This document shows, one piece after another, positions 1 to 64,000 of a stretch of 64,000 nt of DNA. The translations under genes and the position numbers were made by a program. The notes beneath the pieces are model-generated. The model was not told the origin of the DNA and ran no database searches. It saw nothing but the letters and a program-made list of their open reading frames with translations. This stretch comes from a virus. Lineage: Duplodnaviria; Caudoviricetes. The stretch is taken from the IMG/VR virus record IMGVR_UViG_3300037424_001585, positions 3,952 through 67,951 of that record; one strand, written 5' to 3'. Position 1 is the first letter of the stretch. Every line of letters begins with the position of its first letter.

Positions 1-9
1 TATCTCGCG

Positions 10-1794
10 ATGCCCGCAGGCTTCTGCCCCGTGCATGGGTGGTGGCGGGAAGGGCAGGCGGATGCCTATGAAGCGGTGGCCTATGGGGAAGGCACGGTCC
101 CTGGTCTTGCTCCCGGCATGATTGATTGTTTTGTGGGGAACCCCTTTGACACCGTCTTCGACAGCGCGGCGCGCCGTGGCTCGATTCATTGGTGTACCTA
201 CGGGCGCCTCGTTCCTGCCAGCATCTTCCGCGAGAAGTTCGGGCACATCCACGGGGTGAAAAATCTCCAGGGCACCACCAAGATTCCTTCCGCCGCGCTC
301 TTCCAGCGCATCGCGCAGGACTGGCGTCTGGGCGACATTGGGATTCATGGGAGCGCGGTCGTGGACATCCGCCGTGGCTATGCCGAGAGCGCGGACGAGA
401 TGATGGTGGTGCTCTGCCAGGAGATACTTCCCGGCGTCACCGCTGAGTACCCCGAAGGCCGCTTGCAGATTGTGGGGATTCCGGGGGATGTGGACTTGCG
501 GCGCGGCCGAGGGAGCCCGCGCGGGGACGGGATCGTGGTGCATGATCTCCCGCTGCCCGCAGGCGACTTCTCGTGGAGCCTCTTCTACTCGCATCACCGG
601 GGTGATGATGTCCTCGGCAAACCGTGGGTGGAAGACCTCGATCCGATCCAACTCGATTTGAACATCGCGCTCTCGAACCGCTGGGAGCACCTCATCAAGA
701 TGAAAGAGGCGCCGATTGTCGGACCAGGCGGCGCGCTCGCCGATGACATGCTTGATATCGGTGGGTACAACTACATCGAGGTGGAGCCCACGGTGGGGAC
801 GTGGCGCCCGCGTGTCATGGAGTGGCCGCAGGCCGTCCTCGCCGGGCTTACGCGCGAGTGTGATGAGAAGCGCCGAGCGCTCTACACCATCGGAGGATAC
901 AACGCCGCCTCGCGCGGGGAGGCTCCCGGCTCTCGCACTCCGTACCGCGCGCTGGTGGTCATGCAGCAAGCGGACAGTTCGATTCACGGCCCGGTGAACC
1001 AGCGCTTCCGGGAATCTGCGTGCGATTTCATGGGGCGGTGCTGGAAGCAGATGAAGACCTATGGCAACGTGCCGTGGCTCATCGACATCACGGGGAGTCA
1101 GTACGCACATCTCGTGGAGCCCTACATCAGCAACGCACAGCTTTCCGAGCGCCCCCCACGGTACAAGCTCGTGAACGCGTTCGGCCCGAGTCCTGAGCTA
1201 CGCGCTCAGGAAGTGCTGGAGTTGATGAAGCTCAAGGGCGCGGACGGCAAGGTCTTCCTCACAACGGATGAAGCGAAACAACAGTACCCGGATATCACCC
1301 TCTTCGATAACACGACCGATCCAAAGGCGGTGCAGCGGCGCCGGGCGCGCACGGTGGCCTCGGCCATTCATACCCTTGCCCAACAGGTCCGCGTACAGGG
1401 AGTGCCGGAGCAAGGGATTCCCCCTGTACAGGGCGTGAACCTGATGGACAAGGACGTGCAGCAAGCGGCGTTCTACATCTTCGGGGTGATCGAAACCAAG
1501 TACCCACGTTTGCGGGACGATGATCTCCAAGCGCACCTCGATACTCTCTCTGAAATCGCACAGGACGAAACCGCTGACCCGCTTGCCCGACTCCCGGCGA
1601 TCCGTCGTGAGGGGCTCTTCTACGAATGGCAAGCCATGCAGGCCGGAGTGATGCCGACGCAGGCGACACCCCAAGGTCCTGCCCCACGCGCCGACAGCCT
1701 CGGTCCCGGCCGGACGAACCGGCCCGATCGCCTTGGGACTGCCCGCGCACGACCTGACGCCGCCACCGGCCGCGTCCAAGGAGGTATGGTATGA
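10..1794 (+). CDS. portal protein (frame open to window edge, probably 5'-truncated)
   Basis: 594-aa ORF with no stop back to position 1; directly precedes scaffold and capsid; helical content and low-complexity C-terminal tail typical of podovirus portals. Mainly a synteny call. Confidence 0.7.
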   Translation: MPAGFCPVHGWWREGQADAYEAVAYGEGTVPGLAPGMIDCFVGNPFDTVFDSAARRGSIHWCTYGRLVPASIFREKFGHIHGVKNLQGTTKIPSAALFQRIAQDWRLGDIGIHGSAVVDIRRGYAESADEMMVVLCQEILPGVTAEYPEGRLQIVGIPGDVDLRRGRGSPRGDGIVVHDLPLPAGDFSWSLFYSHHRGDDVLGKPWVEDLDPIQLDLNIALSNRWEHLIKMKEAPIVGPGGALADDMLDIGGYNYIEVEPTVGTWRPRVMEWPQAVLAGLTRECDEKRRALYTIGGYNAASRGEAPGSRTPYRALVVMQQADSSIHGPVNQRFRESACDFMGRCWKQMKTYGNVPWLIDITGSQYAHLVEPYISNAQLSERPPRYKLVNAFGPSPELRAQEVLELMKLKGADGKVFLTTDEAKQQYPDITLFDNTTDPKAVQRRRARTVASAIHTLAQQVRVQGVPEQGIPPVQGVNLMDKDVQQAAFYIFGVIETKYPRLRDDDLQAHLDTLSEIAQDETADPLARLPAIRREGLFYEWQAMQAGVMPTQATPQGPAPRADSLGPGRTNRPDRLGTARARPDAATGRVQGGMV

Positions 1795-3152
1795 CGGCTC
1801 CCCCAGTCGTTGCTGCTCCGGCTCCGGCAGTGATGCCCACTCCGGCCATCACAGAACCCACAGTAGTTCCCACGGCTGCTCCCGTGACACCAGCGGCGGC
1901 GCCTGTAAGCACGCCTCCTGCCCCTGCTCCCGAGACCATTCCAGCGGCGCCTGTCACCTCTCCCGCCGAGCCAAAGCTGCTCAGCAAACGAGAGGCCCAG
2001 CAAGCAGCGGGAGAACGCTTGAAGGCCGCGTTGGTGAGGGAGACACCGACGCCTCCTGGCACGCCTCCGGTGACGCCCGAGGTGCCCCCAGCGTCTCTGG
2101 CTGTCTCTCCACCCCCTGTGACGGGTGCTGAAGCCTCTCCGGTCACTCCAGGGGCGCCTGTGACTCCTGTCCCAGACGCCTTGCGCACGCCGGTCGAGCC
2201 ATTGCGGAAGATCGAGATCGACCCGCACCATCCCGCGTTGGGAGGCCGGAAGCTGGACACGATCACGGTCGAGAGCCAGCGGGAGGAGGAGTTCGTTCGC
2301 TCGTTGCTCAACGGGACGTACTACCGGCGCCAGGATGTGGAGCGGTCTCAGTCACGCCTGCAACAGCTTGAAGAGGAGAATCGCACGCTCCGTCGTCAAG
2401 TCATCGAGCGGGAGACGGTGGAGACCGCACGCAACGAGTGGGAGGGTACACCAGCGTATCAGGCCGCGCTGGAAGAGTACACCCGGATCAAGGAAACGGT
2501 TGGGGAGAAAGCCGCGCTGAATTACTGGCTCGGTGCGCAGACCGACTTCCAGAAAGCCGCGAAGACCAAGCTCACCGAGCGTATCACGGAAGACGAGGCG
2601 CAAGAAGCCCAACGGATCGCGCAGGACTGGGAGCGCACAGCGTATGATCGTACGGCGGATTGGCTGTTACCTGCTGTCCGCGATCTCCCGCAGTTTGCAC
2701 AGTGGTTCCAAGATGCCGCTCGCGCTTTCGACGCGGAACTGGCCCTCGGACTAATTGCGGAAGCTGTCGATTACGAGTCAATGCACAAGGCGTTCGTCCC
2801 CTACCTGCAATCGCGCTTGATGGCGAAGACAACCGTGCGGGAAGTCCTCGCACGCTTGTCGCAGGAGCAAACCAATCAAACCAAGGCCGCAGCCGACGCT
2901 GCCGCCAAAGCCGTACAGGACAAGAAGGCGATCGAGGATGCCGCTGTGGCTCGCTACTTGAAGGAGCAAGCGGAGAAGCGCGCCGTGGCGCCCCCCAATC
3001 CATTGGCGGGAGTCGCTGCCACCTCACGCCCTGTTGCGCCTGCCGCGACGCCCGAGCCGACCCAGCCTCCGGCCACCGGACACGAAGCCAAACGGATCGC
3101 CCGAGAAGCAGGGGCACGTATCGCCCGTCAGCGCTTCGGAGGCCAACCATGA
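1791..3152 (+). CDS. capsid scaffolding protein
   Basis: Lies between portal and capsid; ATGA overlap; Pro/Ala/Thr-rich N-terminus, coiled-coil core, basic C-terminal helix (AKRIAREAGARIARQRF). Confidence 0.55.
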   Translation: MTAPPVVAAPAPAVMPTPAITEPTVVPTAAPVTPAAAPVSTPPAPAPETIPAAPVTSPAEPKLLSKREAQQAAGERLKAALVRETPTPPGTPPVTPEVPPASLAVSPPPVTGAEASPVTPGAPVTPVPDALRTPVEPLRKIEIDPHHPALGGRKLDTITVESQREEEFVRSLLNGTYYRRQDVERSQSRLQQLEEENRTLRRQVIERETVETARNEWEGTPAYQAALEEYTRIKETVGEKAALNYWLGAQTDFQKAAKTKLTERITEDEAQEAQRIAQDWERTAYDRTADWLLPAVRDLPQFAQWFQDAARAFDAELALGLIAEAVDYESMHKAFVPYLQSRLMAKTTVREVLARLSQEQTNQTKAAADAAAKAVQDKKAIEDAAVARYLKEQAEKRAVAPPNPLAGVAATSRPVAPAATPEPTQPPATGHEAKRIAREAGARIARQRFGGQP

Positions 3153-3191
3153 CCATACACGCTGGGATAGCAAACCAGCAGGGAGCCATAC

Positions 3192-4520
3192 ATGGCGCTC
3201 GGTAGCCAGGCCACAACGGCTGAACTCATATCCGAACTCACTGGGCTGACGCACGACATCTTCGTCGGTCAGGTGCAGAAGAACGTGCGGCGGGAATCTG
3301 CCGCCGCCATGCTCTTCCAAGAGGCCGGTGCGGGCCAGTACCACATGGAAGGGCAGAACATGGTGTTCGCCACTGATCTGAACACGATCGGCGGCGGGAT
3401 GGCCTCCAGCGGTAACCTGCCCGACCATGTCGGGTTGGATGCCGTGCAGGGCAAGATCACCCCGATTCGCCGGTACCGCCGGATCGCGTTGGACAATCTG
3501 GTCGAGTTGCGAGCTAGCGGGCCGGGCGCGTTCGAGAACTTGGGGACGCGCATCGTCGATCTCCTGTGGGAATCGTGGAAGAACATGGAGATTCGACACG
3601 CGATTGGGGCGTCCTCGACGCTCATCGGGACTGTGGAGAGCCGTACCTCCTCCACCGCGTTTGTTATCAAGGACGGGTACGGGAACGTTGGGACCAACCC
3701 CACCATCAACCTGATCGAGGGCATGCCGATCGCCTGGTGGGACATTACCGCGACCGCCGCCATTGACGGCGCGGCCAAGATCAGCACCGCGACCCCGATC
3801 AATCACACCACGCGGGCGATCACGGTGGACTCGGCGACGACCTGGGAGCCCGGCGACATCCTCGCGGCGGGTGACCTGATCTACGCCTGCACCACGAACA
3901 ACATCAGCACGGATTACTTCGAGGCCGAGCGCAACCTCGGCCCGAACGGGCTCGGCACGATCGTGGACCCGAGTGCAGGTTCGACCACGGTGTTCAACAT
4001 CTCCGAGACCACGAACCCCCGGTGGAAGCCGTTCCGTAAGGATTCGGTGACCTTCGACCACCTCGAACTCACTGAGCACTGGTTGCAGCTTGGCCAGAAG
4101 CGCGGCTTCGAGGTGACGCCGGGCAGCGATGTGGTTATCACCTTCCCCTCCGCACGGGCGCAACTCGCGCGGAGCTTGATCGGCTTCCAGCAGCAGACGC
4201 AGTTGGGTGGGACGCTCACGGGTGGCTGGACGGGTCTCACCGTGAACGGCATCCCCATCAAGGCGGACGGCTTCTTCTACCACAATGTGTGCATGACCCT
4301 GCACACGCCGTCCCTGTACCGCGTGACCCTCGGTGGGGAAGCAGATTTCAAGGCCGAGGATGGCTCGCAGTGGAGCCGGATCGCGGACTTCGATGGGAAG
4401 GAAGCGTACGTCGGGGAGTACATGAACTTCTTCTGCACGCACCGGGGAGCGAATGGTGCGCTGACAGGGATCACGACGGACGTGACCGACGCGGACTTTG
4501 AACCGGTGCCAAATTATTAG
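3192..4520 (+). CDS. major capsid protein (HK97 fold)
   Basis: 442 aa, GGGAG RBS, strongly biased codons, follows scaffold; sequence character of P22-coat-like capsids. Confidence 0.8.
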   Translation: MALGSQATTAELISELTGLTHDIFVGQVQKNVRRESAAAMLFQEAGAGQYHMEGQNMVFATDLNTIGGGMASSGNLPDHVGLDAVQGKITPIRRYRRIALDNLVELRASGPGAFENLGTRIVDLLWESWKNMEIRHAIGASSTLIGTVESRTSSTAFVIKDGYGNVGTNPTINLIEGMPIAWWDITATAAIDGAAKISTATPINHTTRAITVDSATTWEPGDILAAGDLIYACTTNNISTDYFEAERNLGPNGLGTIVDPSAGSTTVFNISETTNPRWKPFRKDSVTFDHLELTEHWLQLGQKRGFEVTPGSDVVITFPSARAQLARSLIGFQQQTQLGGTLTGGWTGLTVNGIPIKADGFFYHNVCMTLHTPSLYRVTLGGEADFKAEDGSQWSRIADFDGKEAYVGEYMNFFCTHRGANGALTGITTDVTDADFEPVPNY

Positions 4521-4561
4521 CAGGCACTTGCTAACTTATAGGGTTGGTAGGGCAGTAGTGG

Positions 4562-4585
4562 GGGCGGGGCTTCGACCCCGCTCCC
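4562..4585 (+). terminator. GC hairpin with UUCG loop after capsid gene
   Basis: gggcggggc-ttcg-accccgctccc; no U-tract, so termination is uncertain. Confidence 0.3.
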
Positions 4586-4690
4586 AGCAGTACGCAGGGA
4601 CGTATGGACTACCCGATGCCATGGGGTATCGGGACCTTCAATCGGGGCGTTGACGGGAAAGAGCACCCTGAGCCCAAGGAGCACACTGCC

Positions 4691-5605
4691 ATGACCACAC
4701 GGAAAGCTGCACGCATTCGCGTCGAACCGTTGATCGCGTTCGGGGTCCCGCTAAACGGGAGTGGTATTGTTCTCCCCGGTTTAGGCAGTCAGTGGTTCGT
4801 GAACGGTGCGCATACAGGCGCCTTCGGACGAGGTGATAGCTTCGACCATCCCCTTCAAACCGTCCAAGCGGCCGTGGATGCGGCGGCGGCCGGGGACATG
4901 ATCTTCATTGCGCCCACCGAGTATGACGAGGACGTCACCGTCTCCACGTCGCGCCTGACGCTCGTGGGTGCTGGTCCGCGTGGTAGTGTGCGGATCACGG
5001 GTGTCGCAGCGGGAACGGCGACCGCACTCACTCTGAGCGGGGCAGCGGCCCAACTGGCGGATTGCGGACTCTACAACCTGAACTTGGAAGGTCGCACTGG
5101 CGGGTCGGGACTGGAGATGACCGGCCAGATCCGTCGGGTCGAGGTGCGCGGTTGCAAGATCGGTGGGAACGATCAAGCCGTGCTGATGAGCGTGCCCGCC
5201 AGCAGTCAGTTCGTGGACGTGCGGTTTGAGGATTGCGTGATCGCCGACGCCGCAATCGGCATCAGCGTCTCGTATTCCGGCGGCGATCCTGGGCACAAAC
5301 TGGTGGTCAAGGATTGCGTGTTCCAGAAGATCACGACGGACTGCATCCTCGAAAACGGGGCCACGCACGACTACGCGATCTACGGAAATATCTTCACGGC
5401 GGCGGATGATACCCTACCGACGCAGTTCCTAGACATCGACTCCACAGGCTCGACGGGTTTCGTCTGTGGTAACTACTTCGCAGGCAGTCTGTGGAGCACG
5501 GCGCTCTTTGCGATTGCCTCTGGCGTACTCGTCGCCGGCAATTACACCGAAGCTGAATCGGGTGGCGGTGGTGCCAGCGGTGCTACCGGGCGTCCGGACG
5601 CCTAA
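4691..5605 (+). CDS. right-handed beta-helix (pectin-lyase-like) virion protein
   Basis: PLQTVQAAVDAAAAGDMIFIAPTEYDEDV start-of-helix motif then repeating beta-coil pattern; AAGGAG RBS favours ATG 4691 over 4604. Confidence 0.6.
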   Translation: MTTRKAARIRVEPLIAFGVPLNGSGIVLPGLGSQWFVNGAHTGAFGRGDSFDHPLQTVQAAVDAAAAGDMIFIAPTEYDEDVTVSTSRLTLVGAGPRGSVRITGVAAGTATALTLSGAAAQLADCGLYNLNLEGRTGGSGLEMTGQIRRVEVRGCKIGGNDQAVLMSVPASSQFVDVRFEDCVIADAAIGISVSYSGGDPGHKLVVKDCVFQKITTDCILENGATHDYAIYGNIFTAADDTLPTQFLDIDSTGSTGFVCGNYFAGSLWSTALFAIASGVLVAGNYTEAESGGGGASGATGRPDA

Positions 5606-5607
5606 GC

Positions 5608-6225
5608 ATGGCGCTCGTGCAGCACGTTCGCATTGCTCGGGGGGGCTTGCCCAGCCCCCCGGTCGAAGTTGCCGACGCGGTGGAGGAGTACGCGCGGCAG
5701 TGGGGGCGGCACGCGACCTTGGCGTTCCGCCCGACCATGTTTGCCAACCAACGCATTCTCCGTGGGACTTGGGTGGTGTGCCTCACGCTACGGGCGGATG
5801 ACAAACGCCTGAAATTGTCCCAAGAAGGGCGTGTCGCATCACCGCCCACGGAGGATGTGTGGTTGCACGAACCCAACCCGGAGGTGGGGAAGCTGATTCC
5901 AGGGACGTACGGATTGCAAGAACCCCCCATGCGGGCGCTCCCCATCGAACAACTTGGGGCAACAGGCGTCGTCCGCTTCTTGGAGCGCGGGAATATGTGG
6001 AGCGGGCGGACCAAGACGCACTCACCGGAACAGGCGATGCGTCAGGGGGATGCTGACGAACGCGCCAAGATCGAACAAGCTCACGCTGCGGCCCGCGAGG
6101 CTGGCGCGAAGATGGCCAGCGATCAGCGCCGCAGCCGATTCAAGATTCCCTTCGTGCGGGTCGGGATCGACCTGCTGAAGAAGGGAACCCCACGCGCCGC
6201 TGCGAAGCCGCGCAAGGAGCGATAA
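5608..6225 (+). CDS. hypothetical head-module protein
   Basis: 205-aa ORF tightly packed in the operon. Confidence 0.6.
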   Translation: MALVQHVRIARGGLPSPPVEVADAVEEYARQWGRHATLAFRPTMFANQRILRGTWVVCLTLRADDKRLKLSQEGRVASPPTEDVWLHEPNPEVGKLIPGTYGLQEPPMRALPIEQLGATGVVRFLERGNMWSGRTKTHSPEQAMRQGDADERAKIEQAHAAAREAGAKMASDQRRSRFKIPFVRVGIDLLKKGTPRAAAKPRKER

Positions 6226-6229
6226 CGCT

Positions 6230-6898
6230 ATGTCGAGGATGCTGGCCAGGATCAAGAAGTGGTCGGTGAGCGAGAACCTGCCGCCCGCTGGGTCCGTGCC
6301 CGCCGGGATGACCCCGGACGGGAAGCAGTTGTTCTATCTGGAGACCCCGCGCGTCAAGGGCGTCCCGAAAATGCGGAAGGTCAAGCAGGCAGACGGCGAG
6401 ATCGTGGAGGAGCGTGACTACGCCAAGAACCCCATGACCGCCGAGCCCCTGTACCCCAAGAACAAGCCGGAGCGCTGGACGCGGAAACGCTTGTTCTTCA
6501 TGGAGGATCAGGGGAACGGGAACAACACGATGGTGGACTACGCCCCGCCCACCGAGGAAGAGATTCAGCGCGAGATGAAGCGCCAGAAGGTCAAGGCGAT
6601 GGAAGGCCAACTCGCGGAGGCCCTGGTAGACATGGGCGTGGACTCCCCCGAGGCCCTGCGCACGCTGCTCGCGTCGGGGAAGCCGGGGAAGGCAGGGAAG
6701 GGGACGACGCCCCCTGTGGAGAGTGCAGCACCTGCCACAAGCGATGCCGCCCCGTTCATCGAACCGAAAGAACTCGGCGCGGGGTGGTGGGAGTTAGCGA
6801 ACGGGACCAAGGTTCGAGGGAAGAAGGAGCAAGCGCGTGAAGCGCAACGGCGTCTGCGGGAAGCCAAGGTCTTCGCGGAGCAGACGCCTGAGCATTAA
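6230..6898 (+). CDS. hypothetical head-module protein
   Basis: 222-aa ORF tightly packed in the operon. Confidence 0.6.
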   Translation: MSRMLARIKKWSVSENLPPAGSVPAGMTPDGKQLFYLETPRVKGVPKMRKVKQADGEIVEERDYAKNPMTAEPLYPKNKPERWTRKRLFFMEDQGNGNNTMVDYAPPTEEEIQREMKRQKVKAMEGQLAEALVDMGVDSPEALRTLLASGKPGKAGKGTTPPVESAAPATSDAAPFIEPKELGAGWWELANGTKVRGKKEQAREAQRRLREAKVFAEQTPEH

Positions 6899-6907
6899 CG
6901 GAGGACG

Positions 6908-7591
6908 ATGGACCTCGACTCAGTAGAAAAGGTCAAGGATGCCTGGTACCGCTTGGTCGGGACGAATCCCGATGATGCCGCGCTCACCGAACTCGGGGAG
7001 AGCGAGGATGACATTGCGTACCAGTACCTCACGCGCGGGTGTCGCAAAGCCCAACGGTACTTGCTCAAGCAGGGCTATCGGGGCTGGCACACCCGCTCGT
7101 CCGCGCTCTCGTGGTCGGGGACGGATGCAGCGAACGGGGGGCAGTACACGGCCCTCCCCTCGGACTTCCTGCGCGCGGCGGGGGACGAACGGGTCTCAGC
7201 CCTTCGTGAGGCCAACGGTGATCCGTGGGGGCAGCAGGTAGACATTCGCCAAGGCACCCTGCGCGGAAGCGGGTACTACTTCAAAGGGGATGAACTCTGG
7301 TTGACACGCGGAGCTACCCCGCCCACCACGCTCTACCTCGAATACCATACAGCGCATGCCGCCTGGACCTCGGTGGTCACCATCGACTTCCCCTTGGAGG
7401 TGCGTGCGCTGATCGTCGCGGAAGGCGCGGATGCCGCGATGGAGGAGAACTGGCTCCCCGGAGGCCGGGAGATGGAGGCCAAGATCGATCGGGCGCTTAA
7501 GCGAGCGCGGTTGGAAGCGCAGGACTTCGCGCGCCCGACGCGCCAGCCGAGGCAATTCAGGAAGGTTCGCCGGGTGGGAGGGCATTACTGA
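6908..7591 (+). CDS. head-tail adaptor (P22 gp4 / T7 tubular protein A-like)
   Basis: GGAGG RBS; 227 aa; N-terminal helices, YTALPSDFLR beta region, C-terminal helices and basic tail; position before nozzle. Confidence 0.6.
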   Translation: MDLDSVEKVKDAWYRLVGTNPDDAALTELGESEDDIAYQYLTRGCRKAQRYLLKQGYRGWHTRSSALSWSGTDAANGGQYTALPSDFLRAAGDERVSALREANGDPWGQQVDIRQGTLRGSGYYFKGDELWLTRGATPPTTLYLEYHTAHAAWTSVVTIDFPLEVRALIVAEGADAAMEENWLPGGREMEAKIDRALKRARLEAQDFARPTRQPRQFRKVRRVGGHY

Positions 7592-8844
7592 TGCACTTCG
7601 CCCGTCGTCCCTCGGGGTTGTTGGTCCCGGAGCCGATCCGGGCCCTGAGTCGACGTGTGGCTGGACGCGGGGGACGGACAGGGAAGATCGTCGGGAGCCG
7701 TCCGCCAACAGCAGTGGCTGGCGGCGGTGGTGGCGGTGGGGTCACGGTCACCGATGTCACCGAACCTCGGGCGACCATCGGCCAGACCATCGTCATCAAC
7801 GGGACGGGGTTCACCGCCGGTCAGGCGGTGTTGGTTGACGGGCAGACCGTGACAAGTCCGACGTTCGACTCCTCGGTGCAGATCACCGCCACGGTGCCCG
7901 CGGGCGTGACCCGGGACGTGACGGTGGATGTCAGTGTCGCCGGGGTGACGCTCGTGGATGCGTTCATCGTGGAGCCCAAGTTCGGGGCAGACGAACCGAC
8001 CGCCCCCGCTACCGAAATCCTCATCGCGGACTTCGCCCCCGGTGACCTGAATGGGGGTGGGTTGTACCTCTTCGATTCGTTCAACACCTATACCGACAAC
8101 GGCAACGACATCGCCTTGGTCGCGCAGACCGCCAATCACTACGGCAACTTCTTCGGCTCCGGGGCGCTGACGGCGTGGGCCAACTCGTCCACCGGGAAGT
8201 CGCTGATTACGGGACGCGGTGGGTCCGGGTTGGCCATGCGGAACCAGTACAGCGCCTCGACCATGCGGCACATCTGGCAGTCGCCGTGGATCAACGGGTA
8301 CCTCGGGACGTTCAACGCTGTTGCCAACAGCCTCGTTGTGGAAGTCTGGGTTCGGTTCCCCGACGCCGGGAACTTCTACGGGAACGTCGGTGGCAAGTTC
8401 ATCGAGTTGTGGTATTCCACGAGCGACCGCATCCAGCTCGGCATCACTGGCGGAGCCTTCCATTTCAATCCGGGCGGCGTGGGAGAAGGTCAGGAGATCG
8501 GGGAACAACCCGTAGACCCCCATCCAGGCGACTTGAACGATGCCAACTGGCATCGCGCCAAGATTCTGATCCGCAACAACACGAGCGACGGCTCGCCCTC
8601 AAGCCGGGATGGTCGTGCCGCCGCGTGGGTCAACGGCACAAAAATCTGTGACGTGTCCTCTGCGACGATTGGGGTCACGCCCTCCGGTGGTAGCAAGGAG
8701 TGGTGTTCGGCGGCGGACGTGGATGCCCTTCCCTACGGGAACACCACGTACCGCATCGCGTATTTGCAGTTCCCTGAACTCGCCAACGACATCACCGGGA
8801 CGTTCAACGTGGACCACGACGACCTGAAGGTGTGGGTGCAATGA
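7591..8844 (+). CDS. IPT/TIG (Ig-like) plus lectin-like beta-sandwich appendage protein
   Basis: EPRATIGQTIVINGTGFTAGQAVLVDG...ITATVPAG is an IPT/TIG pattern; the C-terminal part (EVWVRFPD, WHRAKILIR, AAAWVNG) resembles concanavalin/polysaccharide-lyase folds. Confidence 0.6.
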   Translation: MHFARRPSGLLVPEPIRALSRRVAGRGGRTGKIVGSRPPTAVAGGGGGGGVTVTDVTEPRATIGQTIVINGTGFTAGQAVLVDGQTVTSPTFDSSVQITATVPAGVTRDVTVDVSVAGVTLVDAFIVEPKFGADEPTAPATEILIADFAPGDLNGGGLYLFDSFNTYTDNGNDIALVAQTANHYGNFFGSGALTAWANSSTGKSLITGRGGSGLAMRNQYSASTMRHIWQSPWINGYLGTFNAVANSLVVEVWVRFPDAGNFYGNVGGKFIELWYSTSDRIQLGITGGAFHFNPGGVGEGQEIGEQPVDPHPGDLNDANWHRAKILIRNNTSDGSPSSRDGRAAAWVNGTKICDVSSATIGVTPSGGSKEWCSAADVDALPYGNTTYRIAYLQFPELANDITGTFNVDHDDLKVWVQ

Positions 8845-9599
8845 CCTACGTCGTCGGCAGTGCCCGCGTCACGTCAGCCGGTGGGGTGACCTCAATCACC
8901 GACAGCGCCTTCGTGCTGTCGGGGGGCCCGAACCGGAAGGTGTTCGCGGCGGTCGGCACCGAGGACGCTTTTGCGGACGGTTGGACGCACGGCGGCGGGG
9001 TGACCTTCAATGGCGTCGCCATGACGCGCCTGGTCCCGACCGCCAGTGACCTCGTAGTGGAGACCACCCGGCGGCGGTTGTCCGTCTGGCGCATCGACGA
9101 AGCCAACCTGCCCGCAGCGGGGACCTACTCCGTGGTGGCCACGTTGGCCGATGGCGCCAACTCCCCCGAGGGCATCGGACTGATTGTCTGGGAGCATACC
9201 GGACTGGCCGCCGGGGCGGCCTCCGACGTGGAAACCCATGCGCCCGGCTCCGGCCAGACCGTCACGACCAACGAAATCACCCCCACGGGAGCGGACGACA
9301 TCATTGTTGTGGGCTTCCATTCCGGCGTGGTGACCACCGCCGTCCCCGACACCTCAGACTACACCGCCGTGGAGCGCGTGGAGGCGGTCATCCAGACCAA
9401 TCAGTGCTCCATGTACCTCTCGACCGCTGATGCGGTGGCGGCGGGCACGTACAGCGCCGGGATTACCTGGGATCCCTCGGGGGTCATCGGCCAGTGCGTG
9501 GCGGCGCTGAGTCCCGCCGCCGCTGGGGGCAACACCGGCTCTGATCTCCGCACACAACCCCGAGGGATTGGCCGAGGCATCGGTCGAGGACTGGCGTAA
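8841..9599 (+). CDS. putative virion appendage protein
   Basis: Beta-rich Ala/Gly/Thr ORF; ATGA overlap at 8841. Confidence 0.55.
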   Translation: MTYVVGSARVTSAGGVTSITDSAFVLSGGPNRKVFAAVGTEDAFADGWTHGGGVTFNGVAMTRLVPTASDLVVETTRRRLSVWRIDEANLPAAGTYSVVATLADGANSPEGIGLIVWEHTGLAAGAASDVETHAPGSGQTVTTNEITPTGADDIIVVGFHSGVVTTAVPDTSDYTAVERVEAVIQTNQCSMYLSTADAVAAGTYSAGITWDPSGVIGQCVAALSPAAAGGNTGSDLRTQPRGIGRGIGRGLA

Positions 9600-9608
9600 G
9601 GAGCACAC

Positions 9609-10973
9609 ATGGAATACCGACGTGCGTACGGGGCCGACGCCCTCTTCGATCTCCCGCTGATTGACGCGGGGGCCCAGACCTACCTCGCGGCCATCCCGAC
9701 GATTGCGGCGGGGGACGTGAAACTCTTCACCGACGCCATGGTTTCGACCAACCCCACGGCGTTTATCCTGGGCTTCGACAGCATGGACGCCGAGCCCCAG
9801 CCGGGCGATGTGATCCACGAGGCCGACGCGGGTGATGGACAGGCAACCGTGATGTTCGTGGTGATCTGCTCGGGGACGGTGGGCGCCGGGACGGCGGCGG
9901 GCTTCATGTTCGTCAAGAGCGTAAGCGGGACATGGACGGATGATGCGGTGATCGACATTGACTCGCCGACCGTCAACCTCGACTGCGCGACGGTGGATGC
10001 CGGGACCACGGGGACCTATACCCTCGCGGCCAACCAGATCGCCAACACGGCGGGCCTGTTCGCCTTCTTCGGGAAACGGGCCTATGTCGCCTTGACCGCA
10101 GCCGAGATGTCTTGCAAGCAGGGCTTCGTGGAGGTGGTGGACCAGACGGCGACGGAAGAGTGGGAAGACACGAGTCTCAACGTCGTCACGGAGGGTCACG
10201 AATCGGCGCTCGACCCTCAAGGCTGCATTCTCACCGATCCGGTGGGCTCGGCGACGGGACAGACCACGACGAACCTTCGCCTCTCGGGGGCACCAGCGAC
10301 CGCACCCAAGGTGGGCTACTACTTCGAGGTGGTGAGCGGGACGAGTGTGGGGAATGCGGGTTACGTCAAGACGTACACCGCAGGCGCGACCTACGATGTC
10401 GTGCCCTACGTCGCCCTGGACATCGCGCTGGGTGCCGATTCGGTCGTCAAGTTCTTCCGGGATGCCAAGCGGGTCCCGGCGCACATCGTCGCGACGGAGG
10501 ACATTGGTCTCTCGGCCACACAGAAGACGGACGTGAACGCGGAAGTGGACACGGCGCTCAATACCGCGATTCCGGGTGGTCCCACCGCCGACTCGATCAA
10601 TCAGCGCGTGGTGGCGATTGATGACCTCACGCAGGCAAGTGGATCGGGCGATCTCGCGGCGATTCTGACGGATACCGGCACCACGCTTCCGGCGACACTG
10701 GTCACCATTAGTGGGTACCTCGATACGGAGATCGCGGCCATCTTGGCGCTTCTCGATGACGCACGGGCCGAACCCAGCCAAGGTGCCCCGCCGGTCAACC
10801 CGGATGTCGTGACCAAGATCGACTACCTGTACAAGGCGTGGCGGAACCGGCACACCCAGAGCGCCACCGAGTACGCGCTGTACGCGGACAACGCGACCAC
10901 CAAGGACCATGAGGCGGTCGTGAGTGACAACGGGACCATCGTGGACCGTGGTGAGGTCGGGACCGGGGCCTAA
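9609..10973 (+). CDS. putative virion structural protein
   Basis: AAGGAG RBS; 454 aa, Ala/Thr/Asp-rich. Confidence 0.6.
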   Translation: MEYRRAYGADALFDLPLIDAGAQTYLAAIPTIAAGDVKLFTDAMVSTNPTAFILGFDSMDAEPQPGDVIHEADAGDGQATVMFVVICSGTVGAGTAAGFMFVKSVSGTWTDDAVIDIDSPTVNLDCATVDAGTTGTYTLAANQIANTAGLFAFFGKRAYVALTAAEMSCKQGFVEVVDQTATEEWEDTSLNVVTEGHESALDPQGCILTDPVGSATGQTTTNLRLSGAPATAPKVGYYFEVVSGTSVGNAGYVKTYTAGATYDVVPYVALDIALGADSVVKFFRDAKRVPAHIVATEDIGLSATQKTDVNAEVDTALNTAIPGGPTADSINQRVVAIDDLTQASGSGDLAAILTDTGTTLPATLVTISGYLDTEIAAILALLDDARAEPSQGAPPVNPDVVTKIDYLYKAWRNRHTQSATEYALYADNATTKDHEAVVSDNGTIVDRGEVGTGA

Positions 10974-11431
10974 TGGCGATTGATACCGCCGCCAAGCGCC
11001 TCGACGCGCTCAACTTCGGGAGTGTGCAACCCTCGTTGGGGTTGCCCTTCCAGAGTGGGACGCTGGATCAATTCGGCGCGATCGGGTTGTACGAGTTGGG
11101 GGAGGAGGTCGCAGGTGCCCCGACCGATCTCGCGGCGGCGGCGGGCGCAGGCGGTTCGGTGGACCTGACATGGACGGACATTGCGACGGGGAACACGGAC
11201 TACTCGATCGAGCGCGCGGACTTGACCGCCGGGGATGCCTTCGCGGAGATCGCCACGACCGGGGACGGCGGAGCGGAATCTTATAACGATGTAGGGCCGT
11301 TCACCGCTGGGCATCGGTACGCGTATCGTGTCAAAGTCGTTGGTGGGCTCAGCGATGGTGAGTACTCGAATCAAGTGGCAGTCTTCGGCGGGAGCAGCGC
11401 GCTAAGCAGGCGTCGGCGGCAACGGTACTAG
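10973..11431 (+). CDS. fibronectin type III domain virion protein
   Basis: APTDLAA...VDLTWTD...YSIER...SYND...YAYRVKVV..EYSNQV is the FN3 consensus. Confidence 0.7.
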   Translation: MAIDTAAKRLDALNFGSVQPSLGLPFQSGTLDQFGAIGLYELGEEVAGAPTDLAAAAGAGGSVDLTWTDIATGNTDYSIERADLTAGDAFAEIATTGDGGAESYNDVGPFTAGHRYAYRVKVVGGLSDGEYSNQVAVFGGSSALSRRRRQRY

Positions 11432-11443
11432 AGGAGATAATCC

Positions 11444-11779
11444 ATGCAACTCAGAGAAAGCATTCGGACGGCGACCATCGCGATCAACGGGCAGACCTCC
11501 AACGCGATCCCTCTGCGCGGGCGCATGGTCGTAGGGATGCGCATTCCTTCGGCGTTCACCGGGACCACGATCACCTTCACCGCATCAGAGGTATACGATG
11601 GGACGTATGCAGCGGTGTACGACTCGGACAATAATCAGGTGAGCGTCGCGGTTGGGGTCTCACGCTTTATCGGCTTGAACGGCGCGGAAGCCGACGCGGT
11701 TTCAGCGGCACCGTTCGTCAAGTTGGTGAGCGGGTCAGCGGAAGCCGCCGCGCGGGAAGTGGAGGTGGTGCTCAAATGA
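11444..11779 (+). CDS. small beta-rich virion protein
   Basis: GAGGAG RBS; 111 aa. Confidence 0.6.
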   Translation: MQLRESIRTATIAINGQTSNAIPLRGRMVVGMRIPSAFTGTTITFTASEVYDGTYAAVYDSDNNQVSVAVGVSRFIGLNGAEADAVSAAPFVKLVSGSAEAAAREVEVVLK

Positions 11780-12120
11780 GATGGCTCACGCAGTTGTTCC
11801 GACCCTCACCGCCTGTGGTGACAGGGCGCATTGAGAACATTGAGAGCACTGCCCTTCCAGCGTACGCAGGAATGACGGCGGCACAGCGATGCGCGGCGGT
11901 TGCCGAGGCGCAATCCCTCGTCGCCCTCGACACGATGTGGGCAGCGTGGGAAGCGCGTGGCCAGTCGCGGCTGGGCTTGCTCTACGCAGCGGTCCTCGAA
12001 CGCAAAGGCCAGCTTGGCGCGCTTCTGAGCCCCGGAGAGCGTGAGACCATTGCGCGAGCGGAGCGACAGAAGGCGATCGGGGCGAAGTTGCCGCCAATCA
12101 CCGGAAGAGTAGGGAGGTAA
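11776..12120 (+). CDS. hypothetical protein
   Basis: ATGA overlap; 114 aa. Confidence 0.5.
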   Translation: MRWLTQLFRPSPPVVTGRIENIESTALPAYAGMTAAQRCAAVAEAQSLVALDTMWAAWEARGQSRLGLLYAAVLERKGQLGALLSPGERETIARAERQKAIGAKLPPITGRVGR

Positions 12121-12121
12121 C

Positions 12122-12547
12122 ATGGCCTTAGCCTTTAGCACAGCGTTCGCGAATGCCAGTCTCAACGGTTTCGGCAACTCCGGTGCGGGCTTCAACTTCG
12201 ACGCCGGGGTGTTGGAGATTCGCAGCGGGGCCGCCCCTGGTCCCGATGAGGCGGATGCTGGCACGCTGCTTGCCTCGATCACGCTGCCAGCGGATGCGTT
12301 CGGCGCGGCGGCCGCCAAGGCGATGGCGAAAGCGGGTACGTGGTCAGATGCCTCAGCGGACGCCGGTGGGGTCGCCGCGCACTTCCGCGTGAAGCAATCC
12401 GGGGATACGAGGGGTGCGAGCGGGGCCACGGATGAACGGATCGAGGGGACGGTGGGCCAAGGCTCAGGCGATCTCTCACTTGACAACACCACGATCGTCG
12501 CGGCACAGGCGGTGACGATCAACACCTTTAGCTTCAGCCTCCCCTAA
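12122..12547 (+). CDS. conserved small phage structural protein
   Basis: GGGAGG RBS; LEIRSGAAP...GTLLASITLP...DLSLDNTTIVAAQAVTINTFS pattern of small virion decoration-type proteins. Confidence 0.6.
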   Translation: MALAFSTAFANASLNGFGNSGAGFNFDAGVLEIRSGAAPGPDEADAGTLLASITLPADAFGAAAAKAMAKAGTWSDASADAGGVAAHFRVKQSGDTRGASGATDERIEGTVGQGSGDLSLDNTTIVAAQAVTINTFSFSLP

Positions 12548-13777
12548 GTGGCCGCGCCGAATCTCCAAGCCCAAGGTGCGACGGCGACCGGCGTCACGAC
12601 CGGGGTGCCGTCGATCGCGATTCCCACCCACCAGGCGGATGACATCCTGGTGGTCACGGCCATCATCTGGGCACCCAACACCACAACGCCAGACGCGGCG
12701 CAAATCCCCACCCCGTCTGGGTGGACGCTCCTCAGTACGCAAATTCCCCAGCCTGCCGCGTCTCCGCGCAATGGGTGGCTGGCGTGTTTCTGGAAGCGGG
12801 CGACAGGCGCGGGCACCACTGTTACCCTGACGCGCGGTACGGGCTGGGATACGGGGAACGATACGTGCTTCAACGGCCGGGCCTACGTCATTCGCGGCTG
12901 CATCGCCACCGGCGACCCCTGGGATGCGGTCGCGATGAGCATTGCCCGCACCATCGCCAACCAAGCCTGCGCCGCCGTCACGGTCTCGGGTGCTGAGCGG
13001 ATGGTCGTGCAGTTCGGGTGCTCGACCGACAACGCCGCCTTCGCCATGACCTCGGCGGGCTGGACGATCGGCACCGAGGATGATGATGCGGGCGGCACCG
13101 ACAGCGCCTTCCAGACCGCGCGGAAGGATAACGTCTCTGCGAGCACGACGGCCGATGCCATGACCTGCGCGGCGCCCGCTCAGGGATTCTATGGGTTCTT
13201 CGGCGTCTCGTTCAAGCCGCCGGTGGCGGCGATTGCGGGCGAGTTGAGCAAGGCGGTGGCCATTGCGCTCTCCGCCGCCGGCGCCGTGCTTGTGCAGGGC
13301 ACGCTCAATACTGCCCTGGCGTTGAGCCTGTCCGCGGCCGGGACGATCCCCGCGCAAGGGGTGTTGAGCCAAGAGGTTCCGCTTAGCCTCTCCGCCACTG
13401 GGGCAGTAACGGACGCAGGGGTTGTTGGTGATCTCTCGCAGGCGCTTGCACTGACACTCTCTGCTGATGGCGTTGTTCTTGTCCAGGGCAGTCTCGCGAG
13501 TACGGTGGTGGTCGGCGTCACCGCTGATGGGGATGTGCTGATCGCTGGAAGTCTGGCACAGGTCCTCCCTCTTTCGCTCGTCGCAGACGGTGGGGTGATT
13601 ACAGGTGGAGCCGTGCAACAAGACCTCCCTCTGTCCCTCGATGGAACTGGAGTGGTTCTTGTGACAGGCGCACTGAGTTCTACGCTCTTGTTCCAGCTTG
13701 GTGGAAGTGGTGGAGAGCCTGCTGGGTACGCTATCGCCCGCGCACGCCGGTTGTACCGCTTCAAGTACCGAGGATAG
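12548..13777 (+). CDS. fibre-like protein with ~20-aa repeats
   Basis: GTG start; C-terminal half has about 8 imperfect G.L...L.LSLSA.G.V repeats. Confidence 0.55.
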   Translation: MAAPNLQAQGATATGVTTGVPSIAIPTHQADDILVVTAIIWAPNTTTPDAAQIPTPSGWTLLSTQIPQPAASPRNGWLACFWKRATGAGTTVTLTRGTGWDTGNDTCFNGRAYVIRGCIATGDPWDAVAMSIARTIANQACAAVTVSGAERMVVQFGCSTDNAAFAMTSAGWTIGTEDDDAGGTDSAFQTARKDNVSASTTADAMTCAAPAQGFYGFFGVSFKPPVAAIAGELSKAVAIALSAAGAVLVQGTLNTALALSLSAAGTIPAQGVLSQEVPLSLSATGAVTDAGVVGDLSQALALTLSADGVVLVQGSLASTVVVGVTADGDVLIAGSLAQVLPLSLVADGGVITGGAVQQDLPLSLDGTGVVLVTGALSSTLLFQLGGSGGEPAGYAIARARRLYRFKYRG

Positions 13778-13790
13778 GAAAGAGAGACTT

Positions 13791-14567
13791 ATGGCACTTT
13801 TACGCGGTCTCAAAGCGATTCACCAGAGTGCGGTGGCGAACCGCCCGCACATCCTCGGGCATCAGACGGCGCGGAGCGCGTCCAATGACACGCTCTGCGA
13901 AATCTGGAACGGCCCGACCAACGCAGATCGCAAGTTCGTGGTGGACAAGGATGGGAAGCCGTACAGTGCGGCGCTCACCGCAGGGGACTTGCTCTACGCG
14001 GTCGCTGGTGGGGTGACAAGCGTGCGGCGACTGGACCCACTGGTGATTGGGACACCATACCAAACACTGCGTGTAAACAGTGCAGGGAACGCTCCTGAGT
14101 GGGGAAGCGGACGGCTGACGACGGATACGACACCCGTTAGCACTAGCGGGACTGGCGAGGACAATCTGATTTCGTATGCCGTCCCCGCAGCGGTTCTAGG
14201 CGTTAATGGACAGTTACTTCGTGTGACAGCTTGGGGAACGATCACAGGAGTGGCCGGTGGCAAGACACTCAAGTTTTACTTTGGTGCCTCGTCGATCACG
14301 CTGAGCGGTGCGGCGGTGGCGATGGCCGTTGCGTGGTACGTCACCATCCTCGTGATTCGTACGGGTGCTACCGCTCAGAGTCTTGCTGCGGGTGGAATTA
14401 CGGACAATGGTATGCTTCCAGTCGGTAGCGCTGCGGCACCTCTGGCCGCTGTGGGAACGGCGGCAGAGACTCTCTCTGGGGCTGTCACGCTGAAGCTCAC
14501 AGGAGAATGCGCGAACGGGGCTGATACGATTACGCAGTCCGGCCTCCTAGTGGAGTTCCTCGGGTGA
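13791..14567 (+). CDS. putative tail fibre / receptor-binding protein
   Basis: LTAGDLLYA...LVIGTPYQTLRVNSAGNAPEWG fibre-type motif, beta-sandwich C-terminus. Confidence 0.55.
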   Translation: MALLRGLKAIHQSAVANRPHILGHQTARSASNDTLCEIWNGPTNADRKFVVDKDGKPYSAALTAGDLLYAVAGGVTSVRRLDPLVIGTPYQTLRVNSAGNAPEWGSGRLTTDTTPVSTSGTGEDNLISYAVPAAVLGVNGQLLRVTAWGTITGVAGGKTLKFYFGASSITLSGAAVAMAVAWYVTILVIRTGATAQSLAAGGITDNGMLPVGSAAAPLAAVGTAAETLSGAVTLKLTGECANGADTITQSGLLVEFLG

Positions 14568-14953
14568 CAGGGCCGATTCCCTACCTCCCGCCTCGCTTCG
14601 CGGAAGTCCGGCCGGCGCAGGCACCTCCGCGTGTGCCCGTGCCGCAAGGGAAGCGTCCGAGCAAGGTGCCGGTCGCGTTGATGGCGATTCCGCAAGCGGC
14701 GTCCGCTATCTACGACGCGGAGACCACGTTCGCCCTCAAAGGTCGTGGAGGCTTCGAGGGGAACCCGATCATGCGCCCGATCGTGAACGCCGGGCGAGGG
14801 CCGACGTATGCGGCGCTGGGGGTGGAGGCGGCAGGGCAGGCATACTTGGGGAGTAAGCTTCGAGATGCGGGGAAGGGCTACTGGTGGGTGCCCCAAGCAC
14901 TCTCAACCGTTGGGCACATTGCGATGGGCACCATGAATCGAGGGAAGCGTTAG
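14564..14953 (+). CDS. hypothetical protein
   Basis: GTGA overlap; 129 aa. Confidence 0.5.
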   Translation: MTGPIPYLPPRFAEVRPAQAPPRVPVPQGKRPSKVPVALMAIPQAASAIYDAETTFALKGRGGFEGNPIMRPIVNAGRGPTYAALGVEAAGQAYLGSKLRDAGKGYWWVPQALSTVGHIAMGTMNRGKR

Positions 14954-16648
14954 ATGGCCAAGCTCAAGAGTGAACTGACCACGGACTTCTCGCGCGGGAT
15001 GCTCGATGACCTCGCGGCGACACGGTATCCGAGCAATGTCGCGCGGGAGATCATCAACGGGCGGATTCAGCCGGATGGGACTGTCCGGCGACGCCCGGGC
15101 TCTGAACGCTTGCACGCAGCGGCGCTCGTGACAGACGGGATTGGGTATGGCGGGATCGAGTTCATCACCGCAGCGGGACAGAAACAAATCGTCGTCTTCA
15201 TCAATGATGAGGCGCACTACAGCACGGATGGCGGGGCCAACTGGACCCAAATCGACACCGGGCTGCGTGAGGATTACTACAGTCTCGCGATCATGCGAGT
15301 GGGCGCGGTCAACTATCTCTACGCGGCGAATGGCGACACGACCGTCAAGCGCTGGGACGGCACGACGTGGGACACGAACCCTAACGCGCCCTCGGGGGTC
15401 AAGTTCCTCGCGGTCTTCCACGGGCGCTTGTGGTACGCAGGACACAGCGGGGTGGAGGTCAAGGGAAGCCAGATCGCGAACCCAGCGGTGGTCGCGACGC
15501 CCTATGGGACCACCGTCCAGATCAACACGCACGATGGTTCAGATGTCCCGACCGGGCTGTATCAGCTTGGCGCACACCTCCTCGTGTTCGATGCGAACTC
15601 GACCTCATACATCGACGGGTACGGGGAGCAAACCTTGCTCCTCGCGCAGGGCGCTGAAGGCTTCTCGCGTTCGGTGGGATGCATTGCGTTCCGAACCATT
15701 GTGGGGGTCGGGGAGAACGCGATTTGCTGGCTCTCCAAACGCGGGATCGAGTACTACGCGACCGGCAGCGGGATTCGCCTACTCACGAGCCCAGGTCTCC
15801 AGACCTTCTTCGAGACGCTCAATCGACCGGCAATTGAGGAGACACCGGGGTTGGCGAGTGCGTGCTATGATGCGGTAACCCAAGAATATCACGTCGCGCT
15901 CTCCACAACCGGCGTTCGTAATGATCGGATCGTGGTGATTAATCTCTTGCAACGTGGAAGAGATTGGTTGGGCGCGCACGAGGTCGATGAACCTCAAGCG
16001 ACCACTGCGCCCCCGGATGAGATTCTTTTTGATGATGCCGCTGCGGACGCGGAGGGGTATCTCCAAGAAGACGCTGTGAGCGGGGTCCGGCTTGATGTCG
16101 ATGAGGACGGGTACGCGGAGTTCGGGGCGGATGCGAGTGATGGTCTCCCCACTGAGGAGGACGCGGAGGGGTATCTGAGCAGCGCGATCACGGAGGAGGT
16201 CGGTGCCTCCTTGTTCATCGCGGAGGATGATGAGCGTGGGAGCGCGGTCCACTCGGTTGGGTATGATGGGTTTGTGCGGAAGCACCAGGGCTGGGGGGAC
16301 AACGACGACGTGACCAGTACAGGGACCGGCGGGGTCGTGGTCGAGATGCAGGTGGTGACGAGACCGTTCTTGCAAGGAAGCGTGCGACACCGGAAGCGGA
16401 CACGCGTGATTCACATTGCCTCGATTCAAGACAATGCCTCCGAGGTCACCGTCAGCGTGCGCGCGAATGGGGCGGGCTTCCCCACTCAAACCCTGGCCAT
16501 GCCCGCGACAACGTTCGACCAGCCCAAGCGGAAGAAGGCGATGGTCAAGGCGGATGGGGATGAACCGCAAGTGGTTCTCACGACCGAGGATGATGTCCGG
16601 GTCGCGGTGTTGGGCGTGAGCGCGGAATTGCTCCGGGAGCCGGTATGA
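14954..16648 (+). CDS. tail nozzle / DNA stabilisation protein (P22 gp10, T7 tubular protein B-like)
   Basis: DFSRGM..., NGRIQPDGTVRRRPG N-terminal motif, beta-propeller character (LAVFHGRLWYAG, ICWLSKRGI); precedes ejection proteins. Confidence 0.75.
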   Translation: MAKLKSELTTDFSRGMLDDLAATRYPSNVAREIINGRIQPDGTVRRRPGSERLHAAALVTDGIGYGGIEFITAAGQKQIVVFINDEAHYSTDGGANWTQIDTGLREDYYSLAIMRVGAVNYLYAANGDTTVKRWDGTTWDTNPNAPSGVKFLAVFHGRLWYAGHSGVEVKGSQIANPAVVATPYGTTVQINTHDGSDVPTGLYQLGAHLLVFDANSTSYIDGYGEQTLLLAQGAEGFSRSVGCIAFRTIVGVGENAICWLSKRGIEYYATGSGIRLLTSPGLQTFFETLNRPAIEETPGLASACYDAVTQEYHVALSTTGVRNDRIVVINLLQRGRDWLGAHEVDEPQATTAPPDEILFDDAAADAEGYLQEDAVSGVRLDVDEDGYAEFGADASDGLPTEEDAEGYLSSAITEEVGASLFIAEDDERGSAVHSVGYDGFVRKHQGWGDNDDVTSTGTGGVVVEMQVVTRPFLQGSVRHRKRTRVIHIASIQDNASEVTVSVRANGAGFPTQTLAMPATTFDQPKRKKAMVKADGDEPQVVLTTEDDVRVAVLGVSAELLREPV

Positions 16649-17028
16649 CCTTTCCTCCGGCGCGTGGGGGTTTGCAGGTCTCGCAGTTCAGCACGGCGCG
16701 ACCCGTGAGCGATGCCCAGGTTAATCCGCTCGCGACCACAGAGACCACACTGCTCACGGTCCCGGCGGGGTACACCTATGAGGGACGAATTTTCGTGGCG
16801 GAGCAAGGCGCGGCTACCCCCACGTTTCGTATCGCGCTCCGACTGGACGCGGCGGCGCTGGCCGCAAAACACTACATTGTATACGGCGACGCTCTCGCGG
16901 CGAACGAGGCATGGGTCACGGAGATGCTCTATCTCCCTGAGAACGCGATCGTGACGGTCTATGCAAGTACAGCGAATGTCAGCTTCACGTTCAGCGGCCT
17001 CAAGCGCCAGTTGGACGTGAACTTCTAG
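16645..17028 (+). CDS. small beta-sandwich tail protein
   Basis: TTLLTVPAGY...VYASTANVSFTFSG pattern; ATGA overlap. Confidence 0.55.
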   Translation: MTFPPARGGLQVSQFSTARPVSDAQVNPLATTETTLLTVPAGYTYEGRIFVAEQGAATPTFRIALRLDAAALAAKHYIVYGDALAANEAWVTEMLYLPENAIVTVYASTANVSFTFSGLKRQLDVNF

Positions 17029-17041
17029 CGGCGAGGGAGAC

Positions 17042-19039
17042 ATGGGCACAAGCCTACAGTACGATCAGGGTCTTGTCGATGATGAGGAAGAACGCCGCCG
17101 CCGTGAGGAGGAAGCCGCCGCCGCAGCGGACCTCGGCGCACAGGGAGAAACCACCCCAGCGCAAGGGACGTTGGCAGAGGAAGAAGCACCGTCTCCGCCC
17201 GCGCCGACGTTCCCCTCGGGCGCGACGATGCCGCCGCCCCCGCCACCTCCCCCACCGCCCCCACCGGACCTGGCGGGACTGAGTACCGATCTCACTCAGT
17301 TCTCGCGGGATTGGCTCCAGACCCCGAATCGGTATCTCTCCCCACTCGCCCAGGCCCAGCGAGGGGTGAGTGAGGAACGGTTGCGTGTGGGGGAAGAAGC
17401 GGCGATTGCAGGCGGGGAAGAACTGCTGCAATCGCGTGGGCTGATCGGGAGCACGATCGAGCAGGAGTCGAGAAGGCGCCTCGCGGGGGAGTTACAGCGG
17501 GCGCGTGGGGAGGATGAAGCGCGGTGGCTAGAGATGCTGGCCTCCGCCGAGACCATGGACCGGCAAGCGGCTGGGGAACAAGGGCTTCGTACCGCTCAAT
17601 TCGGGGAGACCCAAGGACTGGAGCGTTATCGCACGGAACTCGAACGATTCCAGGCCCTCGCGAACCTCGGGATTTCGACCGAGGAGCTTCGCCAGCGAGC
17701 TACGGAGATTCAGAATCAGGAGTCGCAGTTCGGGCGGCAGATCGACTTCGAGACCGCGCAGGCCGAAGCCGCGCGCCAACTGGAGCGGGAGCGTCTCGCC
17801 TCGACAACGGGTCTCGCGCGGGAAGAACTCGCGCAGCAGGAGAGCCAGTTCGCGCGCTCGATGGGATTGTCCCAGCAAGACATCAACCTCCGCGCGACCC
17901 AGATTCAACAGCAGTACCAACTTCAAGGCCGAAGCCTCGATATCGAGGAGGCGCGAAACCTGGCGGAACAGGCGCTCGCGGAGGAAACGCTCACGCAGCG
18001 CCGCACGGAGTTCAGCGCGAACTTCGGGATCGCGGAACAGGAGCTTGGATTGGAGGTCGAGCGGCTCCAGCAGCAAGCGGAGCAGTTCGGACAGACGTTG
18101 AGCCAGCAGGACGCACAGTTCCAGGCGGAGGTGAATCTTCGCGCGCAGCAGTTGCAGCAGCAGGCACAGACAGAGGGAAGGACCCTCGATCTGCAAGAGG
18201 CGCGGGATCGGGCGACGGTGGACATCCAACTCTCGCAGATTGGGATTCAGCAGCAGGAGGTGGATCAGCGGGCGCAGCAGCTTCAACAGGAATATGCGCT
18301 GCAAGGTCGGAGTCTCGATCTCCAACAAGCGCGGGACCTGGCGGCGGAGACCTTGACCCGTGAGCAGATGCAGATGGAGATTCGCTTGGCCTCGGACCAG
18401 ATGGCGCAGCGTGAGAGTGAGTTCGCGCGGTCGTATGGGCTGAACGAACGGACCTTCCTGACGCAGCAGCAGCAGTTCGCACAGACGTACTCGGAGCAGG
18501 TCGCGACGAGGTTGCAAGACGACGCGCAGTTCACCGCGACACTTCAGCAGCGTGATGCCCAGTTTGCGCTGGATGCGGGCTTGCGGGAACGCGCGCTCGC
18601 GTTGCAGGCACAAGGGATGGAGGCGGACCAGGCGTTTCGGCAGGCGAGCTTGGAACAAGAGAATCAGCTTCGCACGCGCGCGCTGGACCTCGAACAACTG
18701 GGGATCAGCCAGGAGAGCGCGTATCGATACGCCGCACTGGAGCAGGACGGCCGCTTCCGTCTTGAGGCCAATCGGTTGCAGGAGCTTGGGCTCAGACAAG
18801 AAGATGCGTATCGGTACGCGGACTTGACGTTCCGGGGGCAGCAACTCCAACAGCAGCAGGACCAATTCCAGGCGGAGATGGACTTCACGCTCCAGCAAGC
18901 GCAAACAGATCAAGAGCGCTTCGAGGCGATGCTGGAGTTGTGGGACAGGTACATGAACCAAGGTGATGCGACCGGAACACCGATCTCCGGGCTGCCGGGT
19001 GGTGGCGGGATCGTGGTCCCACCGCCGAACCAGTACTAG
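17042..19039 (+). CDS. internal virion / ejection protein, Gln-rich repeats
   Basis: 665 aa, all-helical Q/E/A-rich with repeated QGRSLD motif; lies after the nozzle. Confidence 0.6.
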   Translation: MGTSLQYDQGLVDDEEERRRREEEAAAAADLGAQGETTPAQGTLAEEEAPSPPAPTFPSGATMPPPPPPPPPPPPDLAGLSTDLTQFSRDWLQTPNRYLSPLAQAQRGVSEERLRVGEEAAIAGGEELLQSRGLIGSTIEQESRRRLAGELQRARGEDEARWLEMLASAETMDRQAAGEQGLRTAQFGETQGLERYRTELERFQALANLGISTEELRQRATEIQNQESQFGRQIDFETAQAEAARQLERERLASTTGLAREELAQQESQFARSMGLSQQDINLRATQIQQQYQLQGRSLDIEEARNLAEQALAEETLTQRRTEFSANFGIAEQELGLEVERLQQQAEQFGQTLSQQDAQFQAEVNLRAQQLQQQAQTEGRTLDLQEARDRATVDIQLSQIGIQQQEVDQRAQQLQQEYALQGRSLDLQQARDLAAETLTREQMQMEIRLASDQMAQRESEFARSYGLNERTFLTQQQQFAQTYSEQVATRLQDDAQFTATLQQRDAQFALDAGLRERALALQAQGMEADQAFRQASLEQENQLRTRALDLEQLGISQESAYRYAALEQDGRFRLEANRLQELGLRQEDAYRYADLTFRGQQLQQQQDQFQAEMDFTLQQAQTDQERFEAMLELWDRYMNQGDATGTPISGLPGGGGIVVPPPNQY

Positions 19040-19060
19040 CGAGCACGAAGGAGCGTACGT

Positions 19061-19615
19061 ATGCCATACGGAGACGGACAAGACCCCATGTGGGGCATCG
19101 AGCGCCTTTTCCAGACCGAAGAAGAACGGCGGCGGCGAATGCTCGGCCAAGCTCCGCAAGCTGGATGGGTCCCGACGACGGATATGCAGTACCAACCACT
19201 CACCGGTGGTGGTCGAGGGACCGGGGGATGGAACGTCGCGATTGGCGGACGCGGCGGGCAAACTCAAACCTCCTCCGCGCTCCCGAACATGTCGCCGATG
19301 CCGACTGCGAGGCCAACACCGTTCGCGGTGGGTACACCCCCGCCGGTACCTGGGAGCACAGCGGCGCAAGCGGAGAAGGGAGGGTTCCTTCCCACGATCG
19401 GAAGAATCCTGAGCGACCCGGAGGTCATCACGGGATTAGCCGGGACCGCCGCGAATGTGTATGGCGCGGCACAGGAGGGGAAAGCGCGGGAACGGGAACT
19501 GGAAGCGTTGGAGCGAGAGCGAAAGCGGCAAGAGGAAGAGCGGCAACGACGCCACAAGCTCGACCAGATGCAGACGATCCTCGGAGCGCTGGCGGCGTTT
19601 CGACCGAGGTCCTAG
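19061..19615 (+). CDS. small ejection (pilot-like) protein
   Basis: AAGGAG RBS; ITGLAGTAANVYGAAQEG amphipathic segment plus coiled coil. Confidence 0.5.
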   Translation: MPYGDGQDPMWGIERLFQTEEERRRRMLGQAPQAGWVPTTDMQYQPLTGGGRGTGGWNVAIGGRGGQTQTSSALPNMSPMPTARPTPFAVGTPPPVPGSTAAQAEKGGFLPTIGRILSDPEVITGLAGTAANVYGAAQEGKARERELEALERERKRQEEERQRRHKLDQMQTILGALAAFRPRS

Positions 19616-19624
19616 GGAGGATGC

Positions 19625-20809
19625 ATGGCAAACGGTGGATACGGGTACGGACGCGCGTACGGCGCGCAGGCGCTTGGACAAGGGCTGCTCAATATCGGGC
19701 GCATGCTGGCCGGACGCCGGGAGTCCGAGGAGCGCCGGAAACTCCTTGAGGCCGCGCAGACCCCGCCACGCGCGGACTTGCGCACCGCCCAACTTGCCGA
19801 GCCGGGCGCGATCGACCTCCCGGAGTACTTGCAGCAACCAGGAGCCGAGATCGCGCCAGGAAGTCTCCAACGTATCGGACGCGCGGAGGAGACCGAGGTC
19901 CCGATCACCTTCATCCCCCCGCCCCGGGAGCCGGTACGCACACCAGAGGGTGTGCCGTTGCGTGTGGGGGATCGCGAGGTCATGCTCCCGGAGGACCGTC
20001 CGGTCGTGACACCGCAAGGGGTTGTGCAGCGCCCTCGGGAAGCGCGACAGGCACGGATGGCGGAGACGATCGCGACACGGCAAGCGGAGACCCCTTCACG
20101 CCCTGAAGTGCTGGCGGGACGGGAACGAGAGGCGCTGACCACCGAGGAGAAGCAACAACAGTATGCCGATATCGTTGCTAAGCGGTTGGGGACAGCGCCT
20201 TCACGAGAAGAGATTGTGACCGGACGCGCTCGGGAAGCTCTCACCCCCGAAGAGCGCGCCCAGCGACTCGCGGATATTGGTGCGGAAGCGTCGGCGGAAC
20301 GGGAGCCCATCTCCGCTGTCGAGGCCCGCGCGCGCGCCCAAGCGCAAGGCGCAGGATTGCTCGATCAGCGCACGGGGGCGGAGAAGGGGAAGCCGACCTG
20401 GAATCAGGCGTTCTCCGCGTTGCAGGAATACTACTATGATGAGTATGGGGCGTTGAAGAACCCGAACGACCCCACCGCGCCGGCGTCCTTCGATGCCCTC
20501 GACCGCATGGCACGAGCGGTTGTAAGCGGGACGGTGCCTGCACAGAAGGAGGGAGAGATGGCGCGGTTAGGTCAGATCGTGCAGCAGTACACCGCTGGGA
20601 TGAATCGGGGGCCGGGGGCGGCGGCGCCTGGGGCTCCAGTGACCGTGGGAGCGGGACAGACTCCGCCTCCGACGACGGCTGCCTCGACCAAGACCGAGGT
20701 CTCCCAAGCACAGTTCGATACCATGATCGTGCTCAAGCAGGAGGAGGGACTCTCTGCGCAAGACGCCCGCGCGTTCGTGGCCCAGCAGTACCGGGTGAAG
20801 CAGCCGTAA
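19625..20809 (+). CDS. internal virion / ejection protein
   Basis: GGAGG RBS; AQALGQGLLNIGRML Gly-rich N-terminal helix typical of ejection proteins. Confidence 0.55.
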   Translation: MANGGYGYGRAYGAQALGQGLLNIGRMLAGRRESEERRKLLEAAQTPPRADLRTAQLAEPGAIDLPEYLQQPGAEIAPGSLQRIGRAEETEVPITFIPPPREPVRTPEGVPLRVGDREVMLPEDRPVVTPQGVVQRPREARQARMAETIATRQAETPSRPEVLAGREREALTTEEKQQQYADIVAKRLGTAPSREEIVTGRAREALTPEERAQRLADIGAEASAEREPISAVEARARAQAQGAGLLDQRTGAEKGKPTWNQAFSALQEYYYDEYGALKNPNDPTAPASFDALDRMARAVVSGTVPAQKEGEMARLGQIVQQYTAGMNRGPGAAAPGAPVTVGAGQTPPPTTAASTKTEVSQAQFDTMIVLKQEEGLSAQDARAFVAQQYRVKQP

Positions 20810-23800
20810 TGCCATTCCAGCAAGATGATCTCCTCGCGCGGGCGACTGCGCGATTGCAGGGCGGGGAGGATGACCTCCTCGCTCGGGCCAACAAGCGCCT
20901 GGCGCGCACTTTCAATCCTGAGAGCGGTGGCTACGACCTTGAAAGCGCACAGGCTGCTGGACTCACCCCTGACGAGACCGGGCATTGGCCGAGCCGGGTG
21001 CCTACTACCGGCTTGCTCCTCAAGGGGCGTCAACACCCGACATGGCCGAAGACCGTGGAGGGGGAACGCGCGCAGGGATACGAGATTCGCCAGGGACCGG
21101 ACAGGCGGTACTACTCGGAGCGGATTCCAGAGTTTCAAGCCGCAGAGGAGCAGCAAGCGATCGAGCGTGGGGAGCCGGTCACACTCCCGAGACCCACACG
21201 CGTGGGAGAGCTTGCGAGTGCGGCACTACGAGGCGCTGGTCGAACCATTGCGGGGATCGCGACCGCGCCCTTCATCGCCTACAAGGAGATCGCGACGGCC
21301 CCAGCGCGTGAACTCCCCGGAGTGACGGCGAGGCTGGCTGGCGGGCTCATCAAGGCTCCGATTCAGGCGGCTGCACGTTTCACCGCCCCAGGGCCGGAGG
21401 GCAAGCGGGTGCGGGGGATGCTCGCGGAGAAGTATGGTGTGACCCCTGCCGAGAGCCATCCACTTCAACCCGCGCAACCCCCAGTAACCGGGGTCGAGCG
21501 CGCGGAAGCGGGCGGGGAGCTTGCGGGCATGGTCGCACCGTTCCTCCTCCCGGTCCCTCGCGCGCCGAAGCCGAGCGGTCTACCTGCGGTCGGACGGATT
21601 CTCACTGACACCGAGGTGCGCGCGCGCCGGACACTACAGGGGATGGACGTGCCGACCTTCGAGCGGCGTGGGGTGCGTGAGCCTCCGAATCGGATTGTGA
21701 CCGGGCCAGAGGGGGAGCGGGTGATTCCGCGTGAGGCTCCTCGCGAAAGGAGCACTGTAACCGATCCCTTGCTTCAGCGCGCGAACGAACGCCTTGCCCA
21801 AGCGCATGTGACAACGGTAGGGGAAGAGGCGGCAATTCGTGATCTTCCCGGACGCGCCCAAGCCGCGATCGAGCCGCATCCTCGTCTCCTGGCCGAGACT
21901 CGCGCGCCGGGTGTGCTCACGGAACCCCTCGGGGGGAGGGAAGCTCCAGTCACCTTCCCTGTCGGTGGGGAGCGTGTCGCCTCACCGATCACGCCGGGGC
22001 CGAAACTCCTTGGGCCATCACAGACAGTGCAAGGGCCGCAATTCCAAATGGTCCGTGGAACCCTCGGTCAGCCCGGGGGTGCGCTTCCCATCGCGGTCCC
22101 TGGCACCAAAGCGCCATTAAACATCGAGCGTTCTCCTGTTGTTGGGGAGATGCAGGGTCTTGTCGCCGAACCCACTACAACCTTGACCCCGCGCCAGGAG
22201 TTGATGACGGTCCCGGAGCAGACTCAGACCGCGCTCCCGCGTGAACTCCCAGCACCTCCCCGTGATCGCGCCGAGGAACTCATCCGGCTCGCTCGGGAGC
22301 AGATCGACCAGGGAGAAGCGCTCACCGTTGGTGGGGAAGCTCCTCCCCCCGGCCGTCGTCCTCCGCCTGGAGTCGAGCCAGGTGAACTCCCCGAGCCTGC
22401 CGGAGAACGTGGAGCGGTGGATGTTGGGATGCTCAAGGAAGGCTTGAAACACTTCCTCAAGCGGAACTTCACGTCCAAGGGTGATCTCCCCGACCCGGTC
22501 TTCCTCGCGAAGATCGAGCGGGATGGGAAGATCAACTCGCTCATGCAGCAGGTCGCGTACACGAACAGTGATTTCCGCCGCGCGGCGAAGGAGGCGTATG
22601 GAACCTCACGCCTCTCGGATGCGGATTTCGCGGCGGTCAACGAGGTGTTGCATGGTCAAGCACCAGCAACCACGCTTCCCGAAGCCATACGTCCGGTCGT
22701 GCAGCGAATGCGTGAGGAACTCGATGCCTTGTCCGCGCGCTTCATCGACGAAGGGGTCGCGGAAGGTCCACTCGCTGAGACGATCGACGCGAACATGGGG
22801 GTCTATCTCACCCGCTCGTATCGGAAATACGATGATCCCGCGTGGGCGAAGAAGGTCTCAGTGCAAGTGCGGAACAAGGCGAAGGCCCTGCTGCGTCAGG
22901 AGTACCCGGATCGAACCGAGGCAGAGATCACCGGGCTCATCGAAGAACTGCTCTACACCGAGGACAGCCCCATCGCCCTGGTCGCGAAGGGCAAGCTCGG
23001 GAGCAAAGACCTCTCGATCCTGAAGCACAAGCAGGACATCCCGGTCGAGATTCGGGAGTTGTGGGGGGAGTACAAGGACCCGCGTGTCAACTACACCCGC
23101 TCGGTGGCGAAGATGGCGGGGTTGCTGGAGAACCATCGCTTCCTCGAAACCGTGCGCGCGGAGGGGCTGGGTAAGTTCTTCTTCGAGAAGCCAACTGAGG
23201 GGTATCACATCAAGTTCGCGGCGGAGGGGACCAAGGCCCTTGAGTCATTGAATGGTCTTCACACCTCCCCGGAGATTGCGCAGGCGTTCCGGGACGCGAT
23301 GGGCGAGCCGATCCACGGCGCGTGGTTCCGCGCGTACATGGCGGCGAATGGCGCGAGCAAGTTCGGGAAGACGGTAGGCTCGGTGATGACGCATGTTCGC
23401 AACGTGCTCGGGAACAGCGGGTTTGCGCTCGCGAACGGGCACTGGGACGTGTTCAAGGCGCCCAAAGCGGTGAAGGCGGTTGCGGCTTCCCTGCGCTGGA
23501 CGAAGGACGCGGAGTACCGTGCATACTACCGGGAGTTGCAGGAGCTTGGGGTCGTGCATGAGAGCGTGCAGGCGGGAGAATTGCGTGACGTGCTCCGTGA
23601 CGCCTCGAAGACTTCCCTGGAGGCGATGACCAAGAGCCGTCTTGAACGCGCGGGACGCGCAGGAGTCAAGTTCGCCGCCGAGGTCTACCACGCGGAGGAC
23701 GCGGCCTGGAAGGTGTACGCCTACGAGAACGAACTCGCGCGCTACCGCGCCGCCGAACCAAACACCCCACTTCCTTCGCTGAAAGCCAAGGTTGCGGGGA

Positions 23801-24933
23801 TCGTGCGGAATACCTACCCAACCTATTCCATGACTCCGCGCGCGGCGAAGCTCCTTCGACGCATCCCCTTTATCGGGCCGTTTGTCTCCTTCCCGGCCGA
23901 GGTGTTTCGGACAGGATGGCACACGTTAGCCCTCACCGGGGAGGAGCTTGCGAGCGCCAATCCCAAGGTCAGAGCGATTGGCGCGCGACGACTGGCCGGG
24001 CTCATCACCGCAACAGCCGCGATTCCCGCGACCACGTTCGCCTCACGGTACATTGCGGGCGTCGGCAAGGACAAGGACAAGGCGGTGCGCGAGTTTCTCC
24101 CGCCGTGGTCCGAGAACTCGAACCTGCTCTTCCTGAACAACAGCCCGGACGGGAATCCTCGGGTGATTGACCTCTCGTACACGGACCCGTATTCCTATCT
24201 TCGCACCCCGCTCATGGCCTTGGTGCGCGGGGAGGATTGGGAGACCAAACTCGCGGAGGCCACGGTGGAGTTGTTGAGTCCGTTCCTCTCCGAGGAGATT
24301 CTCGCGGGGAAGCTCCTTGATATCGCCCGCAACCAGACCAAGGATGGACGGCAACTCTGGAATCCCCAGGATAGCGCCGAGGAGAAAGGCTGGAAGATCG
24401 CGGAGCATGTGTACGACGCGATGGAGCCAGGCACGGTCTCCTCGCTCCGCCGGATCGCGAAGGGCATCACCGGAGAGCCCACCGTGGCGGGACAGGTGTA
24501 CGATCCCGTCACCGAGACCGCCGCGATGTTCACGGGGATGCGGGTGCTTGGTGTGGATGCGCGTCGCGCCCTCTTCTACAAGATGAGCCATCTCCAGCGG
24601 AACCTCGGGGATGCTCAGGCACTTACCCTCCGCGCCTTGAGCGAGGCGGAAATGACCGGGGATACGAGTAACGTGGGTGAGGCTCGCGCGCACACTGAAG
24701 CCCGGCGCCAACAGTTAATTCAAGAGGCAGGACAAGCAGCCCAAGCCGCGCAGACGCTCGGCGTGCCTCAACACGATATCCAACGTTTGTTACGGAGCGC
24801 GGGGCTGTCTGTGGACCTGACCGGCCAAGTCCTTGGGCTCCGGCCGTATCGTCCCTATCAACCCTCGGTCCAATTTCAGCGCGGCCTGCGCCGCCGAGAG
24901 CGTGCGGTAACCCCTACCCCGGAGCAACCATGA
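20809..24933 (+). CDS. large internal virion protein (DNA ejection, polyvalent-type)
   Basis: 1374 aa, last gene of the tail block; large helical C-terminal region with IDLSYTDPYSY-type segment. Confidence 0.65.
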   Translation: MPFQQDDLLARATARLQGGEDDLLARANKRLARTFNPESGGYDLESAQAAGLTPDETGHWPSRVPTTGLLLKGRQHPTWPKTVEGERAQGYEIRQGPDRRYYSERIPEFQAAEEQQAIERGEPVTLPRPTRVGELASAALRGAGRTIAGIATAPFIAYKEIATAPARELPGVTARLAGGLIKAPIQAAARFTAPGPEGKRVRGMLAEKYGVTPAESHPLQPAQPPVTGVERAEAGGELAGMVAPFLLPVPRAPKPSGLPAVGRILTDTEVRARRTLQGMDVPTFERRGVREPPNRIVTGPEGERVIPREAPRERSTVTDPLLQRANERLAQAHVTTVGEEAAIRDLPGRAQAAIEPHPRLLAETRAPGVLTEPLGGREAPVTFPVGGERVASPITPGPKLLGPSQTVQGPQFQMVRGTLGQPGGALPIAVPGTKAPLNIERSPVVGEMQGLVAEPTTTLTPRQELMTVPEQTQTALPRELPAPPRDRAEELIRLAREQIDQGEALTVGGEAPPPGRRPPPGVEPGELPEPAGERGAVDVGMLKEGLKHFLKRNFTSKGDLPDPVFLAKIERDGKINSLMQQVAYTNSDFRRAAKEAYGTSRLSDADFAAVNEVLHGQAPATTLPEAIRPVVQRMREELDALSARFIDEGVAEGPLAETIDANMGVYLTRSYRKYDDPAWAKKVSVQVRNKAKALLRQEYPDRTEAEITGLIEELLYTEDSPIALVAKGKLGSKDLSILKHKQDIPVEIRELWGEYKDPRVNYTRSVAKMAGLLENHRFLETVRAEGLGKFFFEKPTEGYHIKFAAEGTKALESLNGLHTSPEIAQAFRDAMGEPIHGAWFRAYMAANGASKFGKTVGSVMTHVRNVLGNSGFALANGHWDVFKAPKAVKAVAASLRWTKDAEYRAYYRELQELGVVHESVQAGELRDVLRDASKTSLEAMTKSRLERAGRAGVKFAAEVYHAEDAAWKVYAYENELARYRAAEPNTPLPSLKAKVAGIVRNTYPTYSMTPRAAKLLRRIPFIGPFVSFPAEVFRTGWHTLALTGEELASANPKVRAIGARRLAGLITATAAIPATTFASRYIAGVGKDKDKAVREFLPPWSENSNLLFLNNSPDGNPRVIDLSYTDPYSYLRTPLMALVRGEDWETKLAEATVELLSPFLSEEILAGKLLDIARNQTKDGRQLWNPQDSAEEKGWKIAEHVYDAMEPGTVSSLRRIAKGITGEPTVAGQVYDPVTETAAMFTGMRVLGVDARRALFYKMSHLQRNLGDAQALTLRALSEAEMTGDTSNVGEARAHTEARRQQLIQEAGQAAQAAQTLGVPQHDIQRLLRSAGLSVDLTGQVLGLRPYRPYQPSVQFQRGLRRRERAVTPTPEQP

Positions 24934-25256
24934 CCTTTCCTGATCGTGTATGGTGGTTTGGCGGGACACCCTGGTATGCCGAGAACCACCCGTTCACCCA
25001 CGCGGTAGGCGGGCTGGTGCTGTACGGCGCCGTGCGCGTCCTCTTGTGGGGCCTCGGGATCACGAGCTTCGCCTGGTGGGGGCCGGTGCTCTGTGTGACC
25101 TTCCTCTCGGCCTTTCGAGAAGAGGTCGGCAATGTCGAGCAGCCATGGCGTGCTCCCTATCACTGGGAGGGCGGGGATATCGGGGACATCGTGTTCGCGA
25201 CGCTGGGAGCGGTCCTGGGGGATGGGCTCTGGGCATTCGTGGCGGGTCTCCTGTGA
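24930..25256 (+). CDS. multi-pass membrane protein
   Basis: Three hydrophobic segments; H, EE and D residues at helix ends. Confidence 0.55.
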   Translation: MTFPDRVWWFGGTPWYAENHPFTHAVGGLVLYGAVRVLLWGLGITSFAWWGPVLCVTFLSAFREEVGNVEQPWRAPYHWEGGDIGDIVFATLGAVLGDGLWAFVAGLL

Positions 25257-25522
25257 ACGAGATCATGGGCGGGCTCGGGCTTCCGGCGAATCTGGCGGCG
25301 GGGGTGTGGTTGCTCTACGGCGGGGCCAAGTTGTGGCAGACGTTGAAGAACGGGAAGGGGGATGGGATCACCTTCTTACGGGAGGCGCTTCGGCAACTCG
25401 CCGACAGCACGCGAGAGACCCACGAACTGATACGGGAGACCAACAAGTTGGTGGCGGGACATGACCAGTGGGAACGGGCGCGTGCCGAACTCCAAGATCG
25501 ACACCGACAGGGAGAACGCTAA
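25253..25522 (+). CDS. holin/antiholin candidate (one TM plus coiled coil)
   Basis: GTGA overlap at 25253; LAAGVWLLYGG TM segment; lies in lysis cassette. Confidence 0.45.
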   Translation: MNEIMGGLGLPANLAAGVWLLYGGAKLWQTLKNGKGDGITFLREALRQLADSTRETHELIRETNKLVAGHDQWERARAELQDRHRQGER

Positions 25523-25815
25523 TGGACCTCACCAAGACCCAGAACGTCATGCGCCCGCTGGAGCAGATTCCCCAGCGCAAGCGGTGGGGTATCTACCTCC
25601 AAACTATCGCAGGCACCCTTGGGTTCCTCGGCGCGTTCTTACTCCCCCGACTGGGCTTCCCGTGGCAAGCATCCCTCGTCGTGGCGGGTTTCTGTGGTTG
25701 GGTGGCCTCGAAACAGTTATTGCTCACCTACGCCAAGGCCCTGCCAGCGTTCATCGCGGACGTGGTGAACGCACTCAAGGGTCAGCGGCCTCCTGAGCCT
25801 CCTGCAACACCATGA
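25522..25815 (+). CDS. holin candidate (two TM)
   Basis: TAATG overlap; two hydrophobic helices; directly upstream of the endolysin. Confidence 0.5.
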   Translation: MDLTKTQNVMRPLEQIPQRKRWGIYLQTIAGTLGFLGAFLLPRLGFPWQASLVVAGFCGWVASKQLLLTYAKALPAFIADVVNALKGQRPPEPPATP

Positions 25816-26324
25816 ATCAGGAACAGGCGGTTGCGGCCTATCTTTCCACTGCCCAAGAGTTCGTGGGGGTGAAGGAAGAAGGGACGAATGAAGGTCCGCT
25901 TCCCACCTTCTGTAACTGGTTGCACAGTGGAGGGGACTATCGCGAGTACCCCCTCGGGCTGAAGAAAGCCCCTTGGTGCGCGACCTTCGCGAACACCATG
26001 GGAAGGCTCGCGGTGGGGGTCTTGTGGCCTCTCCCACGCACCCCGGAGGTCTCAGGGGTGGACGGGATCGTCCGCTGGGGGATCGAGCAGAAGGTGATCG
26101 CGGGAGATGGTCCTCAACCCGGCGATCTCCTCTGTATCGCGAAGCAGACCGGCTTCGGACATGTCGCCATCGTGCGAGAGGTGCTCCCCCTTGGCGCGGT
26201 CAAGACCCTCGAAGGGAACAGCAACAACGATGGGTCGTTCAACGGGGATGGCGTGTGCAGCCTCACACGCCAGGTCAAGGTCGCAGATCGCCTGGTCCGC
26301 TGGGTGCTGCGGTTCCCCTCATGA
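25812..26324 (+). CDS. endolysin, CHAP-domain peptidoglycan hydrolase
   Basis: PWCATF (Cys), PQPGDL, GHVAIV (His), TLEGNSN motifs. Confidence 0.85.
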   Translation: MNQEQAVAAYLSTAQEFVGVKEEGTNEGPLPTFCNWLHSGGDYREYPLGLKKAPWCATFANTMGRLAVGVLWPLPRTPEVSGVDGIVRWGIEQKVIAGDGPQPGDLLCIAKQTGFGHVAIVREVLPLGAVKTLEGNSNNDGSFNGDGVCSLTRQVKVADRLVRWVLRFPS

Positions 26325-26563
26325 CCCTCGCGCCCCGCACGCGCACACTCATCACTTGGGTCTTCGTCTCCGGGATCATGTGGGCAGTTGGCTCCTGGGG
26401 GTTTTACCTCGCCACCCACGAACTCCGCCGTCAACCCACCGTGGTCCTTGTCCAAGGAAAAGGCCCGCTCACGCTCGTGTGCCGCCGGGACTCGACCGGG
26501 CGGGTGTATGCAGAGGTGTGGGAGGCGGTGTCACAACCCCTACGTGCTCGCGAGGTCCCATGA
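26321..26563 (+). CDS. small single-TM protein
   Basis: ATGA overlaps on both sides; one hydrophobic helix. Confidence 0.45.
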   Translation: MTLAPRTRTLITWVFVSGIMWAVGSWGFYLATHELRRQPTVVLVQGKGPLTLVCRRDSTGRVYAEVWEAVSQPLRAREVP

Positions 26564-27243
26564 TCTCCACGAAACAGGTCTTGCTCAGTCTCGTCGGCGC
26601 CACCCTCCTCGCTGGCTTGGTGTGGACGGCACAGCAACGCGGGGCGTGGGTCGAGCGCGTGCGGGATTTGAATGCCCAAGTCGATTCAACCAAGGCTGTT
26701 CTGGCTCTGCACGCCGCTGACTCTCTGCGTTGGCAGGCCACGCTTTCCGCGCTCCGTGTCCACGCACTTCAGCTAGCCCAGGACTCCCAGCGGTTCCAGG
26801 CGCAGTTGGTTCACGCCAGACGAGGGCGGGTGGAGGCGGAGTTAGCGCTGACCACACTTCGAGGGGCCGTGGTCGAGGCGGACCTAGCCCAGCCGGTGCG
26901 AGACCTCCTGGCCGGGGAGCGCCGCAGCACCGAAGCCGCGCAAGGAGAGGCTACAGCGTGCCAGGCGTTGCTTGACGTGGCGCAGGAGCAGCGATCGACC
27001 TGTGAGGCGGAGAAAGCTACCCTTCAGCAGGAGATCGTGTCTCTGGAGGGCATCCGAGCAAGACTGTCCTCAGAAAGGGACAGTGCACTAGCCCTTCTCA
27101 GACCCCCATCCGTGTTCTCTCCCACGCTTGCTGTTACCGCCGGTCCTGCTTGTGTCGCGACACTGTCTGGACCAGTCAGTTGCGGCTTGGGGGTCCAAGT
27201 CTCTATCCTACAACTTCGCATCCCGCTCTTTGGACGCCGATGA
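26560..27243 (+). CDS. spanin-like protein (N-terminal TM, coiled coil, C-terminal beta strands)
   Basis: ATGA overlap at 26560; architecture and position after the endolysin. Confidence 0.55.
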   Translation: MISTKQVLLSLVGATLLAGLVWTAQQRGAWVERVRDLNAQVDSTKAVLALHAADSLRWQATLSALRVHALQLAQDSQRFQAQLVHARRGRVEAELALTTLRGAVVEADLAQPVRDLLAGERRSTEAAQGEATACQALLDVAQEQRSTCEAEKATLQQEIVSLEGIRARLSSERDSALALLRPPSVFSPTLAVTAGPACVATLSGPVSCGLGVQVSILQLRIPLFGRR

Positions 27244-27608
27244 AACTGATGGTTATGCAATCGCGAACCGCTACTGCCTGCCACCGTATTGTGCGCGAGG
27301 CTCTCAAACAGGGAGCGCTTGTCCAAAAGCCGTGCAAGGTATGTGGCTCTGTTGAAAGTGTCGCTCACCACGATGACTACGCCAAGCCATTAAGGGTCAC
27401 CTGGCTCTGCGGAAAACACCACAGCGAATGGCACGTCGCGCATGGATTAGGGCGCAACCGTCTCCTCACACGACGAGAACGGCTTGAAGCTCTTGTTGAT
27501 GGTGTATTCCGTGACCTCGGATATCGACCGTTGTCTGGCCGCCCTCGACACCCAAAGCTCTCCCCGAGAGCACCAAGACGTTTCTTCACTGCGGCCTTGA
27601 GGCCCTGA
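27240..27608 (+). CDS. small HNH-type / Zn-binding nuclease
   Basis: CKVCG...AHHDDYAKPLRVTWLCGKHHSEWH motif; ATGA overlap. Confidence 0.65.
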   Translation: MKLMVMQSRTATACHRIVREALKQGALVQKPCKVCGSVESVAHHDDYAKPLRVTWLCGKHHSEWHVAHGLGRNRLLTRRERLEALVDGVFRDLGYRPLSGRPRHPKLSPRAPRRFFTAALRP

Positions 27609-27822
27609 TTGTTCGCGCCAGCTTCTCCCGTAAGGTCTCCCGCTTCGAGGGTGCTGAAGCGGGGAGTGTTGGTCCCGGCAGCGATGGACTCGTGTGATGC
27701 GGTCGCTTGGCACCACACGCGCAGCACTGATTCGGGACGTGCCCCAACCCCGCATACCCGTAGAAGCACGAGCAATGCGGACCCAGCGAGCAGGAGACTC
27801 GGCAATGTGGCACGCATGGAAG

Positions 27823-28398
27823 TTAGGGTTTCCCCCCTGCAATGGGGAGAGCCGTGGAGAGTATGGCTTTTAGAGCAGCCCTACAGATAGCGAGCGGGGC
27901 GGTCCCTGCCCACGAGGCGGTAAGGTTCCCGCGAAAAGCGAGACCGTATTCGTCCTCCGCCAGACCCTGAACATCAATGGTTTTCTTGCCGACCCACCGC
28001 ATCTCCCACCGCTCACCTCGCACCTTCTCCACCACCTCCCACGCGGCGGCGATGTCGGTGCTGTAGGGCTTCACTTCGCTGGCCTGAAAGATGCGCTTTT
28101 TGTGGGTCACACAGCGCCATGTTTTGCCGTCATCGTCGATGAAGACAGAGGACCCTTTCGTCGAGTCCGTAAGCCATGAGCTGTCATGCGGGCATCGACA
28201 GGTGTCGAATATATACTCATGTACCAGCGCATCCAGTTCCCGCCCCGCAGGCAGGGCGTCAATCTGTTCGGGAGTCATGGGCTCACCCGCCGCTGGGCCT
28301 CCCGCAGCGCCCGCGTCCACGCTTTCCGCATCCGCACCCACCGACATGGGGAGAGACGCATGCTCTTCCGCATCTTCGAGATATATCCACCAACTCAT
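27823..28398 (-). CDS. phage ABA-sandwich domain protein
   Basis: AGRELDALV...YSTDIAAAWEVVEK...TAPLAICRAALKA signature. Confidence 0.75.
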   Translation of the reverse strand: MSWWIYLEDAEEHASLPMSVGADAESVDAGAAGGPAAGEPMTPEQIDALPAGRELDALVHEYIFDTCRCPHDSSWLTDSTKGSSVFIDDDGKTWRCVTHKKRIFQASEVKPYSTDIAAAWEVVEKVRGERWEMRWVGKKTIDVQGLAEDEYGLAFRGNLTASWAGTAPLAICRAALKAILSTALPIAGGKP

Positions 28399-28592
28399 AA
28401 CTCCCCCATTCTCGGGACCTCAACCACCCGCCAGCCCAGCATCAGCCATCGCGCGACCAGGGCAGGACCAGGGATCGGCTCCCATCCACGAAGGTTTCCT
28501 CCAACGAATTTGGCGCGCTCGATGGCCAAGCCCGCCTGCTGCAACGCTCGCTCTATCTTCGCCCCTAACACCGCTTGTTCTTGTGCGTTCAT
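28395..28592 (-). CDS. hypothetical protein
   Basis: Coupled 65-aa ORF with GGAGGG RBS. Confidence 0.5.
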   Translation of the reverse strand: MNAQEQAVLGAKIERALQQAGLAIERAKFVGGNLRGWEPIPGPALVARWLMLGWRVVEVPRMGEL

Positions 28593-29479
28593 AGTCCCTC
28601 CACGAGACGCTCCACCGTCCCCGTTGACGCGATCATTCCCGCGTGCAGGTACCGTTTCAACCGCTCTCGCTCCCCCGGCGTGAGCTTCCGAGGATTACAG
28701 CGATGCAGCATCCGCCAGCGCGTAATCGCCTCCCCCAGGATGTTCTGCTTGCAGAAGGGGAGGAGGGTTTTCTCGTCCTGTTGCAGCACAATCGGCTGCG
28801 GCTTGATCCCGCAGTTGTTCTTGGTCGTGGACAAGCGCAAGTACTTCCCGTTCTCCTCCAGGTGCCACGCGGAAATGACCAAGTTGATCCATCCCTTCAT
28901 CCCCGAGAAGGCTTCACGCGGATCGAGGAGACCTTGTGCGCTCGCCTCCGTCACTTTCTTATCGTGGTGGACAATGACGTGCGCGCTCTCCGGGAAGAGG
29001 TGCTGCATCTGACCGTACACGATCCCCGGCACATGCTCCTCCTCCCGCAGGTGCTCGACCGCACGCAACACGTCCCAAATGACCAAGCACGGATTCGTGT
29101 CCCGCAACTGCCCCGTGAGTGCATCGTCGTCGTCCAAGCGCATCACATCAAAGAAGGGCGGGCAGTAGTGATAGAGCGGGAGCCCGCGCACCCACGGCCA
29201 CAGCTTGCACAAGCGGTCAATCCGGTCCCGATGGAGAATCTTGGGGAGGTCGGCTTGGATATAGAGCACGCTCCGACGCGGATGTGCTTGCCACGTCCCG
29301 AAGAGATGGCTCTCCTCCAACACCGCGAGTGCGAGCCCGAGCGCGGTCACACTCTTCCCCAAACCCTCGCGCCCATGAAACAAGAGCTTCGCCCCCACCG
29401 GCAGGAGGTTGTCCAACACCCACCGATACGCGATCCGCTCTTTGAGGAGTTCGTCGGTCGTATAGAGATCATCGGGCAT
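28589..29479 (-). CDS. RepA/AAA_25-type (RecA-fold, SF4-like) helicase, no primase domain
   Basis: WVLDNLLP..., Walker A GREGLGKS, VLYIQAD, Walker B LVIWD, VIVHHDKK. Confidence 0.8.
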   Translation of the reverse strand: MPDDLYTTDELLKERIAYRWVLDNLLPVGAKLLFHGREGLGKSVTALGLALAVLEESHLFGTWQAHPRRSVLYIQADLPKILHRDRIDRLCKLWPWVRGLPLYHYCPPFFDVMRLDDDDALTGQLRDTNPCLVIWDVLRAVEHLREEEHVPGIVYGQMQHLFPESAHVIVHHDKKVTEASAQGLLDPREAFSGMKGWINLVISAWHLEENGKYLRLSTTKNNCGIKPQPIVLQQDEKTLLPFCKQNILGEAITRWRMLHRCNPRKLTPGERERLKRYLHAGMIASTGTVERLVEGL

Positions 29480-29498
29480 GCCGGAAGCGCCTGGTGCG

Positions 29499-32483
29499 TC
29501 ACTCCTTCCATGTGGACATGGAGCCCCACGCACCCCCCACCGTCCCGATCTTGGCCTCGGTCGGGATGTGCAACCGCCGCCCGCGCACCACGAAGGGCGC
29601 TTCCATCACACGCTTGGTGAAGCGCAGAGACTCCGGGAGGTATTGGGGAAGAGCTTGCCAATCGAGTTCATCATGGTTCTGGTGGAACAACTCGATCTCG
29701 CCTTGTCGATCAAGCTCGTCATGCACCATAATGATCGCCTGGTTCATCAACCACGCGACGGTGCTGGAGGGGAAGAAGGCAAGCGCATCCTTCAACCGAT
29801 TGTGCTCATCAGGATCACGGAGCGGGCGGCAGTATCCGAAACAGTTCTGCACGATCCCGCGATTGTCGGTGATGGCCTGCGCGACCTCCTGCCACCACGT
29901 CTTCAGAGGATGGAGGCTGTAGAGCACATCTTGGAAGTGCTGCACTTCTTTCTCCGTGGTCCGCTGGCCATGGATCGCGTAGTCCTTGTTGAAGGTCACC
30001 ATCGCCGTGCGGGCGGACCCGGAGTAGATCGAGTTTCCTGTAAGCGTGATCGTTCGACCCTGACGCATGACCCAAAAGCCTGTTGTGGTGCGCGGGCACC
30101 AAACCGCTTGCGATCTGCGCGCTGTGACCTTCAGCTTTTGTGCCGTGACCCACGGCTTCCCCCACCGCACGTTGCGGTTCCTAACTCCTGTATATGGCGA
30201 GACTACTCCAGCGGATTCGCTGGGATAGTGCCCAGAGAGAAAGATGGCGAGCTTGATAGCATCTAACGTTTCTCCCTCGTTCTGTGAACAGACCTGCTTT
30301 CCTTTTGAGAGCCAGCCTTCCGCTCCGTGGAAACCCTTGAGCAAGCGATTGCGCTGAATACGAGTCATCGCTAAAACGATCTGTTCTTTCGTGAGGTAGT
30401 CTCCACGCACCCGTTCCCACAGCCGTTGGGAGTATGCCCCTCGAAGGATGAATGTCGTTAGTGAGCGCTCTCTGCCGCCGTATCGCCGTTGTCGATGAAC
30501 ATGGTGCGGAATCCGCTTGAGCAGGAAGCGTAGACGCTTCAGCCCAGCCGGTTTTGCTTGGTACAATCGAAGTTCGCACTTCACGCGCTTCCCGCCAGCT
30601 TGTGCTGTTGCTCCGACATACTTACCACGAAGGATTGAACCGTCACCCCATAACCAGCCGAGCAATTCCGCCTCCAACGGCGTGATGTCGAGACTCTGCT
30701 CCTGCTCGAAAACCGCTGTGCGAATGATCTCATCACGCATGCAGTTGAGGGTTGCCGCTGTAACTACATGGGGAAACTTGTTTCGACGTTCATGGTGGTA
30801 GCGAGTTCCGGCCCAGCGATGGTTCGGCGTGCATTCAACAGCGAATCGTGTGTTTGCTACGCGGACAACAGGGGCCTTTTGATAATGGTAGACCTTGGTG
30901 ACGGTGTCCCACACAAGATTTGCGCCGTTGTATCCAACCACCATCTCGCCAACACGGATTTCATCATGCCGCTTCCACCCTGTGGACGTGAGAATCTCTG
31001 TTCGTTCGGGCACGCAGAGGAACCCTAGGTTCTTGCTCGTGACGTACACCTTGGGGTGCAGGGTTTTCACCTCGCTCGCCTTGCAGGAGAGATGGAAAGC
31101 TTCTTTCGCGTGTGTGCCGTGCGCGCTCTCCCCCTTGAGCATCCGGTCGATCCATTCGGTGTCGCCTGCGTAGGCCCAGCACAAGAACATCTCCGCACCA
31201 GCGTAATCCCGGCTTGCCAATTGGAATCCCTCATCTGCGCACATCACCCCGCGCGTGTCGTAGAGCGGGTCCATCGTGGCGATCTTGTTCGCCTGATTCT
31301 GGAGATTCGTGTTTCCGGTGACGCAGATACGTCCGTGCCTACGGACAAGGAAGTATGAGGTCTCAGTAGTCACACAGTACACCAAGCCACAGTGCGCCGA
31401 CCGTTGGAAGTGTTTCGCCTCTGACCAAAGAGCGCTACGCGGCTTGATGGCCACAGTGTACAGAGGTTGCGCAGTGTGCTCACCATAGCTCCCACGATTC
31501 CGATTGGCGCAGACGCGGATGCTTGCTGAGTATCCGGTTAGATGCGCAGTTGTCGCTATCCATTCCGCATTCTCACGGAGCACGGTGAAGTACATCCAAC
31601 TGCGGCTGCGACGTGTCGCGTCCCAGAATTGTGTCTCTTCAACAAACGCACGAAGCGCAGGGAGCGGCCACGAAAGCAGCCATGCCCCATATTGTTTCTC
31701 TCGACCGAGCCACCGCAGCATGAACTGCGCGCCGTCCGGGAGATAAAACCGCGTGTATCCCTTGGGTACTCCGCCGCTTGTCGTCCACCACTTCCACCCG
31801 GCTTCATTCAACAAGCGCTTGAGACGGCGCACCTTTCGACGCTTTTTGAATTGCCAGCGCAGCGAGCGGAGGCTGCCCTTACAGAATGATCCATCGGCCT
31901 GAAATGCGGCAAGCAGTCTCGCCTCAGTGACGGAGATTTCTGCCACACCGCCTTGATACCGTCCGCTTACCGGAAGCAGACAAGCACGGAAGTGCGCAAC
32001 GGTATCGGCACGATCCTCACGCCAGTCTCTATCTTTGGCGTTGCGGTATGGGACACGGTGACTCGGCGTGTACGCTAGTTGATGGAACCACGATTTCGCC
32101 TCAAGGAGTTCCCCTGTGAAATGCGCTCGGGTCAACGGCGCATCCTGGCACCACGAGAGCGTATCGTCCGGGGACCATTGCAGAACAGTGGTCGGGCCTT
32201 TAAGATGATCGAATCTTGTCCATCCTGTAGGGGTGAGTACCTCTGCATCCCCAGTTAAGCACATGGCTTCTTCCGTGATTCCTCCTGAAGAGGCCAAGCG
32301 CATGTTCGTGGTCGCGACGGAGAGATTGGTATGCACGCGTCCATCGCTGCCGGGACGAAGCCGGTTCAACATCCCGTGGATCGTCCGGTCCCGCTTCCCG
32401 CGCTGGATCGGGGTGAGGACTTCGCGCACCAACTGCTTGCGCGCGGGAAGGGAGGCGAGATGGTCACGGAGGGTGGTGGTCAT
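29499..32483 (-). CDS. polA: DNA polymerase family A, C-terminal (thumb-fingers-palm) part, with two inteins
   Basis: DGRVHT..., RLASS..(intein)TNLQN, motif A DYAGAE, motif B KNLGFL(intein)SIYS, motif C HDEL; ATG overlaps the upstream stop. Confidence 0.9.
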   Translation of the reverse strand: MTTTLRDHLASLPARKQLVREVLTPIQRGKRDRTIHGMLNRLRPGSDGRVHTNLSVATTNMRLASSGGITEEAMCLTGDAEVLTPTGWTRFDHLKGPTTVLQWSPDDTLSWCQDAPLTRAHFTGELLEAKSWFHQLAYTPSHRVPYRNAKDRDWREDRADTVAHFRACLLPVSGRYQGGVAEISVTEARLLAAFQADGSFCKGSLRSLRWQFKKRRKVRRLKRLLNEAGWKWWTTSGGVPKGYTRFYLPDGAQFMLRWLGREKQYGAWLLSWPLPALRAFVEETQFWDATRRSRSWMYFTVLRENAEWIATTAHLTGYSASIRVCANRNRGSYGEHTAQPLYTVAIKPRSALWSEAKHFQRSAHCGLVYCVTTETSYFLVRRHGRICVTGNTNLQNQANKIATMDPLYDTRGVMCADEGFQLASRDYAGAEMFLCWAYAGDTEWIDRMLKGESAHGTHAKEAFHLSCKASEVKTLHPKVYVTSKNLGFLCVPERTEILTSTGWKRHDEIRVGEMVVGYNGANLVWDTVTKVYHYQKAPVVRVANTRFAVECTPNHRWAGTRYHHERRNKFPHVVTAATLNCMRDEIIRTAVFEQEQSLDITPLEAELLGWLWGDGSILRGKYVGATAQAGGKRVKCELRLYQAKPAGLKRLRFLLKRIPHHVHRQRRYGGRERSLTTFILRGAYSQRLWERVRGDYLTKEQIVLAMTRIQRNRLLKGFHGAEGWLSKGKQVCSQNEGETLDAIKLAIFLSGHYPSESAGVVSPYTGVRNRNVRWGKPWVTAQKLKVTARRSQAVWCPRTTTGFWVMRQGRTITLTGNSIYSGSARTAMVTFNKDYAIHGQRTTEKEVQHFQDVLYSLHPLKTWWQEVAQAITDNRGIVQNCFGYCRPLRDPDEHNRLKDALAFFPSSTVAWLMNQAIIMVHDELDRQGEIELFHQNHDELDWQALPQYLPESLRFTKRVMEAPFVVRGRRLHIPTEAKIGTVGGAWGSMSTWKE
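30033..31016 (-). mobile_element. intein 2 (328 aa) with LAGLIDADG endonuclease, inserted in PolA motif B
   Basis: Starts CVPERTEILTSTGW; block B CTPNHRW; LLGWLWGDG and LLKGFHGAEG; ends CPRTTTGFWVMRQGRTITLTGN followed by Ser. Confidence 0.9.
31311..32261 (-). mobile_element. intein 1 (317 aa) with LAGLIDADG-type endonuclease, inserted before TNLQN
   Basis: Starts CLTGDAEVLTPTGW; TPSHRV; LLAAFQADG; ends CVTTETSYFLVRRHGRICVTGN followed by Thr. Confidence 0.9.
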
Positions 32484-32638
32484 CCTAGCACGCGCGCCGA
32501 GACAACGCACGTTGTCCCATCCCCGAGATGTACGATGATCTCCTCAAGGTGATGGTACGTAGCGCGCTCAGTATCCTTCACTTCTGGTCGCGCGCGAAGA
32601 CTCTCCTCCAGCAAGGTGAGTATGTCGTGCTTGTCCAC
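32480..32638 (-). CDS. hypothetical protein (52 aa) coupled to PolA-C start
   Basis: GAGGTGA RBS, GTG start; its stop overlaps the ATG at 32483. Confidence 0.5.
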   Translation of the reverse strand: MDKHDILTLLEESLRARPEVKDTERATYHHLEEIIVHLGDGTTCVVSARVLG

Positions 32639-32640
32639 GC

Positions 32641-32817
32641 TCACCTCGGGCTCGGTTGGCCATGCCGTTGCTCGCTCACCTGTCCCCGCACATCCACCAA
32701 CTCCCACTCCTCGGGCTGGCACCCCTCGTGGTAGTAGGAGGCGATCCGCCGCGCCTCTCCCTCTTCGTCCGCGACGACTTCTTCCACCACAGGTGGGTGT
32801 CTGAACACGTAGATCAC
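32641..32817 (-). CDS. hypothetical protein (58 aa, not in ORF track)
   Basis: Hand-translated MIYVFRHPPVVEEVVADEEGEARRIASYYHEGCQPEEWELVDV...; GTGA overlap with upstream stop. Confidence 0.45.
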   Translation of the reverse strand: MIYVFRHPPVVEEVVADEEGEARRIASYYHEGCQPEEWELVDVRGQVSEQRHGQPSPR

Positions 32818-33155
32818 GCTTCCTCCTGGCCTATGAGCCTGCCGGTGTTGGTCTCGACCTGGATACAGCGGTCATCGTACAGCACGAGCATCTCGACATC
32901 CTTGCTCGCGGTGATCGGAAGGACCTCCCCGAGATACTGCTTGCACCAGCGCTGGATGAGGACGCGTTGCCGCGCTCGCTCCTTCCCTTTGACGGCGACC
33001 CGCGCGGTTACAATTCGTACGTCTTGGCCCTCCGCGAGCCAGGTCTTCACGCGCTCGGCCATGGTGCGCACAGGGAGACCGATGTTTGTGATGTCCTGCG
33101 CATCGCTGTAGTACGCGAGTGTACCGTCTAAATCCACCCCGATCCACCCGTTCAT
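32814..33155 (-). CDS. HAD-superfamily phosphatase (Pnk-phosphatase-like)
   Basis: WIGVDLDGTL, IVTAR, LYDDR motifs. Confidence 0.75.
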   Translation of the reverse strand: MNGWIGVDLDGTLAYYSDAQDITNIGLPVRTMAERVKTWLAEGQDVRIVTARVAVKGKERARQRVLIQRWCKQYLGEVLPITASKDVEMLVLYDDRCIQVETNTGRLIGQEEA

Positions 33156-33319
33156 CGCTTCCGCCTCCCGAGCCTCCCCGCACGCCTGCACGCGACACAC
33201 GTTACTTGGTCCGCGTCCGTCGTCCCTCGCTTCGCGGGTTTCGCCTGGGGACGCAGGCCGCGCCCGCACACCACACGCTTCCCCGCGAGGAAGTGGGTCT
33301 TAGAGTCATGTTGGGTCAT
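33152..33319 (-). CDS. small Zn-finger protein, paralogue B
   Basis: KTH...VC...GTTDADQVTCVACR; similar to 34351-34572. Confidence 0.6.
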   Translation of the reverse strand: MTQHDSKTHFLAGKRVVCGRGLRPQAKPAKRGTTDADQVTCVACRRAGRLGRRKR

Positions 33320-33602
33320 CGCGCACCTCCTCGTACGACAGCACAAAGATGTCAGGCTTGCACGGGTACAGTTCGCCCTGCACGCCGCGAATAATCCAGT
33401 CATCAGTACTGACGATCAAGTTGCCTTCGAGTGTGTGGATCACGAGCGACGAGGCAACTGGGTAGAGTGCGCCCACCGTCTCGAAGCCCTTCTGCCACGC
33501 GGCGTGCAGCCATTCTGGCCAATCCACGTTGCTAGCACGATGCTCTGCCGTCATCTGGAACGCCTCGATCACGGCCGGACGTTTACGAAAGCAGTGGTTC
33601 AT
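33306..33602 (-). CDS. conserved small phage protein
   Basis: RKRPAVIEAFQ...IHTLEG...DWIIRGVQGELYPCKPDIF pattern; related to 61840-62088. Confidence 0.7.
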   Translation of the reverse strand: MNHCFRKRPAVIEAFQMTAEHRASNVDWPEWLHAAWQKGFETVGALYPVASSLVIHTLEGNLIVSTDDWIIRGVQGELYPCKPDIFVLSYEEVRDDPT

Positions 33603-34354
33603 GGGTTCCCTCTAGGTGTTTTGTCCTCCGAATTCCCCTTCTTCGTGGACGGCGTGAGCAGGAGCATGACCTTCCCGGCCCCGATCTCCGTGAGTCCCGC
33701 GACCCCGTGCTTGGTGCTTACCATTTCCTGAAGGCTCTTTTCAGCCTGCCGGAGTTGTTCAACCACAAGGAGCAGGCCGTGCCAAAGTTCGGGAGTATAG
33801 GGAAGCACCACCTTGTCTCCCCGCCCCTTGAAGCATGGGAAGCTGAACGGTTTGTCCCCATAGACTAACTCAGCCTTTGGTCCCTTCCCGTACTTGTCAC
33901 TCTGCGCATACCGCTCGTTCTCCGGGACGCAGGTCGGACTCTCCTCGTCGCACTGGTCCCAGCGCAAATCACGCCACTCGCGCTGATCCCGTGTGAGTGC
34001 GATCCAATACCGTCTGATAGTGAGGTCGAACCCCGCAGTGTGTTTCTCGGTCTCATCCCGATAGCTGTGGTGATCCGTACCTCCACTGCCGTACTCGATC
34101 TCAACAGCAGGGAGCCATTCGAGTCGATCCTCGGCGGTGGTGTGCGCGAGTTGCTTAAGCAGCCAGTCTCGCACCTCGCCGCCATCCTTGGACGCAAAAG
34201 GTTCGGTGAGGAGATCGGTGTCATTCTCCCGCGCGAAGAACCACATGCCACCCTTATCGAGCCGAACGACTCCCGTGCGCTTGGTCTTGGGATGCTCGAC
34301 CCGCTCGATGATGGCGCCCTTGTACTTGCGCCCGTGATAGGTTCTGGGTCTCAC
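33599..34354 (-). CDS. hypothetical protein
   Basis: GTGA overlap start; about 250 aa. Confidence 0.6.
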   Translation of the reverse strand: MRPRTYHGRKYKGAIIERVEHPKTKRTGVVRLDKGGMWFFARENDTDLLTEPFASKDGGEVRDWLLKQLAHTTAEDRLEWLPAVEIEYGSGGTDHHSYRDETEKHTAGFDLTIRRYWIALTRDQREWRDLRWDQCDEESPTCVPENERYAQSDKYGKGPKAELVYGDKPFSFPCFKGRGDKVVLPYTPELWHGLLLVVEQLRQAEKSLQEMVSTKHGVAGLTEIGAGKVMLLLTPSTKKGNSEDKTPRGNP

Positions 34355-34572
34355 GCGTGCATCCTCTTTCCCAGCTTCCCCACCTTCCGGCACGCGACAC
34401 AGGTCACCGCGTCAGGATCGGTCGTTCCGTACTTCGCCTGCTTTGTGCGTGGAAGCTTTCCGTGCTCGCAGACAGGTTTGTTGGGATAGAGGTAGTGAGT
34501 CTTATTCTTGGTCTTCACTTCCGTGCCCCTCCCTCTGCCCAGATCATGAGCCGTCAGCGAACGTGTTTCCAT
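34351..34572 (-). CDS. small Zn-finger protein, paralogue A
   Basis: KTH...VC...GTTDPDAVTCVACR. Confidence 0.6.
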   Translation of the reverse strand: METRSLTAHDLGRGRGTEVKTKNKTHYLYPNKPVCEHGKLPRTKQAKYGTTDPDAVTCVACRKVGKLGKRMHA

Positions 34573-35219
34573 GAATAGTATTTGCTATTCGTCATAACAG
34601 CGCCGAGTGTGACTGTAGAAACACCGTACTGTTTGGCAAGGTGGCGGCTTAGCGTTCGCAACGCACGAACGTCTTTACTTGTGAGGATGCTGTGCATTCT
34701 CCCTCGTTGTACTGCCTCACGTATGTTCTCTTGGTGCGTGCCTAGTCGCAGATGCCTAGGATTCACGCACCGAGGATTGTCGCACTTGTGCAGGATGAAC
34801 AGTCCGTTGGGAACTGCTTTTCTCCCTGTCGCAAAGTACCAAGCTACACGATGTGCCCGTTCCGGCTTGCCAGTCACACCTGTCGAACCGTACCCATGCG
34901 AGGCACGACCGCCAGTCCACCACCAGCACTTGCGAGTTTTCTCCACCCGCATCCAAAAAGCGTATGCTGATTCTGTGAGACAGAGATGCGATGGGCGAAC
35001 ACAGAGTGGTTCACCGCACACCCGCAGAACTTTGCTTTTTCGCGTCAGTGTACGGCGCAGCACTCGCCGCCAAACAAAGAGATGAGCATGCTGATTTTTG
35101 TAGAGCCCTGACGGTGTGGTGTGCGCAAAATCTGCTGCTCCTAGCCATAACCAACACGAGCGAGTCTTTTGCACGTAGGACCAGAAATTGGCATAGCGCA
35201 CCGCAACCCTCCTAGACAT
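34554..35219 (-). CDS. HNH homing endonuclease (duplicated HNH_3-like unit) overlapping the PolA-N stop
   Basis: CWLWLG and CWWWTG repeats; AHRVAW; LHKCDNPRCVNPRHL; C-terminal helix-turn-helix. Confidence 0.85.
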   Translation of the reverse strand: MSRRVAVRYANFWSYVQKTRSCWLWLGAADFAHTTPSGLYKNQHAHLFVWRRVLRRTLTRKSKVLRVCGEPLCVRPSHLCLTESAYAFWMRVEKTRKCWWWTGGRASHGYGSTGVTGKPERAHRVAWYFATGRKAVPNGLFILHKCDNPRCVNPRHLRLGTHQENIREAVQRGRMHSILTSKDVRALRTLSRHLAKQYGVSTVTLGAVMTNSKYYSWKHVR

Positions 35220-36921
35220 TTTGGCTACTCCACAACAATAATCGTATGGTAGCCATTTCGTCCATATGTGTCTTCCCCTTGAACACCCACTGCGGAGCGC
35301 CGACATGTTGGTAGAGCAACAAGGAGAGCTGATCCCGAGAAAATGGATTGAAGACCCATCGTGAGGTCTTACCGTTGCCTCTGCACGTCCGGCACGGCGG
35401 CAGGAAGTCCTTGAGATCGCTGACTCGTGTCGCATCGAGGTGTTCCTGACGGATCACGAAACTGGTCCCGTCTGTGCGCGCCTTCGCTCCGAGGTACTCG
35501 ATCTTGCGTTTGGGCATGGCGGGGAGCCCGGCACAACGCCAGCAACGTGATCCCGCGCCGTTGCAACAGGCGCATTGCTTCGTTTTCTTGAAGTCCTCGA
35601 TCTGATGCTCCTCGATGTACGCGAGCGCGGCCTTCGCGGAGAGGGCCTTGGCTTCCTCCGCGCGGGCGTGCAAGGTCTGCATCCGCTCCACGCGCAGTTT
35701 CTCGTCAATCGGCCAGCCTCGGCGCGTCATGGTGATGCAGCGGAGATTCGTCTCGAAGGCGAGGCGGTACTGCGGCTCCCGGTGCTGATGCTGGACTTCT
35801 TTCCACAACGCATCCCACCGTCGCCGGGTCACATAGCTATCCCGCCCCGCCATGACGTAGAGCAGGGCAAGATCATTGGGATCGTCACTGTCTTCAGGAG
35901 GATAGCCAGAGACCCAATCAGGAAACTCAGGACGATGCCAAGCACTCTTCCACCAGGGCACATTGAGACCATGATCCCCTCCGATCCCAATCGTCGCGAT
36001 GGACGCCAAGCCTTTGCGGGTCAGCCGTCCCTTGTCCTCCTCGTCATGGAAGGCAAGCTCCGGTTCCAGCCCGTTCCCCCAGGCGGTCTGGGTATCGTCG
36101 GTGTAGAGAGCAGTCGGGAAGCCATCACGATCTAGAATGTCCACGTCGTACTGACCGTTGTGCGCAACGCCTCGAAGCCCTTTCCGTCCCGCGAGCACTT
36201 CCCGCATCCATCGGAAGCCCTGCCCGTATTTCGCGACATACGGTTGAAGCGAATCGCCTGTGAAGCCACAACAAAACGCTTTGCCGCCGAACCGTGTTTC
36301 GATGTCGAACGCAAGAGCGGTGTTCGTGAGAAGCGCCTGCGCGATTGTGGAGGAGGAGAGCGTGCGCACCTCGGGGAACTCCTCGCGGGGGAGTTTCCCC
36401 TGGAGCCATGCTTTCGCCCGCCCCCAATCTCTCCGCAAGAGTTCATACCCCGGCACGATCTTCCGCGCGGCGCCTGCTGGATGAAGAATCGTGTAGACCC
36501 AGCCAACCTTGCTCTCCCAGAAGTACCCGCGCCGATCCTCGATCCCCTTCGCGCCGAAGATATCTCTCCCACCTGTGGGCCAGTCAGGGACAAAGTGATA
36601 CGCGGCCTCATTCCCCATCGTGATGATGAGCTTGGGCTTGAGGCGCTTGACGAGCTTATCCAGTGCGGCACGTCCGGCGGCGACATCTTCCGGCCGGTGC
36701 CGCTTGAAGTCATCGCCAGGAGGGCGGGTTTCTGGGACCACGTTGGTGAGGTTCAGGTCCTCTCTTCGGAATCCTCCGTAGCTCGCGACCTCATCGTGGA
36801 GTTGTCCGGCCGGACCAATGAGGGGACGCTCTTCCGCCTCCTCGTACTCCCCGTAGTCCCGCGCGACGACAAGCACTTGTCCTGGCTTGTCCACGTTGAT
36901 CTCCGCGCCGTGGGCGATCAT
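35212..36921 (-). CDS. polA: DNA polymerase family A, N-terminal part: UDG-like + 3'-5' exonuclease + thumb with Zn finger
   Basis: PLIGPAG, LTNVV, PKLIITMG, LHPA (UDG family 4-like); FDIET, AHNGQYD, GRDS (Exo I-III); RGWPID; FNPFSRDQL. Confidence 0.88.
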   Translation of the reverse strand: MIAHGAEINVDKPGQVLVVARDYGEYEEAEERPLIGPAGQLHDEVASYGGFRREDLNLTNVVPETRPPGDDFKRHRPEDVAAGRAALDKLVKRLKPKLIITMGNEAAYHFVPDWPTGGRDIFGAKGIEDRRGYFWESKVGWVYTILHPAGAARKIVPGYELLRRDWGRAKAWLQGKLPREEFPEVRTLSSSTIAQALLTNTALAFDIETRFGGKAFCCGFTGDSLQPYVAKYGQGFRWMREVLAGRKGLRGVAHNGQYDVDILDRDGFPTALYTDDTQTAWGNGLEPELAFHDEEDKGRLTRKGLASIATIGIGGDHGLNVPWWKSAWHRPEFPDWVSGYPPEDSDDPNDLALLYVMAGRDSYVTRRRWDALWKEVQHQHREPQYRLAFETNLRCITMTRRGWPIDEKLRVERMQTLHARAEEAKALSAKAALAYIEEHQIEDFKKTKQCACCNGAGSRCWRCAGLPAMPKRKIEYLGAKARTDGTSFVIRQEHLDATRVSDLKDFLPPCRTCRGNGKTSRWVFNPFSRDQLSLLLYQHVGAPQWVFKGKTHMDEMATIRLLLWSSQNV

Positions 36922-37169
36922 GGATTTCGTTTCCCTACCGCTTCACGTAGTGCGCGATAGAGCAGGTCCCACGGCCCAAGGCGCGATCGTGGGAAGTTTT
37001 GCACGCTCCCCTGTTTCCACACGCCCGGTCGTCCGATGTGCTTCATCACCTTGAAAGTGTAATGGCCGTTCGTTGGCGTGCCGGACCCATCATTGGCAAT
37101 GGTGAGCACACCTTTCTTCTCGACCTCCCCAGTGCGCGCGGAGTGAACCTCGATGCGGACGACGATCAT
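36918..37169 (-). CDS. conserved hypothetical phage protein
   Basis: IANDGSGTPTNGHY...FPRSRLGPWDLLYRAL; coupled. Confidence 0.65.
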   Translation of the reverse strand: MIVVRIEVHSARTGEVEKKGVLTIANDGSGTPTNGHYTFKVMKHIGRPGVWKQGSVQNFPRSRLGPWDLLYRALREAVGKRNP

Positions 37170-37414
37170 GGCGACTCAAAGCCCCGCAGGGCATTCAGCT
37201 TGGGCATCAACAGGTTGTATGCCTCATGCAGAAGCGGGGTCCCTACCAAGTACCGCGCATTGTGCTGCGCCGCGAAGATCGCCTCTGGCAAAGAGACATC
37301 CTCCAATAAGCCCATCACCCCCACCCCTGCCGTCGCGACCACCTTGAGCACAATCGCCTCGTGCTCGGTCATTGTGAGTTGGACGAGGCGAATCTCAGGA
37401 GAAGGAGCGGTCAT
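37166..37414 (-). CDS. hypothetical protein
   Basis: Coupled 82-aa ORF. Confidence 0.5.
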   Translation of the reverse strand: MTAPSPEIRLVQLTMTEHEAIVLKVVATAGVGVMGLLEDVSLPEAIFAAQHNARYLVGTPLLHEAYNLLMPKLNALRGFESP

Positions 37415-39096
37415 CGCAGGTCCTCTGCAAGCTGAAGCACGTCGTTGTTCCTGCCGGTGATGACTCCTGCCGTGCGCAACGTCGAGATACGATTGCGGAA
37501 CCCCCCACCCCAGGCGTATCCCGCCGCCTCCGCGAGGTCCGGGCCGGTGAGCCCTTCGCGGTGGTCCGCAAGTGCTTGCAGCGCCGCTCGCTCAGCCTTA
37601 CCGAAGCGCCGATTGTTGAGCCAATAGGTGAGCAGGTCGAGGCCAGGAGCGGGGAGCGGCTCGATCTCCCCGAGTACTTCACGTCCTGCCTCAGTAATCC
37701 GCATAATGCCGGTGTTCTCACCAATCAGCCAGCCATTCGTGCGACAGGTCGAGATACGATTCCGAAAGCCACCACCCGCGCGGTATCCTGCGAGGAGCGC
37801 GAGTTTTCCAACATTGCAACCTTCGGGATACTGCGCCAGCACGGTGAGCATGGCGCGTTCGGCTCGACCGGGACGCCCATCTTGTGCTGAGGCGATGACC
37901 TCCGCATGCGCGCGTGCTTGTCTTGGCGTAAGAAGCTGGCGTTTCTCGGAGGTGGCGATGGCGCGAACCGCCGGTGGTGTGTTGACTGACCGCAAAGATT
38001 GTCGCGCGACACCACGCAGCGTTGTCTCCAAGGAGGCAAGCTGTTCGGCTAACGGCTTCCACAGCTTCCTTCCGCGCTCTAGCATGCGCTCGATCCGTGC
38101 AGTCTGAGCATCTCTCACGACCGACACTTCGACCCGTTTCTCGATCACTTTCTCCTTGGTGACCGTTCCCCGCCCGTGTTGCAAGAGCGTTAATTGGCGG
38201 CGTGCATCCACAAGATCACGCTTGAGGTCCTCGACGGTGCGTGTCACCTTTTCCGCTTCCGCAGGCAGGTCTGCGAGCTTCGGGAGCAGCCGCTTGATCT
38301 TCGCAGTCGGCGGCGGCGGGGTGAACGCCAAGCGCGCTCCTGCTTTGGGGTGCGTGGTCTGCACGCTCCCGATCTTGACCTTCTGGACCTCGATCGAAAG
38401 CGCCGGGCCGAAGCCGAAGAACTCGCCGGGGTTGAGTTGGCGGAGACTGTACGACTGCTCCTTCTCTGAGAACCCCAGTTCCTCAGACGCGCGTTTGCGA
38501 TCCACGTCGAGCCCCGTCCGCCCGATGAGCTTGTTGTTGAGTTCCGCCGCCGCGTCCTTGTGCAGCTTGGAGAGCCGTTGCGTCGCGAGGACCGCGCAGA
38601 ACCCGCGCTTCCTCCCTCTCGTACACAGGTCGATCACCGCGCCCGCGCTCTCCGCCTCTCCCTTCTGGGGACAGTAGACATGCGCTTCGTCCACCACCAC
38701 CAGCACCGGATGCCAGAGCTTCTTGGGCGCGTCCACCAAGGCTTCAAGGAAGAGCCGGACGAACCGTACTCGCTCGTGCGCCTTGAGTTCGTAGATGTCG
38801 AGGATGGCTGAGGTCCTGAGTTCGAGCAGACGTTCCGCGAGGAGCTTGGCCGCGCGCGGGTCCGCCGCCGTATCCCCTCCCTGTTTGGAGGCAAGCACGT
38901 AGTCGAACTTCTCCCGCAAGGTCGCGAACTCTCCTTCGGGATCGAGGACGAGTTGCTGTACCTTTCCATGCGTCTGTTCCAGCACGCGCCGGAGGAGCCA
39001 GGACTTCCCTCCCCCACTGTTCGCTTGGACAAGGAGCCGCGTGTCGATCAAGGTCGGGAGATCGCATGGAGCCCCACGTCCGAGGTGTACAATCAT
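37411..39096 (-). CDS. HerA/FtsK-superfamily (DUF87-like) ATPase with tandem C-terminal winged helices
   Basis: Walker A ANSGGGKS, Walker B VVVDEAH, ATQR; duplicated AGY..GGGFRNRIST.RT.G unit; ATGA overlap at 39096. Confidence 0.8.
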   Translation of the reverse strand: MIVHLGRGAPCDLPTLIDTRLLVQANSGGGKSWLLRRVLEQTHGKVQQLVLDPEGEFATLREKFDYVLASKQGGDTAADPRAAKLLAERLLELRTSAILDIYELKAHERVRFVRLFLEALVDAPKKLWHPVLVVVDEAHVYCPQKGEAESAGAVIDLCTRGRKRGFCAVLATQRLSKLHKDAAAELNNKLIGRTGLDVDRKRASEELGFSEKEQSYSLRQLNPGEFFGFGPALSIEVQKVKIGSVQTTHPKAGARLAFTPPPPTAKIKRLLPKLADLPAEAEKVTRTVEDLKRDLVDARRQLTLLQHGRGTVTKEKVIEKRVEVSVVRDAQTARIERMLERGRKLWKPLAEQLASLETTLRGVARQSLRSVNTPPAVRAIATSEKRQLLTPRQARAHAEVIASAQDGRPGRAERAMLTVLAQYPEGCNVGKLALLAGYRAGGGFRNRISTCRTNGWLIGENTGIMRITEAGREVLGEIEPLPAPGLDLLTYWLNNRRFGKAERAALQALADHREGLTGPDLAEAAGYAWGGGFRNRISTLRTAGVITGRNNDVLQLAEDLR

Positions 39097-39446
39097 GCCG
39101 TCTTCCTCCGTCTCCGCTTCATCCGCTGGTTTGCGATCTTGAGCGCACTCTGCAAATGGATCGCGTGCCCGCACAAGGTGGTCAAACATGCATGATGGAC
39201 TTCATGGTCCGGGGGGATTTCCCCTTTGTACTTCTGGTACATCACGCGGTGAACGAGTTCCAGCTTCCCATCCACCCTCACCACTCCGTACTTGTCCCCG
39301 TTCTTGTTGGTGATCGTGGCCCCCAGCCAAATCCAACAGGTTCCCACCACCTTGAACTTGTACGGGGGGAGCATCGGGGCGCGGTAGGAGACCTTGCACC
39401 CATGTCGTGGGAGGGGGAGCCGGAGTTGGAGGGCGGGCGCGCTCAC
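39093..39446 (-). CDS. HNH endonuclease (HNH_3-like)
   Basis: CWIWLG, YGVV, VHRVMY, VHHACLTTLCGHAIHL. Confidence 0.75.
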   Translation of the reverse strand: MSAPALQLRLPLPRHGCKVSYRAPMLPPYKFKVVGTCWIWLGATITNKNGDKYGVVRVDGKLELVHRVMYQKYKGEIPPDHEVHHACLTTLCGHAIHLQSALKIANQRMKRRRRKTA

Positions 39447-39808
39447 CCGAGTCTCCCCATGCCTTTGGCTTCTTGTGTAAGGGCCTGGTGCGTCCACTGT
39501 TGGAAGAGGAGCCGCCCCTCCCGGCACAGTACACGGACATCCGGGGCGCGACGGAAGTAGACGAGACGTGTGGTCGGCTTCTTCCCGTTCTCCCGGACCC
39601 GCACCTCGACCTGACCATCCGCCAGCAGGGGATCGTCCGTCTCCCGCACGTCCCCCGGCATGTACCAATCATGCTGGCGGCAGTGCGCGCACCCTTGATG
39701 ATGCTCCGCCCAGAGGGTGTACGCGCTCCAGAGTTGCGGTGCGGCCCACGCGCGCTGGCAACGCGGCGCGGTCTCAGCACGAAGGGGTTGGAGCGGGGTC
39801 TCGGTCAC
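39443..39808 (-). CDS. hypothetical Zn-binding protein
   Basis: HHQGCAHC...C pattern; GTG start after GAGGG. Confidence 0.5.
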   Translation of the reverse strand: MTETPLQPLRAETAPRCQRAWAAPQLWSAYTLWAEHHQGCAHCRQHDWYMPGDVRETDDPLLADGQVEVRVRENGKKPTTRLVYFRRAPDVRVLCREGRLLFQQWTHQALTQEAKGMGRLG

Positions 39809-39971
39809 GGTACCCTCTCTCGAAAGGTTCGGTTGGCGTCCCCTGCTGGACGTGGCCCACAGGGGCGGTGTCGCGGGCAGCACTTCGCGACGGTTTCGGC
39901 CATGCAGGGCTTTTGGCCCCATGGTGCTCCGGCCACGCATCACCGGCTTACGGCACGCCAACCTTTCAACG

Positions 39972-40050
39972 TTGGTGAGGTGCGGTCTGTCTCGTAGACC
40001 CGAGGCAACACTAGACTAGTACCAGGCTCCCTCTAACATCACCTCACCAA
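39972..40050 (-). ncRNA. candidate structured RNA immediately 3' of tRNA
   Basis: Perfect 11-bp closing stem TTGGTGAGGTG/CACCTCACCAA with internal GGTCT-7nt-AGACC arm. Confidence 0.35.
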
Positions 40051-40051
40051 G

Positions 40052-40124
40052 AGCACTCGGAGGGACTCGAACCCTCGACCTGCGCGTTACGAATGCGCTG
40101 CTCTGCCTACTGAGCTACGAGTGC
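40052..40124 (-). tRNA. trnT: tRNA-Thr (anticodon CGU), CCA not encoded
   Basis: Acceptor GCACTCG/CGAGTGC, D arm TAGCTCAGTAGGCAGAGC, anticodon loop TT-CGT-AA, T arm GAGGG-TTCGAGT-CCCTC. Confidence 0.95.
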
Positions 40125-40167
40125 TTTTGCAACGCTGTGCGGGCGCCACCCGCTACTTCTTAGCCCC

Positions 40168-40271
40168 GCGTTGGCCTCGGGCTAGCCGGAGCGACCCGGC
40201 GCGTACATCGACGAAGATGTGCGCTGGCAACCAGCGAGTGCCAGTCTAGGTATCGGACCCCCGCCCAACGC
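40168..40271 (-). ncRNA. candidate multibranch structured RNA 5' of tRNA
   Basis: Closing stem GCGTTGG/CCAACGC enclosing three hairpins. Confidence 0.35.
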
Positions 40272-40295
40272 AAGAGGCTCGCACACCTTCTCCTT

Positions 40296-41075
40296 CTACC
40301 TTCCCCTGCGCACGAACTTGCCCTTGCCCGATCCCTTAGGCGCGGGCTTGGCCGGAGCCGTCCGTACCGAACGCGCGGGTGTCCGCGTCGCCGGAGCCGC
40401 ACGCGGCCCAGGACGTGCTGCCCGCGCGGGTTTGGTCTCTTCCTCCTCGGGGACTTCTTCCTCGGTCTCCGTTTCCGTCTCGGTCTCAGTCTCGGTTTCC
40501 GCTTCCGCTTCCACTGCTTCCGGGGTCACGAACACCGTGTCCACGTAGGTCCGTCCACCCTTCACGACCTTGCCGTCCTTCTTCTCCGGGCGGTGTGCCA
40601 CGATGAACTCGACCTCTGTCCCCTCGAACTGCCCCGAACGAATCTGCTCCATGAACGTTTCGAGGTCGTCCTGCAACTCCACGCCGCCGTCCGCGTTCCT
40701 GGTCGCGGCACCCACCGCCACCGCGAGGTCCCCGTACGTGCGCACCGCATCCCGCAGCGCGAACGGTACCCCTTCTTCGTCGGTCGGGTCGATGTCGGCG
40801 GCGTACAACTGCTCATCCTTCCCGCGCTTGTCCTTCACCACCATCCACGCCGGGATACGGACGAAGTGCGGGCGCGTCCCCGGCTCTTTGTCCGCCTCGA
40901 TCGCCCGGTTGTCGATGAGCCGGAACGCCAGGCTCCCGAACGTGCCATCGTCATTCTGCACGTCGTAGTTCGCGTCCTTGTCATCGCTCGGCGCGGCGAG
41001 GGTACCTGCGTAATGCCCGGCGGGGAACGGGGACCGGCGGCTCATCACGCTACTAGGTATGCTCTTGGTGCTCAT
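40296..41075 (-). CDS. putative single-stranded DNA-binding protein (DUF669-like)
   Basis: PFPAGHY N-terminal motif, beta-rich core, (ET)n acidic run then basic tail; lies in the recombination module. Confidence 0.5.
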   Translation of the reverse strand: MSTKSIPSSVMSRRSPFPAGHYAGTLAAPSDDKDANYDVQNDDGTFGSLAFRLIDNRAIEADKEPGTRPHFVRIPAWMVVKDKRGKDEQLYAADIDPTDEEGVPFALRDAVRTYGDLAVAVGAATRNADGGVELQDDLETFMEQIRSGQFEGTEVEFIVAHRPEKKDGKVVKGGRTYVDTVFVTPEAVEAEAETETETETETETEEEVPEEEETKPARAARPGPRAAPATRTPARSVRTAPAKPAPKGSGKGKFVRRGR

Positions 41076-41119
41076 ACGGGTCTGCTCCTCTGTGAGTGAA
41101 TGGAATGTGGGTACGTCAT

Positions 41120-42013
41120 CTATGCCGCCAGGAGCACGCGGTGCGCCGCTTCATGCTCCGGGGTGCAATGGTTGAAGCCCGCGTCCACCATCCGGCGCGG
41201 GAGGAAGCGCTGGCATCGAGGGTACCGGCAGCGCGGACGCACCCGCGCGACCAGTCGATGGGATTCAGGAACACGCTCGACCCCGCTTGGGATCGGGTCG
41301 CCATCCCGTTCCGCTGCCTCGATCACCAGCCAATCCACGAACAGCGCGAGGGGAAGCTCCCCGATGTCCTGGCGCCGTACGGTGGGGACGACTTGTTGCA
41401 CATACTTGATGAATCGCGCGACCAAGTCCCCCGCGTTCACGAAGGGATTGAAATCGCGGTTCCGATGCGCTTGGTACGTGACCTTGGTGTCCTTGTCCTC
41501 GATGCGGTAGTTCCCCTGTGCATCAAGGAGAATCTTGGTCCCGTCGGGGAGCGTGACTTCACGTACGCCCCCGTCAATTCGCACCTTTGAGGGATCGTTG
41601 AGTGGTATCCAATCTGTGTCCGCGCTATCAGTGTCCCACCACACCGCGTTCCATAACAGTGTGTTGCTACTGCCGGAGACGGTGATAGCCGTGCCCGTCC
41701 CGCACCCGCACCAGCCGCTTGTGCTCCCGCACTGTGAACAGGCATAGGCAGGCGTATACGAAGCGGGAGTGTTGTACGACGGCGCCGCGCTCGACACAGC
41801 CTGTTGATACTGCTGTTGTATCTGCTGGGCCAACGCCTGCTGCACGTGTTGCTGCACCGCCTGCTGGGACGCCGCGTGCTGGAGCACGAGGTTGTCCACC
41901 ACCATCCGGGCACTGAACACGTACGCATCCATTGATGGGGATGGCGTCGGCGAAGAAAACGTGACAGCCGGTGTCGGCGGTGCAGGATTGGGAACCACAG
42001 CGAGCCCGGTCAT
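41120..42013 (-). CDS. hypothetical protein with Gln-rich linker and Cys motifs
   Basis: 297-aa ORF; CSQC..WCGC and CRYPRC...HC..H. Confidence 0.6.
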   Translation of the reverse strand: MTGLAVVPNPAPPTPAVTFSSPTPSPSMDAYVFSARMVVDNLVLQHAASQQAVQQHVQQALAQQIQQQYQQAVSSAAPSYNTPASYTPAYACSQCGSTSGWCGCGTGTAITVSGSSNTLLWNAVWWDTDSADTDWIPLNDPSKVRIDGGVREVTLPDGTKILLDAQGNYRIEDKDTKVTYQAHRNRDFNPFVNAGDLVARFIKYVQQVVPTVRRQDIGELPLALFVDWLVIEAAERDGDPIPSGVERVPESHRLVARVRPRCRYPRCQRFLPRRMVDAGFNHCTPEHEAAHRVLLAA

Positions 42014-42020
42014 CGTGTCC

Positions 42021-42338
42021 TCACTGACTCAGGTTCAACCACTTGTCCCGCAAGAACTGTGCGGCGAGGGAGGTCTGGGCTTGAATCACGTCCGACTTCC
42101 AGAAGGAGCGCCCGCGTACTGCCCCTTGCTTCTCGACTCCACTCCCCCACCGCGCATCGGTAATCACGCCATCCTTGATCGTGCGGTAATGCTCGTGCCC
42201 GCACCGGGGGCATTCGACGACGTGATTCCCGTTGATCGCGAAGTTCAATTCCGCGATGAAGCCCTTCCCGCAGTTGTGACAGTGCATGTCCGTGCGGGTC
42301 CAGCCTTCGCCGGAGACCCCAGGAAGCTCGCCGCCCAC
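42021..42338 (-). CDS. Zn-ribbon protein
   Basis: CHNC...CPRCGHEH. Confidence 0.6.
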   Translation of the reverse strand: MGGELPGVSGEGWTRTDMHCHNCGKGFIAELNFAINGNHVVECPRCGHEHYRTIKDGVITDARWGSGVEKQGAVRGRSFWKSDVIQAQTSLAAQFLRDKWLNLSQ

Positions 42339-42341
42339 AGG

Positions 42342-42920
42342 TCACTTCCCTCGACCTTTCCGCCTGGTGAGGCGCTGCCGCCAGGTCTTCGTGCTCGGCT
42401 CAAGGGCTGCGCGCTCGCTTGTGATTTCCACCGGCTCCACCACTGCCCCGAGCACATCCGCGATCTTCTCCAGCACCGCCATCCCGCGCGTGCGACGATC
42501 CGTGCTTCGTGCAGTGATGTCTTCCTCCGCGAGCTTACGCCCACGCAAGCCGAGCTTCTGCGCAACCCGCTGAGCTACCGTGAGTTGCTCTTCCACATCC
42601 GCGTGCTGCGGGGCCTTGGTGGAGAGCCGCTTCATCACCCGGTCCCACGGGAAGTTGGTCTTGTCGTGCCAGGTCCAGCGAATGTCGCTCTTCCCAGTCG
42701 GCGGCACCGAGAAGAACCGCTTGAACTCCTCCTCGATCATCGCGTCCCGGTAGAAGAGGGGCGGCTGTTGATCGAGGTCGTACAGATCGAACACCACGCT
42801 CCCACCCTCGTGCCCGACGACGAGCACCAGGGAGGTTTGTTTGGCGTCCTCCGCCCAACACCCGACGCTCAACGTGTCGAGGTTCTTGGGGTCGGCGCCA
42901 GGCACCGCGTCGGTGGCCAT
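42342..42920 (-). CDS. hypothetical protein
   Basis: GGAGG RBS, TGATG overlap. Confidence 0.6.
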   Translation of the reverse strand: MATDAVPGADPKNLDTLSVGCWAEDAKQTSLVLVVGHEGGSVVFDLYDLDQQPPLFYRDAMIEEEFKRFFSVPPTGKSDIRWTWHDKTNFPWDRVMKRLSTKAPQHADVEEQLTVAQRVAQKLGLRGRKLAEEDITARSTDRRTRGMAVLEKIADVLGAVVEPVEITSERAALEPSTKTWRQRLTRRKGRGK

Positions 42921-43087
42921 CAGCCCTCCCGCGCGATTTCGAGGCGGGTGAGCAGAGCAGGCCACCCTGCGATGGTCATGGCCTCGGCGGTTTGGGAACC
43001 CGAGGCGACCTCGGTGTGGGTGTACCCCTTCACCGCTGCGATCAACTTGTCGAGGTCGGCGTCGGAAATGCGAAGACGTGTGCTCAT
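42920..43087 (-). CDS. hypothetical protein (55 aa, not in ORF track)
   Basis: GAGGAG RBS; MSTRLRISDADLDKLIAAVKG... Confidence 0.45.
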   Translation of the reverse strand: MSTRLRISDADLDKLIAAVKGYTHTEVASGSQTAEAMTIAGWPALLTRLEIAREG

Positions 43088-43362
43088 GGAACGTGCTCCT
43101 CTCGGGGTTTGATGCTGTGTGTGATCGTGTCCATACTTGTGTGGAAGTCGATCTCAACCAGACTCCCCGCTTCTACGGTGATGCGCGAGAGACCGAGGAG
43201 GTCACGGACTTTCTCGGGGAGTTCGTCCATCACGCTGATTTGGTCGTTGGGGTCGTCCGTGTTCCAGTCCTCGTACACGTCGAGCTTTGGCTGCGTGAAA
43301 CACAGCCAGAGCAGATCAGAGGGACTGTCGCCATCCCGTGCCAGCCAGATCGTGCGGGTCAT
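43084..43362 (-). CDS. hypothetical protein
   Basis: Coupled 92-aa ORF. Confidence 0.55.
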   Translation of the reverse strand: MTRTIWLARDGDSPSDLLWLCFTQPKLDVYEDWNTDDPNDQISVMDELPEKVRDLLGLSRITVEAGSLVEIDFHTSMDTITHSIKPREEHVP

Positions 43363-44024
43363 ATCGCAATCCCCAAGGTTTGGTCCGGGTAGAACTCGAC
43401 ACCAGGGACCGTTTCTTTCCCCTCCGTCTCCCGTGCGTACGCGTTCAACTTCTTCTCATCCACCACCAACCACTTGCGGGGGACAATCATGGGATTGAGT
43501 ACGCGCGCTTTCCATGTGGTCCGAGTACTTTCCCCCGCTTGCCGCTCGATGGTGGGGGCGACGGACACGGTCGGGGCTACCACTGCTTCCGCCTGTTCGA
43601 GCTTGGCCTCCTTGAGCGCGGGGTTCTTGGTTCGCGCGGCCTCTCGGAGGAGTCTTGCGCGCTCGGCTTCAGCTTTCGCATCCGCTTCCGCCTGGAGCCG
43701 CTGCTCTTCCGCTACCCGCGCGGCCTCTTGTTCCTGATCGTAGGAGAGCACCACCCCTTTCACCGTGCGCTCGACTTGATCGAGGACGCCGAGATACCCA
43801 CTCTCCTTCTCCGTGATCGCCTTCCACGCCATGTGGGCTTTCGCCTTCATGTCCCGGAAGAACTCAACGACGGCTACCCGTTGCTCCTTGACCCGCTTCA
43901 GGGTGTCGATGGCTTCCGCGCGCTCCGCGTTGGACGTGAGGACCAACGTGGTTGCCCAACGCTCGTACAGGACGATTTGCTTCGCGCCGGGTGGGGTCGC
44001 GGGCTGGGGTGTGGCTGTCTTCAC
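43359..44024 (-). CDS. coiled-coil recombination-module protein (Gam/gp157/DUF1351-like)
   Basis: Long coiled coil, then VPRKWLVVDEKKL...VPGVEF tail. Confidence 0.6.
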   Translation of the reverse strand: MKTATPQPATPPGAKQIVLYERWATTLVLTSNAERAEAIDTLKRVKEQRVAVVEFFRDMKAKAHMAWKAITEKESGYLGVLDQVERTVKGVVLSYDQEQEAARVAEEQRLQAEADAKAEAERARLLREAARTKNPALKEAKLEQAEAVVAPTVSVAPTIERQAGESTRTTWKARVLNPMIVPRKWLVVDEKKLNAYARETEGKETVPGVEFYPDQTLGIAI

Positions 44025-44980
44025 TTCACCGCTCCCTTCTGGTTCACGCCGTACTGCACCAGCAGCTTCTTCAACTCCTGCCAGTTGTTCGGGATGTACA
44101 CAATCTCCGGGGGGAGGATCGCGGGAATCCCCGCGTGCCGATCCTCGTCAGGTGCGACTTGGATCACGTACGACGCCTGCTTATCACTCCCCGGCGTGCC
44201 CGCCTTCCGCGTCACCCGCTTGAACTGGACATGGCTGTACACCACCGCGTCCGCGAGCCCGGCGATCTTGCGGCGGAATCCCCCTTGGAGCATTGGGAGG
44301 ACCGTCCCCATATACTCGACATCGCCGCCCTTGGTATCCGCGCTGGCTTTCTTCACCTGGGTCTGGACGGCCTTGTCGAAGACGACTTGGTCATCCTTGG
44401 TGGTCTGCAAGTGCCAGGCGATCCCGACGTGTTTGCGAAGGGGGGCATCCTTGAGCGCGAGGAGCCCGTCGAGAGCCTGACGCATGAGGTCCGCGATCTT
44501 GGTGTACGGCCGGAACCGATTGTCCCGATCGTCCATATCCGCAGGCGAGGCCACCTTGAAGGGAGAGAGCGCCGCGTGCCACGCGAACTCGCCTAGCTCG
44601 GTGCCAGAGTCGAGGAGGACGACTCGGTACTCCTCGTCCGTGGCCAGGGTGTCCATGAGGTTCAAGAACTGTTGGAAGGCATCCGCCTCGAAACGTCCTT
44701 GCGTCGGACGCCACCCGGAGTCCTTCAGGAGGATCGTGTCCGGGTTGTACTTCTGATACCCCTCAGACGAGGTCTCTCGGGGAAGCGTGGAGATCAAGAG
44801 CGTCTTCCCCTCCGCGCACAGGGTGGAGAGCATGTGGCTCTTCCCGGTCTTGGGCGGGCCGAGGTCGAGCAACACAATCGCCTCGTGCGGGGCCAGGTCC
44901 CGCGCGGGGAGGACCTCGAAGGTGAACTGTGGTTCAGACAGCGGCGCGGGTCGGCGCGGCGGTCTTCTCGTCGGGGGCAT
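44021..44980 (-). CDS. Sak4-like (AAA_24) single-strand annealing ATPase
   Basis: GPPKTGKS, VVLLDSGT, GIAWH, IAGLADAVVY. Confidence 0.75.
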   Translation of the reverse strand: MPPTRRPPRRPAPLSEPQFTFEVLPARDLAPHEAIVLLDLGPPKTGKSHMLSTLCAEGKTLLISTLPRETSSEGYQKYNPDTILLKDSGWRPTQGRFEADAFQQFLNLMDTLATDEEYRVVLLDSGTELGEFAWHAALSPFKVASPADMDDRDNRFRPYTKIADLMRQALDGLLALKDAPLRKHVGIAWHLQTTKDDQVVFDKAVQTQVKKASADTKGGDVEYMGTVLPMLQGGFRRKIAGLADAVVYSHVQFKRVTRKAGTPGSDKQASYVIQVAPDEDRHAGIPAILPPEIVYIPNNWQELKKLLVQYGVNQKGAVK

Positions 44981-45245
44981 GGGACTCCTCTCTCAACAGG
45001 AGGGTCGGACGAGGCGACACGATCACTTGCCGTGCCGCCGCTTCGAGATGCGTCGCGTCGTACAACACGCGCCGGTACGCGTTGATGCGGTGCGGGTCCT
45101 GCAAGCCTCCGCTGGCTTGCACGTACTCTGTGAGGTCTCGCGCGATCATCTGCATTTCCTGCACCGGCAGGGTGCGGACTACAGCGCAGGTGCTTCCCCG
45201 GCACAACCACACCGCGAGGCTGATCTTCAGGCGTTCGAGGGTCAC
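44934..45245 (-). CDS. hypothetical helical protein
   Basis: GGAGGT RBS, GTG start. Confidence 0.45.
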   Translation of the reverse strand: MTLERLKISLAVWLCRGSTCAVVRTLPVQEMQMIARDLTEYVQASGGLQDPHRINAYRRVLYDATHLEAAARQVIVSPRPTLLLREESHAPDEKTAAPTRAAV

Positions 45246-45469
45246 GATACCTCCGTTGATTGGTGCGTCACTTGTCGCTCGTGCATCCAGCGATCGAGTG
45301 CAACCCGCTCGTAGCGAACACGCCCCATCCCAAACTTGATGTACGCCGGTCCTACTTTGCGCGCCCGCCAGTTCGCGAGGGTGTCCGTAGCAAGATGCAG
45401 GTACTCTGCTGCCTCTATGGTCGTGAAGTATCCACGAACGGGAACTTCCAGCTTCAGATCAAAGATCAA
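45242..45469 (-). CDS. excisionase-like helix-turn-helix (HTH_17/AlpA) DNA-binding protein
   Basis: TTIEAAEYL..ATDTLANWR..KVGPAYIKFG..VRYERVALDRW; AAGGAG RBS with TTG start. Confidence 0.8.
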   Translation of the reverse strand: MIFDLKLEVPVRGYFTTIEAAEYLHLATDTLANWRARKVGPAYIKFGMGRVRYERVALDRWMHERQVTHQSTEVS

Positions 45470-46613
45470 GGAATCTCCTTTGCCGCTGCACGTACTTCTG
45501 CTGCATCTTCGCGAGTCGGCCGCGCGGGTGAGCGAGGCATAGCTCCCGGTACGAGCATCCTTGGCACGCCTTCCCGGTGTTCTGCGCGTACCCATAGAGC
45601 TTGTGCATCTTGGGGTGCTCCTGCGCGAACTGCTGATACCACAACGCGATCTTCCGCCAGGTGTATTGGTTCCAGATCGCTTCCTCAAGATGCGCAGGTT
45701 GGAAGAGCAGCGGACCGTGCGGGGCGAACCGGGTGATCTGTGAGGGCTTCCCCGCCTTGGTGTGTGTTTCCAGGGCCTTCTCTCCTGCGTACATCCCGAT
45801 CACCAGCGCTTGGCTCACGTATGCGTGCCCTAAGCGCGCGAGGAGGGGTTGGAGGAGCAAGGTCAATCCTTTGCAGTACCCCCGGAGTTGGTTCGAGAGA
45901 TCATGCTTCTCAAACCAGTACTCCGATAGATAACCTCCACAGCTTACCTTCACATCCACGATCCCCACCCGATTCCCCATGAGGGCGGGCAGATCGGGTT
46001 TCATGGCATAGAGGAACTCCTCCCCATCCACCTCGAACCGCATGACCAGCTTGCACTCTCCGAGGATCACGCGCTCGTCAGGGAGGACCCGCCAGACTGC
46101 TGCCACCACATCGGTCAGGTCGAGGTCGGAGAGACGGACGATGAGCGGGGTGAAGTTCTCGTGCTTCTTTCGCCACACGAGATAGTTCTTGAAAACTCCC
46201 TCGATCAGCCCGGCATGGAGGTGGGCATAGCTATGACCAGGAGGCGGCGGCTCCCGGTCCCCGAAGACTTCGAGCACCCGGGAGAGGGCGAGGGCTTCAT
46301 CCCCGGAGGTGTGGAGGACATCGCTCCCAGCATGCATGGCGATGCCGGTGAGCAGGGTCAGTGCATCCTCCCGCTCGGTCAATCCCAGGAGGTGTTGGTA
46401 CTGCCCTTTCCGTGGGCACCACGCGTATCCCCCCGCGACGGTGCTGTCCCACATGTCCACTTCCGCTTCAAGCGCGGCTTGATTGGGATAGCGCTCGGAG
46501 AGGTAGAGGACCTCGGTGATCTTCCCAACCTTCTTCTCCTGTACCTGCACGTCTCGGCGTGGGCGCTTACCGTTGACACGACAGCGCAGCTTTGGCTCTT
46601 GCGGCTTTGACAT
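45459..46613 (-). CDS. PD-(D/E)XK exonuclease, Cas4/AddB-like with Fe-S Cys staple
   Basis: WCPRK; KPDL...IVDVK; QLRGY; CQGCSYRELC. Confidence 0.8.
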   Translation of the reverse strand: MSKPQEPKLRCRVNGKRPRRDVQVQEKKVGKITEVLYLSERYPNQAALEAEVDMWDSTVAGGYAWCPRKGQYQHLLGLTEREDALTLLTGIAMHAGSDVLHTSGDEALALSRVLEVFGDREPPPPGHSYAHLHAGLIEGVFKNYLVWRKKHENFTPLIVRLSDLDLTDVVAAVWRVLPDERVILGECKLVMRFEVDGEEFLYAMKPDLPALMGNRVGIVDVKVSCGGYLSEYWFEKHDLSNQLRGYCKGLTLLLQPLLARLGHAYVSQALVIGMYAGEKALETHTKAGKPSQITRFAPHGPLLFQPAHLEEAIWNQYTWRKIALWYQQFAQEHPKMHKLYGYAQNTGKACQGCSYRELCLAHPRGRLAKMQQKYVQRQRRFLDL

Positions 46614-46650
46614 TTAGTCACCCTCTCTCAGAGTGATGCAGCGGGGGTTC

Positions 46651-46679
46651 AACCTACGTGTGCGCGGGCCAGGCGTCAA
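46651..46679 (-). promoter_or_regulatory. sigma70-type promoter for the recombination/replication operon
   Basis: TTGACG-17-TAGGTT. Confidence 0.55.
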
Positions 46680-46846
46680 GGTGGGGTGAAGATGACCGTG
46701 TCCGGCGCCTCAGCAGGAATCGTGCCAGTACCACCCCGAATCCCGAGGAGGTACAGGATAACGGTGATGAGCGCGGCGCTGAGCAAGAGACGTGCCAACC
46801 CCCGTAGCTCTGCGCGGTTGTATTCCTGATCGGTGAAGGTCACGGC

Positions 46847-47175
46847 GCCTCCGGTGGGGGCGCGCCCTCAGAGCGGTTCAATGGTCACCCGGTACATGCG
46901 GGCGGGCTCGAAGAACGCCACCAGCTCGGTGTTGTCCAGCGTCACCGGGAGCCGTAGATCGACGCGAGCGTAGTGGAATGGCAGCGACTTCGAGCCGTCG
47001 AGGTCGGGTTCCCCAGCCAAGTCTACGCTGGCGTGGATTTGATCGCTTTTCAGACGGAAGGCGAACTGCGGGCCTTCGGCCACCCGCAACGCCTTCTCGC
47101 CGCACTTCATGGTCAGTTCGACCTTCTTCATGGGATACCATCCTTCGTTGAAGTAGCCTCCGGTGGGGGCGCGCC
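46847..47175. repeat. 20-bp exact direct repeat (46847-46866 and 47156-47175)
   Basis: gcctccggtgggggcgcgcc at both sites, flanking one gene. Confidence 0.9.
46868..47131 (-). CDS. hypothetical protein
   Basis: MKKVELTMKCGEK...; lies between the 20-bp repeats. Confidence 0.55.
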   Translation of the reverse strand: MKKVELTMKCGEKALRVAEGPQFAFRLKSDQIHASVDLAGEPDLDGSKSLPFHYARVDLRLPVTLDNTELVAFFEPARMYRVTIEPL

Positions 47176-47859
47176 ACGCTCGGCAGCATAGATGTATTGT
47201 CGCTGGAACAACAAGAACGGCTTCCCACAGTCGGGGCAACGCGCTGGGCGATCCGGATAGTTGATGACCGTGAACTCGTGGAGACTACCACACGCCTTCA
47301 CGCCAGCCACTTCCTCGTCGAACCATTTCACACGATGCGAGGTGTCCTGTTGTGGCATCCCCGCTTCGGAGCAGGGGGCGGCGTTGCAGATTACACACCC
47401 GAAGGGTTCGCGGTCGCATGTCATGAGGTTGCCAGCGGCGTGACCACAAGGCATCGGCGCCTGCATGAACAAGCGGACCGCTTCTTTGCTGAAGCTGGGA
47501 TCGTTCTGAACACGGCGCATCTCTGCCTCGATGGCGTCCGCTTCAGGCAAGGTTAGCACCCGCACCGGGCACGTCGGGACGCAGGAGACCGGGGCAGGCT
47601 GAACTGGGGTGGCTGGTCCCTGACCGCTGGTCGCCAAATCGGTGCGAGGGCCTTTGTCGGCTACCCCACTCGGAGAATCACTCCGAACCCCGCCGATTGA
47701 TCTGTCTGCCTGCTCCCGGCCCACGATAACACCTCGTGCTGTAAGGTCTACCGCTAGGCGCTTCCAGAACCCAGATAGCTCCGATGGTGTCCAAGCGGTC
47801 GGTTGGCACCGCAACCACGCCTGACGTAGCAGGTCAGCTAACCGCTCCACGTCGCTCAT
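47128..47859 (-). CDS. hypothetical mosaic protein with Cys motifs
   Basis: AGGAGGAG RBS; CGH...CVIC and CG..H...CPDC. Confidence 0.55.
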   Translation of the reverse strand: MSDVERLADLLRQAWLRCQPTAWTPSELSGFWKRLAVDLTARGVIVGREQADRSIGGVRSDSPSGVADKGPRTDLATSGQGPATPVQPAPVSCVPTCPVRVLTLPEADAIEAEMRRVQNDPSFSKEAVRLFMQAPMPCGHAAGNLMTCDREPFGCVICNAAPCSEAGMPQQDTSHRVKWFDEEVAGVKACGSLHEFTVINYPDRPARCPDCGKPFLLFQRQYIYAAERGAPPPEATSTKDGIP

Positions 47860-48305
47860 GCTCCTCCTTTGGGCTCGGCCTGCCGGGACGCCGCGAGGTA
47901 GGCGTGCAGGGATTCGCGCCATCGGATGACTCGCCGCCGGTCGAAGACATACACCGAGCACGAATTGGGGCCATGTGGCGAGTCGAGGTCGGCGGCCACA
48001 GCGTCTAACTCCATCAGCGCGGCGAGAAGCCCTTCACGGCGCGGCGCGTCGCGGGCGACGGTCAGGTCGTGGGAGAGGGCATCCGCAGCTCGGGCGAGCA
48101 AATCCGCCGTGCATCGTTGAGCATACGCCTCCGCCGCCTCCCGCACCCTGGCTTTCCAGGCCGCGTCGTGGGGACAGGACAGGGCACGCCAATCACCAGG
48201 CCGTGTCGTGCCGAGCTGGTGCGCCGCCATCGAGATAGCTTCCGCAGGAGCCCCACAGCACGGGCAACTCTCAGGCTCCCCGTCCGGGCGGGCCGCGTCA
48301 GGCAT
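47856..48305 (-). CDS. hypothetical protein
   Basis: CPCCG..CPH; coupled. Confidence 0.5.
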   Translation of the reverse strand: MPDAARPDGEPESCPCCGAPAEAISMAAHQLGTTRPGDWRALSCPHDAAWKARVREAAEAYAQRCTADLLARAADALSHDLTVARDAPRREGLLAALMELDAVAADLDSPHGPNSCSVYVFDRRRVIRWRESLHAYLAASRQAEPKGGA

Positions 48306-48534
48306 AAGAACCTCGCCGGAAGCTGAGCGGCGAATGCTGATAGTCGGCAACGTCAGGATGCAGCCGCGACCGGAGCGCCTTCACTCGGCCCACAATCTCA
48401 TAGTCCATACCGATGCGGTTCATGAAGTCGCGGTGCGCCACCGGGTAGCCCTGTTCCAAAACCTCCACGAGGATGGCGGCGATAGCCCGCGCCTCGGCCC
48501 TTACGGCCTTATCCAACTTCTCGGTGTCAGTCAT
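48298..48534 (-). CDS. hypothetical protein
   Basis: GGAGGAGG RBS. Confidence 0.55.
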   Translation of the reverse strand: MTDTEKLDKAVRAEARAIAAILVEVLEQGYPVAHRDFMNRIGMDYEIVGRVKALRSRLHPDVADYQHSPLSFRRGSYA

Positions 48535-48776
48535 TGCGGTTTCGCCTCCTCCTCCGGCGTCTGGGACGCCCTGGCTTCTCTTGGCTCCTCTTTGCGGAGT
48601 TCGACGTACACGCTCTCCGGAGTGCCATGCTCGTGGTCGGCTTCAGTTACACTGCACGAGCCGTGCATGTCCGCAGGCATGTTGAAGTACGCTCGGAGCG
48701 CACGCAGGACTTCATTCATGTCGAACTCGTACTCAATACGCTCGACCGCCGCATACTTCACTACTGTCTTTTTCAT
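48531..48776 (-). CDS. hypothetical protein
   Basis: GAGGGAGGGG RBS. Confidence 0.55.
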   Translation of the reverse strand: MKKTVVKYAAVERIEYEFDMNEVLRALRAYFNMPADMHGSCSVTEADHEHGTPESVYVELRKEEPREARASQTPEEEAKPQ

Positions 48777-49189
48777 GTCCCCTCCCTCGCCCCATGCAGG
48801 AACGCCTCCACCATCGAGGACCAACATTCCCCGCAGAATAGTTTGGCGTTTCGTTCGAGGTCCATGACGCCCTCATTAGGCTTGTGTCGCCAACACGGCG
48901 CGGCATCCCGCATCGTCTCCAACCCGCGCTCCACCGACTCCGGGGAGAAGCCGTGGATTTCCCCCGCTCTGGTGTACAGACGCACGACCGAGGCGCGGCC
49001 CGCGTGACGCTCACAACATGGTCGCCAGTGAAACGTCCGGTCTCCGCGCATCCGCACGGTATGAATGGACCACTGCCGCTCGTGCGTGGCCGGAGCGCCG
49101 CACACCCCACCCCGTTGTCCCCGTGGATATCGACACGTCGGGGCACGAGTCGCCGCCGCCCGCAGCCGCTCCAGTAACGTGTCGCTCAT
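48773..49189 (-). CDS. hypothetical Cys-rich protein
   Basis: Coupled; several Cys pairs. Confidence 0.5.
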   Translation of the reverse strand: MSDTLLERLRAAATRAPTCRYPRGQRGGVCGAPATHERQWSIHTVRMRGDRTFHWRPCCERHAGRASVVRLYTRAGEIHGFSPESVERGLETMRDAAPCWRHKPNEGVMDLERNAKLFCGECWSSMVEAFLHGAREGT

Positions 49190-49425
49190 GCTCGTGCAAT
49201 CCTTTCCGTGTACGCCTCACACGCCTCCGCTCCTTCTTCGTACACCTCCACTGGTACTTGCACCGTCTCGTGCTCAATCACTCGCTCGCACCCATCACAG
49301 CACGTCAGCGTCTCATCTCCGTACCCTCGATGAACCGCTTCCTCCCAACAGTAGGGGCACACGGTCACCGTTTCGGGGACAGGATCAGGCTCGGCGAAGA
49401 AGCCCTCGTAAGGAAGCGCTTTCAT
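49186..49425 (-). CDS. Zn-ribbon protein
   Basis: CPYC...CCDGC. Confidence 0.55.
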   Translation of the reverse strand: MKALPYEGFFAEPDPVPETVTVCPYCWEEAVHRGYGDETLTCCDGCERVIEHETVQVPVEVYEEGAEACEAYTERIARA

Positions 49426-49604
49426 TGTCCCATCCTCGTGCAAAGTGCCTTCCCAATCTCCGAGATGCTCACCACGAACTGTCGGCCTGCGGGGAACTCG
49501 CCGATCATCACGACGATCGAGAGACGCCTGTGGTAATGGGTCAATTTCATTGAGAACGGTTTCAACTGGCCTTGACTCCTTTTGGTCTCGTCCTACGTTC
49601 CAGT

Positions 49605-49844
49605 ATGCCTAAACGCTCACGCACGAAGCCCCCCGCTGATGAAGTCCAGGCCGCGTTTGAGGCGGTCAACCGCCTGACCGGCTCCGAACCCGCGCCGGCC
49701 AAGAAGAACCCCCATGCCGTCGCCCTGGGCCGCAAAGGGGGCCTCAAAGGCGGTCCCGCCCGCGCCCAGAAGCTCTCCACCAAACAGCGCAGCGCCAGCG
49801 CCCGGAAGGCCGCTAAGGCGCGGTGGAAGCGGGCTAAGGAATAG
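49605..49844 (+). CDS. small basic histone-H1-like / KGG-motif protein
   Basis: KNPHAVALGRKGGLKGGPARAQKLS...RKAAKARW; TTGACT-16-TACGTT promoter ends 5 nt before the ATG. Confidence 0.75.
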   Translation: MPKRSRTKPPADEVQAAFEAVNRLTGSEPAPAKKNPHAVALGRKGGLKGGPARAQKLSTKQRSASARKAAKARWKRAKE

Positions 49845-49873
49845 ATCATTGGGGTAACCGGCTGCGTGCGCCG

Positions 49874-50347
49874 CTAACCTGCCGCAATCCGTAGTTCCTC
49901 GGCGATTGCCTTGTCGTCTACTCCCCGTAATCGGCTGAGCGCAACGGGTAACATGGACTCCCACCGAATGAAGGTGTTTGCTGGATCACGGTAGAGGTCC
50001 GTAATCACTTGCAGCACCGGTTCGGCGCCGAATCGTGAAATGTCATACTTGGCGTGAGCACTGTCCCCGAGAGCCCTGATGATTGCCCGCTGTCGGGGGG
50101 TAAGGCCCAATTTCCGTATCTGCTCGGCCTCGTACGAGCCGGGCGTAGTCAGGTCCTCTGGATTGGCGATCCTGGCAAACTCCGCCCACAGTGCTAGAGC
50201 ACCGTCGTGAAGACCGGCGATGTAGTGCTCCCGCAGGTCCCGGCCCATCTGGTTCCAGGTGAGGCCGTAGTTGACGGATTCCTGCGTAGCAGCGGTGCGA
50301 ACAAATAGCACTGGTAGGAGCGCGAGGACTATCTTGGTCACTCTCAT
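49874..50347 (-). CDS. secreted helical protein (IS passenger)
   Basis: Signal-peptide-like N-terminus MRVTKIVLALLPVLFVRTAA. Confidence 0.55.
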   Translation of the reverse strand: MRVTKIVLALLPVLFVRTAATQESVNYGLTWNQMGRDLREHYIAGLHDGALALWAEFARIANPEDLTTPGSYEAEQIRKLGLTPRQRAIIRALGDSAHAKYDISRFGAEPVLQVITDLYRDPANTFIRWESMLPVALSRLRGVDDKAIAEELRIAAG

Positions 50348-50361
50348 TGCAGAGTCGCCTC

Positions 50362-51126
50362 TCACTGGTCCGCCTTCGGGGTCTTACCGGAATAGTGATG
50401 CACGAGCCAGCGCGACGTTAACCACGGGCTCTTAGCCATTGATCGCTCTGGACCTGCCAGTTGCCACGCCCAACTGCCCTTTGGTCTTCCGGGGATGTGC
50501 GCGTACCATCGACACCAGCGATCTATCGGATCAACGTTCTCGGCGCGCACTCGCACAAGTACGACGATCGGATAGTCTGAGACCAACAGTCGGCCAGCGA
50601 GGACCGGCCAGCCCTGGTCACTGTTATGCAATACGACGATGTTGGCGGGATCGCTCCGGTCAACGTCCAGTTCTGCGCTTCCATTGTTCCACGTCAACGC
50701 GACAGGGTAATCCAAGCGAAGTTCGTGATCTCCCGCCTTACGTTCCTCACTCGCCACAATGACGGACACTCGGCAGCGTTTTACCGTCTGTACGCGGTCA
50801 TGGGAGATTACCAGTTCGGCTCGTCGATCTGCGGGACCGTCCCGTAATTGCGTATCGATAGAGAGAGGATTGACACCGATACCTAGCACGCGGGCAAACC
50901 ACATCTGCTCGATGTAGGCCCGCGGTCGTGGCTGAAGCAGCGCCCAACTTGCAAACGCCACGACCAGGCCAGCCACGATTCCCGAGGCAAAGACTTCCAG
51001 GAGAGATGCCCCCTTAGAGTACGCCATGGTCGCGCTGACCATCGTGGCGACTGCGCCCGCCCACACCGGAATGAGCGTTTCGGCGGCATGGGGATACTCT
51101 CCGAAACTATCAGCCACGAAAGCCAC
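50362..51126 (-). CDS. two-TM membrane protein (IS passenger)
   Basis: Two N-terminal hydrophobic helices plus beta-rich soluble domain. Confidence 0.5.
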   Translation of the reverse strand: MAFVADSFGEYPHAAETLIPVWAGAVATMVSATMAYSKGASLLEVFASGIVAGLVVAFASWALLQPRPRAYIEQMWFARVLGIGVNPLSIDTQLRDGPADRRAELVISHDRVQTVKRCRVSVIVASEERKAGDHELRLDYPVALTWNNGSAELDVDRSDPANIVVLHNSDQGWPVLAGRLLVSDYPIVVLVRVRAENVDPIDRWCRWYAHIPGRPKGSWAWQLAGPERSMAKSPWLTSRWLVHHYSGKTPKADQ

Positions 51127-51181
51127 CAGCCAGCAGAGGTCGCCTCTTGACTGCGAGACCGCTCACGCATAGATTGGTACC

Positions 51182-51346
51182 ATGTACATGCTCTCCCTGG
51201 AACAGAAGAGCCGGGTCGTTCAAGCCTTGTGCGAGGGGAACAGCGTCCGGGCGACCTGTCGCCTGACCGGCGCGGCCAAGGGCACGGTCCTCCGGCTGCT
51301 GGCCCAAGTCGGGACCGCCTGCCAAGCCTTCCACGACCACCACGTT
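51182..51346 (+). pseudogene. IS1-like transposase N-terminal HTH fragment
   Basis: LSLEQKSRVVQALCEGNSVRATCRLTGAAKGTVLRLLAQVGTACQAFHD then switches to antisense phage sequence; no DDE domain; TTGACT-17-TAGATT promoter. Confidence 0.7.
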
Positions 51347-51399
51347 GATCGTGAGGTCGGAAATCTTCTTCGCGCGCTTGGCTACCGCCGCTTTGCGCT

Positions 51400-51492
51400 T
51401 CATCGTAACTCCGCCAGCGCGAGGAGATACACGACCCCCACAAGGATCGTGGCGATCCCAACACGCAACCATCGGGCGTTTGCTGTGGTCAT
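51400..51492 (-). CDS. 30-aa membrane peptide
   Basis: MTTANARWLRVGIATILVGVVYLLALAELR; GAGAGAGG RBS; follows a promoter. Confidence 0.45.
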   Translation of the reverse strand: MTTANARWLRVGIATILVGVVYLLALAELR

Positions 51493-51516
51493 GGAATAGT
51501 TTCCTCTCTCCCCTCC

Positions 51517-51545
51517 AGAATGTGGGCGGGCGTGAAGCTTGTCAA
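51517..51545 (-). promoter_or_regulatory. sigma70-type promoter
   Basis: TTGACA-17-CATTCT. Confidence 0.55.
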
Positions 51546-51706
51546 GCCTTCACTCACCAGGCACGCAACTTGCATCACTTGCTGTCACCCTCCGCGCTCG
51601 GACCTTCCCATCTTTTGAATACGCACCTCACCACTGAAGTCCCCGTTGTGATGGGCAACGTACTGCGTGCTTGCGTGAGTCTTGGTAGACAATGGAGTGC
51701 ATGTCT

Positions 51707-51901
51707 TCACCCCCCTTCCCCTTCCGCCACCGGCACCAACGTGGTCACCGGCTTGATCGTGTACCCCGGCTGTTGCACACCCCCGAACCATTGCGGGAGT
51801 TCGGTCACCAGCTTCCCCACCGTGAGCTTGGGATTCGTGATGTCCACTTCGATCACGAGGAAGAAGCGGGCGGTGCGGATAACTTTGGCTTTCACTGCCA
51901 T
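51707..51901 (-). CDS. hypothetical protein
   Basis: GGAGGGG RBS; 64 aa. Confidence 0.55.
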   Translation of the reverse strand: MAVKAKVIRTARFFLVIEVDITNPKLTVGKLVTELPQWFGGVQQPGYTIKPVTTLVPVAEGEGG

Positions 51902-52016
51902 TCCCCCTCCTTCCGTTGTTGAATGATGAGATCACCTTCTCCGGCGAACCAGAAGGCCAGCACGATCACCCCGAGTGTGAGCCACACCCCAGCAACGAGC
52001 CCAGCGAGGAAGAGGA

Positions 52017-53555
52017 TCATGGCGTCTCCGATGCGGGTGTGACTGCTTCTTTTGGTTGAAGTACTTCCCCTACCTCAGCGAGTGTCGGAGATGGGTTCTC
52101 AATCACTCGTGCCAAGGTGTCCTTTGCGCGGGTCAGTCCTACGTAAAAAATATTGTCCTCCTCCTGATTCTTCCGCTTTCCTCCACAGTAGAGCGTGTGC
52201 ATCAAGAGAAAGACCCGGTTCGCCTCCAACCCCTTCGCTCGATGGATCGTGGACAAGACCACGCATGGCCGATGCGGGTCCCCGAACATCTCCTGCACGC
52301 GCGCCTCCAGTTCGGCAGGGGTAGCGAGCCCCTCCGCCAATCCCTCCAGCATCTCCAGCCGGTCACGCAAGAACGCCACCCTCGCCTCCACACTCGACCG
52401 CTTGGTCTTCAGCAGCTTGAGAGCCTCACGCTCGATGGTTTGGTGCAGCTTCTCCAACAAGTCCGCCACAGTGGGGGCTTTCACCTGGCGGATCATGGCG
52501 AGAATGCTCTTTCCCAAGTCCTTCCCCTCGACCCTTGCCGGTATCCCCGCCCGTACCAGTTGCAGCCACAACCCTCCGAGCGGCGCGTTCACGCGAGACA
52601 GGAGGAAGTCATTCGGAGCAATCTGCCGCACCATCTCGTCCACGGTGAGATCGAGGATGGTCCCCTCCGGCGCACTCTCCGCTGCGGTGAAGTCCGGGCA
52701 CAAGGCTTGCGCCTCTCGCACCACGAGCTTGGGACAGCGATAGGTGATGGTGAGCGGGAGTTCCTCGGCTTGTAACTCCTTCTTCAATCTCGTGAGCGCG
52801 TTCGAGTCCGCACCCCTGAACCCGTAGATCGCCTGTCGGTCATCCCCGACCACCGCGATCCGTCCGCTTGCCGCCCCCATCGCCAGCGCGAGTTGGACCG
52901 TGTTCATGTCCTGCGCTTCATCCACCACCACGAGATCGTAGGTCGGACGAAGCCATTCATGCACGACCGGCAACCAGACCATGTCGTCGTAGTCGATCGT
53001 TCCATCCCGCTCCTGGGCGAGGACGCATGTATCAATCGCCAACTCCGCGAGATTCTCCACCGTCAGGTCCCGCTGCCACTCTCCTTGCGGCACGATGTCG
53101 AACGAGTAGGCGAGATCAATCACCTCGTTCGGTTCGACGTTGTTCACGCACACGTTCTTGATGAGTCCGGCGAGCTTGGCGATCCAGGCAGTCGGCGCAT
53201 CCGGGGCATGCTCCGCACTCCCCCCGTTTGCGCTGGCCCACGCCTGCGCGGCGAGCCTCCGTCCTCGATCCACGTCCACCTGCACCTTCCAGTACTTCCG
53301 CACGAGCCCGAACCCAACACTGTGCAAGGTGCGTGCGCCGGCGCGCGGGTTCTTCAGACGCGCGGAGAGTTCTTCCGCAATGCGTTTGTTGAAGGCGCAG
53401 AGGAGGATATTCTCTTCCGGGGCGCGCTCGATCATCTCGATGATGGTCGTGGTCTTTCCCGTTCCCGCGCGCGCACGCACAATCAGGTTCCCCTTTCCCT
53501 CTCGTGCCCACGCAAACACGGATTCTTGCTGGGGACTCCATACACGCTCGGTCAC
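52017..53555 (-). CDS. UvrD/Rep-family (SF1) helicase
   Basis: ARAGTGKTT, VVVDEAQD, VGDDRQAIYGFRGA, YRCP, STIHRAKGLE, FYVGLTRA. Confidence 0.92.
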   Translation of the reverse strand: MTERVWSPQQESVFAWAREGKGNLIVRARAGTGKTTTIIEMIERAPEENILLCAFNKRIAEELSARLKNPRAGARTLHSVGFGLVRKYWKVQVDVDRGRRLAAQAWASANGGSAEHAPDAPTAWIAKLAGLIKNVCVNNVEPNEVIDLAYSFDIVPQGEWQRDLTVENLAELAIDTCVLAQERDGTIDYDDMVWLPVVHEWLRPTYDLVVVDEAQDMNTVQLALAMGAASGRIAVVGDDRQAIYGFRGADSNALTRLKKELQAEELPLTITYRCPKLVVREAQALCPDFTAAESAPEGTILDLTVDEMVRQIAPNDFLLSRVNAPLGGLWLQLVRAGIPARVEGKDLGKSILAMIRQVKAPTVADLLEKLHQTIEREALKLLKTKRSSVEARVAFLRDRLEMLEGLAEGLATPAELEARVQEMFGDPHRPCVVLSTIHRAKGLEANRVFLLMHTLYCGGKRKNQEEDNIFYVGLTRAKDTLARVIENPSPTLAEVGEVLQPKEAVTPASETP

Positions 53556-53815
53556 TCTCCTCCCCCTTTCAGTTTCCGTACCAGTTTCACCACTTCCGTC
53601 CCGAGCGAGATGCTCACGCGCTCCCCGCTCGCCTTGGTCATGGTCACCTTCTCTCCCCATTTGGTGGTGAAGGTCACCGTCTTGGGTTGCGAGTCATAGT
53701 CCACCGTGGCGCTGGAGGGGGAGCAGTAGGCCAGTGTCCCCTTCTTCCCCAAGCCAGGGATCAGGAAGCGATCACCGGGGGTGAGGTCGCGGAGGAGACG
53801 GAGCTTGAAGGTCAT
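53552..53815 (-). CDS. hypothetical protein
   Basis: Coupled 87-aa ORF. Confidence 0.55.
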   Translation of the reverse strand: MTFKLRLLRDLTPGDRFLIPGLGKKGTLAYCSPSSATVDYDSQPKTVTFTTKWGEKVTMTKASGERVSISLGTEVVKLVRKLKGGGE

Positions 53816-54024
53816 GTTTGCCTGTCCTCCTCACCGAACAGCGCTTGCTCAACAGCCGCAACCACCTCGCTCACTGTCGCATCCTTGACCGAGATCGTGC
53901 GAGTGAGATTCCCCTTGAGGTACGCTCTTTTGCTAGGGTCGTACAGTCGCACCAGCACGCTGACTCGCCCGCGCAGGTCCGTCTGAGTTTGGCGCTGGTG
54001 GTGCCCGTCACGTTGGAACTTCAC
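53812..54024 (-). CDS. hypothetical protein
   Basis: Coupled 70-aa ORF. Confidence 0.5.
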   Translation of the reverse strand: MKFQRDGHHQRQTQTDLRGRVSVLVRLYDPSKRAYLKGNLTRTISVKDATVSEVVAAVEQALFGEEDRQT

Positions 54025-54344
54025 CGATCCCTCCCCGCTGTGAACTTCCGCCCACGCATACTCGCCTGCATCGAGGACGCAATGATCTGTGCCACGCGCT
54101 CCTCGGTTAGGCCCAGGTCATGGTTCTTCTCGATGGCGCATTGGTTCGCGAGCTTCAGGTCCGTCCCCCACACCCACGGCGCGGCGTACTCCCCTTGCCC
54201 CAGCATCGGGTAGTGCCCGCTCTCCCCCTCAATCACAACGGAGGGAACGTATCCCCCGTACACCCTGGTGTCCTGTGTCGGGTCCACGTAGTAACAGAAC
54301 TTCCCCGGTTGCAGGTCTGGCACGAAGCGCTCGGATTGGTGCAT
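54021..54344 (-). CDS. hypothetical protein
   Basis: GGAGGAG RBS; 107 aa. Confidence 0.6.
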   Translation of the reverse strand: MHQSERFVPDLQPGKFCYYVDPTQDTRVYGGYVPSVVIEGESGHYPMLGQGEYAAPWVWGTDLKLANQCAIEKNHDLGLTEERVAQIIASSMQASMRGRKFTAGRDR

Positions 54345-54544
54345 TCACTCCTCCTGCTCCGTCTCGATCCGGTCAGCCAGTCGTTGGGTACGGGCGTGCA
54401 ACTCTTGCAGCGCCGTCCGCACCTGCGGATTGGTGATCTCTGAGATCACGGTCGCAAGCTGTACTTCGGTGAGCACGTTACTCCTCCAAGGTGAGAGGTT
54501 TCGGTCCTGCTTAGTATGAAGCGTGTACGTACGTCCGCTTTCCC

Positions 54545-54838
54545 TCACGCTCTTTCGCGTCGAGCAGCCGCACGAAGTTGGCGAGCGAGACCGCCATCGG
54601 GCAGTCCCGGCGCGAACCCCGCGAACACGCCGTTGACAATGAGGAGTTCATCCAACCACCCCTCACTGTCATAGTAGAACAAGCGCTCGCCCCGCATCAA
54701 CTGGCCGGAGGCGAGGAGGTCACGCACGACTTCTTCCGCGTCGTTCGTGATCGTGGCATATGTATCCCACGGCCCGAGGTCTTTGATTGTGAGGTCGCCG
54801 TTGGGCGCTCGACGGACAATCGCATAGCGGGCTTTCAC
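54545..54838 (-). CDS. hypothetical protein
   Basis: TITNDAEEVV...LFYYDSEGWLDEL pattern; GAGG RBS. Confidence 0.6.
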   Translation of the reverse strand: MKARYAIVRRAPNGDLTIKDLGPWDTYATITNDAEEVVRDLLASGQLMRGERLFYYDSEGWLDELLIVNGVFAGFAPGLPDGGLARQLRAAARRERA

Positions 54839-55398
54839 TCGCTATCCTCATTGTCCAACATGTAGTTCTCCCGGTCCTGCGTGTCACCGTACGACTTGCG
54901 ATCCTGACCTTCGGTGCCTTGCAGGTCGTTCTGGTCAACGTCCTCACCCTCTCCTAACTCTCGCGCGGCGTTCTCGCACTCAGCGCCTTCGTCGAAGGCG
55001 AGTGGATCAACGTCCTCACCCCTCCTCTCGTGCGTCCTCCCTTCCGCCTTGGCGAGCGCGGCGTTCAACTGCGTCCCGTGTTCAGCTAGTGACTTCACTA
55101 GCCATTCATAGTCGTCCGGAATGTCGTTTTCTTGCAGCCGCCCAACCTCGATCATGTCAGAGAGGCCGTCATGAAGCCTCGCATAGAGCCGCAGCGCCAC
55201 GTACAACTCCGGCGCTGCGGCGAGCCGCGACCGCCACGGCTCTAGGAGTTCTCCGACCGTGCGGCCTACGTCGTACGCCACACTACGCGGCGACTCAGGA
55301 TCGTTGTCGTAGGTCATGCCTATGTCGCCGCTTGCTTCCTGCACCCCAAGGTGGAAAGCCTCGGTCTCTGGCCCCGCTGCCCATCCAGTTGTTGTCAT
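54835..55398 (-). CDS. hypothetical protein with acidic tail
   Basis: AAGGGAGGGAG RBS at ATG 55398. Confidence 0.55.
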   Translation of the reverse strand: MTTTGWAAGPETEAFHLGVQEASGDIGMTYDNDPESPRSVAYDVGRTVGELLEPWRSRLAAAPELYVALRLYARLHDGLSDMIEVGRLQENDIPDDYEWLVKSLAEHGTQLNAALAKAEGRTHERRGEDVDPLAFDEGAECENAARELGEGEDVDQNDLQGTEGQDRKSYGDTQDRENYMLDNEDSE

Positions 55399-55603
55399 GC
55401 TCCCTCCCTTTCTCGGGTAAACCCATGATTGCATCCTCCCAACACGGGATGGCAAACGTGGGTCGTCCCATCTGGTTGGCCCTTCCGCGTCTCTGAGTCC
55501 AGCGGGAGCACCGCCTGTGCCCGACACAATGGACAGCACAGGGGATGCGCAGGCGCGCAGTGTGGCGCTGGCTGCACACCGTGCCGTATGGCCGCGACCA
55601 GCA

Positions 55604-56188
55604 CTACCGCCACCGTCCGTCCCTCCATGTGTACCCCCATTCTTTCATCTCGACGTGTTGCGGATCGTCGCACCGGCACGTCCCGTCCTCCCGGTAGTGC
55701 TCGCCCGCAAAGATGATGTGCGGGCACCCCTTAATGTCCGCCTGTTTGGTGAGCCGGACCTTGGTTGCGACCAAAGCGTGCTCCTCCTTCTCCTCCTCCA
55801 CCCCGCAATCACACGCGCTGTGGTAGTAGCACGGCCACACCTGACTCCCGATGTTCCGCACCCCTGTCTCTCGGTGCGTGTCTTCAAAGTGTCGGCTCCC
55901 GTTGTACCGCGCGATCCCCGTGATGATGATGGCCAAGGGATTCACCGTGAACACTTGGCGCATGAAGTCTCGGTGCCCGTGCCAGCACACCGCGCCAGGG
56001 ATACGTCGCTGGCTCCCGTCCTTGTTCCGCATGTGCGTGGAGCGCCGTCCGTACTTCCGCACCGGCTTCCCCTCCGTGCGGATCACGAAGCGCCACCCTC
56101 GCCCCCCCACACGCAGGTTTGCCACTCGCACCCCTATCCGTTCCGCCGCCCGGACAATCTGAACATCCGTCAACCCTCGAATCAACAT
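55604..56188 (-). CDS. hypothetical early protein
   Basis: GGAGGGG RBS; CWHGH motif, Cys-rich C-terminus. Confidence 0.6.
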   Translation of the reverse strand: MLIRGLTDVQIVRAAERIGVRVANLRVGGRGWRFVIRTEGKPVRKYGRRSTHMRNKDGSQRRIPGAVCWHGHRDFMRQVFTVNPLAIIITGIARYNGSRHFEDTHRETGVRNIGSQVWPCYYHSACDCGVEEEKEEHALVATKVRLTKQADIKGCPHIIFAGEHYREDGTCRCDDPQHVEMKEWGYTWRDGRWR

Positions 56189-56823
56189 CGCTTCCCCTCC
56201 TTCCTCCCTCTGCGTGCAGGACACAACTTCTTCAAGGTGGCCTTGGCCTCTTGCACCGCTCTCGGAATCAGGTCGCCCGCCGCTTCATCGAAGTACTCCT
56301 CGCTGTCCGACTCGATCCCCCATAGTGCGTCACTCCCAAGCTCGATCCCCTCCCGGTACACGGTGACTACCACCCCATAGAAGCACCACTCCCCATTTGC
56401 GTAGTCCTCCAAACGTTGCAGGTCCTCGAAGCGGTAACGGCGCGCGGTCTCGTACGCCTCCCCCTTGCCCAGCCCACACTTCTGGTTCAGGTCCCGTGCT
56501 TCCTTCTCCACATTGGGATGATTGCACGAGACATAGTACTTGTACTCGTGCGGACGGTACGAGGTGTGCCGGTGGGTGAGGTCAATCGCCCCCGGCTCCC
56601 ATGTATCCGTGAAGTGCCCGAGCCAGGAGGTATCCCCGTCCTCGTCCACCTCCTTCCGCACGACCACCTCGAACCCTTGCACCGCAAGCCGCGCTTCCTC
56701 CCCACGCCAGTCGAGCGTGAACCTCGGCGGTTTCGCCGTCGCCCAGCGGTACGCTTGGCTTGCGCTCAGGCCGGGATGCTTGCGGCGCAAGCTCCGGTAC
56801 TTCTCGGTCAGTGTGGCGTTCAT
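56182..56823 (-). CDS. hypothetical early protein
   Basis: GGGGGTGA RBS; GEWCFYGVVV...SDALWGIESD pattern. Confidence 0.6.
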   Translation of the reverse strand: MNATLTEKYRSLRRKHPGLSASQAYRWATAKPPRFTLDWRGEEARLAVQGFEVVVRKEVDEDGDTSWLGHFTDTWEPGAIDLTHRHTSYRPHEYKYYVSCNHPNVEKEARDLNQKCGLGKGEAYETARRYRFEDLQRLEDYANGEWCFYGVVVTVYREGIELGSDALWGIESDSEEYFDEAAGDLIPRAVQEAKATLKKLCPARRGRKEGKRC

Positions 56824-56971
56824 ACCTTCACCCCCTCGCGCTGTGCCCACAAGTACAACGATTCATCGTTCATGATCCAGTCCTCCCGGTCCTCGTCCGT
56901 CAGCCGCCCGAGATTGGAGCATGCGGCCCGTATTCGTTTGGTCAATCTCCACGGTATAGGGTGAGACAAGC

Positions 56972-57211
56972 TTAGCCGCGGGTAGGCTCGCCATTGACCG
57001 GACCGGAGTAAAGCACGCGGTTCGTGCCTACGCCGTGGTGCAAGCTCAAAGAGACTTCGGCCATATCCTGTCCGGTTTCTTCATCGTGCCAGAGTCGCAC
57101 GTCAACCGCACCTTGCCAGCTTGCAATGTTCGCGGTTAGCCCACTGGCCTTCGTGCCAAGCCTTGAGGCTTCGCCTCTGACGCCCTTGATCGTTCCTCGG
57201 AAGTGTGCCAT
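56972..57211 (-). CDS. conserved small early protein
   Basis: MAHFRGTIKGVRGEASRLG...; GAGGGATAACCCA leader. Confidence 0.6.
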   Translation of the reverse strand: MAHFRGTIKGVRGEASRLGTKASGLTANIASWQGAVDVRLWHDEETGQDMAEVSLSLHHGVGTNRVLYSGPVNGEPTRG

Positions 57212-57271
57212 TGGGTTATCCCTCCACGGTATAGGGTTAGGCAAAGAAGAAAACACCAAGAGAAGGGGCAG

Positions 57272-57409
57272 TCAGTGCGTAATGACGGCCATTTGAATGG
57301 CTCGGGTAAGACGGTCAGCGAAATCGGTGTAAACGTTTTCGGTCCATGCGTGTTCTAAGGCTTCGATGACTGAGTGATATTGCCACTTTGTTAATTGCAG
57401 CGTTTTCAT
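57272..57409 (-). CDS. 45-aa peptide, tandem paralogue A
   Basis: MKTLQLTKWQYHSVIEALEHAWTENVYTDFADRLTRAIQMAVITH. Confidence 0.55.
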   Translation of the reverse strand: MKTLQLTKWQYHSVIEALEHAWTENVYTDFADRLTRAIQMAVITH

Positions 57410-57434
57410 GTTTATCTCTCTTGTTGTGAGTGTG

Positions 57435-57596
57435 TTAGAGGTACGAACGCTCGCCACCAGAAGAAAAGATTACGGCCATTTGAATAGCTCGGTCGTGGCG
57501 GAATGAAAACGAGGTGTAAACGTATCCGCTCCATGCGTGTTCTAATGCTTTGAGGACTGCGCGATATTGCCACGTTGTCAGTCTGAGCGTTTCCAT
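57435..57596 (-). CDS. 53-aa peptide, tandem paralogue B (not in ORF track)
   Basis: METLRLTTWQYRAVLKALEHAWSGYVYTSFSFRHDRAIQMAVIFSSGGERSYL. Confidence 0.55.
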   Translation of the reverse strand: METLRLTTWQYRAVLKALEHAWSGYVYTSFSFRHDRAIQMAVIFSSGGERSYL

Positions 57597-57600
57597 TGGG

Positions 57601-57771
57601 TTATCCCTCTGTCTTGTTGGTTTCCTGAGTGATGACTGTTACTTGGTGGCGATAGGTGTCTGCATGACTAGCCGCCGTGCGCCAAGCTTGTTGTTTGCTG
57701 GTGACAGGCTGAGATAAAGTCTTACCCCCACCGTAGCATTGTAGACACCAGGGAGTATGCTTCTGTACCAT
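57601..57771 (-). CDS. small CxxC..H..H protein
   Basis: WCLQC...SHADTYRHQV; GAGGGCTAACCCA leader. Confidence 0.5.
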   Translation of the reverse strand: MVQKHTPWCLQCYGGGKTLSQPVTSKQQAWRTAASHADTYRHQVTVITQETNKTEG

Positions 57772-58191
57772 TGGGTTAGCCCTCCGTTGTGGGTGAAGCA
57801 CTCCCGCCGCTTTGCACGGCATTGACGGCTAGCCATCACACAGCTTCCCGTTGACCGTGTTCAGATCGTTCGGTGCTTGGTACGCTTCGGGTATCGCCCC
57901 GCTCAGGTACCACTCCCCTTGCTTCGGTTGCTGTTGCTCGCCGGTCTCCACGAACCGGCGCGGCGGACCCAACAAGCGTTCGGTGTTGCGGGGATAGAGT
58001 TTGGTCACAGCACATACCCCCACAGATTCACCCGCTTGCTGCACGTCCCCTCCCACCGCCGTCCCAGCGCCCGCAGGACCGCGAAGTAGAACGCTTCCTT
58101 GTACCTGTTATAGAAGTGCGTGGTCATGGTTGCCTCCCCTCTCAAAGGTTGGCGTGAAGAACTTTTACTCCTCGCTCCTATCCCTCCCCCT

Positions 58192-58518
58192 TCAATCCGC
58201 GTCCGGTACCCCGAAGTCTCCGAGCGGGATGGCTTCCCCATCCCGGGGCAGCACCGCCCGTGCCCGCACCGCTATCCGCTGGGCTTTCGTGAGTTCCGCC
58301 CACCGCTTCCGCGTCCGGTCCAATCCCGGCCCCAGATGCAGCTTGGGTGGTTTCCCGATGAAGTGATTGTACCCGAGGTCGCCGGGGTCCTGCCCGATGT
58401 AGTACCCGTCCGAGGTGCGCACCACGTCCACAATCCCCGCTGGGCGCAGGTTCAACACGTCCAGCAACAACGCCGTGGCGTCCGCGTAACTGATGTCTGT
58501 CACGTTCACGGTTTCCAT
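58192..58518 (-). CDS. hypothetical early protein
   Basis: GGGGGTGA RBS; 108 aa. Confidence 0.55.
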   Translation of the reverse strand: METVNVTDISYADATALLLDVLNLRPAGIVDVVRTSDGYYIGQDPGDLGYNHFIGKPPKLHLGPGLDRTRKRWAELTKAQRIAVRARAVLPRDGEAIPLGDFGVPDAD

Positions 58519-58577
58519 GTCGTCACCCCCTCTCTGTCAAATGGCGCGGGCAGGTGTCACCCCGTCCGTGCCTTGTC

Positions 58578-58757
58578 CTACTTCCGATACAAGTTCAGCC
58601 CGAGGTACACAATCCCCTTGGGGGTCGTAATCGCCGCGTTTCCCCGCGTGCTCGCCAGCACCTGCGTTTTGCCGGTCGCGCTCGCCGTGGTCTCGGCGTC
58701 CAAGCTGCACTCGATGACCAGCTTGGTCCCCTTGACCGTTGCGGTCACGTTTTGCAT
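58578..58757 (-). CDS. 59-aa conserved small protein (not in ORF track)
   Basis: MQNVTATVKGTKLVIECSLDAETTASATGKTQVLASTRGN...LGLNLYRK; GGGGGTGA RBS. Confidence 0.6.
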   Translation of the reverse strand: MQNVTATVKGTKLVIECSLDAETTASATGKTQVLASTRGNAAITTPKGIVYLGLNLYRK

Positions 58758-58792
58758 GTCTGTGTCACCCCCTTTCGCTTGCTGTGAGAGGG

Positions 58793-59080
58793 TTACTCGA
58801 CTAGGACGTACAGCTCGCCGGGGTCCGTCACCCGGAACGCCTCATACACCCCAAACTTGACGGGTATCTCTACCCGTGCCGGGTCCCGCTTCCACGTTTT
58901 GACCCGTCCGTTGCGGCGGACGTTCGCCATCTTTCCATGCTGGTCCTGGCAGAAGAGGACAGGATTATGGAAGCTTTCCGGCCACGCCTTCACCTCATCC
59001 AGCGTGAGCGCGCGGTACGTTCGTAGCTCCGTGGTCTTGTGCCGGTCGCTGCGGTGCACCGCTTGGATCGTTTCTCTCAT
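58793..59080 (-). CDS. hypothetical early protein
   Basis: RRNGRVKTWKRDPARVEIPVKFG pattern. Confidence 0.6.
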   Translation of the reverse strand: MRETIQAVHRSDRHKTTELRTYRALTLDEVKAWPESFHNPVLFCQDQHGKMANVRRNGRVKTWKRDPARVEIPVKFGVYEAFRVTDPGELYVLVE

Positions 59081-59120
59081 GCGTCCCTCACTTCCACGGT
59101 TTCGGGTCCGGCTTTCATGC

Positions 59121-59330
59121 TCATTTCACCCTCTTGCATAGCTGTCTGAGGATACGCGCCGGATGCGGCCGGTACCCATTCGCCGTTCGCCGCCACGCCT
59201 TCATCGCATCCAGGCGCTTGCACCGGCGCGCTTGGATAATGCACGCCCCTCGCACCATCGTGAGCGGCGGAATCTGCCGCGTCACGGGTTCAGGTTGCGG
59301 TGCGGGATACTTGGGAAAGGTGTACTTCAC
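59121..59330 (-). CDS. hypothetical early protein
   Basis: GAGGGGGTGA RBS. Confidence 0.45.
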   Translation of the reverse strand: MKYTFPKYPAPQPEPVTRQIPPLTMVRGACIIQARRCKRLDAMKAWRRTANGYRPHPARILRQLCKRVK

Positions 59331-59584
59331 TGGCTCACCCCCTCAGAAAAGAAAAAGTGTTGCGGTGCTTGAGTGAGTACCTACCAGGATAGCGCCGCTA
59401 GTCCCTCGCTGCGCCAGTGCGAATATTCAACCGTACTCCCACCACAAGCACCACAAAATAGGGAAGAGTGGCTTTGCGCCCTACACCCCAGCGCTCGCTC
59501 TAGCGTGGCGCTTAGTGTCTCTTCCCGACAGGTTCCTGATTTCTGGGGAACCTCGCAAGTGTAAGGTGTCATCACCCCCCGCTT

Positions 59585-60060
59585 GCCCGCCCTAGGTCTC
59601 TCTACAGACCGCGTAGCCCTTCGGTGTGAGCGTAGGACATTCCGCCATCCGTACACACTCCACACCTACCGCCCCGCTTGTCGGCTGTCTCCCCTTCAGG
59701 TTCCCGGCACCTTGCACAGATTCTTTGCCAGTGTCGCTACCCTCTGGCGGGATAGTGCCCGCCATCCTCTTGCAACACCCGTTGCCGGTACTCTCCCTTA
59801 CTCGGGAGCTTGAGGGCGCCTACCCTTCCGTCGCGGGTCCGCCAGGGTCGCGGCGCATGGAGTAGGTCACTACACCCGCTCCGGGGGAACAAGAGGAGCA
59901 CTCGCCAACCGTGCCCGGACCCTTGAGGGAGCGCCGCGCTACTCGCGCTGTCCGCTCCCCACATCCCCGCTTGCGCCAGGACCGTTCCCCGCACACCTGG
60001 AAGGTTGCCTGACTCTACGCCCCGACCATAGCGCACGACCCGTGCCAGCGCCGCTAACCC
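59585..60060 (-). ncRNA. candidate large structured non-coding RNA
   Basis: No convincing ORF; at least eight hairpins identified by eye (see findings). Confidence 0.4.
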
Positions 60061-60137
60061 CTTGCATGTATGTGCGTTGGGACACTGGCATGGTCTGTGC
60101 TGAGGGCGTTTTCGCTCTTGCAGAACACAGGAAACCG

Positions 60138-60176
60138 CGCAAGCGCTTGCGTGGCAATCTGCCAGCGTGCTATCTT
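60138..60176 (+). promoter_or_regulatory. terS promoter with two dyads
   Basis: TTGCGT-18-TATCTT with TG extension; palindrome CGCAAGCGCTTGCG and TGGCA-atc-TGCCA. Confidence 0.45.
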
Positions 60177-60181
60177 AGAGC

Positions 60182-60868
60182 ATGCGAGCGAGAACCCTAG
60201 AACGCGCGGCGCGGCGAGCGATGACCCCTCCCCGTGACCCTTCCCTCCCCCCGCTTGGACGGCCCCGGAAGATTCAGACCCCTGAAGAGTTAGACGAGCG
60301 GGTGGATACGTACCTTGCCCACTGCGCCGAGGTGAGCGAGCCGGTCACCTTCTTTGGGATGATCCTTGCTTTGGGCTTTGTGAGCGCGGATGCTCTAGAC
60401 GAGTACTCGAATTACTCTACCGCATTTTCCGAGTCCGTGAAACGTGCGCGTGCCCTCATCAGCGCCAGCTACGAACGTCGCCTTGACCGTGACAAGAGTG
60501 GTCCGGTCATCGGGGGAATCTTTGCGTTGAAGAATCTGGCGGGGTGGACAGACAAGCGGGAAATTGAGTGGCGAGGGATTAGCGCCAGTATCATCCTCGA
60601 CCGGCTCACCGACGCCCAACTGGAGCGGGTGAAGCAAGGGGAACATCCGCTGGCGGTACTCGCGGAGGGGAGCGCCTTGACGGCCGCGCCCATCCCACCA
60701 GGGACCGCGCCGCTTGCCTTACTCCCTCCACCCGTGCCGGACCCGACGCCCTCCGCTCCCCTCCCCGTTGATCCGCCGCGCCGCTCCCGAGGGCGGAAGG
60801 GACCACACCCACCCACGAAGCCCACGCGGAAAACCCCACCCCCCAAGGGACCCCGGCGCGCGCGGTGA
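60182..60868 (+). CDS. terS: terminase small subunit (P22 gp3-like)
   Basis: GRPRKIQTPEEL...TFFGMILALGF...LDEY...FSESVKRAR...GGIFALKNLAGWTDKREI. Confidence 0.85.
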   Translation: MRARTLERAARRAMTPPRDPSLPPLGRPRKIQTPEELDERVDTYLAHCAEVSEPVTFFGMILALGFVSADALDEYSNYSTAFSESVKRARALISASYERRLDRDKSGPVIGGIFALKNLAGWTDKREIEWRGISASIILDRLTDAQLERVKQGEHPLAVLAEGSALTAAPIPPGTAPLALLPPPVPDPTPSAPLPVDPPRRSRGRKGPHPPTKPTRKTPPPKGPRRAR

Positions 60869-60979
60869 TGTCAGTATGCGTGTGTTGATCCTGAACGCGG
60901 GGCCAAAGGGAGGGTGGGAGGGAGCGGGAGATGCTGGGTGCGGGTGTACCAATCACACTTCATGAGAGAGGAGTAAGGC

Positions 60980-61243
60980 ATGCCGCAGTGGCGCGTAACA
61001 ATCAAAGGCCCGACACCGCCGGTCGCGGAGGGATGGAGCAGCGCGGGTTCCATGAGTGGGGATTACACGCACGCCCAGATCACCGTGGATGCTGAGAAAG
61101 TCACTGTCGAGAGCGACACAGTGTGCTTCTGGCAGACGGTGCAGAAGACACTCCCAGAGGGTGGGGAGGAGCCCTTCACCTATCCCGACGACGAACTCGT
61201 TCGTGCGATCAGCGGGTTTGTGGACATCGTACGCTGTATGTGA
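60980..61243 (+). CDS. hypothetical protein
   Basis: GAGGAG RBS; 87 aa. Confidence 0.55.
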   Translation: MPQWRVTIKGPTPPVAEGWSSAGSMSGDYTHAQITVDAEKVTVESDTVCFWQTVQKTLPEGGEEPFTYPDDELVRAISGFVDIVRCM

Positions 61244-61361
61244 GAGGGACCGAGGCTCTTGCAGAAAGCCCACCTGCTCTTGAAACAGGGGGCATCACCC
61301 CCTCCAGATATTTTCTAGGAGTAATCCCTAACGCGGCTCACCGTTCACAGGAGAGAGGATC

Positions 61362-61670
61362 ATGTACGACGGACAAACGAAGACCACACTATCAGGACCC
61401 AGTCTCGATCCCAGTCGCATTAATCAACTCGATCGCTTCCTCAACGATCTCCGGGCACTCAGTAGCTCGACGCAGGAGTTGGAGAAGGCTACGTGTGCGC
61501 GAGTAGGTCAGTTGTTGGGGTACGAGCCCGCGCCGCCAACAGGAGCGCTTCAGGGTCGTGGTCAGATTCTCACGCCCGCCAGCGATGTGTGGATAAGCAA
61601 CGTGGATCAGTGCATCCGGGAGATCGCGGGGGCGGTGGAGCGCATGCGGCACGACGTGGCGAGGCTCTGA
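61362..61670 (+). CDS. hypothetical coiled-coil protein
   Basis: GAGAGG RBS; 102 aa. Confidence 0.55.
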   Translation: MYDGQTKTTLSGPSLDPSRINQLDRFLNDLRALSSSTQELEKATCARVGQLLGYEPAPPTGALQGRGQILTPASDVWISNVDQCIREIAGAVERMRHDVARL

Positions 61671-61688
61671 ACAAGAAGGATTTCTCTT

Positions 61689-61713
61689 CTAGTATCTAGT
61701 ATCTAGTATCTAG
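61689..61713. repeat. tandem heptamer (CTAGTAT)x3 + CTAG
   Basis: Read directly; lies in a convergent intergenic gap. Confidence 0.9.
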
Positions 61714-61839
61714 GGAAAAGAAGGGGAGGCACCGCGCCTCCCCTCCGTGTTGGGACTGGATGGATTCCTTCGCCTACCACCCAAGACTGGGGCCGTGGTG
61801 AGCAAGGTGACGGACGCACCCTCGAAGGACGGCCGGACT

Positions 61840-62088
61840 TCACACCTGCTTGTACGACTTCTCGAACGTCGCCAGCGCGCACGGCACGAAGCCCTCGACA
61901 CCATACACCACCCAATCGTTCGGCGCCGCGACGCCCTTCCCTCCGATCCACAACCCTCCCTCGCTGTCCGTATCGAACACATCCGGCGGGCCTGCGGGGA
62001 GGAGACTGTCCCGCCACGCGAGCAGCGCCTTCCAGTTCCCTGTCCACTGCATCGCCTCCACAGTGATCGGCCTGGCTTGGAACTTCAT
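61840..62088 (-). CDS. conserved small phage protein, related to 33306-33602
   Basis: ARPITVEAMQWTG...PNDWVV...VPC...FEKSY. Confidence 0.65.
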   Translation of the reverse strand: MKFQARPITVEAMQWTGNWKALLAWRDSLLPAGPPDVFDTDSEGGLWIGGKGVAAPNDWVVYGVEGFVPCALATFEKSYKQV

Positions 62089-62254
62089 GGGGTATCCTCC
62101 TTGGTGTGAAAGGTAAGGGGTCTGTTGGAGTACGTCACGTCCCGGGTAAAGAACAACCATCGAGCGCCGAGGTCGCCCCACCAGATAGGATGGAGATCGG
62201 CCAGGAGAAACTGCGCCTTCAACATCCCGAAGTCCTGGGCCTTCACCGAGAGGG

Positions 62255-62584
62255 TCACCGCGCCCTCCGCTTGCACTGAAGCAGGACGAGCGTGCGCTGT
62301 GCTCTCCTCCCAGTATGGTCATTGAATCGCGCGAGCCACACCGTATTCATCGAACGCTTGGTGTGGCGGACCCACCGCTCTTGCCAGTACGGATCGTGTG
62401 GATCGGCGTGACTCAGAACCCAGTCATCCGAGAAAGGAAGGAGAGCGAGCGCTTTGGAGATCACACACACCAAATCCCACGGCGAGTGTGATCCCGCGCT
62501 TCGAGCCACCTCCCATCCCGCATCGCGAAACAACTTGGCAACTGCGTACTCAAATGCGCGCCCACTCACGTACTGCGTGTTCAT
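62255..62584 (-). CDS. Holliday junction resolvase, Hjc-like PD-(D/E)XK
   Basis: GRAFEYAVAKLF..AGWEVARSAGSHSPWDLV...LLQCK. Confidence 0.7.
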   Translation of the reverse strand: MNTQYVSGRAFEYAVAKLFRDAGWEVARSAGSHSPWDLVCVISKALALLPFSDDWVLSHADPHDPYWQERWVRHTKRSMNTVWLARFNDHTGRRAQRTLVLLQCKRRAR

Positions 62585-62724
62585 CGTCGCTCCTCTGAAT
62601 CGCATTCATGCAGTGCTTGGTCAGCACAACAATCAGCGCACAGACCGTCTCGGCCGCAGGACGCGCACTTCTGTGCCTCTGTGTCCTCGATCTCGCAAGT
62701 GCAGCAATCACAGTTGGTCTTCAT
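62581..62724 (-). CDS. 47-aa Cys-rich peptide (10 Cys; not in ORF track)
   Basis: MKTNCDCCTCEIEDTEAQKCASCGRDGLCADCCADQALHECDSEERR; its stop overlaps the Hjc ATG. Confidence 0.55.
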   Translation of the reverse strand: MKTNCDCCTCEIEDTEAQKCASCGRDGLCADCCADQALHECDSEERR

Positions 62725-62727
62725 CGT

Positions 62728-62964
62728 TCATCGCCGTCCCTCGATCCATCGCACGCGGTGCTCGGGGGTGTCAAAGAAGGTGAGCAGGCGCCGCAAGAAG
62801 TCTTTGGATATCTCGACACTGCCCTCCTCTACGAAGGGAAAGATGTGCCGGTCCCAGGAGCGCTCGGTCCCTTCCCCTGGATCGAGCAGGTCATGAATGA
62901 CGATGGACTTTCGACGAATCTCCAATCCCAGGCGGTCATCCCCAGTCTCGATGAAGAGACCCAT
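62728..62964 (-). CDS. hypothetical protein
   Basis: GGGAGG RBS; 78 aa. Confidence 0.55.
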   Translation of the reverse strand: MGLFIETGDDRLGLEIRRKSIVIHDLLDPGEGTERSWDRHIFPFVEEGSVEISKDFLRRLLTFFDTPEHRVRWIEGRR

Positions 62965-63683
62965 TACGTCCTCCCCTTCTTCGACGCCGCTCGTTCACGC
63001 CCTTTGATCCCCGCGAGCGTCTCGGCGGCGACGCGGATGTCCTCTGTTTCTTGCTCCTGGGTGCTTGGGTGTCTGCTGGGCTCAGGAATCTTCCCGAACG
63101 TCTTCTCGAAGTTCGTGCGGCCGTAGGTGCATTTGCGGCAGTACGCTCCTGGATTCTCTGGGGAGAAGAGGAGATCATGCGGCGCGCGCTGCTGGTCATC
63201 CGCGTCCCACTGCGCGAGCCATACCGTATCTTGTTGGCTTGGGCACGGAGCGCCCTCTTTCCACTTTGGCTTGGCCTGCGGCTTTCCAAGCGCGAGCGCC
63301 TTCGCGATACCTATTTTGTACCCACACGTCGCGCAGAATCCACCCTCGTCGGTCTTTGGAGGATGGAGTTTGAGCACCTCCCCGAAACCCTCTTGGTACT
63401 CCTTCCGGTGGGTGAGGTCACGACATCCTGGGCACACCGTTGAAGGCGCGGTGATCGGCCCGTATTTGACGACGGCCTCCGCGAACAACTGCTGGAACTC
63501 CGGGATCGCGGGCTCGGGAATTACGAGGCTTGCGTGCCCGCGATCCGTGATGCACAAAAAATCAGGTTGGTTGTGGTGGAGACTGGTACCGCGTCCGAAG
63601 AGATATGTGCGCCCTTCGAGTTGCACTTGGGGGAGTAACGCGGTGAGGTTATCCCCGCGCTTGTGCTTCACCGGACCTGCCAT
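62964..63683 (-). CDS. hypothetical protein with three CxxC motifs
   Basis: GAGGAG RBS; CPGC, CATC, CRKC; first gene after a promoter. Confidence 0.6.
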   Translation of the reverse strand: MAGPVKHKRGDNLTALLPQVQLEGRTYLFGRGTSLHHNQPDFLCITDRGHASLVIPEPAIPEFQQLFAEAVVKYGPITAPSTVCPGCRDLTHRKEYQEGFGEVLKLHPPKTDEGGFCATCGYKIGIAKALALGKPQAKPKWKEGAPCPSQQDTVWLAQWDADDQQRAPHDLLFSPENPGAYCRKCTYGRTNFEKTFGKIPEPSRHPSTQEQETEDIRVAAETLAGIKGRERAASKKGRT

Positions 63684-63750
63684 GCCTGCTGCCTCCTCTC
63701 AATTCTTATTATCGTATCAGTACCGGGGCGGCGCTGTTCCAGCCCCGTAG

Positions 63751-63780
63751 ATACTAGTAAGAGGTAGCCGTACTTGTCAA
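63751..63780 (-). promoter_or_regulatory. sigma70-type promoter
   Basis: TTGACA-18-TAGTAT; a divergent extended -10 (TGtTACATT, 63797-63805) lies on the + strand. Confidence 0.5.
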
Positions 63781-64000
63781 GGGGGTAAGCAGTCTTTGTT
63801 ACATTCCATCTTGCGCGTCCCCCCGGCCCTTCCCTACCTTCATCCCGTCACGCAGGGCCTCCCCTGCTCTGTCGTGATGCTGGAGACAACCCCCCCCCGT
63901 GCGCCTCTGCTCCTCTCTCAGCGCATGGGGGTTCCTGTTTGCAGAGAACCTTGCGCGCCCGCCTGCTCCATCCCTATCGTAGAGCGAACCAGGGGGAAGG

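Follow-up and report, generated by a model that had tools for sequence, protein, structure and literature searches.

Family A DNA polymerases (PolAs) are known from textbooks as single-chain enzymes and serve as workhorses of biotechnology. Split phage PolAs have been published, and their cut lies either at the exonuclease-polymerase domain boundary or just ahead of motif A (PMC10201439, PMC3890496, PMC10580990). The exonuclease-polymerase split, described in a 2023 survey as the first one seen in PolAs (PMC10201439), represents gene fission in the T7-like cyanophage PolA (S-SBP1-like and S-TIP37-like clade B; Czernecki et al. 2023, PMC10201439; PMC12695635), where the two products, modelled as a complex with AF2, superpose on a relative that is not split. 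LUZ24-like Pseudomonas phages carry genes named 'DNA polymerase part I' and 'part II' (UFV-P2 table, PMC3890496), and a split PolA is also found in the OM43 phages MEP401 and MEP402 (PMC10580990; record OP830906). UDG-PolAs are single polypeptides of 800-900 aa (Czernecki et al. 2023). Two other kinds of gene interruption bear on the present case: group I introns with endonuclease ORFs reside in phage DNA polymerase genes, as cited in PMC10580990, and 'fractured genes' combine a split intein with a free-standing endonuclease between gene halves (Dassa et al. 2009, PMC2677866).

We analysed a window of 64,000 nucleotides from an uncultured sediment phage (record of 67,951 bp, CheckV 100% complete) in which the original prediction, made from the DNA alone, had placed a replicase made as two maintained halves, each translated on its own and divided at the thumb tip. 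Our data support this view. With a probability of roughly 80%, the sole recognisable DNA polymerase of this phage is an inherited, obligate two-subunit UDG-exonuclease-PolA whose seam serves as a landing pad for accessory genes and an HNH endonuclease. Indeed, PF00476 matches the whole 67,951-bp record at this locus only, and no PolB match occurs anywhere in it. Both predicted ORFs were found on the minus strand, separated by a measured 2,728 nt, in line with the ~2.7 kb originally noted. The features of the two halves and of their downstream neighbour are as follows.

35212..36921, minus strand: N-half gene, an ORF of 569 aa (PF03167, E=1.5e-10)
36460..36879, minus strand: family-4 UDG-like domain, aa 15-154 of the N-half (Pfam PF03167; alignment to 4zbx and 1ui0)
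35374..35574, minus strand: Cys-rich thumb insertion, aa 450-516 of the N-half
35212..35256, minus strand: N-half tail (13 residues) and stop codon, conserved in P0003, L004 and L006-L009
29499..32483, minus strand: C-half gene, a 994-aa precursor with 349 aa of exteins; PF00476 matches at its C-terminal end
28589..29533, minus strand: AAA_25 (RecA/DnaB-like) ATPase gene, directly downstream of the C-half (PF13481, E=4e-12)

The N-half comprises, in order, the UDG-like domain, a 3'-5' exonuclease, thumb helix H, the Cys-rich insertion, helix H1, the thumb tip and a short terminal helix. A profile of N-half homologues matched the family-4 UDG structures 4zbx (E=6e-26) and 1ui0 (E=6e-24) and, weakly, the Klenow exonuclease region. 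The Exo I motif DIE follows the UDG-like domain at residues 206-208, so that one protein carries both the UDG-like domain and the exonuclease, as in UDG-PolAs sensu Czernecki et al. 2023. The catalytic Asp and Glu residues of Exo I and II are invariant in homologue alignments, and 53 of the 57 clusters of N-half homologues measure 492-590 aa. Within the Cys-rich insertion, which is probably zinc-binding, C450, C453, C510 and C513 are invariant and C452, C460 and C463 nearly so among 22 homologues.

The C-half holds thumb helix I, the palm and the fingers, and contains DGRVHT, TNLQN and motif A in addition to motifs B and C. By fold and by sequence profile the enzyme belongs to the PolA family: the family profile matches Klenow residues 13-604 (E=1e-88), and HMMER aligned C-half residue 10 with residue 226 of the KlenTaq chain. 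The catalytic residues D426 and E431 (motif A), K484 and Y820 (motif B) and H937-D938-E939 (motif C) are invariant in alignments. The claim that motifs A, B and C are intact was not confirmed, since motif B itself is cut by an insertion and becomes contiguous only after protein splicing.

Both halves are maintained, as had been proposed: their frames are open, their catalytic residues are kept, and dN/dS against relatives is 0.08-0.28, values well below 1 that serve only as a rough upper bound because dS is saturated, exceeding 1.2 or being undefined for every pair. At the amino-acid level, identity to relatives ranges over 0.64-0.68 in the N-half and 0.59-0.67 in the C-half. A pattern scan of viral_contigs with the N-half found no close relative, and neither the C-domain nor the fused relative P0065 exceeds ~27% identity to any cultured phage polymerase.

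The seam was mapped by pairwise BLASTP against unsplit relatives, because the MAFFT alignment A4, which mixes full- and half-length sequences, misplaces some terminal residues. A search for such relatives, suggested along with the original prediction, yielded P0065, which the window halves tile end to end: N-half residues 1-569 correspond to P0065 1-551 and the C-half exteins to P0065 553-870, with nothing missing or duplicated. The halves of loci L004 and L010 tile P0065, P0066 and P0078 likewise. A direct junction of DEMA in the N-half to TLRDHL in the C-half, as originally envisaged, was not confirmed: the alignment to P0065 takes in the N-half over its full length and reaches residue 551 with the tail ATIRLLLWSSQNV, which is kept in relatives without the HNH gene. 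The 13 residues are the genuine N-half end, made of conserved thumb sequence rather than of read-through into the HNH gene; N-half residue W564 is conserved in at least 90%.

An AF2 model of the unsplit P0065 (pLDDT 93.2, pTM 0.88) gave Foldseek TM scores of 0.83 to the Bst and M. smegmatis Pol I. The seam in this model is loop 547-554 (pLDDT of the seam stretch 74-78), which connects a short helix (536-546) to a long one (555-585); the cut is thus predicted to lie in a flexible loop past the thumb tip, just before the long descending thumb helix I. The boundary at P0065 551/553 is inside the thumb, some 345 residues beyond the Exo I motif DIE at 207. Helix 392-424, which precedes the Cys-rich insert, belongs to the part corresponding to the N-half, the region equivalent to the insert sits between helices H and H1, and helix 555-585 belongs to the part corresponding to the C-half. 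Because the cut runs through the thumb and not between domains, neither chain is a complete polymerase domain. On the model of the fused relative, the two long helices of the thumb would associate in trans, so that the halves would be obligate partners.

The order of N-half then C-half is the same in eight of eight loci, whereas the gap between them measures -28, -8, 204, 326, 1466, 1546, 2599 or 2728 nt, the last in the window, and its content differs wholly as well. In L004 and L006, which are ~45% identical to the window, the halves lie side by side, with an overlap of 28 or 8 nt. A gene of the AAA_25 family lies just downstream of the C-half in L004 and L006-L009, with at most two small ORFs between. 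The frame offset between the halves is 2 in L004, 1 in L006 and 0 in L010, which has an intervening ORF. Programmed frameshifting across the overlap of adjacent genes was considered and rejected, since this offset varies by locus and the halves of the window and of L002 are kilobases apart.

In a tree of the C-domain, one clade of 47 tips (cluster representatives; support 0.99) contains 29 split, 7 fused and 11 unclassified forms, and 48 fused and 2 split forms fall outside it. Parsimony requires 7 changes with a split ancestor versus 9 with a fused one, on a tree in which some node supports are 0.58-0.73. As seven fused forms lie within the split clade, several independent fissions are conceivable, and the gene may have been cut repeatedly at a permissive loop instead of once.

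The gap in the window contains six clear ORFs, the HNH gene included, and a seventh only if a 73-aa ORF at 34351-34572 is counted. The clear ORFs are listed below.

34554..35219, minus strand: free-standing HNH_3 homing-type endonuclease, 221 aa (PF13392, E=1.3e-16; phrog_1872, E=1e-32)
33599..34393, minus strand: ORF of at most 264 aa, no family match
33306..33602, minus strand: ORF of 98 aa, phage family of unknown function (phrog_419, E=1.7e-23)
32814..33269, minus strand: ORF of 113-151 aa depending on the start, with a DxDxT motif (phrog_415, E=2.2e-6)
32641..32817, minus strand: ORF of 58 aa, 69% identical over 32 aa by tblastx to the L002 gene at 13339-13506
32480..32722, minus strand: ORF of at most 80 aa whose stop overlaps the C-half ATG (ATGA)

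The 58-aa ORF is the only clearly mapped gap gene common to the window and L002. The ORF at 32814..33269 weakly resembles the phosphatase part of polynucleotide kinase. Where the gap ends, the ATG of the C-half at 32483 does overlap the upstream stop as ATGA, as originally described, and the two halves would be co-transcribed. A scan of 29300-37300 for promoters and terminators returned sites no more numerous than in shuffled sequence, which speaks neither for nor against separate transcription.

Two large in-frame insertions in the C-half had been overlooked.

31311..32261, minus strand: intein 1, aa 75-391 (317 aa), immediately before TNLQN
30033..31016, minus strand: intein 2, aa 490-817 (328 aa), in motif B (O-helix), between NLGFL and SIYSG

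Both are located exactly between conserved extein residues and are absent from six orthologues, three of them in the boundary alignment; the six intein-free C-half orthologues align at 326-361 aa. Intein 1 starts with CLTGDAEVL, carries a LAGLIDADG-like motif and ends in VTGN followed by Thr; intein 2 starts with CVPERTEIL and ends in LTGN followed by Ser. Each thus has Cys1, a TxxH block B (TPSHR or TPNHR), a terminal Asn and a Thr or Ser at +1. The usual intein end is His-Asn, and in both inserts the penultimate residue is Gly. The splicing ends of intein 2 are conserved in an insert at the same site of P0060, and intein 2 shares 26% identity with the N-terminal region of intein 1 (E=8e-6). 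The inserts matched nothing in Pfam at E<=1 or among PDB sequences; their PHROG matches fall on internal parts of intein-bearing families. Their language-model (Atlas) neighbours, with scores of 0.91-0.96, are LAGLIDADG_3, Hom_end_hint and Intein_splicing for intein 1 and LAGLIDADG, Hint and intein clusters for intein 2. From insertion geometry, boundary residues and these neighbours, the two insertions are probably LAGLIDADG-type inteins, both of which would be splicing-competent. Three insertion sites were seen directly in the family and further ones are implied by HMMER coordinates.

How the gene came to be split had been explained by an HNH gene that inserted into an intact PolA in this lineage, after which the split was fixed and further genes accumulated. 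The HNH gene does begin exactly where the N-half ends, its ATG at 35219 overlapping the N-half stop as ATGTCTAG; the DNA does turn AT-richer after DEMA (GC 0.51-0.55 over ~34500-35400 versus ~0.60 in the flanks), the HNH gene being low in GC; and HNH-mediated gene splitting has a precedent in Aeh1 nrdA, reportedly split by mobE. Even so, this origin of the cut must now be regarded as very unlikely. The same cut occurs in seven relatives, none of whose gap genes matches the HNH family, the halves of L004 and L006 overlap with nothing between them, and the N-half tail beside the HNH gene is conserved polymerase sequence. Because the cut, the N-half tail and the C-half head are all present in the seven HNH-free loci, the HNH gene is a later arrival in an already existing gap. 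An ancient mobile element may have made the original cut and later been lost. We see still less prospect for a joining of the halves by a large intron, a trans-splicing RNA or a split intein, even though phage DNA polymerase genes host group I introns with endonuclease ORFs and in 'fractured genes' a free-standing endonuclease lies between the halves of a split intein (PMC2677866). An Rfam scan of 28000-38000 on both strands found no intron or other RNA family at E<=1, so neither a group I nor a group II intron was recognised; the gap is full of ORFs, several with overlapping start and stop codons, and differs completely in content and length among relatives. Moreover, the N-half ends in conserved extein and a stop, and the C-half starts with its own start codon and conserved extein; since both termini are extein sequence, they leave no room for an N-intein of ~100 aa or a C-intein of ~35 aa. 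RNA-level joining, which had already been rated the less likely alternative, is therefore unlikely here too.

The two proteins might also not form one enzyme, the N-half being a lone UDG/exonuclease factor and the C-half inactive or bound to another partner. The exonuclease and polymerase modules of PolA are separate proteins in other phages (PMC10201439, PMC3890496), kilobases can separate the genes, and nothing in this genome obviously couples their stoichiometry. Such a separation of functions is improbable, given that the cut through the thumb leaves neither chain with a complete polymerase domain, that the halves stay together in the same order in all eight loci and evolve at similar rates, and that no second polymerase was found in the genome. 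As for an assembly artefact or a dying gene, the genome is a metagenome assembly, and its source run X1 is not independent, unlike X2, X3 and X4. Misassembly at one junction or decay of the polymerase gene is nevertheless scarcely credible: contigs of three other studies read through the two junctions and the boundaries of the inteins with 0-4 differences (X2 record 4 over 31145-32915, X3 records 16 and 17 over 35045-35348, X3 record 14 and X4 record 23 across 32483), independent assemblies of relatives have the same layout, and both genes show the open frames, catalytic residues and low dN/dS described above. One X2 contig skips 1,244 nt within the gap, from 33271 to 34514, where direct repeats sought to explain the skip were only short ones at chance level.

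We thus favour the two-subunit enzyme, with the following history. A single cut of the gene would have occurred early in the history of a large clade of uncultured phages, with the halves inherited since then as separate, translationally coupled genes. The N-half would contribute the UDG-like domain, the proofreading exonuclease, helix H with the Cys-rich insert and the thumb tip, and the C-half helix I, palm and fingers. In the subclade of the window, the seam would have become a landing pad for accessory genes, with HNH a recent arrival here; separately, two LAGLIDADG inteins would have invaded the C-half at the conserved TNLQN and motif B sites. To become active, the enzyme would then have to be translated as two chains, spliced twice at the protein level and assembled non-covalently.

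The clade shows that a cut through the thumb is tolerated and has been kept for long periods in nature, and the thumb-tip loop, as a permissive split site, could help split-polymerase engineering or reporters. In automated annotation the N-half will be labelled simply 'uracil-DNA glycosylase', the name that JGI gives to relatives, and the C-half will pass for a truncated polymerase. The locus further illustrates, in compact form, how selfish elements (two inteins and one HNH endonuclease) pile onto an essential gene, in a family whose intein-free, one-intein and two-intein members are available for comparison. A bolder reading, which we consider doubtful though conceivable, is that the cut makes the replicase modular, with a UDG/proofreading/thumb-tip subunit and a palm-fingers subunit made, dosed or exchanged separately in the manner of DP1/DP2 of PolD or epsilon/alpha of Pol III, and the intergenic DNA a clade-wide 'safe harbour'. 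If this were true, accessory genes and homing endonucleases could land there without killing the phage, and together with the intein sites the family would form a natural test set for probing how much fragmentation a PolA tolerates before it no longer assembles.

Compared with the described systems, the window polymerase resembles the cyanophage split in that a family A replicase is inherited as two genes through fission and not through frameshifting or splicing. The cyanophage genes, however, are adjacent and cut between the exonuclease and polymerase domains, whereas the window enzyme is cut in the polymerase domain at the thumb tip, has a UDG-like head and carries 2.7 kb of other genes between its halves. 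The long gene-filled gap has a precedent in LUZ24-like phages, whose PolA genes are ~2.1 kb apart with ~ten small ORFs between (PMC3890496). There, with a 171-aa exonuclease as part I and a complete polymerase domain of 546 aa as part II, the cut is a domain boundary, unlike the boundary inside the thumb seen here, and no UDG domain or inteins are reported. MEP401 and MEP402 share with the window a cut in the polymerase domain, with a small ORF between the halves in a layout common to many metagenomic relatives. In MEP401 the break comes after NLQN and before motif A, with the NLQN motif (NLQNF...) near the end of gp13 and motif A at the beginning of gp15. This is ~100 residues downstream of the window cut, which precedes DGRxHT and NLQN, and MEP401 is without a UDG domain. 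The window enzyme shares its N-terminal family-4 UDG-like domain, exonuclease and PolA with the UDG-PolAs (N4-like cluster 17; SPO1, SP-10, SP-15 type), but these are single-chain, whereas the window polymerase is encoded in two genes and its N-half gives only one weak match, to an unannotated fecal contig, among 50,697 phage records. It falls outside N4-like PolA cluster 17, and no phage match to P0065 covers more than 48% of its length. As in 'fractured genes', a conserved enzyme gene is in two pieces with a homing endonuclease gene between; unlike there, no split-intein fragments occur at the seam, where the extein termini tile an unsplit relative with a one-residue gap, and the inteins are contiguous and elsewhere in the C-half. 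Split phage polymerases were already known, and the present case is a variant of them, not a new principle.

The 67,951-bp IMG/VR virus record, most of which is covered by the window, was rated complete by CheckV and carries its replication module on the minus strand; the window sequence occurs in runs from sediment and soil metagenomes. A UDG-exonuclease-PolA is encoded there by two genes separated by 2,728 nt, the second of which contains two predicted inteins:

35212-36921, minus strand: N-half, 569 aa, with a family-4 UDG-like domain (PF03167, E=1.5e-10)
29499-32483, minus strand: C-half, 994 aa from its ATG, matching PF00476 at its C-terminal end only
32261-31311, minus strand: predicted intein 1 (C-half aa 75-391), directly before TNLQN
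31016-30033, minus strand: predicted intein 2 (C-half aa 490-817), inside motif B

When compared with structures, a profile of N-half homologues matched family-4 UDG (E=6e-26); its match to the exonuclease region of Klenow was weak. Start and stop codons overlap at both ends of the gap: the C-half ATG shares ATGA with the stop of the small ORF before it, and an HNH_3 gene begins with an ATG that overlaps the stop codon of the N-half in ATGTCTAG. Because PF00476 matches this locus only in the whole genome and a genome search for PolB found none, the split PolA is the only recognisable replicase of this phage.

The polymerase halves belong to a conserved module in which the C-half is followed directly by an AAA_25 ATPase gene (28589-29533) and the N-half is preceded by the gene of a 592-aa HerA/DUF87-like ATPase (37411-39189); PDDEXK_1 and AAA_24 genes upstream are also retained in relatives. 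A 63%-identical relative has a Phage_integrase gene (L007:16350-17564) near its replication module, so some members of the phage group may be temperate. Another related locus encodes a 552-aa TROVE/vWA_Ro60 protein (L004:17239-18897; Ro60-like RNA-binding) a few kb downstream of the polymerase.

The split is very unlikely to be a misassembly, since contigs from runs of three other studies span both junctions and the intein boundaries with 0-4 differences (for example, record 4 of run X2, 31145-32915, and records 16 and 17 of run X3, 35045-35348). In one contig of X2, an independent run, 33270 is joined to 34515, and the 1,244 nt skipped contain two gap ORFs (264 and 98 aa); the HNH gene flanks this stretch on one side and a DxDxT-motif ORF on the other. 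The skipped stretch is present in other X2 contigs, the skipping contig has just 43 nt on one side of the joint, and a search for a direct repeat flanking it found none. The contig hints at polymorphism of gap content in the population.

Unsplit relatives, a search for which had been suggested by the original prediction, were found in P0065 (883 aa), P0066 (914 aa), and P0078 (837 aa). The N-half aligns over its full length to residues 1-551 of P0065, and the C-half exteins, left after removal of the two predicted inteins, align to residues 553-870. As judged from these alignments, the halves thus tile the intact enzyme without loss or duplication. P0065 was modelled with AlphaFold2 on a 63-sequence alignment (pLDDT 93.2, pTM 0.88), and the model has a standard PolA fold, with TM-scores of 0.83 against the Bst and M. 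smegmatis Pol I structures. In the model, a long helix (392-424) is followed by a Cys-rich insert, a helix carrying the FNPxS..Q motif (510-520), a loop (521-535), a short helix (536-546), a second loop (547-554), and a long helix (555-585), then DGxxxT and TNLQN. The seam at 551/553 lies inside the second loop; residues 521-560 are the lowest-confidence stretch of the polymerase domain (pLDDT 74-78). In a HMMER alignment, residue 10 of an intein-free C-half falls on position 226 of the KlenTaq chain (540 residues), which we take to correspond to about Taq 518, where thumb helix I starts, immediately past the thumb tip. Both the alignment and the model therefore bear out the thumb tip as a description of the cut. 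The exact seam originally proposed, DEMA joined to TLRDHL with the last 13 N-half residues as read-through into HNH-derived DNA, was off by these 13 residues: they align to P0065 and are kept in relatives having no HNH gene there, and of 22 homologues at least 90% retain W564.

Seven conserved Cys residues (CxCC, CWRC, and CxxC groups; 35374-35574, N-half aa 450-516) are inserted in the thumb before the FNPxS helix. Invariant or nearly so in the 22 homologues and present also in fused relatives, they probably form a zinc module. In the UDG-like domain (36460-36879, N-half aa 15-154), the match begins only at residue 35 of solved family-4 UDGs, and the sequence of the first motif is ARDYG, with GRDPG as the family consensus, as opposed to GEAPG in 4zbx, the structure aligned with it. 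The UDG-like domain may thus have altered catalysis or a purely structural role, as has been proposed for N4-like enzymes (Czernecki et al. 2023, PMC10201439).

The length of the C-half, 994 aa against 326-361 aa in its orthologues, is explained in alignment by two exact in-frame insertions. Each has an initial Cys, a TxxH block, LAGLIDADG-like motifs, and a TGN end followed by Thr or Ser; their N-terminal regions share 26% identity (E=8e-6). Language-model neighbours of both belong to LAGLIDADG, Hom_end_hint, and Intein_splicing clusters (scores 0.91-0.96). Since Pfam and PDB sequence searches with either insertion gave no match and the penultimate residue of both is Gly, where inteins usually have His, we can only infer that they are spliced. 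Intein 2 lies between residues that we equate with Klenow F762 and Y766, so that motif B, previously described as intact along with motifs A and C, is interrupted at the gene level; both inteins had been overlooked. Intein 2 shares conserved splicing ends with the insert at this site in the relative P0060, and the two differ in their middle part. This polymerase family is an intein hotspot: P0003 (L009:4552-7023) has an intein in its N-half between FNP and SRDQL, P0044 has a Hint-LAGLIDADG insert (aa 323-494), and further inteins of the C-half are placed near profile positions 90, 110, and 170 by HMMER coordinates only; relatives with inteins in this polymerase also include P0060, P0068, P0077, and P0097.

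Both halves are maintained, as originally supposed. Amino-acid identities to the closest relatives are similar (0.64-0.68 for the N-half, 0.59-0.67 for the C-half), dN/dS estimates are 0.08-0.28 with synonymous sites saturated, and the alignments show no variation at the acidic residues of Exo I and Exo II or at the key positions of motifs A, B, and C.

The cut parts the two long helices of the thumb, so that, of the helices of the P0065 model, 392-424 belongs to the N-half and 555-585 to the C-half. From the tiling and this model, neither half would contain a complete polymerase domain, and the two would have to associate into one enzyme. Both genes would be translated separately, the two inteins excised and the three exteins ligated, and the spliced C-half would assemble non-covalently with the N-half into the active enzyme. 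Co-transcription is plausible because the genes are tightly packed on the same strand; a scan of the locus for consensus promoters and terminators gave no informative signal. Joining of the halves at the RNA or protein level is unlikely, in agreement with the original ranking of RNA-level joining: Rfam returned no ribozyme family match in 28000-38000, both termini at the seam are extein sequence, and the gap is variable among relatives. Programmed frameshifting in relatives with adjacent genes is also unlikely, as frame offsets between the halves differ among loci.

The split is widely inherited. The N-half has homologues in 57 clusters, the most distant at 31% identity. Lengths are 492-590 aa in 53 clusters and greater in three, two of which carry insertions elsewhere; the remaining cluster is a fragment. 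All seven related loci examined (L002, L004, L006-L010) have an N-half followed by a C-half of 326-361 aa; the gaps, window included, measure -28, -8, 204, 326, 1466, 1546, 2599, and 2728 nt. None of the seven has an HNH gene in the gap, which argues against the proposal that HNH insertion made the split; the low-GC HNH gene is a recent arrival. Gap contents are mostly unrelated among loci (an RNA ligase gene in L002, HTH and DUF4031 genes in L008), and the gaps of the window and L002 resemble each other in short stretches only, of which the best corresponds to a single ~55-aa gene.

An exhaustive HMMER search with the C-half profile (E<=1e-30) gave 96 cluster representatives, and 113 C-domains were placed in a FastTree tree. 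A clade with support 0.99 comprises 47 tips, of which 29 are split, 7 fused, and 11 unclassifiable; outside it are 48 fused and 2 split forms. Parsimony slightly prefers a split ancestor of this clade (7 changes versus 9 for the alternative). The likeliest history would be one early fission, occasional re-fusions, and later gap growth in the window's subclade. PolA relatives of 490-530 aa (P0091, P0093, P0096, P0105, and others), with a C-domain match from residue 160-215, may consist of the polymerase domain only, which would mean an additional cut elsewhere in the gene, or may be gene calls that are truncated; they were kept unclassified in the tree.

We found no published description of a thumb-tip cut in a UDG-PolA. 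UDG-PolAs and exonuclease/polymerase fission in T7-like cyanophages have been described (Czernecki et al. 2023, PMC10201439). LUZ24-like phages have genes annotated as polymerase "part I" (an exonuclease of 171 aa) and "part II", with about 2.1 kb and some ten small ORFs separating the two (PMC3890496). The polymerase domain itself is split in the OM43 phages MEP401/402 (PMC10580990), where gp13 ends after NLQN and gp15 begins at motif A, a different site from the thumb-tip cut of the window.

Follow-up and report, generated by a model that had tools for sequence, protein, structure and literature searches.

A lineage-specific, gene-free divergent tract in an uncultivated sediment phage: a possible control region with an early-operon leader

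The DNA analysed here, referred to below as the window, is a stretch of 64,000 nt from a 67,951-bp IMG/VR virus record, which is rated complete and represents an uncultivated, very novel sediment phage. Its genes form two arms that are read outward: the packaging and structural genes are on the plus strand, rightward from 60221, and the early and replication genes are on the minus strand, leftward from 59330. The arms are separated by an ORF-free divergent tract of 890 bp (59331-60220), which has the first early gene on one side and terS on the other. The block at 59585-60060, in which an earlier note had seen a candidate large structured phage RNA, is the GC-rich core (GC 0.63-0.71) of this tract; its minus strand is G-rich and carries the hairpins listed in that note. 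We propose, with a probability of roughly 0.4, that this block is the core, specific to this lineage, of a divergent control region with an early-operon leader, outside the known classes of large RNAs. Compared with a large structured phage RNA, a control region or leader of an ordinary kind has the higher probability. The former is unproven, because the hairpins barely exceed what the base composition yields, no RNA family matches, and relatives for comparison are missing; on balance, the assessment of such an RNA leans negative.

The tract does not behave like coding DNA. Codon-position GC periodicity collapses from approximately 59100 to 60250, and public copies of this sequence are without any called gene from 59081 to 60220. 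The ORFs that can be drawn inside the tract show no codon-position periodicity (p 0.3-0.97, as compared to p <= 0.003 for the flanking genes), and none of them has a match in PHROG. Judged by the loss of periodicity, the gene calls and the absence of homologues, the block is non-coding, as the earlier note had suspected, and the non-coding stretch is even wider than the block. Tandem repeats were not found in the tract, and a search for mobile-element terminal inverted repeats returned no convincing pair.

Two of the internal frames were considered as genes that annotation could have missed. The 57-aa frame starting with MAGTIPPEG (59592-59765) was the coding alternative offered by the earlier note itself; it has neither a homologue nor periodicity and is thus unsupported. 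The 99-aa frame with a GTG start (59737-60036) gave, among 1.8 billion protein representatives, a single low-complexity, 13-stretch match, which is not credible. A weak codon-usage signal tracks first the 99-aa and then the 57-aa frame, with the frame switching at their 29-nt overlap, and the top-scoring internal ORF reaches 10.1 bits, a value equalled or exceeded in 18 of 500 shuffles. Both frames are open and slightly outscore the other frames, as would be expected of one or two unannotated small proteins. However, their log-likelihoods of 0.05 (99 aa) and 0.03 (57 aa) bits per codon are far below those of real genes (0.17-0.58), and the 99-aa product is rich in Gly, Arg and Pro and looks junk-like. 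The outcomes for coding capacity, comprising the PHROG comparison, a word-based and an exhaustive phmmer search, codon log-likelihoods, shuffles and periodicity, were without exception negative or marginal. Without periodicity, homologues or a Shine-Dalgarno sequence at a workable distance, the protein-coding reading of the tract was rejected, and the existence of such small proteins is extremely improbable.

The left boundary of the tract is set by a 69-aa, Arg/Lys-rich ORF on the minus strand (ORF69, 59121-59330), which public pipelines have missed. It is the first early gene, starts with GTG at 59330, and is preceded by the Shine-Dalgarno sequence GAGGGGG (59344-59338), which ends 7 nt before the start. 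We take ORF69 to be real on the basis of its periodicity (p 0.003) and codon score (0.18 per codon), its Shine-Dalgarno sequence, and two observations on related sequences. The JGI copy L003 has a 21-nt in-frame deletion in this ORF (59224-59244; L003 407/408), which is its sole difference across 4.6 kb, and a 151-nt contig from another sediment run contains an approximately 87% identical relative of ORF69 (59198-59339, 18 differences). Nothing apart from this contig points to a relative that is close and yet diverged; it was all that contigs from four sequencing runs contributed, and no RNA run was among the runs listed for the stretch. With ORF69 accepted as a gene, the ORF-free tract is bounded as 59331-60220.

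Upstream of ORF69, two stems followed by U-tracts lie in the minus-strand orientation. The first is a branched hairpin (59451-59526) with a closing helix of 8 bp (GGGAAGAG/CTCTTCCC), after which comes UAUUUUGUGG; it is terminator-like, its closing stem (59526-59461) is followed by the U-tract UAUUUUGU, and its local z of -3.0 is the strongest of the area. The second (59345-59456) is a 12-bp stem (59456-59445/59371-59360) that encloses 73 nt and, via the U-rich UUUUUCUUUUCU, leads into the ribosome-binding site of ORF69. These two stems (59526-59345) are the strongest local structures of the area and lie outside the range considered in the earlier note. A scan for consensus terminators from 58900 to 60400 found none, and canonical intrinsic termination was rejected as a description of either stem, one being branched and the other enclosing 73 nt. 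Elsewhere in the phage, a canonical U-tract terminator with a 12-bp GC-rich stem is present at 61746-61720 on the minus strand. It closes a minus-strand cassette (63683-61840), which is headed by a near-consensus sigma-70 promoter, TTGACA-18-TAGTAT (10/12 matches; 63780-63751, minus strand). From this promoter and terminator it appears that the host polymerase reads classical signals. In the tract, a search for sigma-70-like minus-strand promoters with at least 7 of 12 matches returned none.

Other recurrent elements were observed along the genome. Two paralogous small ORFs on the minus strand, MKTLQLTKWQY... and METLRLTTWQY... (57272-57409 and 57435-57596), are located in a stretch of lower GC content (0.54). 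The element CCCTATACCGTGGAG occurs at 57222-57236 and 56947-56961 on the minus strand, in both cases ahead of neighbouring gene starts, and the tract holds a look-alike, CCCTATTTTGTGG, at 59451-59463. Further, the 10-mer GTGGGGAAGC is present seven times, at 4333, 5884, 14099 and 22331 on the plus strand and at 51820, 34383 and 16485 on the minus strand. Several of its copies are at stop/start junctions (for example TGA-GTG-GGG-AAG), and it may be a recurrent gene-start phrase.

The right boundary of the tract is the gene for the small terminase subunit, terS (60221-60868, plus strand, 215 aa; PF16677 GP3_package, 9.7e-09; phrog_606), the start of which was set at 60221 from the database protein P0001. 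It is preceded by a promoter-like site, TTGCGT-N18-TATCTT (60147-60176, plus strand). Of the more general pattern TTGCGY-N18-TAYCNT, the window contains three copies and no more (60147-60176, 63811-63840 and 63951-63980), and all three are on the plus strand, intergenic and upstream of plus-strand genes. The -35 element of the terS site is covered by a 20-bp palindrome with the halves CCGCGCAAGC and GCTTGCGTGG (60135-60154), which is a candidate operator. The 5'-UTR of terS additionally contains the pair GAGAAC-CC-TAGAAC (60190-60203, plus strand). Pairs of the GAGAAC/TAGAAC type precede terS by 20-50 nt, both here and, as read by eye, in the short spacers of two 50%-identical relatives, L005 (4957-5050) and L006 (842-1131). 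They may be a conserved regulator site or a terminase site of this phage family.

Based on these elements, we infer a division of labour along the tract. The right edge (60135-60203) holds the putative terS promoter, a motif that the phage uses three times, together with a candidate palindromic operator. In the left 250 nt there are two long U-tract stems and, after them, a strong Shine-Dalgarno sequence that leads into the small basic gene at the head of the early operon. The approximately 600 nt between the edges would be transcribed leftward, on the minus strand, and form a long untranslated leader for these early genes. The excess of G over C on the minus strand persists through the tract and stops near 60100-60250, which fits a minus-strand transcription unit starting there. 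Such a leader would work via primary-sequence sites, namely four copies of the 9-mer CAAGCGGGG in the same orientation, and via a few stable hairpins. Sites and hairpins would together determine what share of transcription gets past the terminator-like stems and reaches the early genes.

The recurrence of CAAGCGGGG is the most significant statistic we obtained. The region 59577-60257 contains four copies, all on the minus strand, and four same-strand copies of any 9-mer in 970 nt were reached in only 5 of 2000 shuffles (p ~0.003). Copy 1 (60249-60257) is located within codons 10-12 of terS, where the terS strand reads CCCCGCTTG. Copies 2 (59965-59973) and 3 (59672-59680) precede the two largest hairpins of the block, the former by 4 nt (a hairpin with a GAGUA pentaloop) and the latter by 5 nt (a 17-bp stem), and copy 4 is at 59577-59585. 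Two more exact copies are found inside distant genes (41281 and 43533), and the one-mismatch variants follow the coding strand. A dispersed 12-13-mer of the stoperator type was searched for genome-wide and was not found.

The position of these copies raises the question of packaging. The terminases of SPP1, P1 and lambda recognise repeated short sites in or beside their own gene, and here four short repeats adjoin terS, one of them inside it, although binding is putative. Thus, the tract could be an array acting at the DNA level, in which the CCCCGCTTG copies serve as putative TerS sites (pac), or it could hold the physical end of the genome. The repeat is significant and has one orientation; three of the CCCCGCTTG copies precede terS, and the fourth falls within the first codons of the gene. 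However, the spacings of 95, 293 and 284 bp (680 bp in total) are far wider than in known pac or cosB regions, exact copies are also present in distant genes, and the tract is missing from relatives whose TerS is related. In addition, P22-type gp3 terminases, the Pfam family matched here, use a site within the gene. This packaging explanation is very doubtful.

The folding of the block was compared with chance expectation. All nine stems quoted in the earlier note (9/9) were found in the minus strand of 59585-60060. A hairpin density beyond chance is only weakly borne out. There is a mild excess of hairpins with stems of at least 4-5 bp, the observed number being reached by 10-53 of 300 shuffles (p 0.03-0.18), but stems of at least 6 bp show no surplus over shuffles. 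The minimum free energy of the 476-nt minus strand has a z of -1.83 or -2.59, depending on which of two shuffle sets is used, while that of the plus strand is -0.66. Since 14 coding segments of the same phage span z values from -2.9 to +2.5, the -1.83 of the block sits at approximately the 7th percentile. Inside the block, 120-nt windows have z values from +0.9 to -2.3 and are not outliers against the phage background, and 200-nt minus-strand windows, evaluated by a whole-genome composition regression, range from +1.5 to -1.1, with none among the genome extremes. The comparison with shuffles that the earlier note had proposed as a check thus yielded a modest signal at 476 nt and nothing exceptional locally. 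In folding models, structure beyond chance is weakly indicated, marginal, and confined to this one scale. The note itself had cautioned that high GC content produces hairpins by chance, and most of the remaining hairpin density is to be expected from a GC content of 66% and the G-rich composition of the strand. Further, in the half of the block covered by 59575-59800, G exceeds C by approximately 2:1 on the minus strand, which is a poor pairing basis for an ornate fold.

At the scale of 476 nt, the ensemble diversity is 41.8, as compared to 118 +/- 35 in shuffles, and it is below that of all 96 phage segments of the same size (96/96). The modelled 476-nt fold is thus better defined than that of any other genome segment, which a plain spacer need not be. 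The signal is strand-specific and relies on G-U pairs and long-range helices. Folding of all 890 nt leaves the outer 20-bp helix seen in the 476-nt model with a P of just 0.02 and lowers the two helices inside it to approximately 0.6, and only four local hairpins remain above P 0.9. The most robust hairpin (59926-59960, minus strand) consists of 8 + 4 bp with the GAGUA pentaloop at 59940-59944, and its P is 0.93-0.99 even in the 890-nt context. A 5-bp hairpin with a GAGUAA loop (59793-59808, minus strand) and a perfect 7-bp hairpin, TGGCGGG/CCCGCCA (59745-59764, minus strand), both have P 0.97. The 17-bp bulged stem with G-U pairs (59623-59666, minus strand) has P 0.93/0.82/0.93 in the 476-nt fold and approximately 0.5 in the full context.

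The earlier note had also pointed to a recurring GAGUA loop and to frequent GCAAG and TCAAG. GAGTA is indeed present four times in the block, with 0.55 expected, and GCAAG seven times, with 1.4 expected, but TGCAAG and YCAAG are common all along the coding strand and were dropped as regulatory motifs for this reason. Hairpins with GNRNA loops are common by chance, 229 being present within the window, and the loops of the block are unlike the GNRA/UNCG-rich set of large ribozyme-like RNAs.

Searches for RNA families did not place the block in any of them. Infernal cmscan of the whole window with 4227 Rfam families at the gathering score found only a tRNA-Thr at 40052-40124 and left the block unmatched; ARAGORN likewise reported this tRNA-Thr (40051-40124) as the only tRNA in the window. 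At E <= 10, the region 59200-60300 gave five chance-level Rfam matches with E values of 4.2-5 and bit scores far under gathering. GOLLD and ROOL, which the earlier note had named as examples of large phage RNAs, gave no covariance-model match at either threshold. Overall, no check proposed in that note yielded a result in favour of a structured RNA. Thus, the block is not GOLLD, ROOL, HEARO, OLE, raiA or another curated family of Rfam 15.

A rival explanation is a private structured RNA of approximately 480-650 nt. It would be transcribed from the minus strand, extend from approximately 60060-60100 to the U-tract that follows the 59526-59461 stem, and could act as a stand-alone RNA or as a leader in cis. 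The strand-specific fold and its low ensemble diversity, the hairpins that hold P > 0.9 whatever the context, and the two hairpins with GNRNA-type GAGUA(A) loops are in line with it, as are the terminator-like U-tract stem, positioned where the RNA would be expected to end, and the small, arginine-rich gene downstream. Against it stand the lack of an Rfam match, the context dependence of the long-range helices, local z values and hairpin counts close to background, the G>C imbalance at 59575-59800, which is ill-suited to pairing, and the lack of a detectable minus-strand promoter in the tract. Moreover, a covariance model built from the best-defined domain (116 nt) had no further match in the window, and nhmmer, blastn and this model detected no relative of the tract in 85 terS-linked loci; the syntenic relatives L005 and L006 manage with 93-289 bp. 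We consider a private structured RNA unlikely. In one version of it, which would resemble nut or put antitermination, the GAGUA hairpins would be sites for a protein or for the polymerase, with the 69-aa gene product as partner. More specifically, a private RNA of 500-650 nt could recruit, via its GAGUA hairpins and CAAGCGGGG copies, a factor (possibly the 69-aa protein) for read-through, as an antitermination leader of the N/nut or put kind that is unrelated in sequence; this is quite unlikely. BLASTP at E <= 100 gave no alignment of the 69-aa ORF with lambda N, and it has no match in Pfam, PHROG or PDB, including the N-peptide. An N-like protein was therefore rejected, the arginine-rich resemblance being mid-protein and seen by eye only.

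The relatives available for comparison are distant. The tract DNA has no similarity to 50,697 phage records (INPHARED) or 72,556 plasmids (PLSDB). An exact 33-mer was not found in IMG/VR, and a 28-mer from a neighbouring ORF was not found in JGI metagenomes. Searches of IMG/VR and metagenomes with TerS, the 594-aa protein, p95 and ORF69 returned no close relatives. The alignment search with TerS retrieved 80 IMG/VR loci and one Methylocella MAG, and the TerS relatives reach only approximately 50% identity. By these sequence comparisons the phage is far from cultured ones. Other copies of the phage were found in three assemblies (two Logan, one JGI), all of them 100% identical over the tract, so that the tract shows no variation and no sign of selection.

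Two large proteins of the phage were also compared with known ones. The 594-aa protein of the structural arm (10-1794, plus strand) has no tblastn match at E <= 1e-5 in the 50,697 phage records. For the 1003-aa replication protein (29499-32510, minus strand), residues 81-516 match regions of Mycobacterium phages at approximately 30% identity (tblastn); these are mostly annotated as DNA primase, and one as intein-containing topoisomerase-primase.

Among the relatives retrieved, L005 has kept the divergent layout with a spacer of 93 bp, and L006, which is syntenic by TerS (51%) and a 59-aa early protein (48%), has a spacer of 289 bp and also carries genes of 81 and 68 aa. In a third relative, with a 65% identical homologue of p95, three small genes upstream of this homologue take the place of the tract. 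Spacer lengths tabulated for 62 terS loci were excluded from this comparison, as the periodicity filter applied to them overlooks small genes. The DNA of the tract is thus absent from these relatives, and since the syntenic spacers comprise just 93 and 289 bp, approximately 600 bp of the tract are lineage-specific.

This comparison also bears on the possibility that the tract is decayed or recently acquired functionless DNA, left over from a small early gene or a pair of them; only the edges (promoters, operator and leader stems) would then be functional. The slot is a hypervariable small-gene region in the relatives, as seen in the third relative and in L006. Together with the faint codon signal in the 99-aa and then the 57-aa frame (10.1 bits, 18/500 shuffles) and with a minus-strand G skew like that of minus-strand genes, this is what gene decay could leave behind. 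However, codon-position periodicity is absent from these frames (p 0.3 and 0.41), and neither has a homologue or a usable ribosome-binding site. The significant 9-mer recurrence and the well-defined fold would be unexpected in junk, and 600 bp of dead DNA are seldom retained in compact phage genomes. Decay is thus improbable, and the preferred reading is still that of a control region with an early-operon leader.

If a large functional RNA did exist here, it would represent a further class of RNAs carried by phages, in a lineage almost without cultured relatives. As it is, our results are better taken as an example that calls for caution: in a phage with 62-70% GC, a long list of hairpins found by hand is in itself not evidence for an RNA gene. 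The tract is real and lineage-specific, yet ordinary in kind so far. It offers concrete leads, namely the significant 9-mer repeat beside and inside terS, a promoter motif peculiar to this phage and overlapped by a palindromic operator, and two U-tract stems ahead of a small arginine-rich gene. Taken together, they outline how an early/late switch may be built in a new group of phages.

Among known systems, large phage-associated RNAs such as GOLLD, ROOL and HEARO share with the tract the size class of 400-800 nt, the phage context and the ORF-free setting. Unlike them, the tract has no covariance-model match, no family of homologues and no local structure above background. The pacL and pacR sites of SPP1, the pac hexamers of P1 and the R sites of lambda cosB resemble the CAAGCGGGG copies in being short motifs in one orientation next to or inside the small terminase gene. 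Known arrays of this kind extend over 160-270 bp, in contrast to the 680 bp observed here, where binding is putative.

The closest functional analogy is the pL-nutL-N leader of lambda, which we regard as a lead and not as a finding. In both cases the region is at the head of the early operon, contains hairpins with GNRNA-type pentaloops, and has long stems directly ahead of a small basic first gene and its ribosome-binding site. Candidates for boxB-like elements in the tract are one GAGUA pentaloop hairpin closed by 4 bp and one GAGUAA hexaloop hairpin. Unlike the lambda leader, the tract is approximately four times longer and contains no boxA-like sequence and no identified early promoter. 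Membership in the lambda type fails wherever it was tested (N alignment, family match, boxA), and the analogy is a lead for this reason.

With respect to genome layout, the region of P_left in mycobacteriophage L5 provides another parallel. The phage described here shows no DNA similarity to the 50,697 phage records, and no 12-13-mer of the stoperator kind is dispersed through its genome, in which it differs from L5. In both phages, however, a structural arm proceeds rightward and a replication arm leftward from one non-coding region. The CAAGCGGGG copies are, like the L5 stoperators, asymmetric repeated sites in a single orientation, and the 1003-aa replication protein has its best matches, at approximately 30%, in Mycobacterium phages, which is a further likeness to L5-like siphophages.
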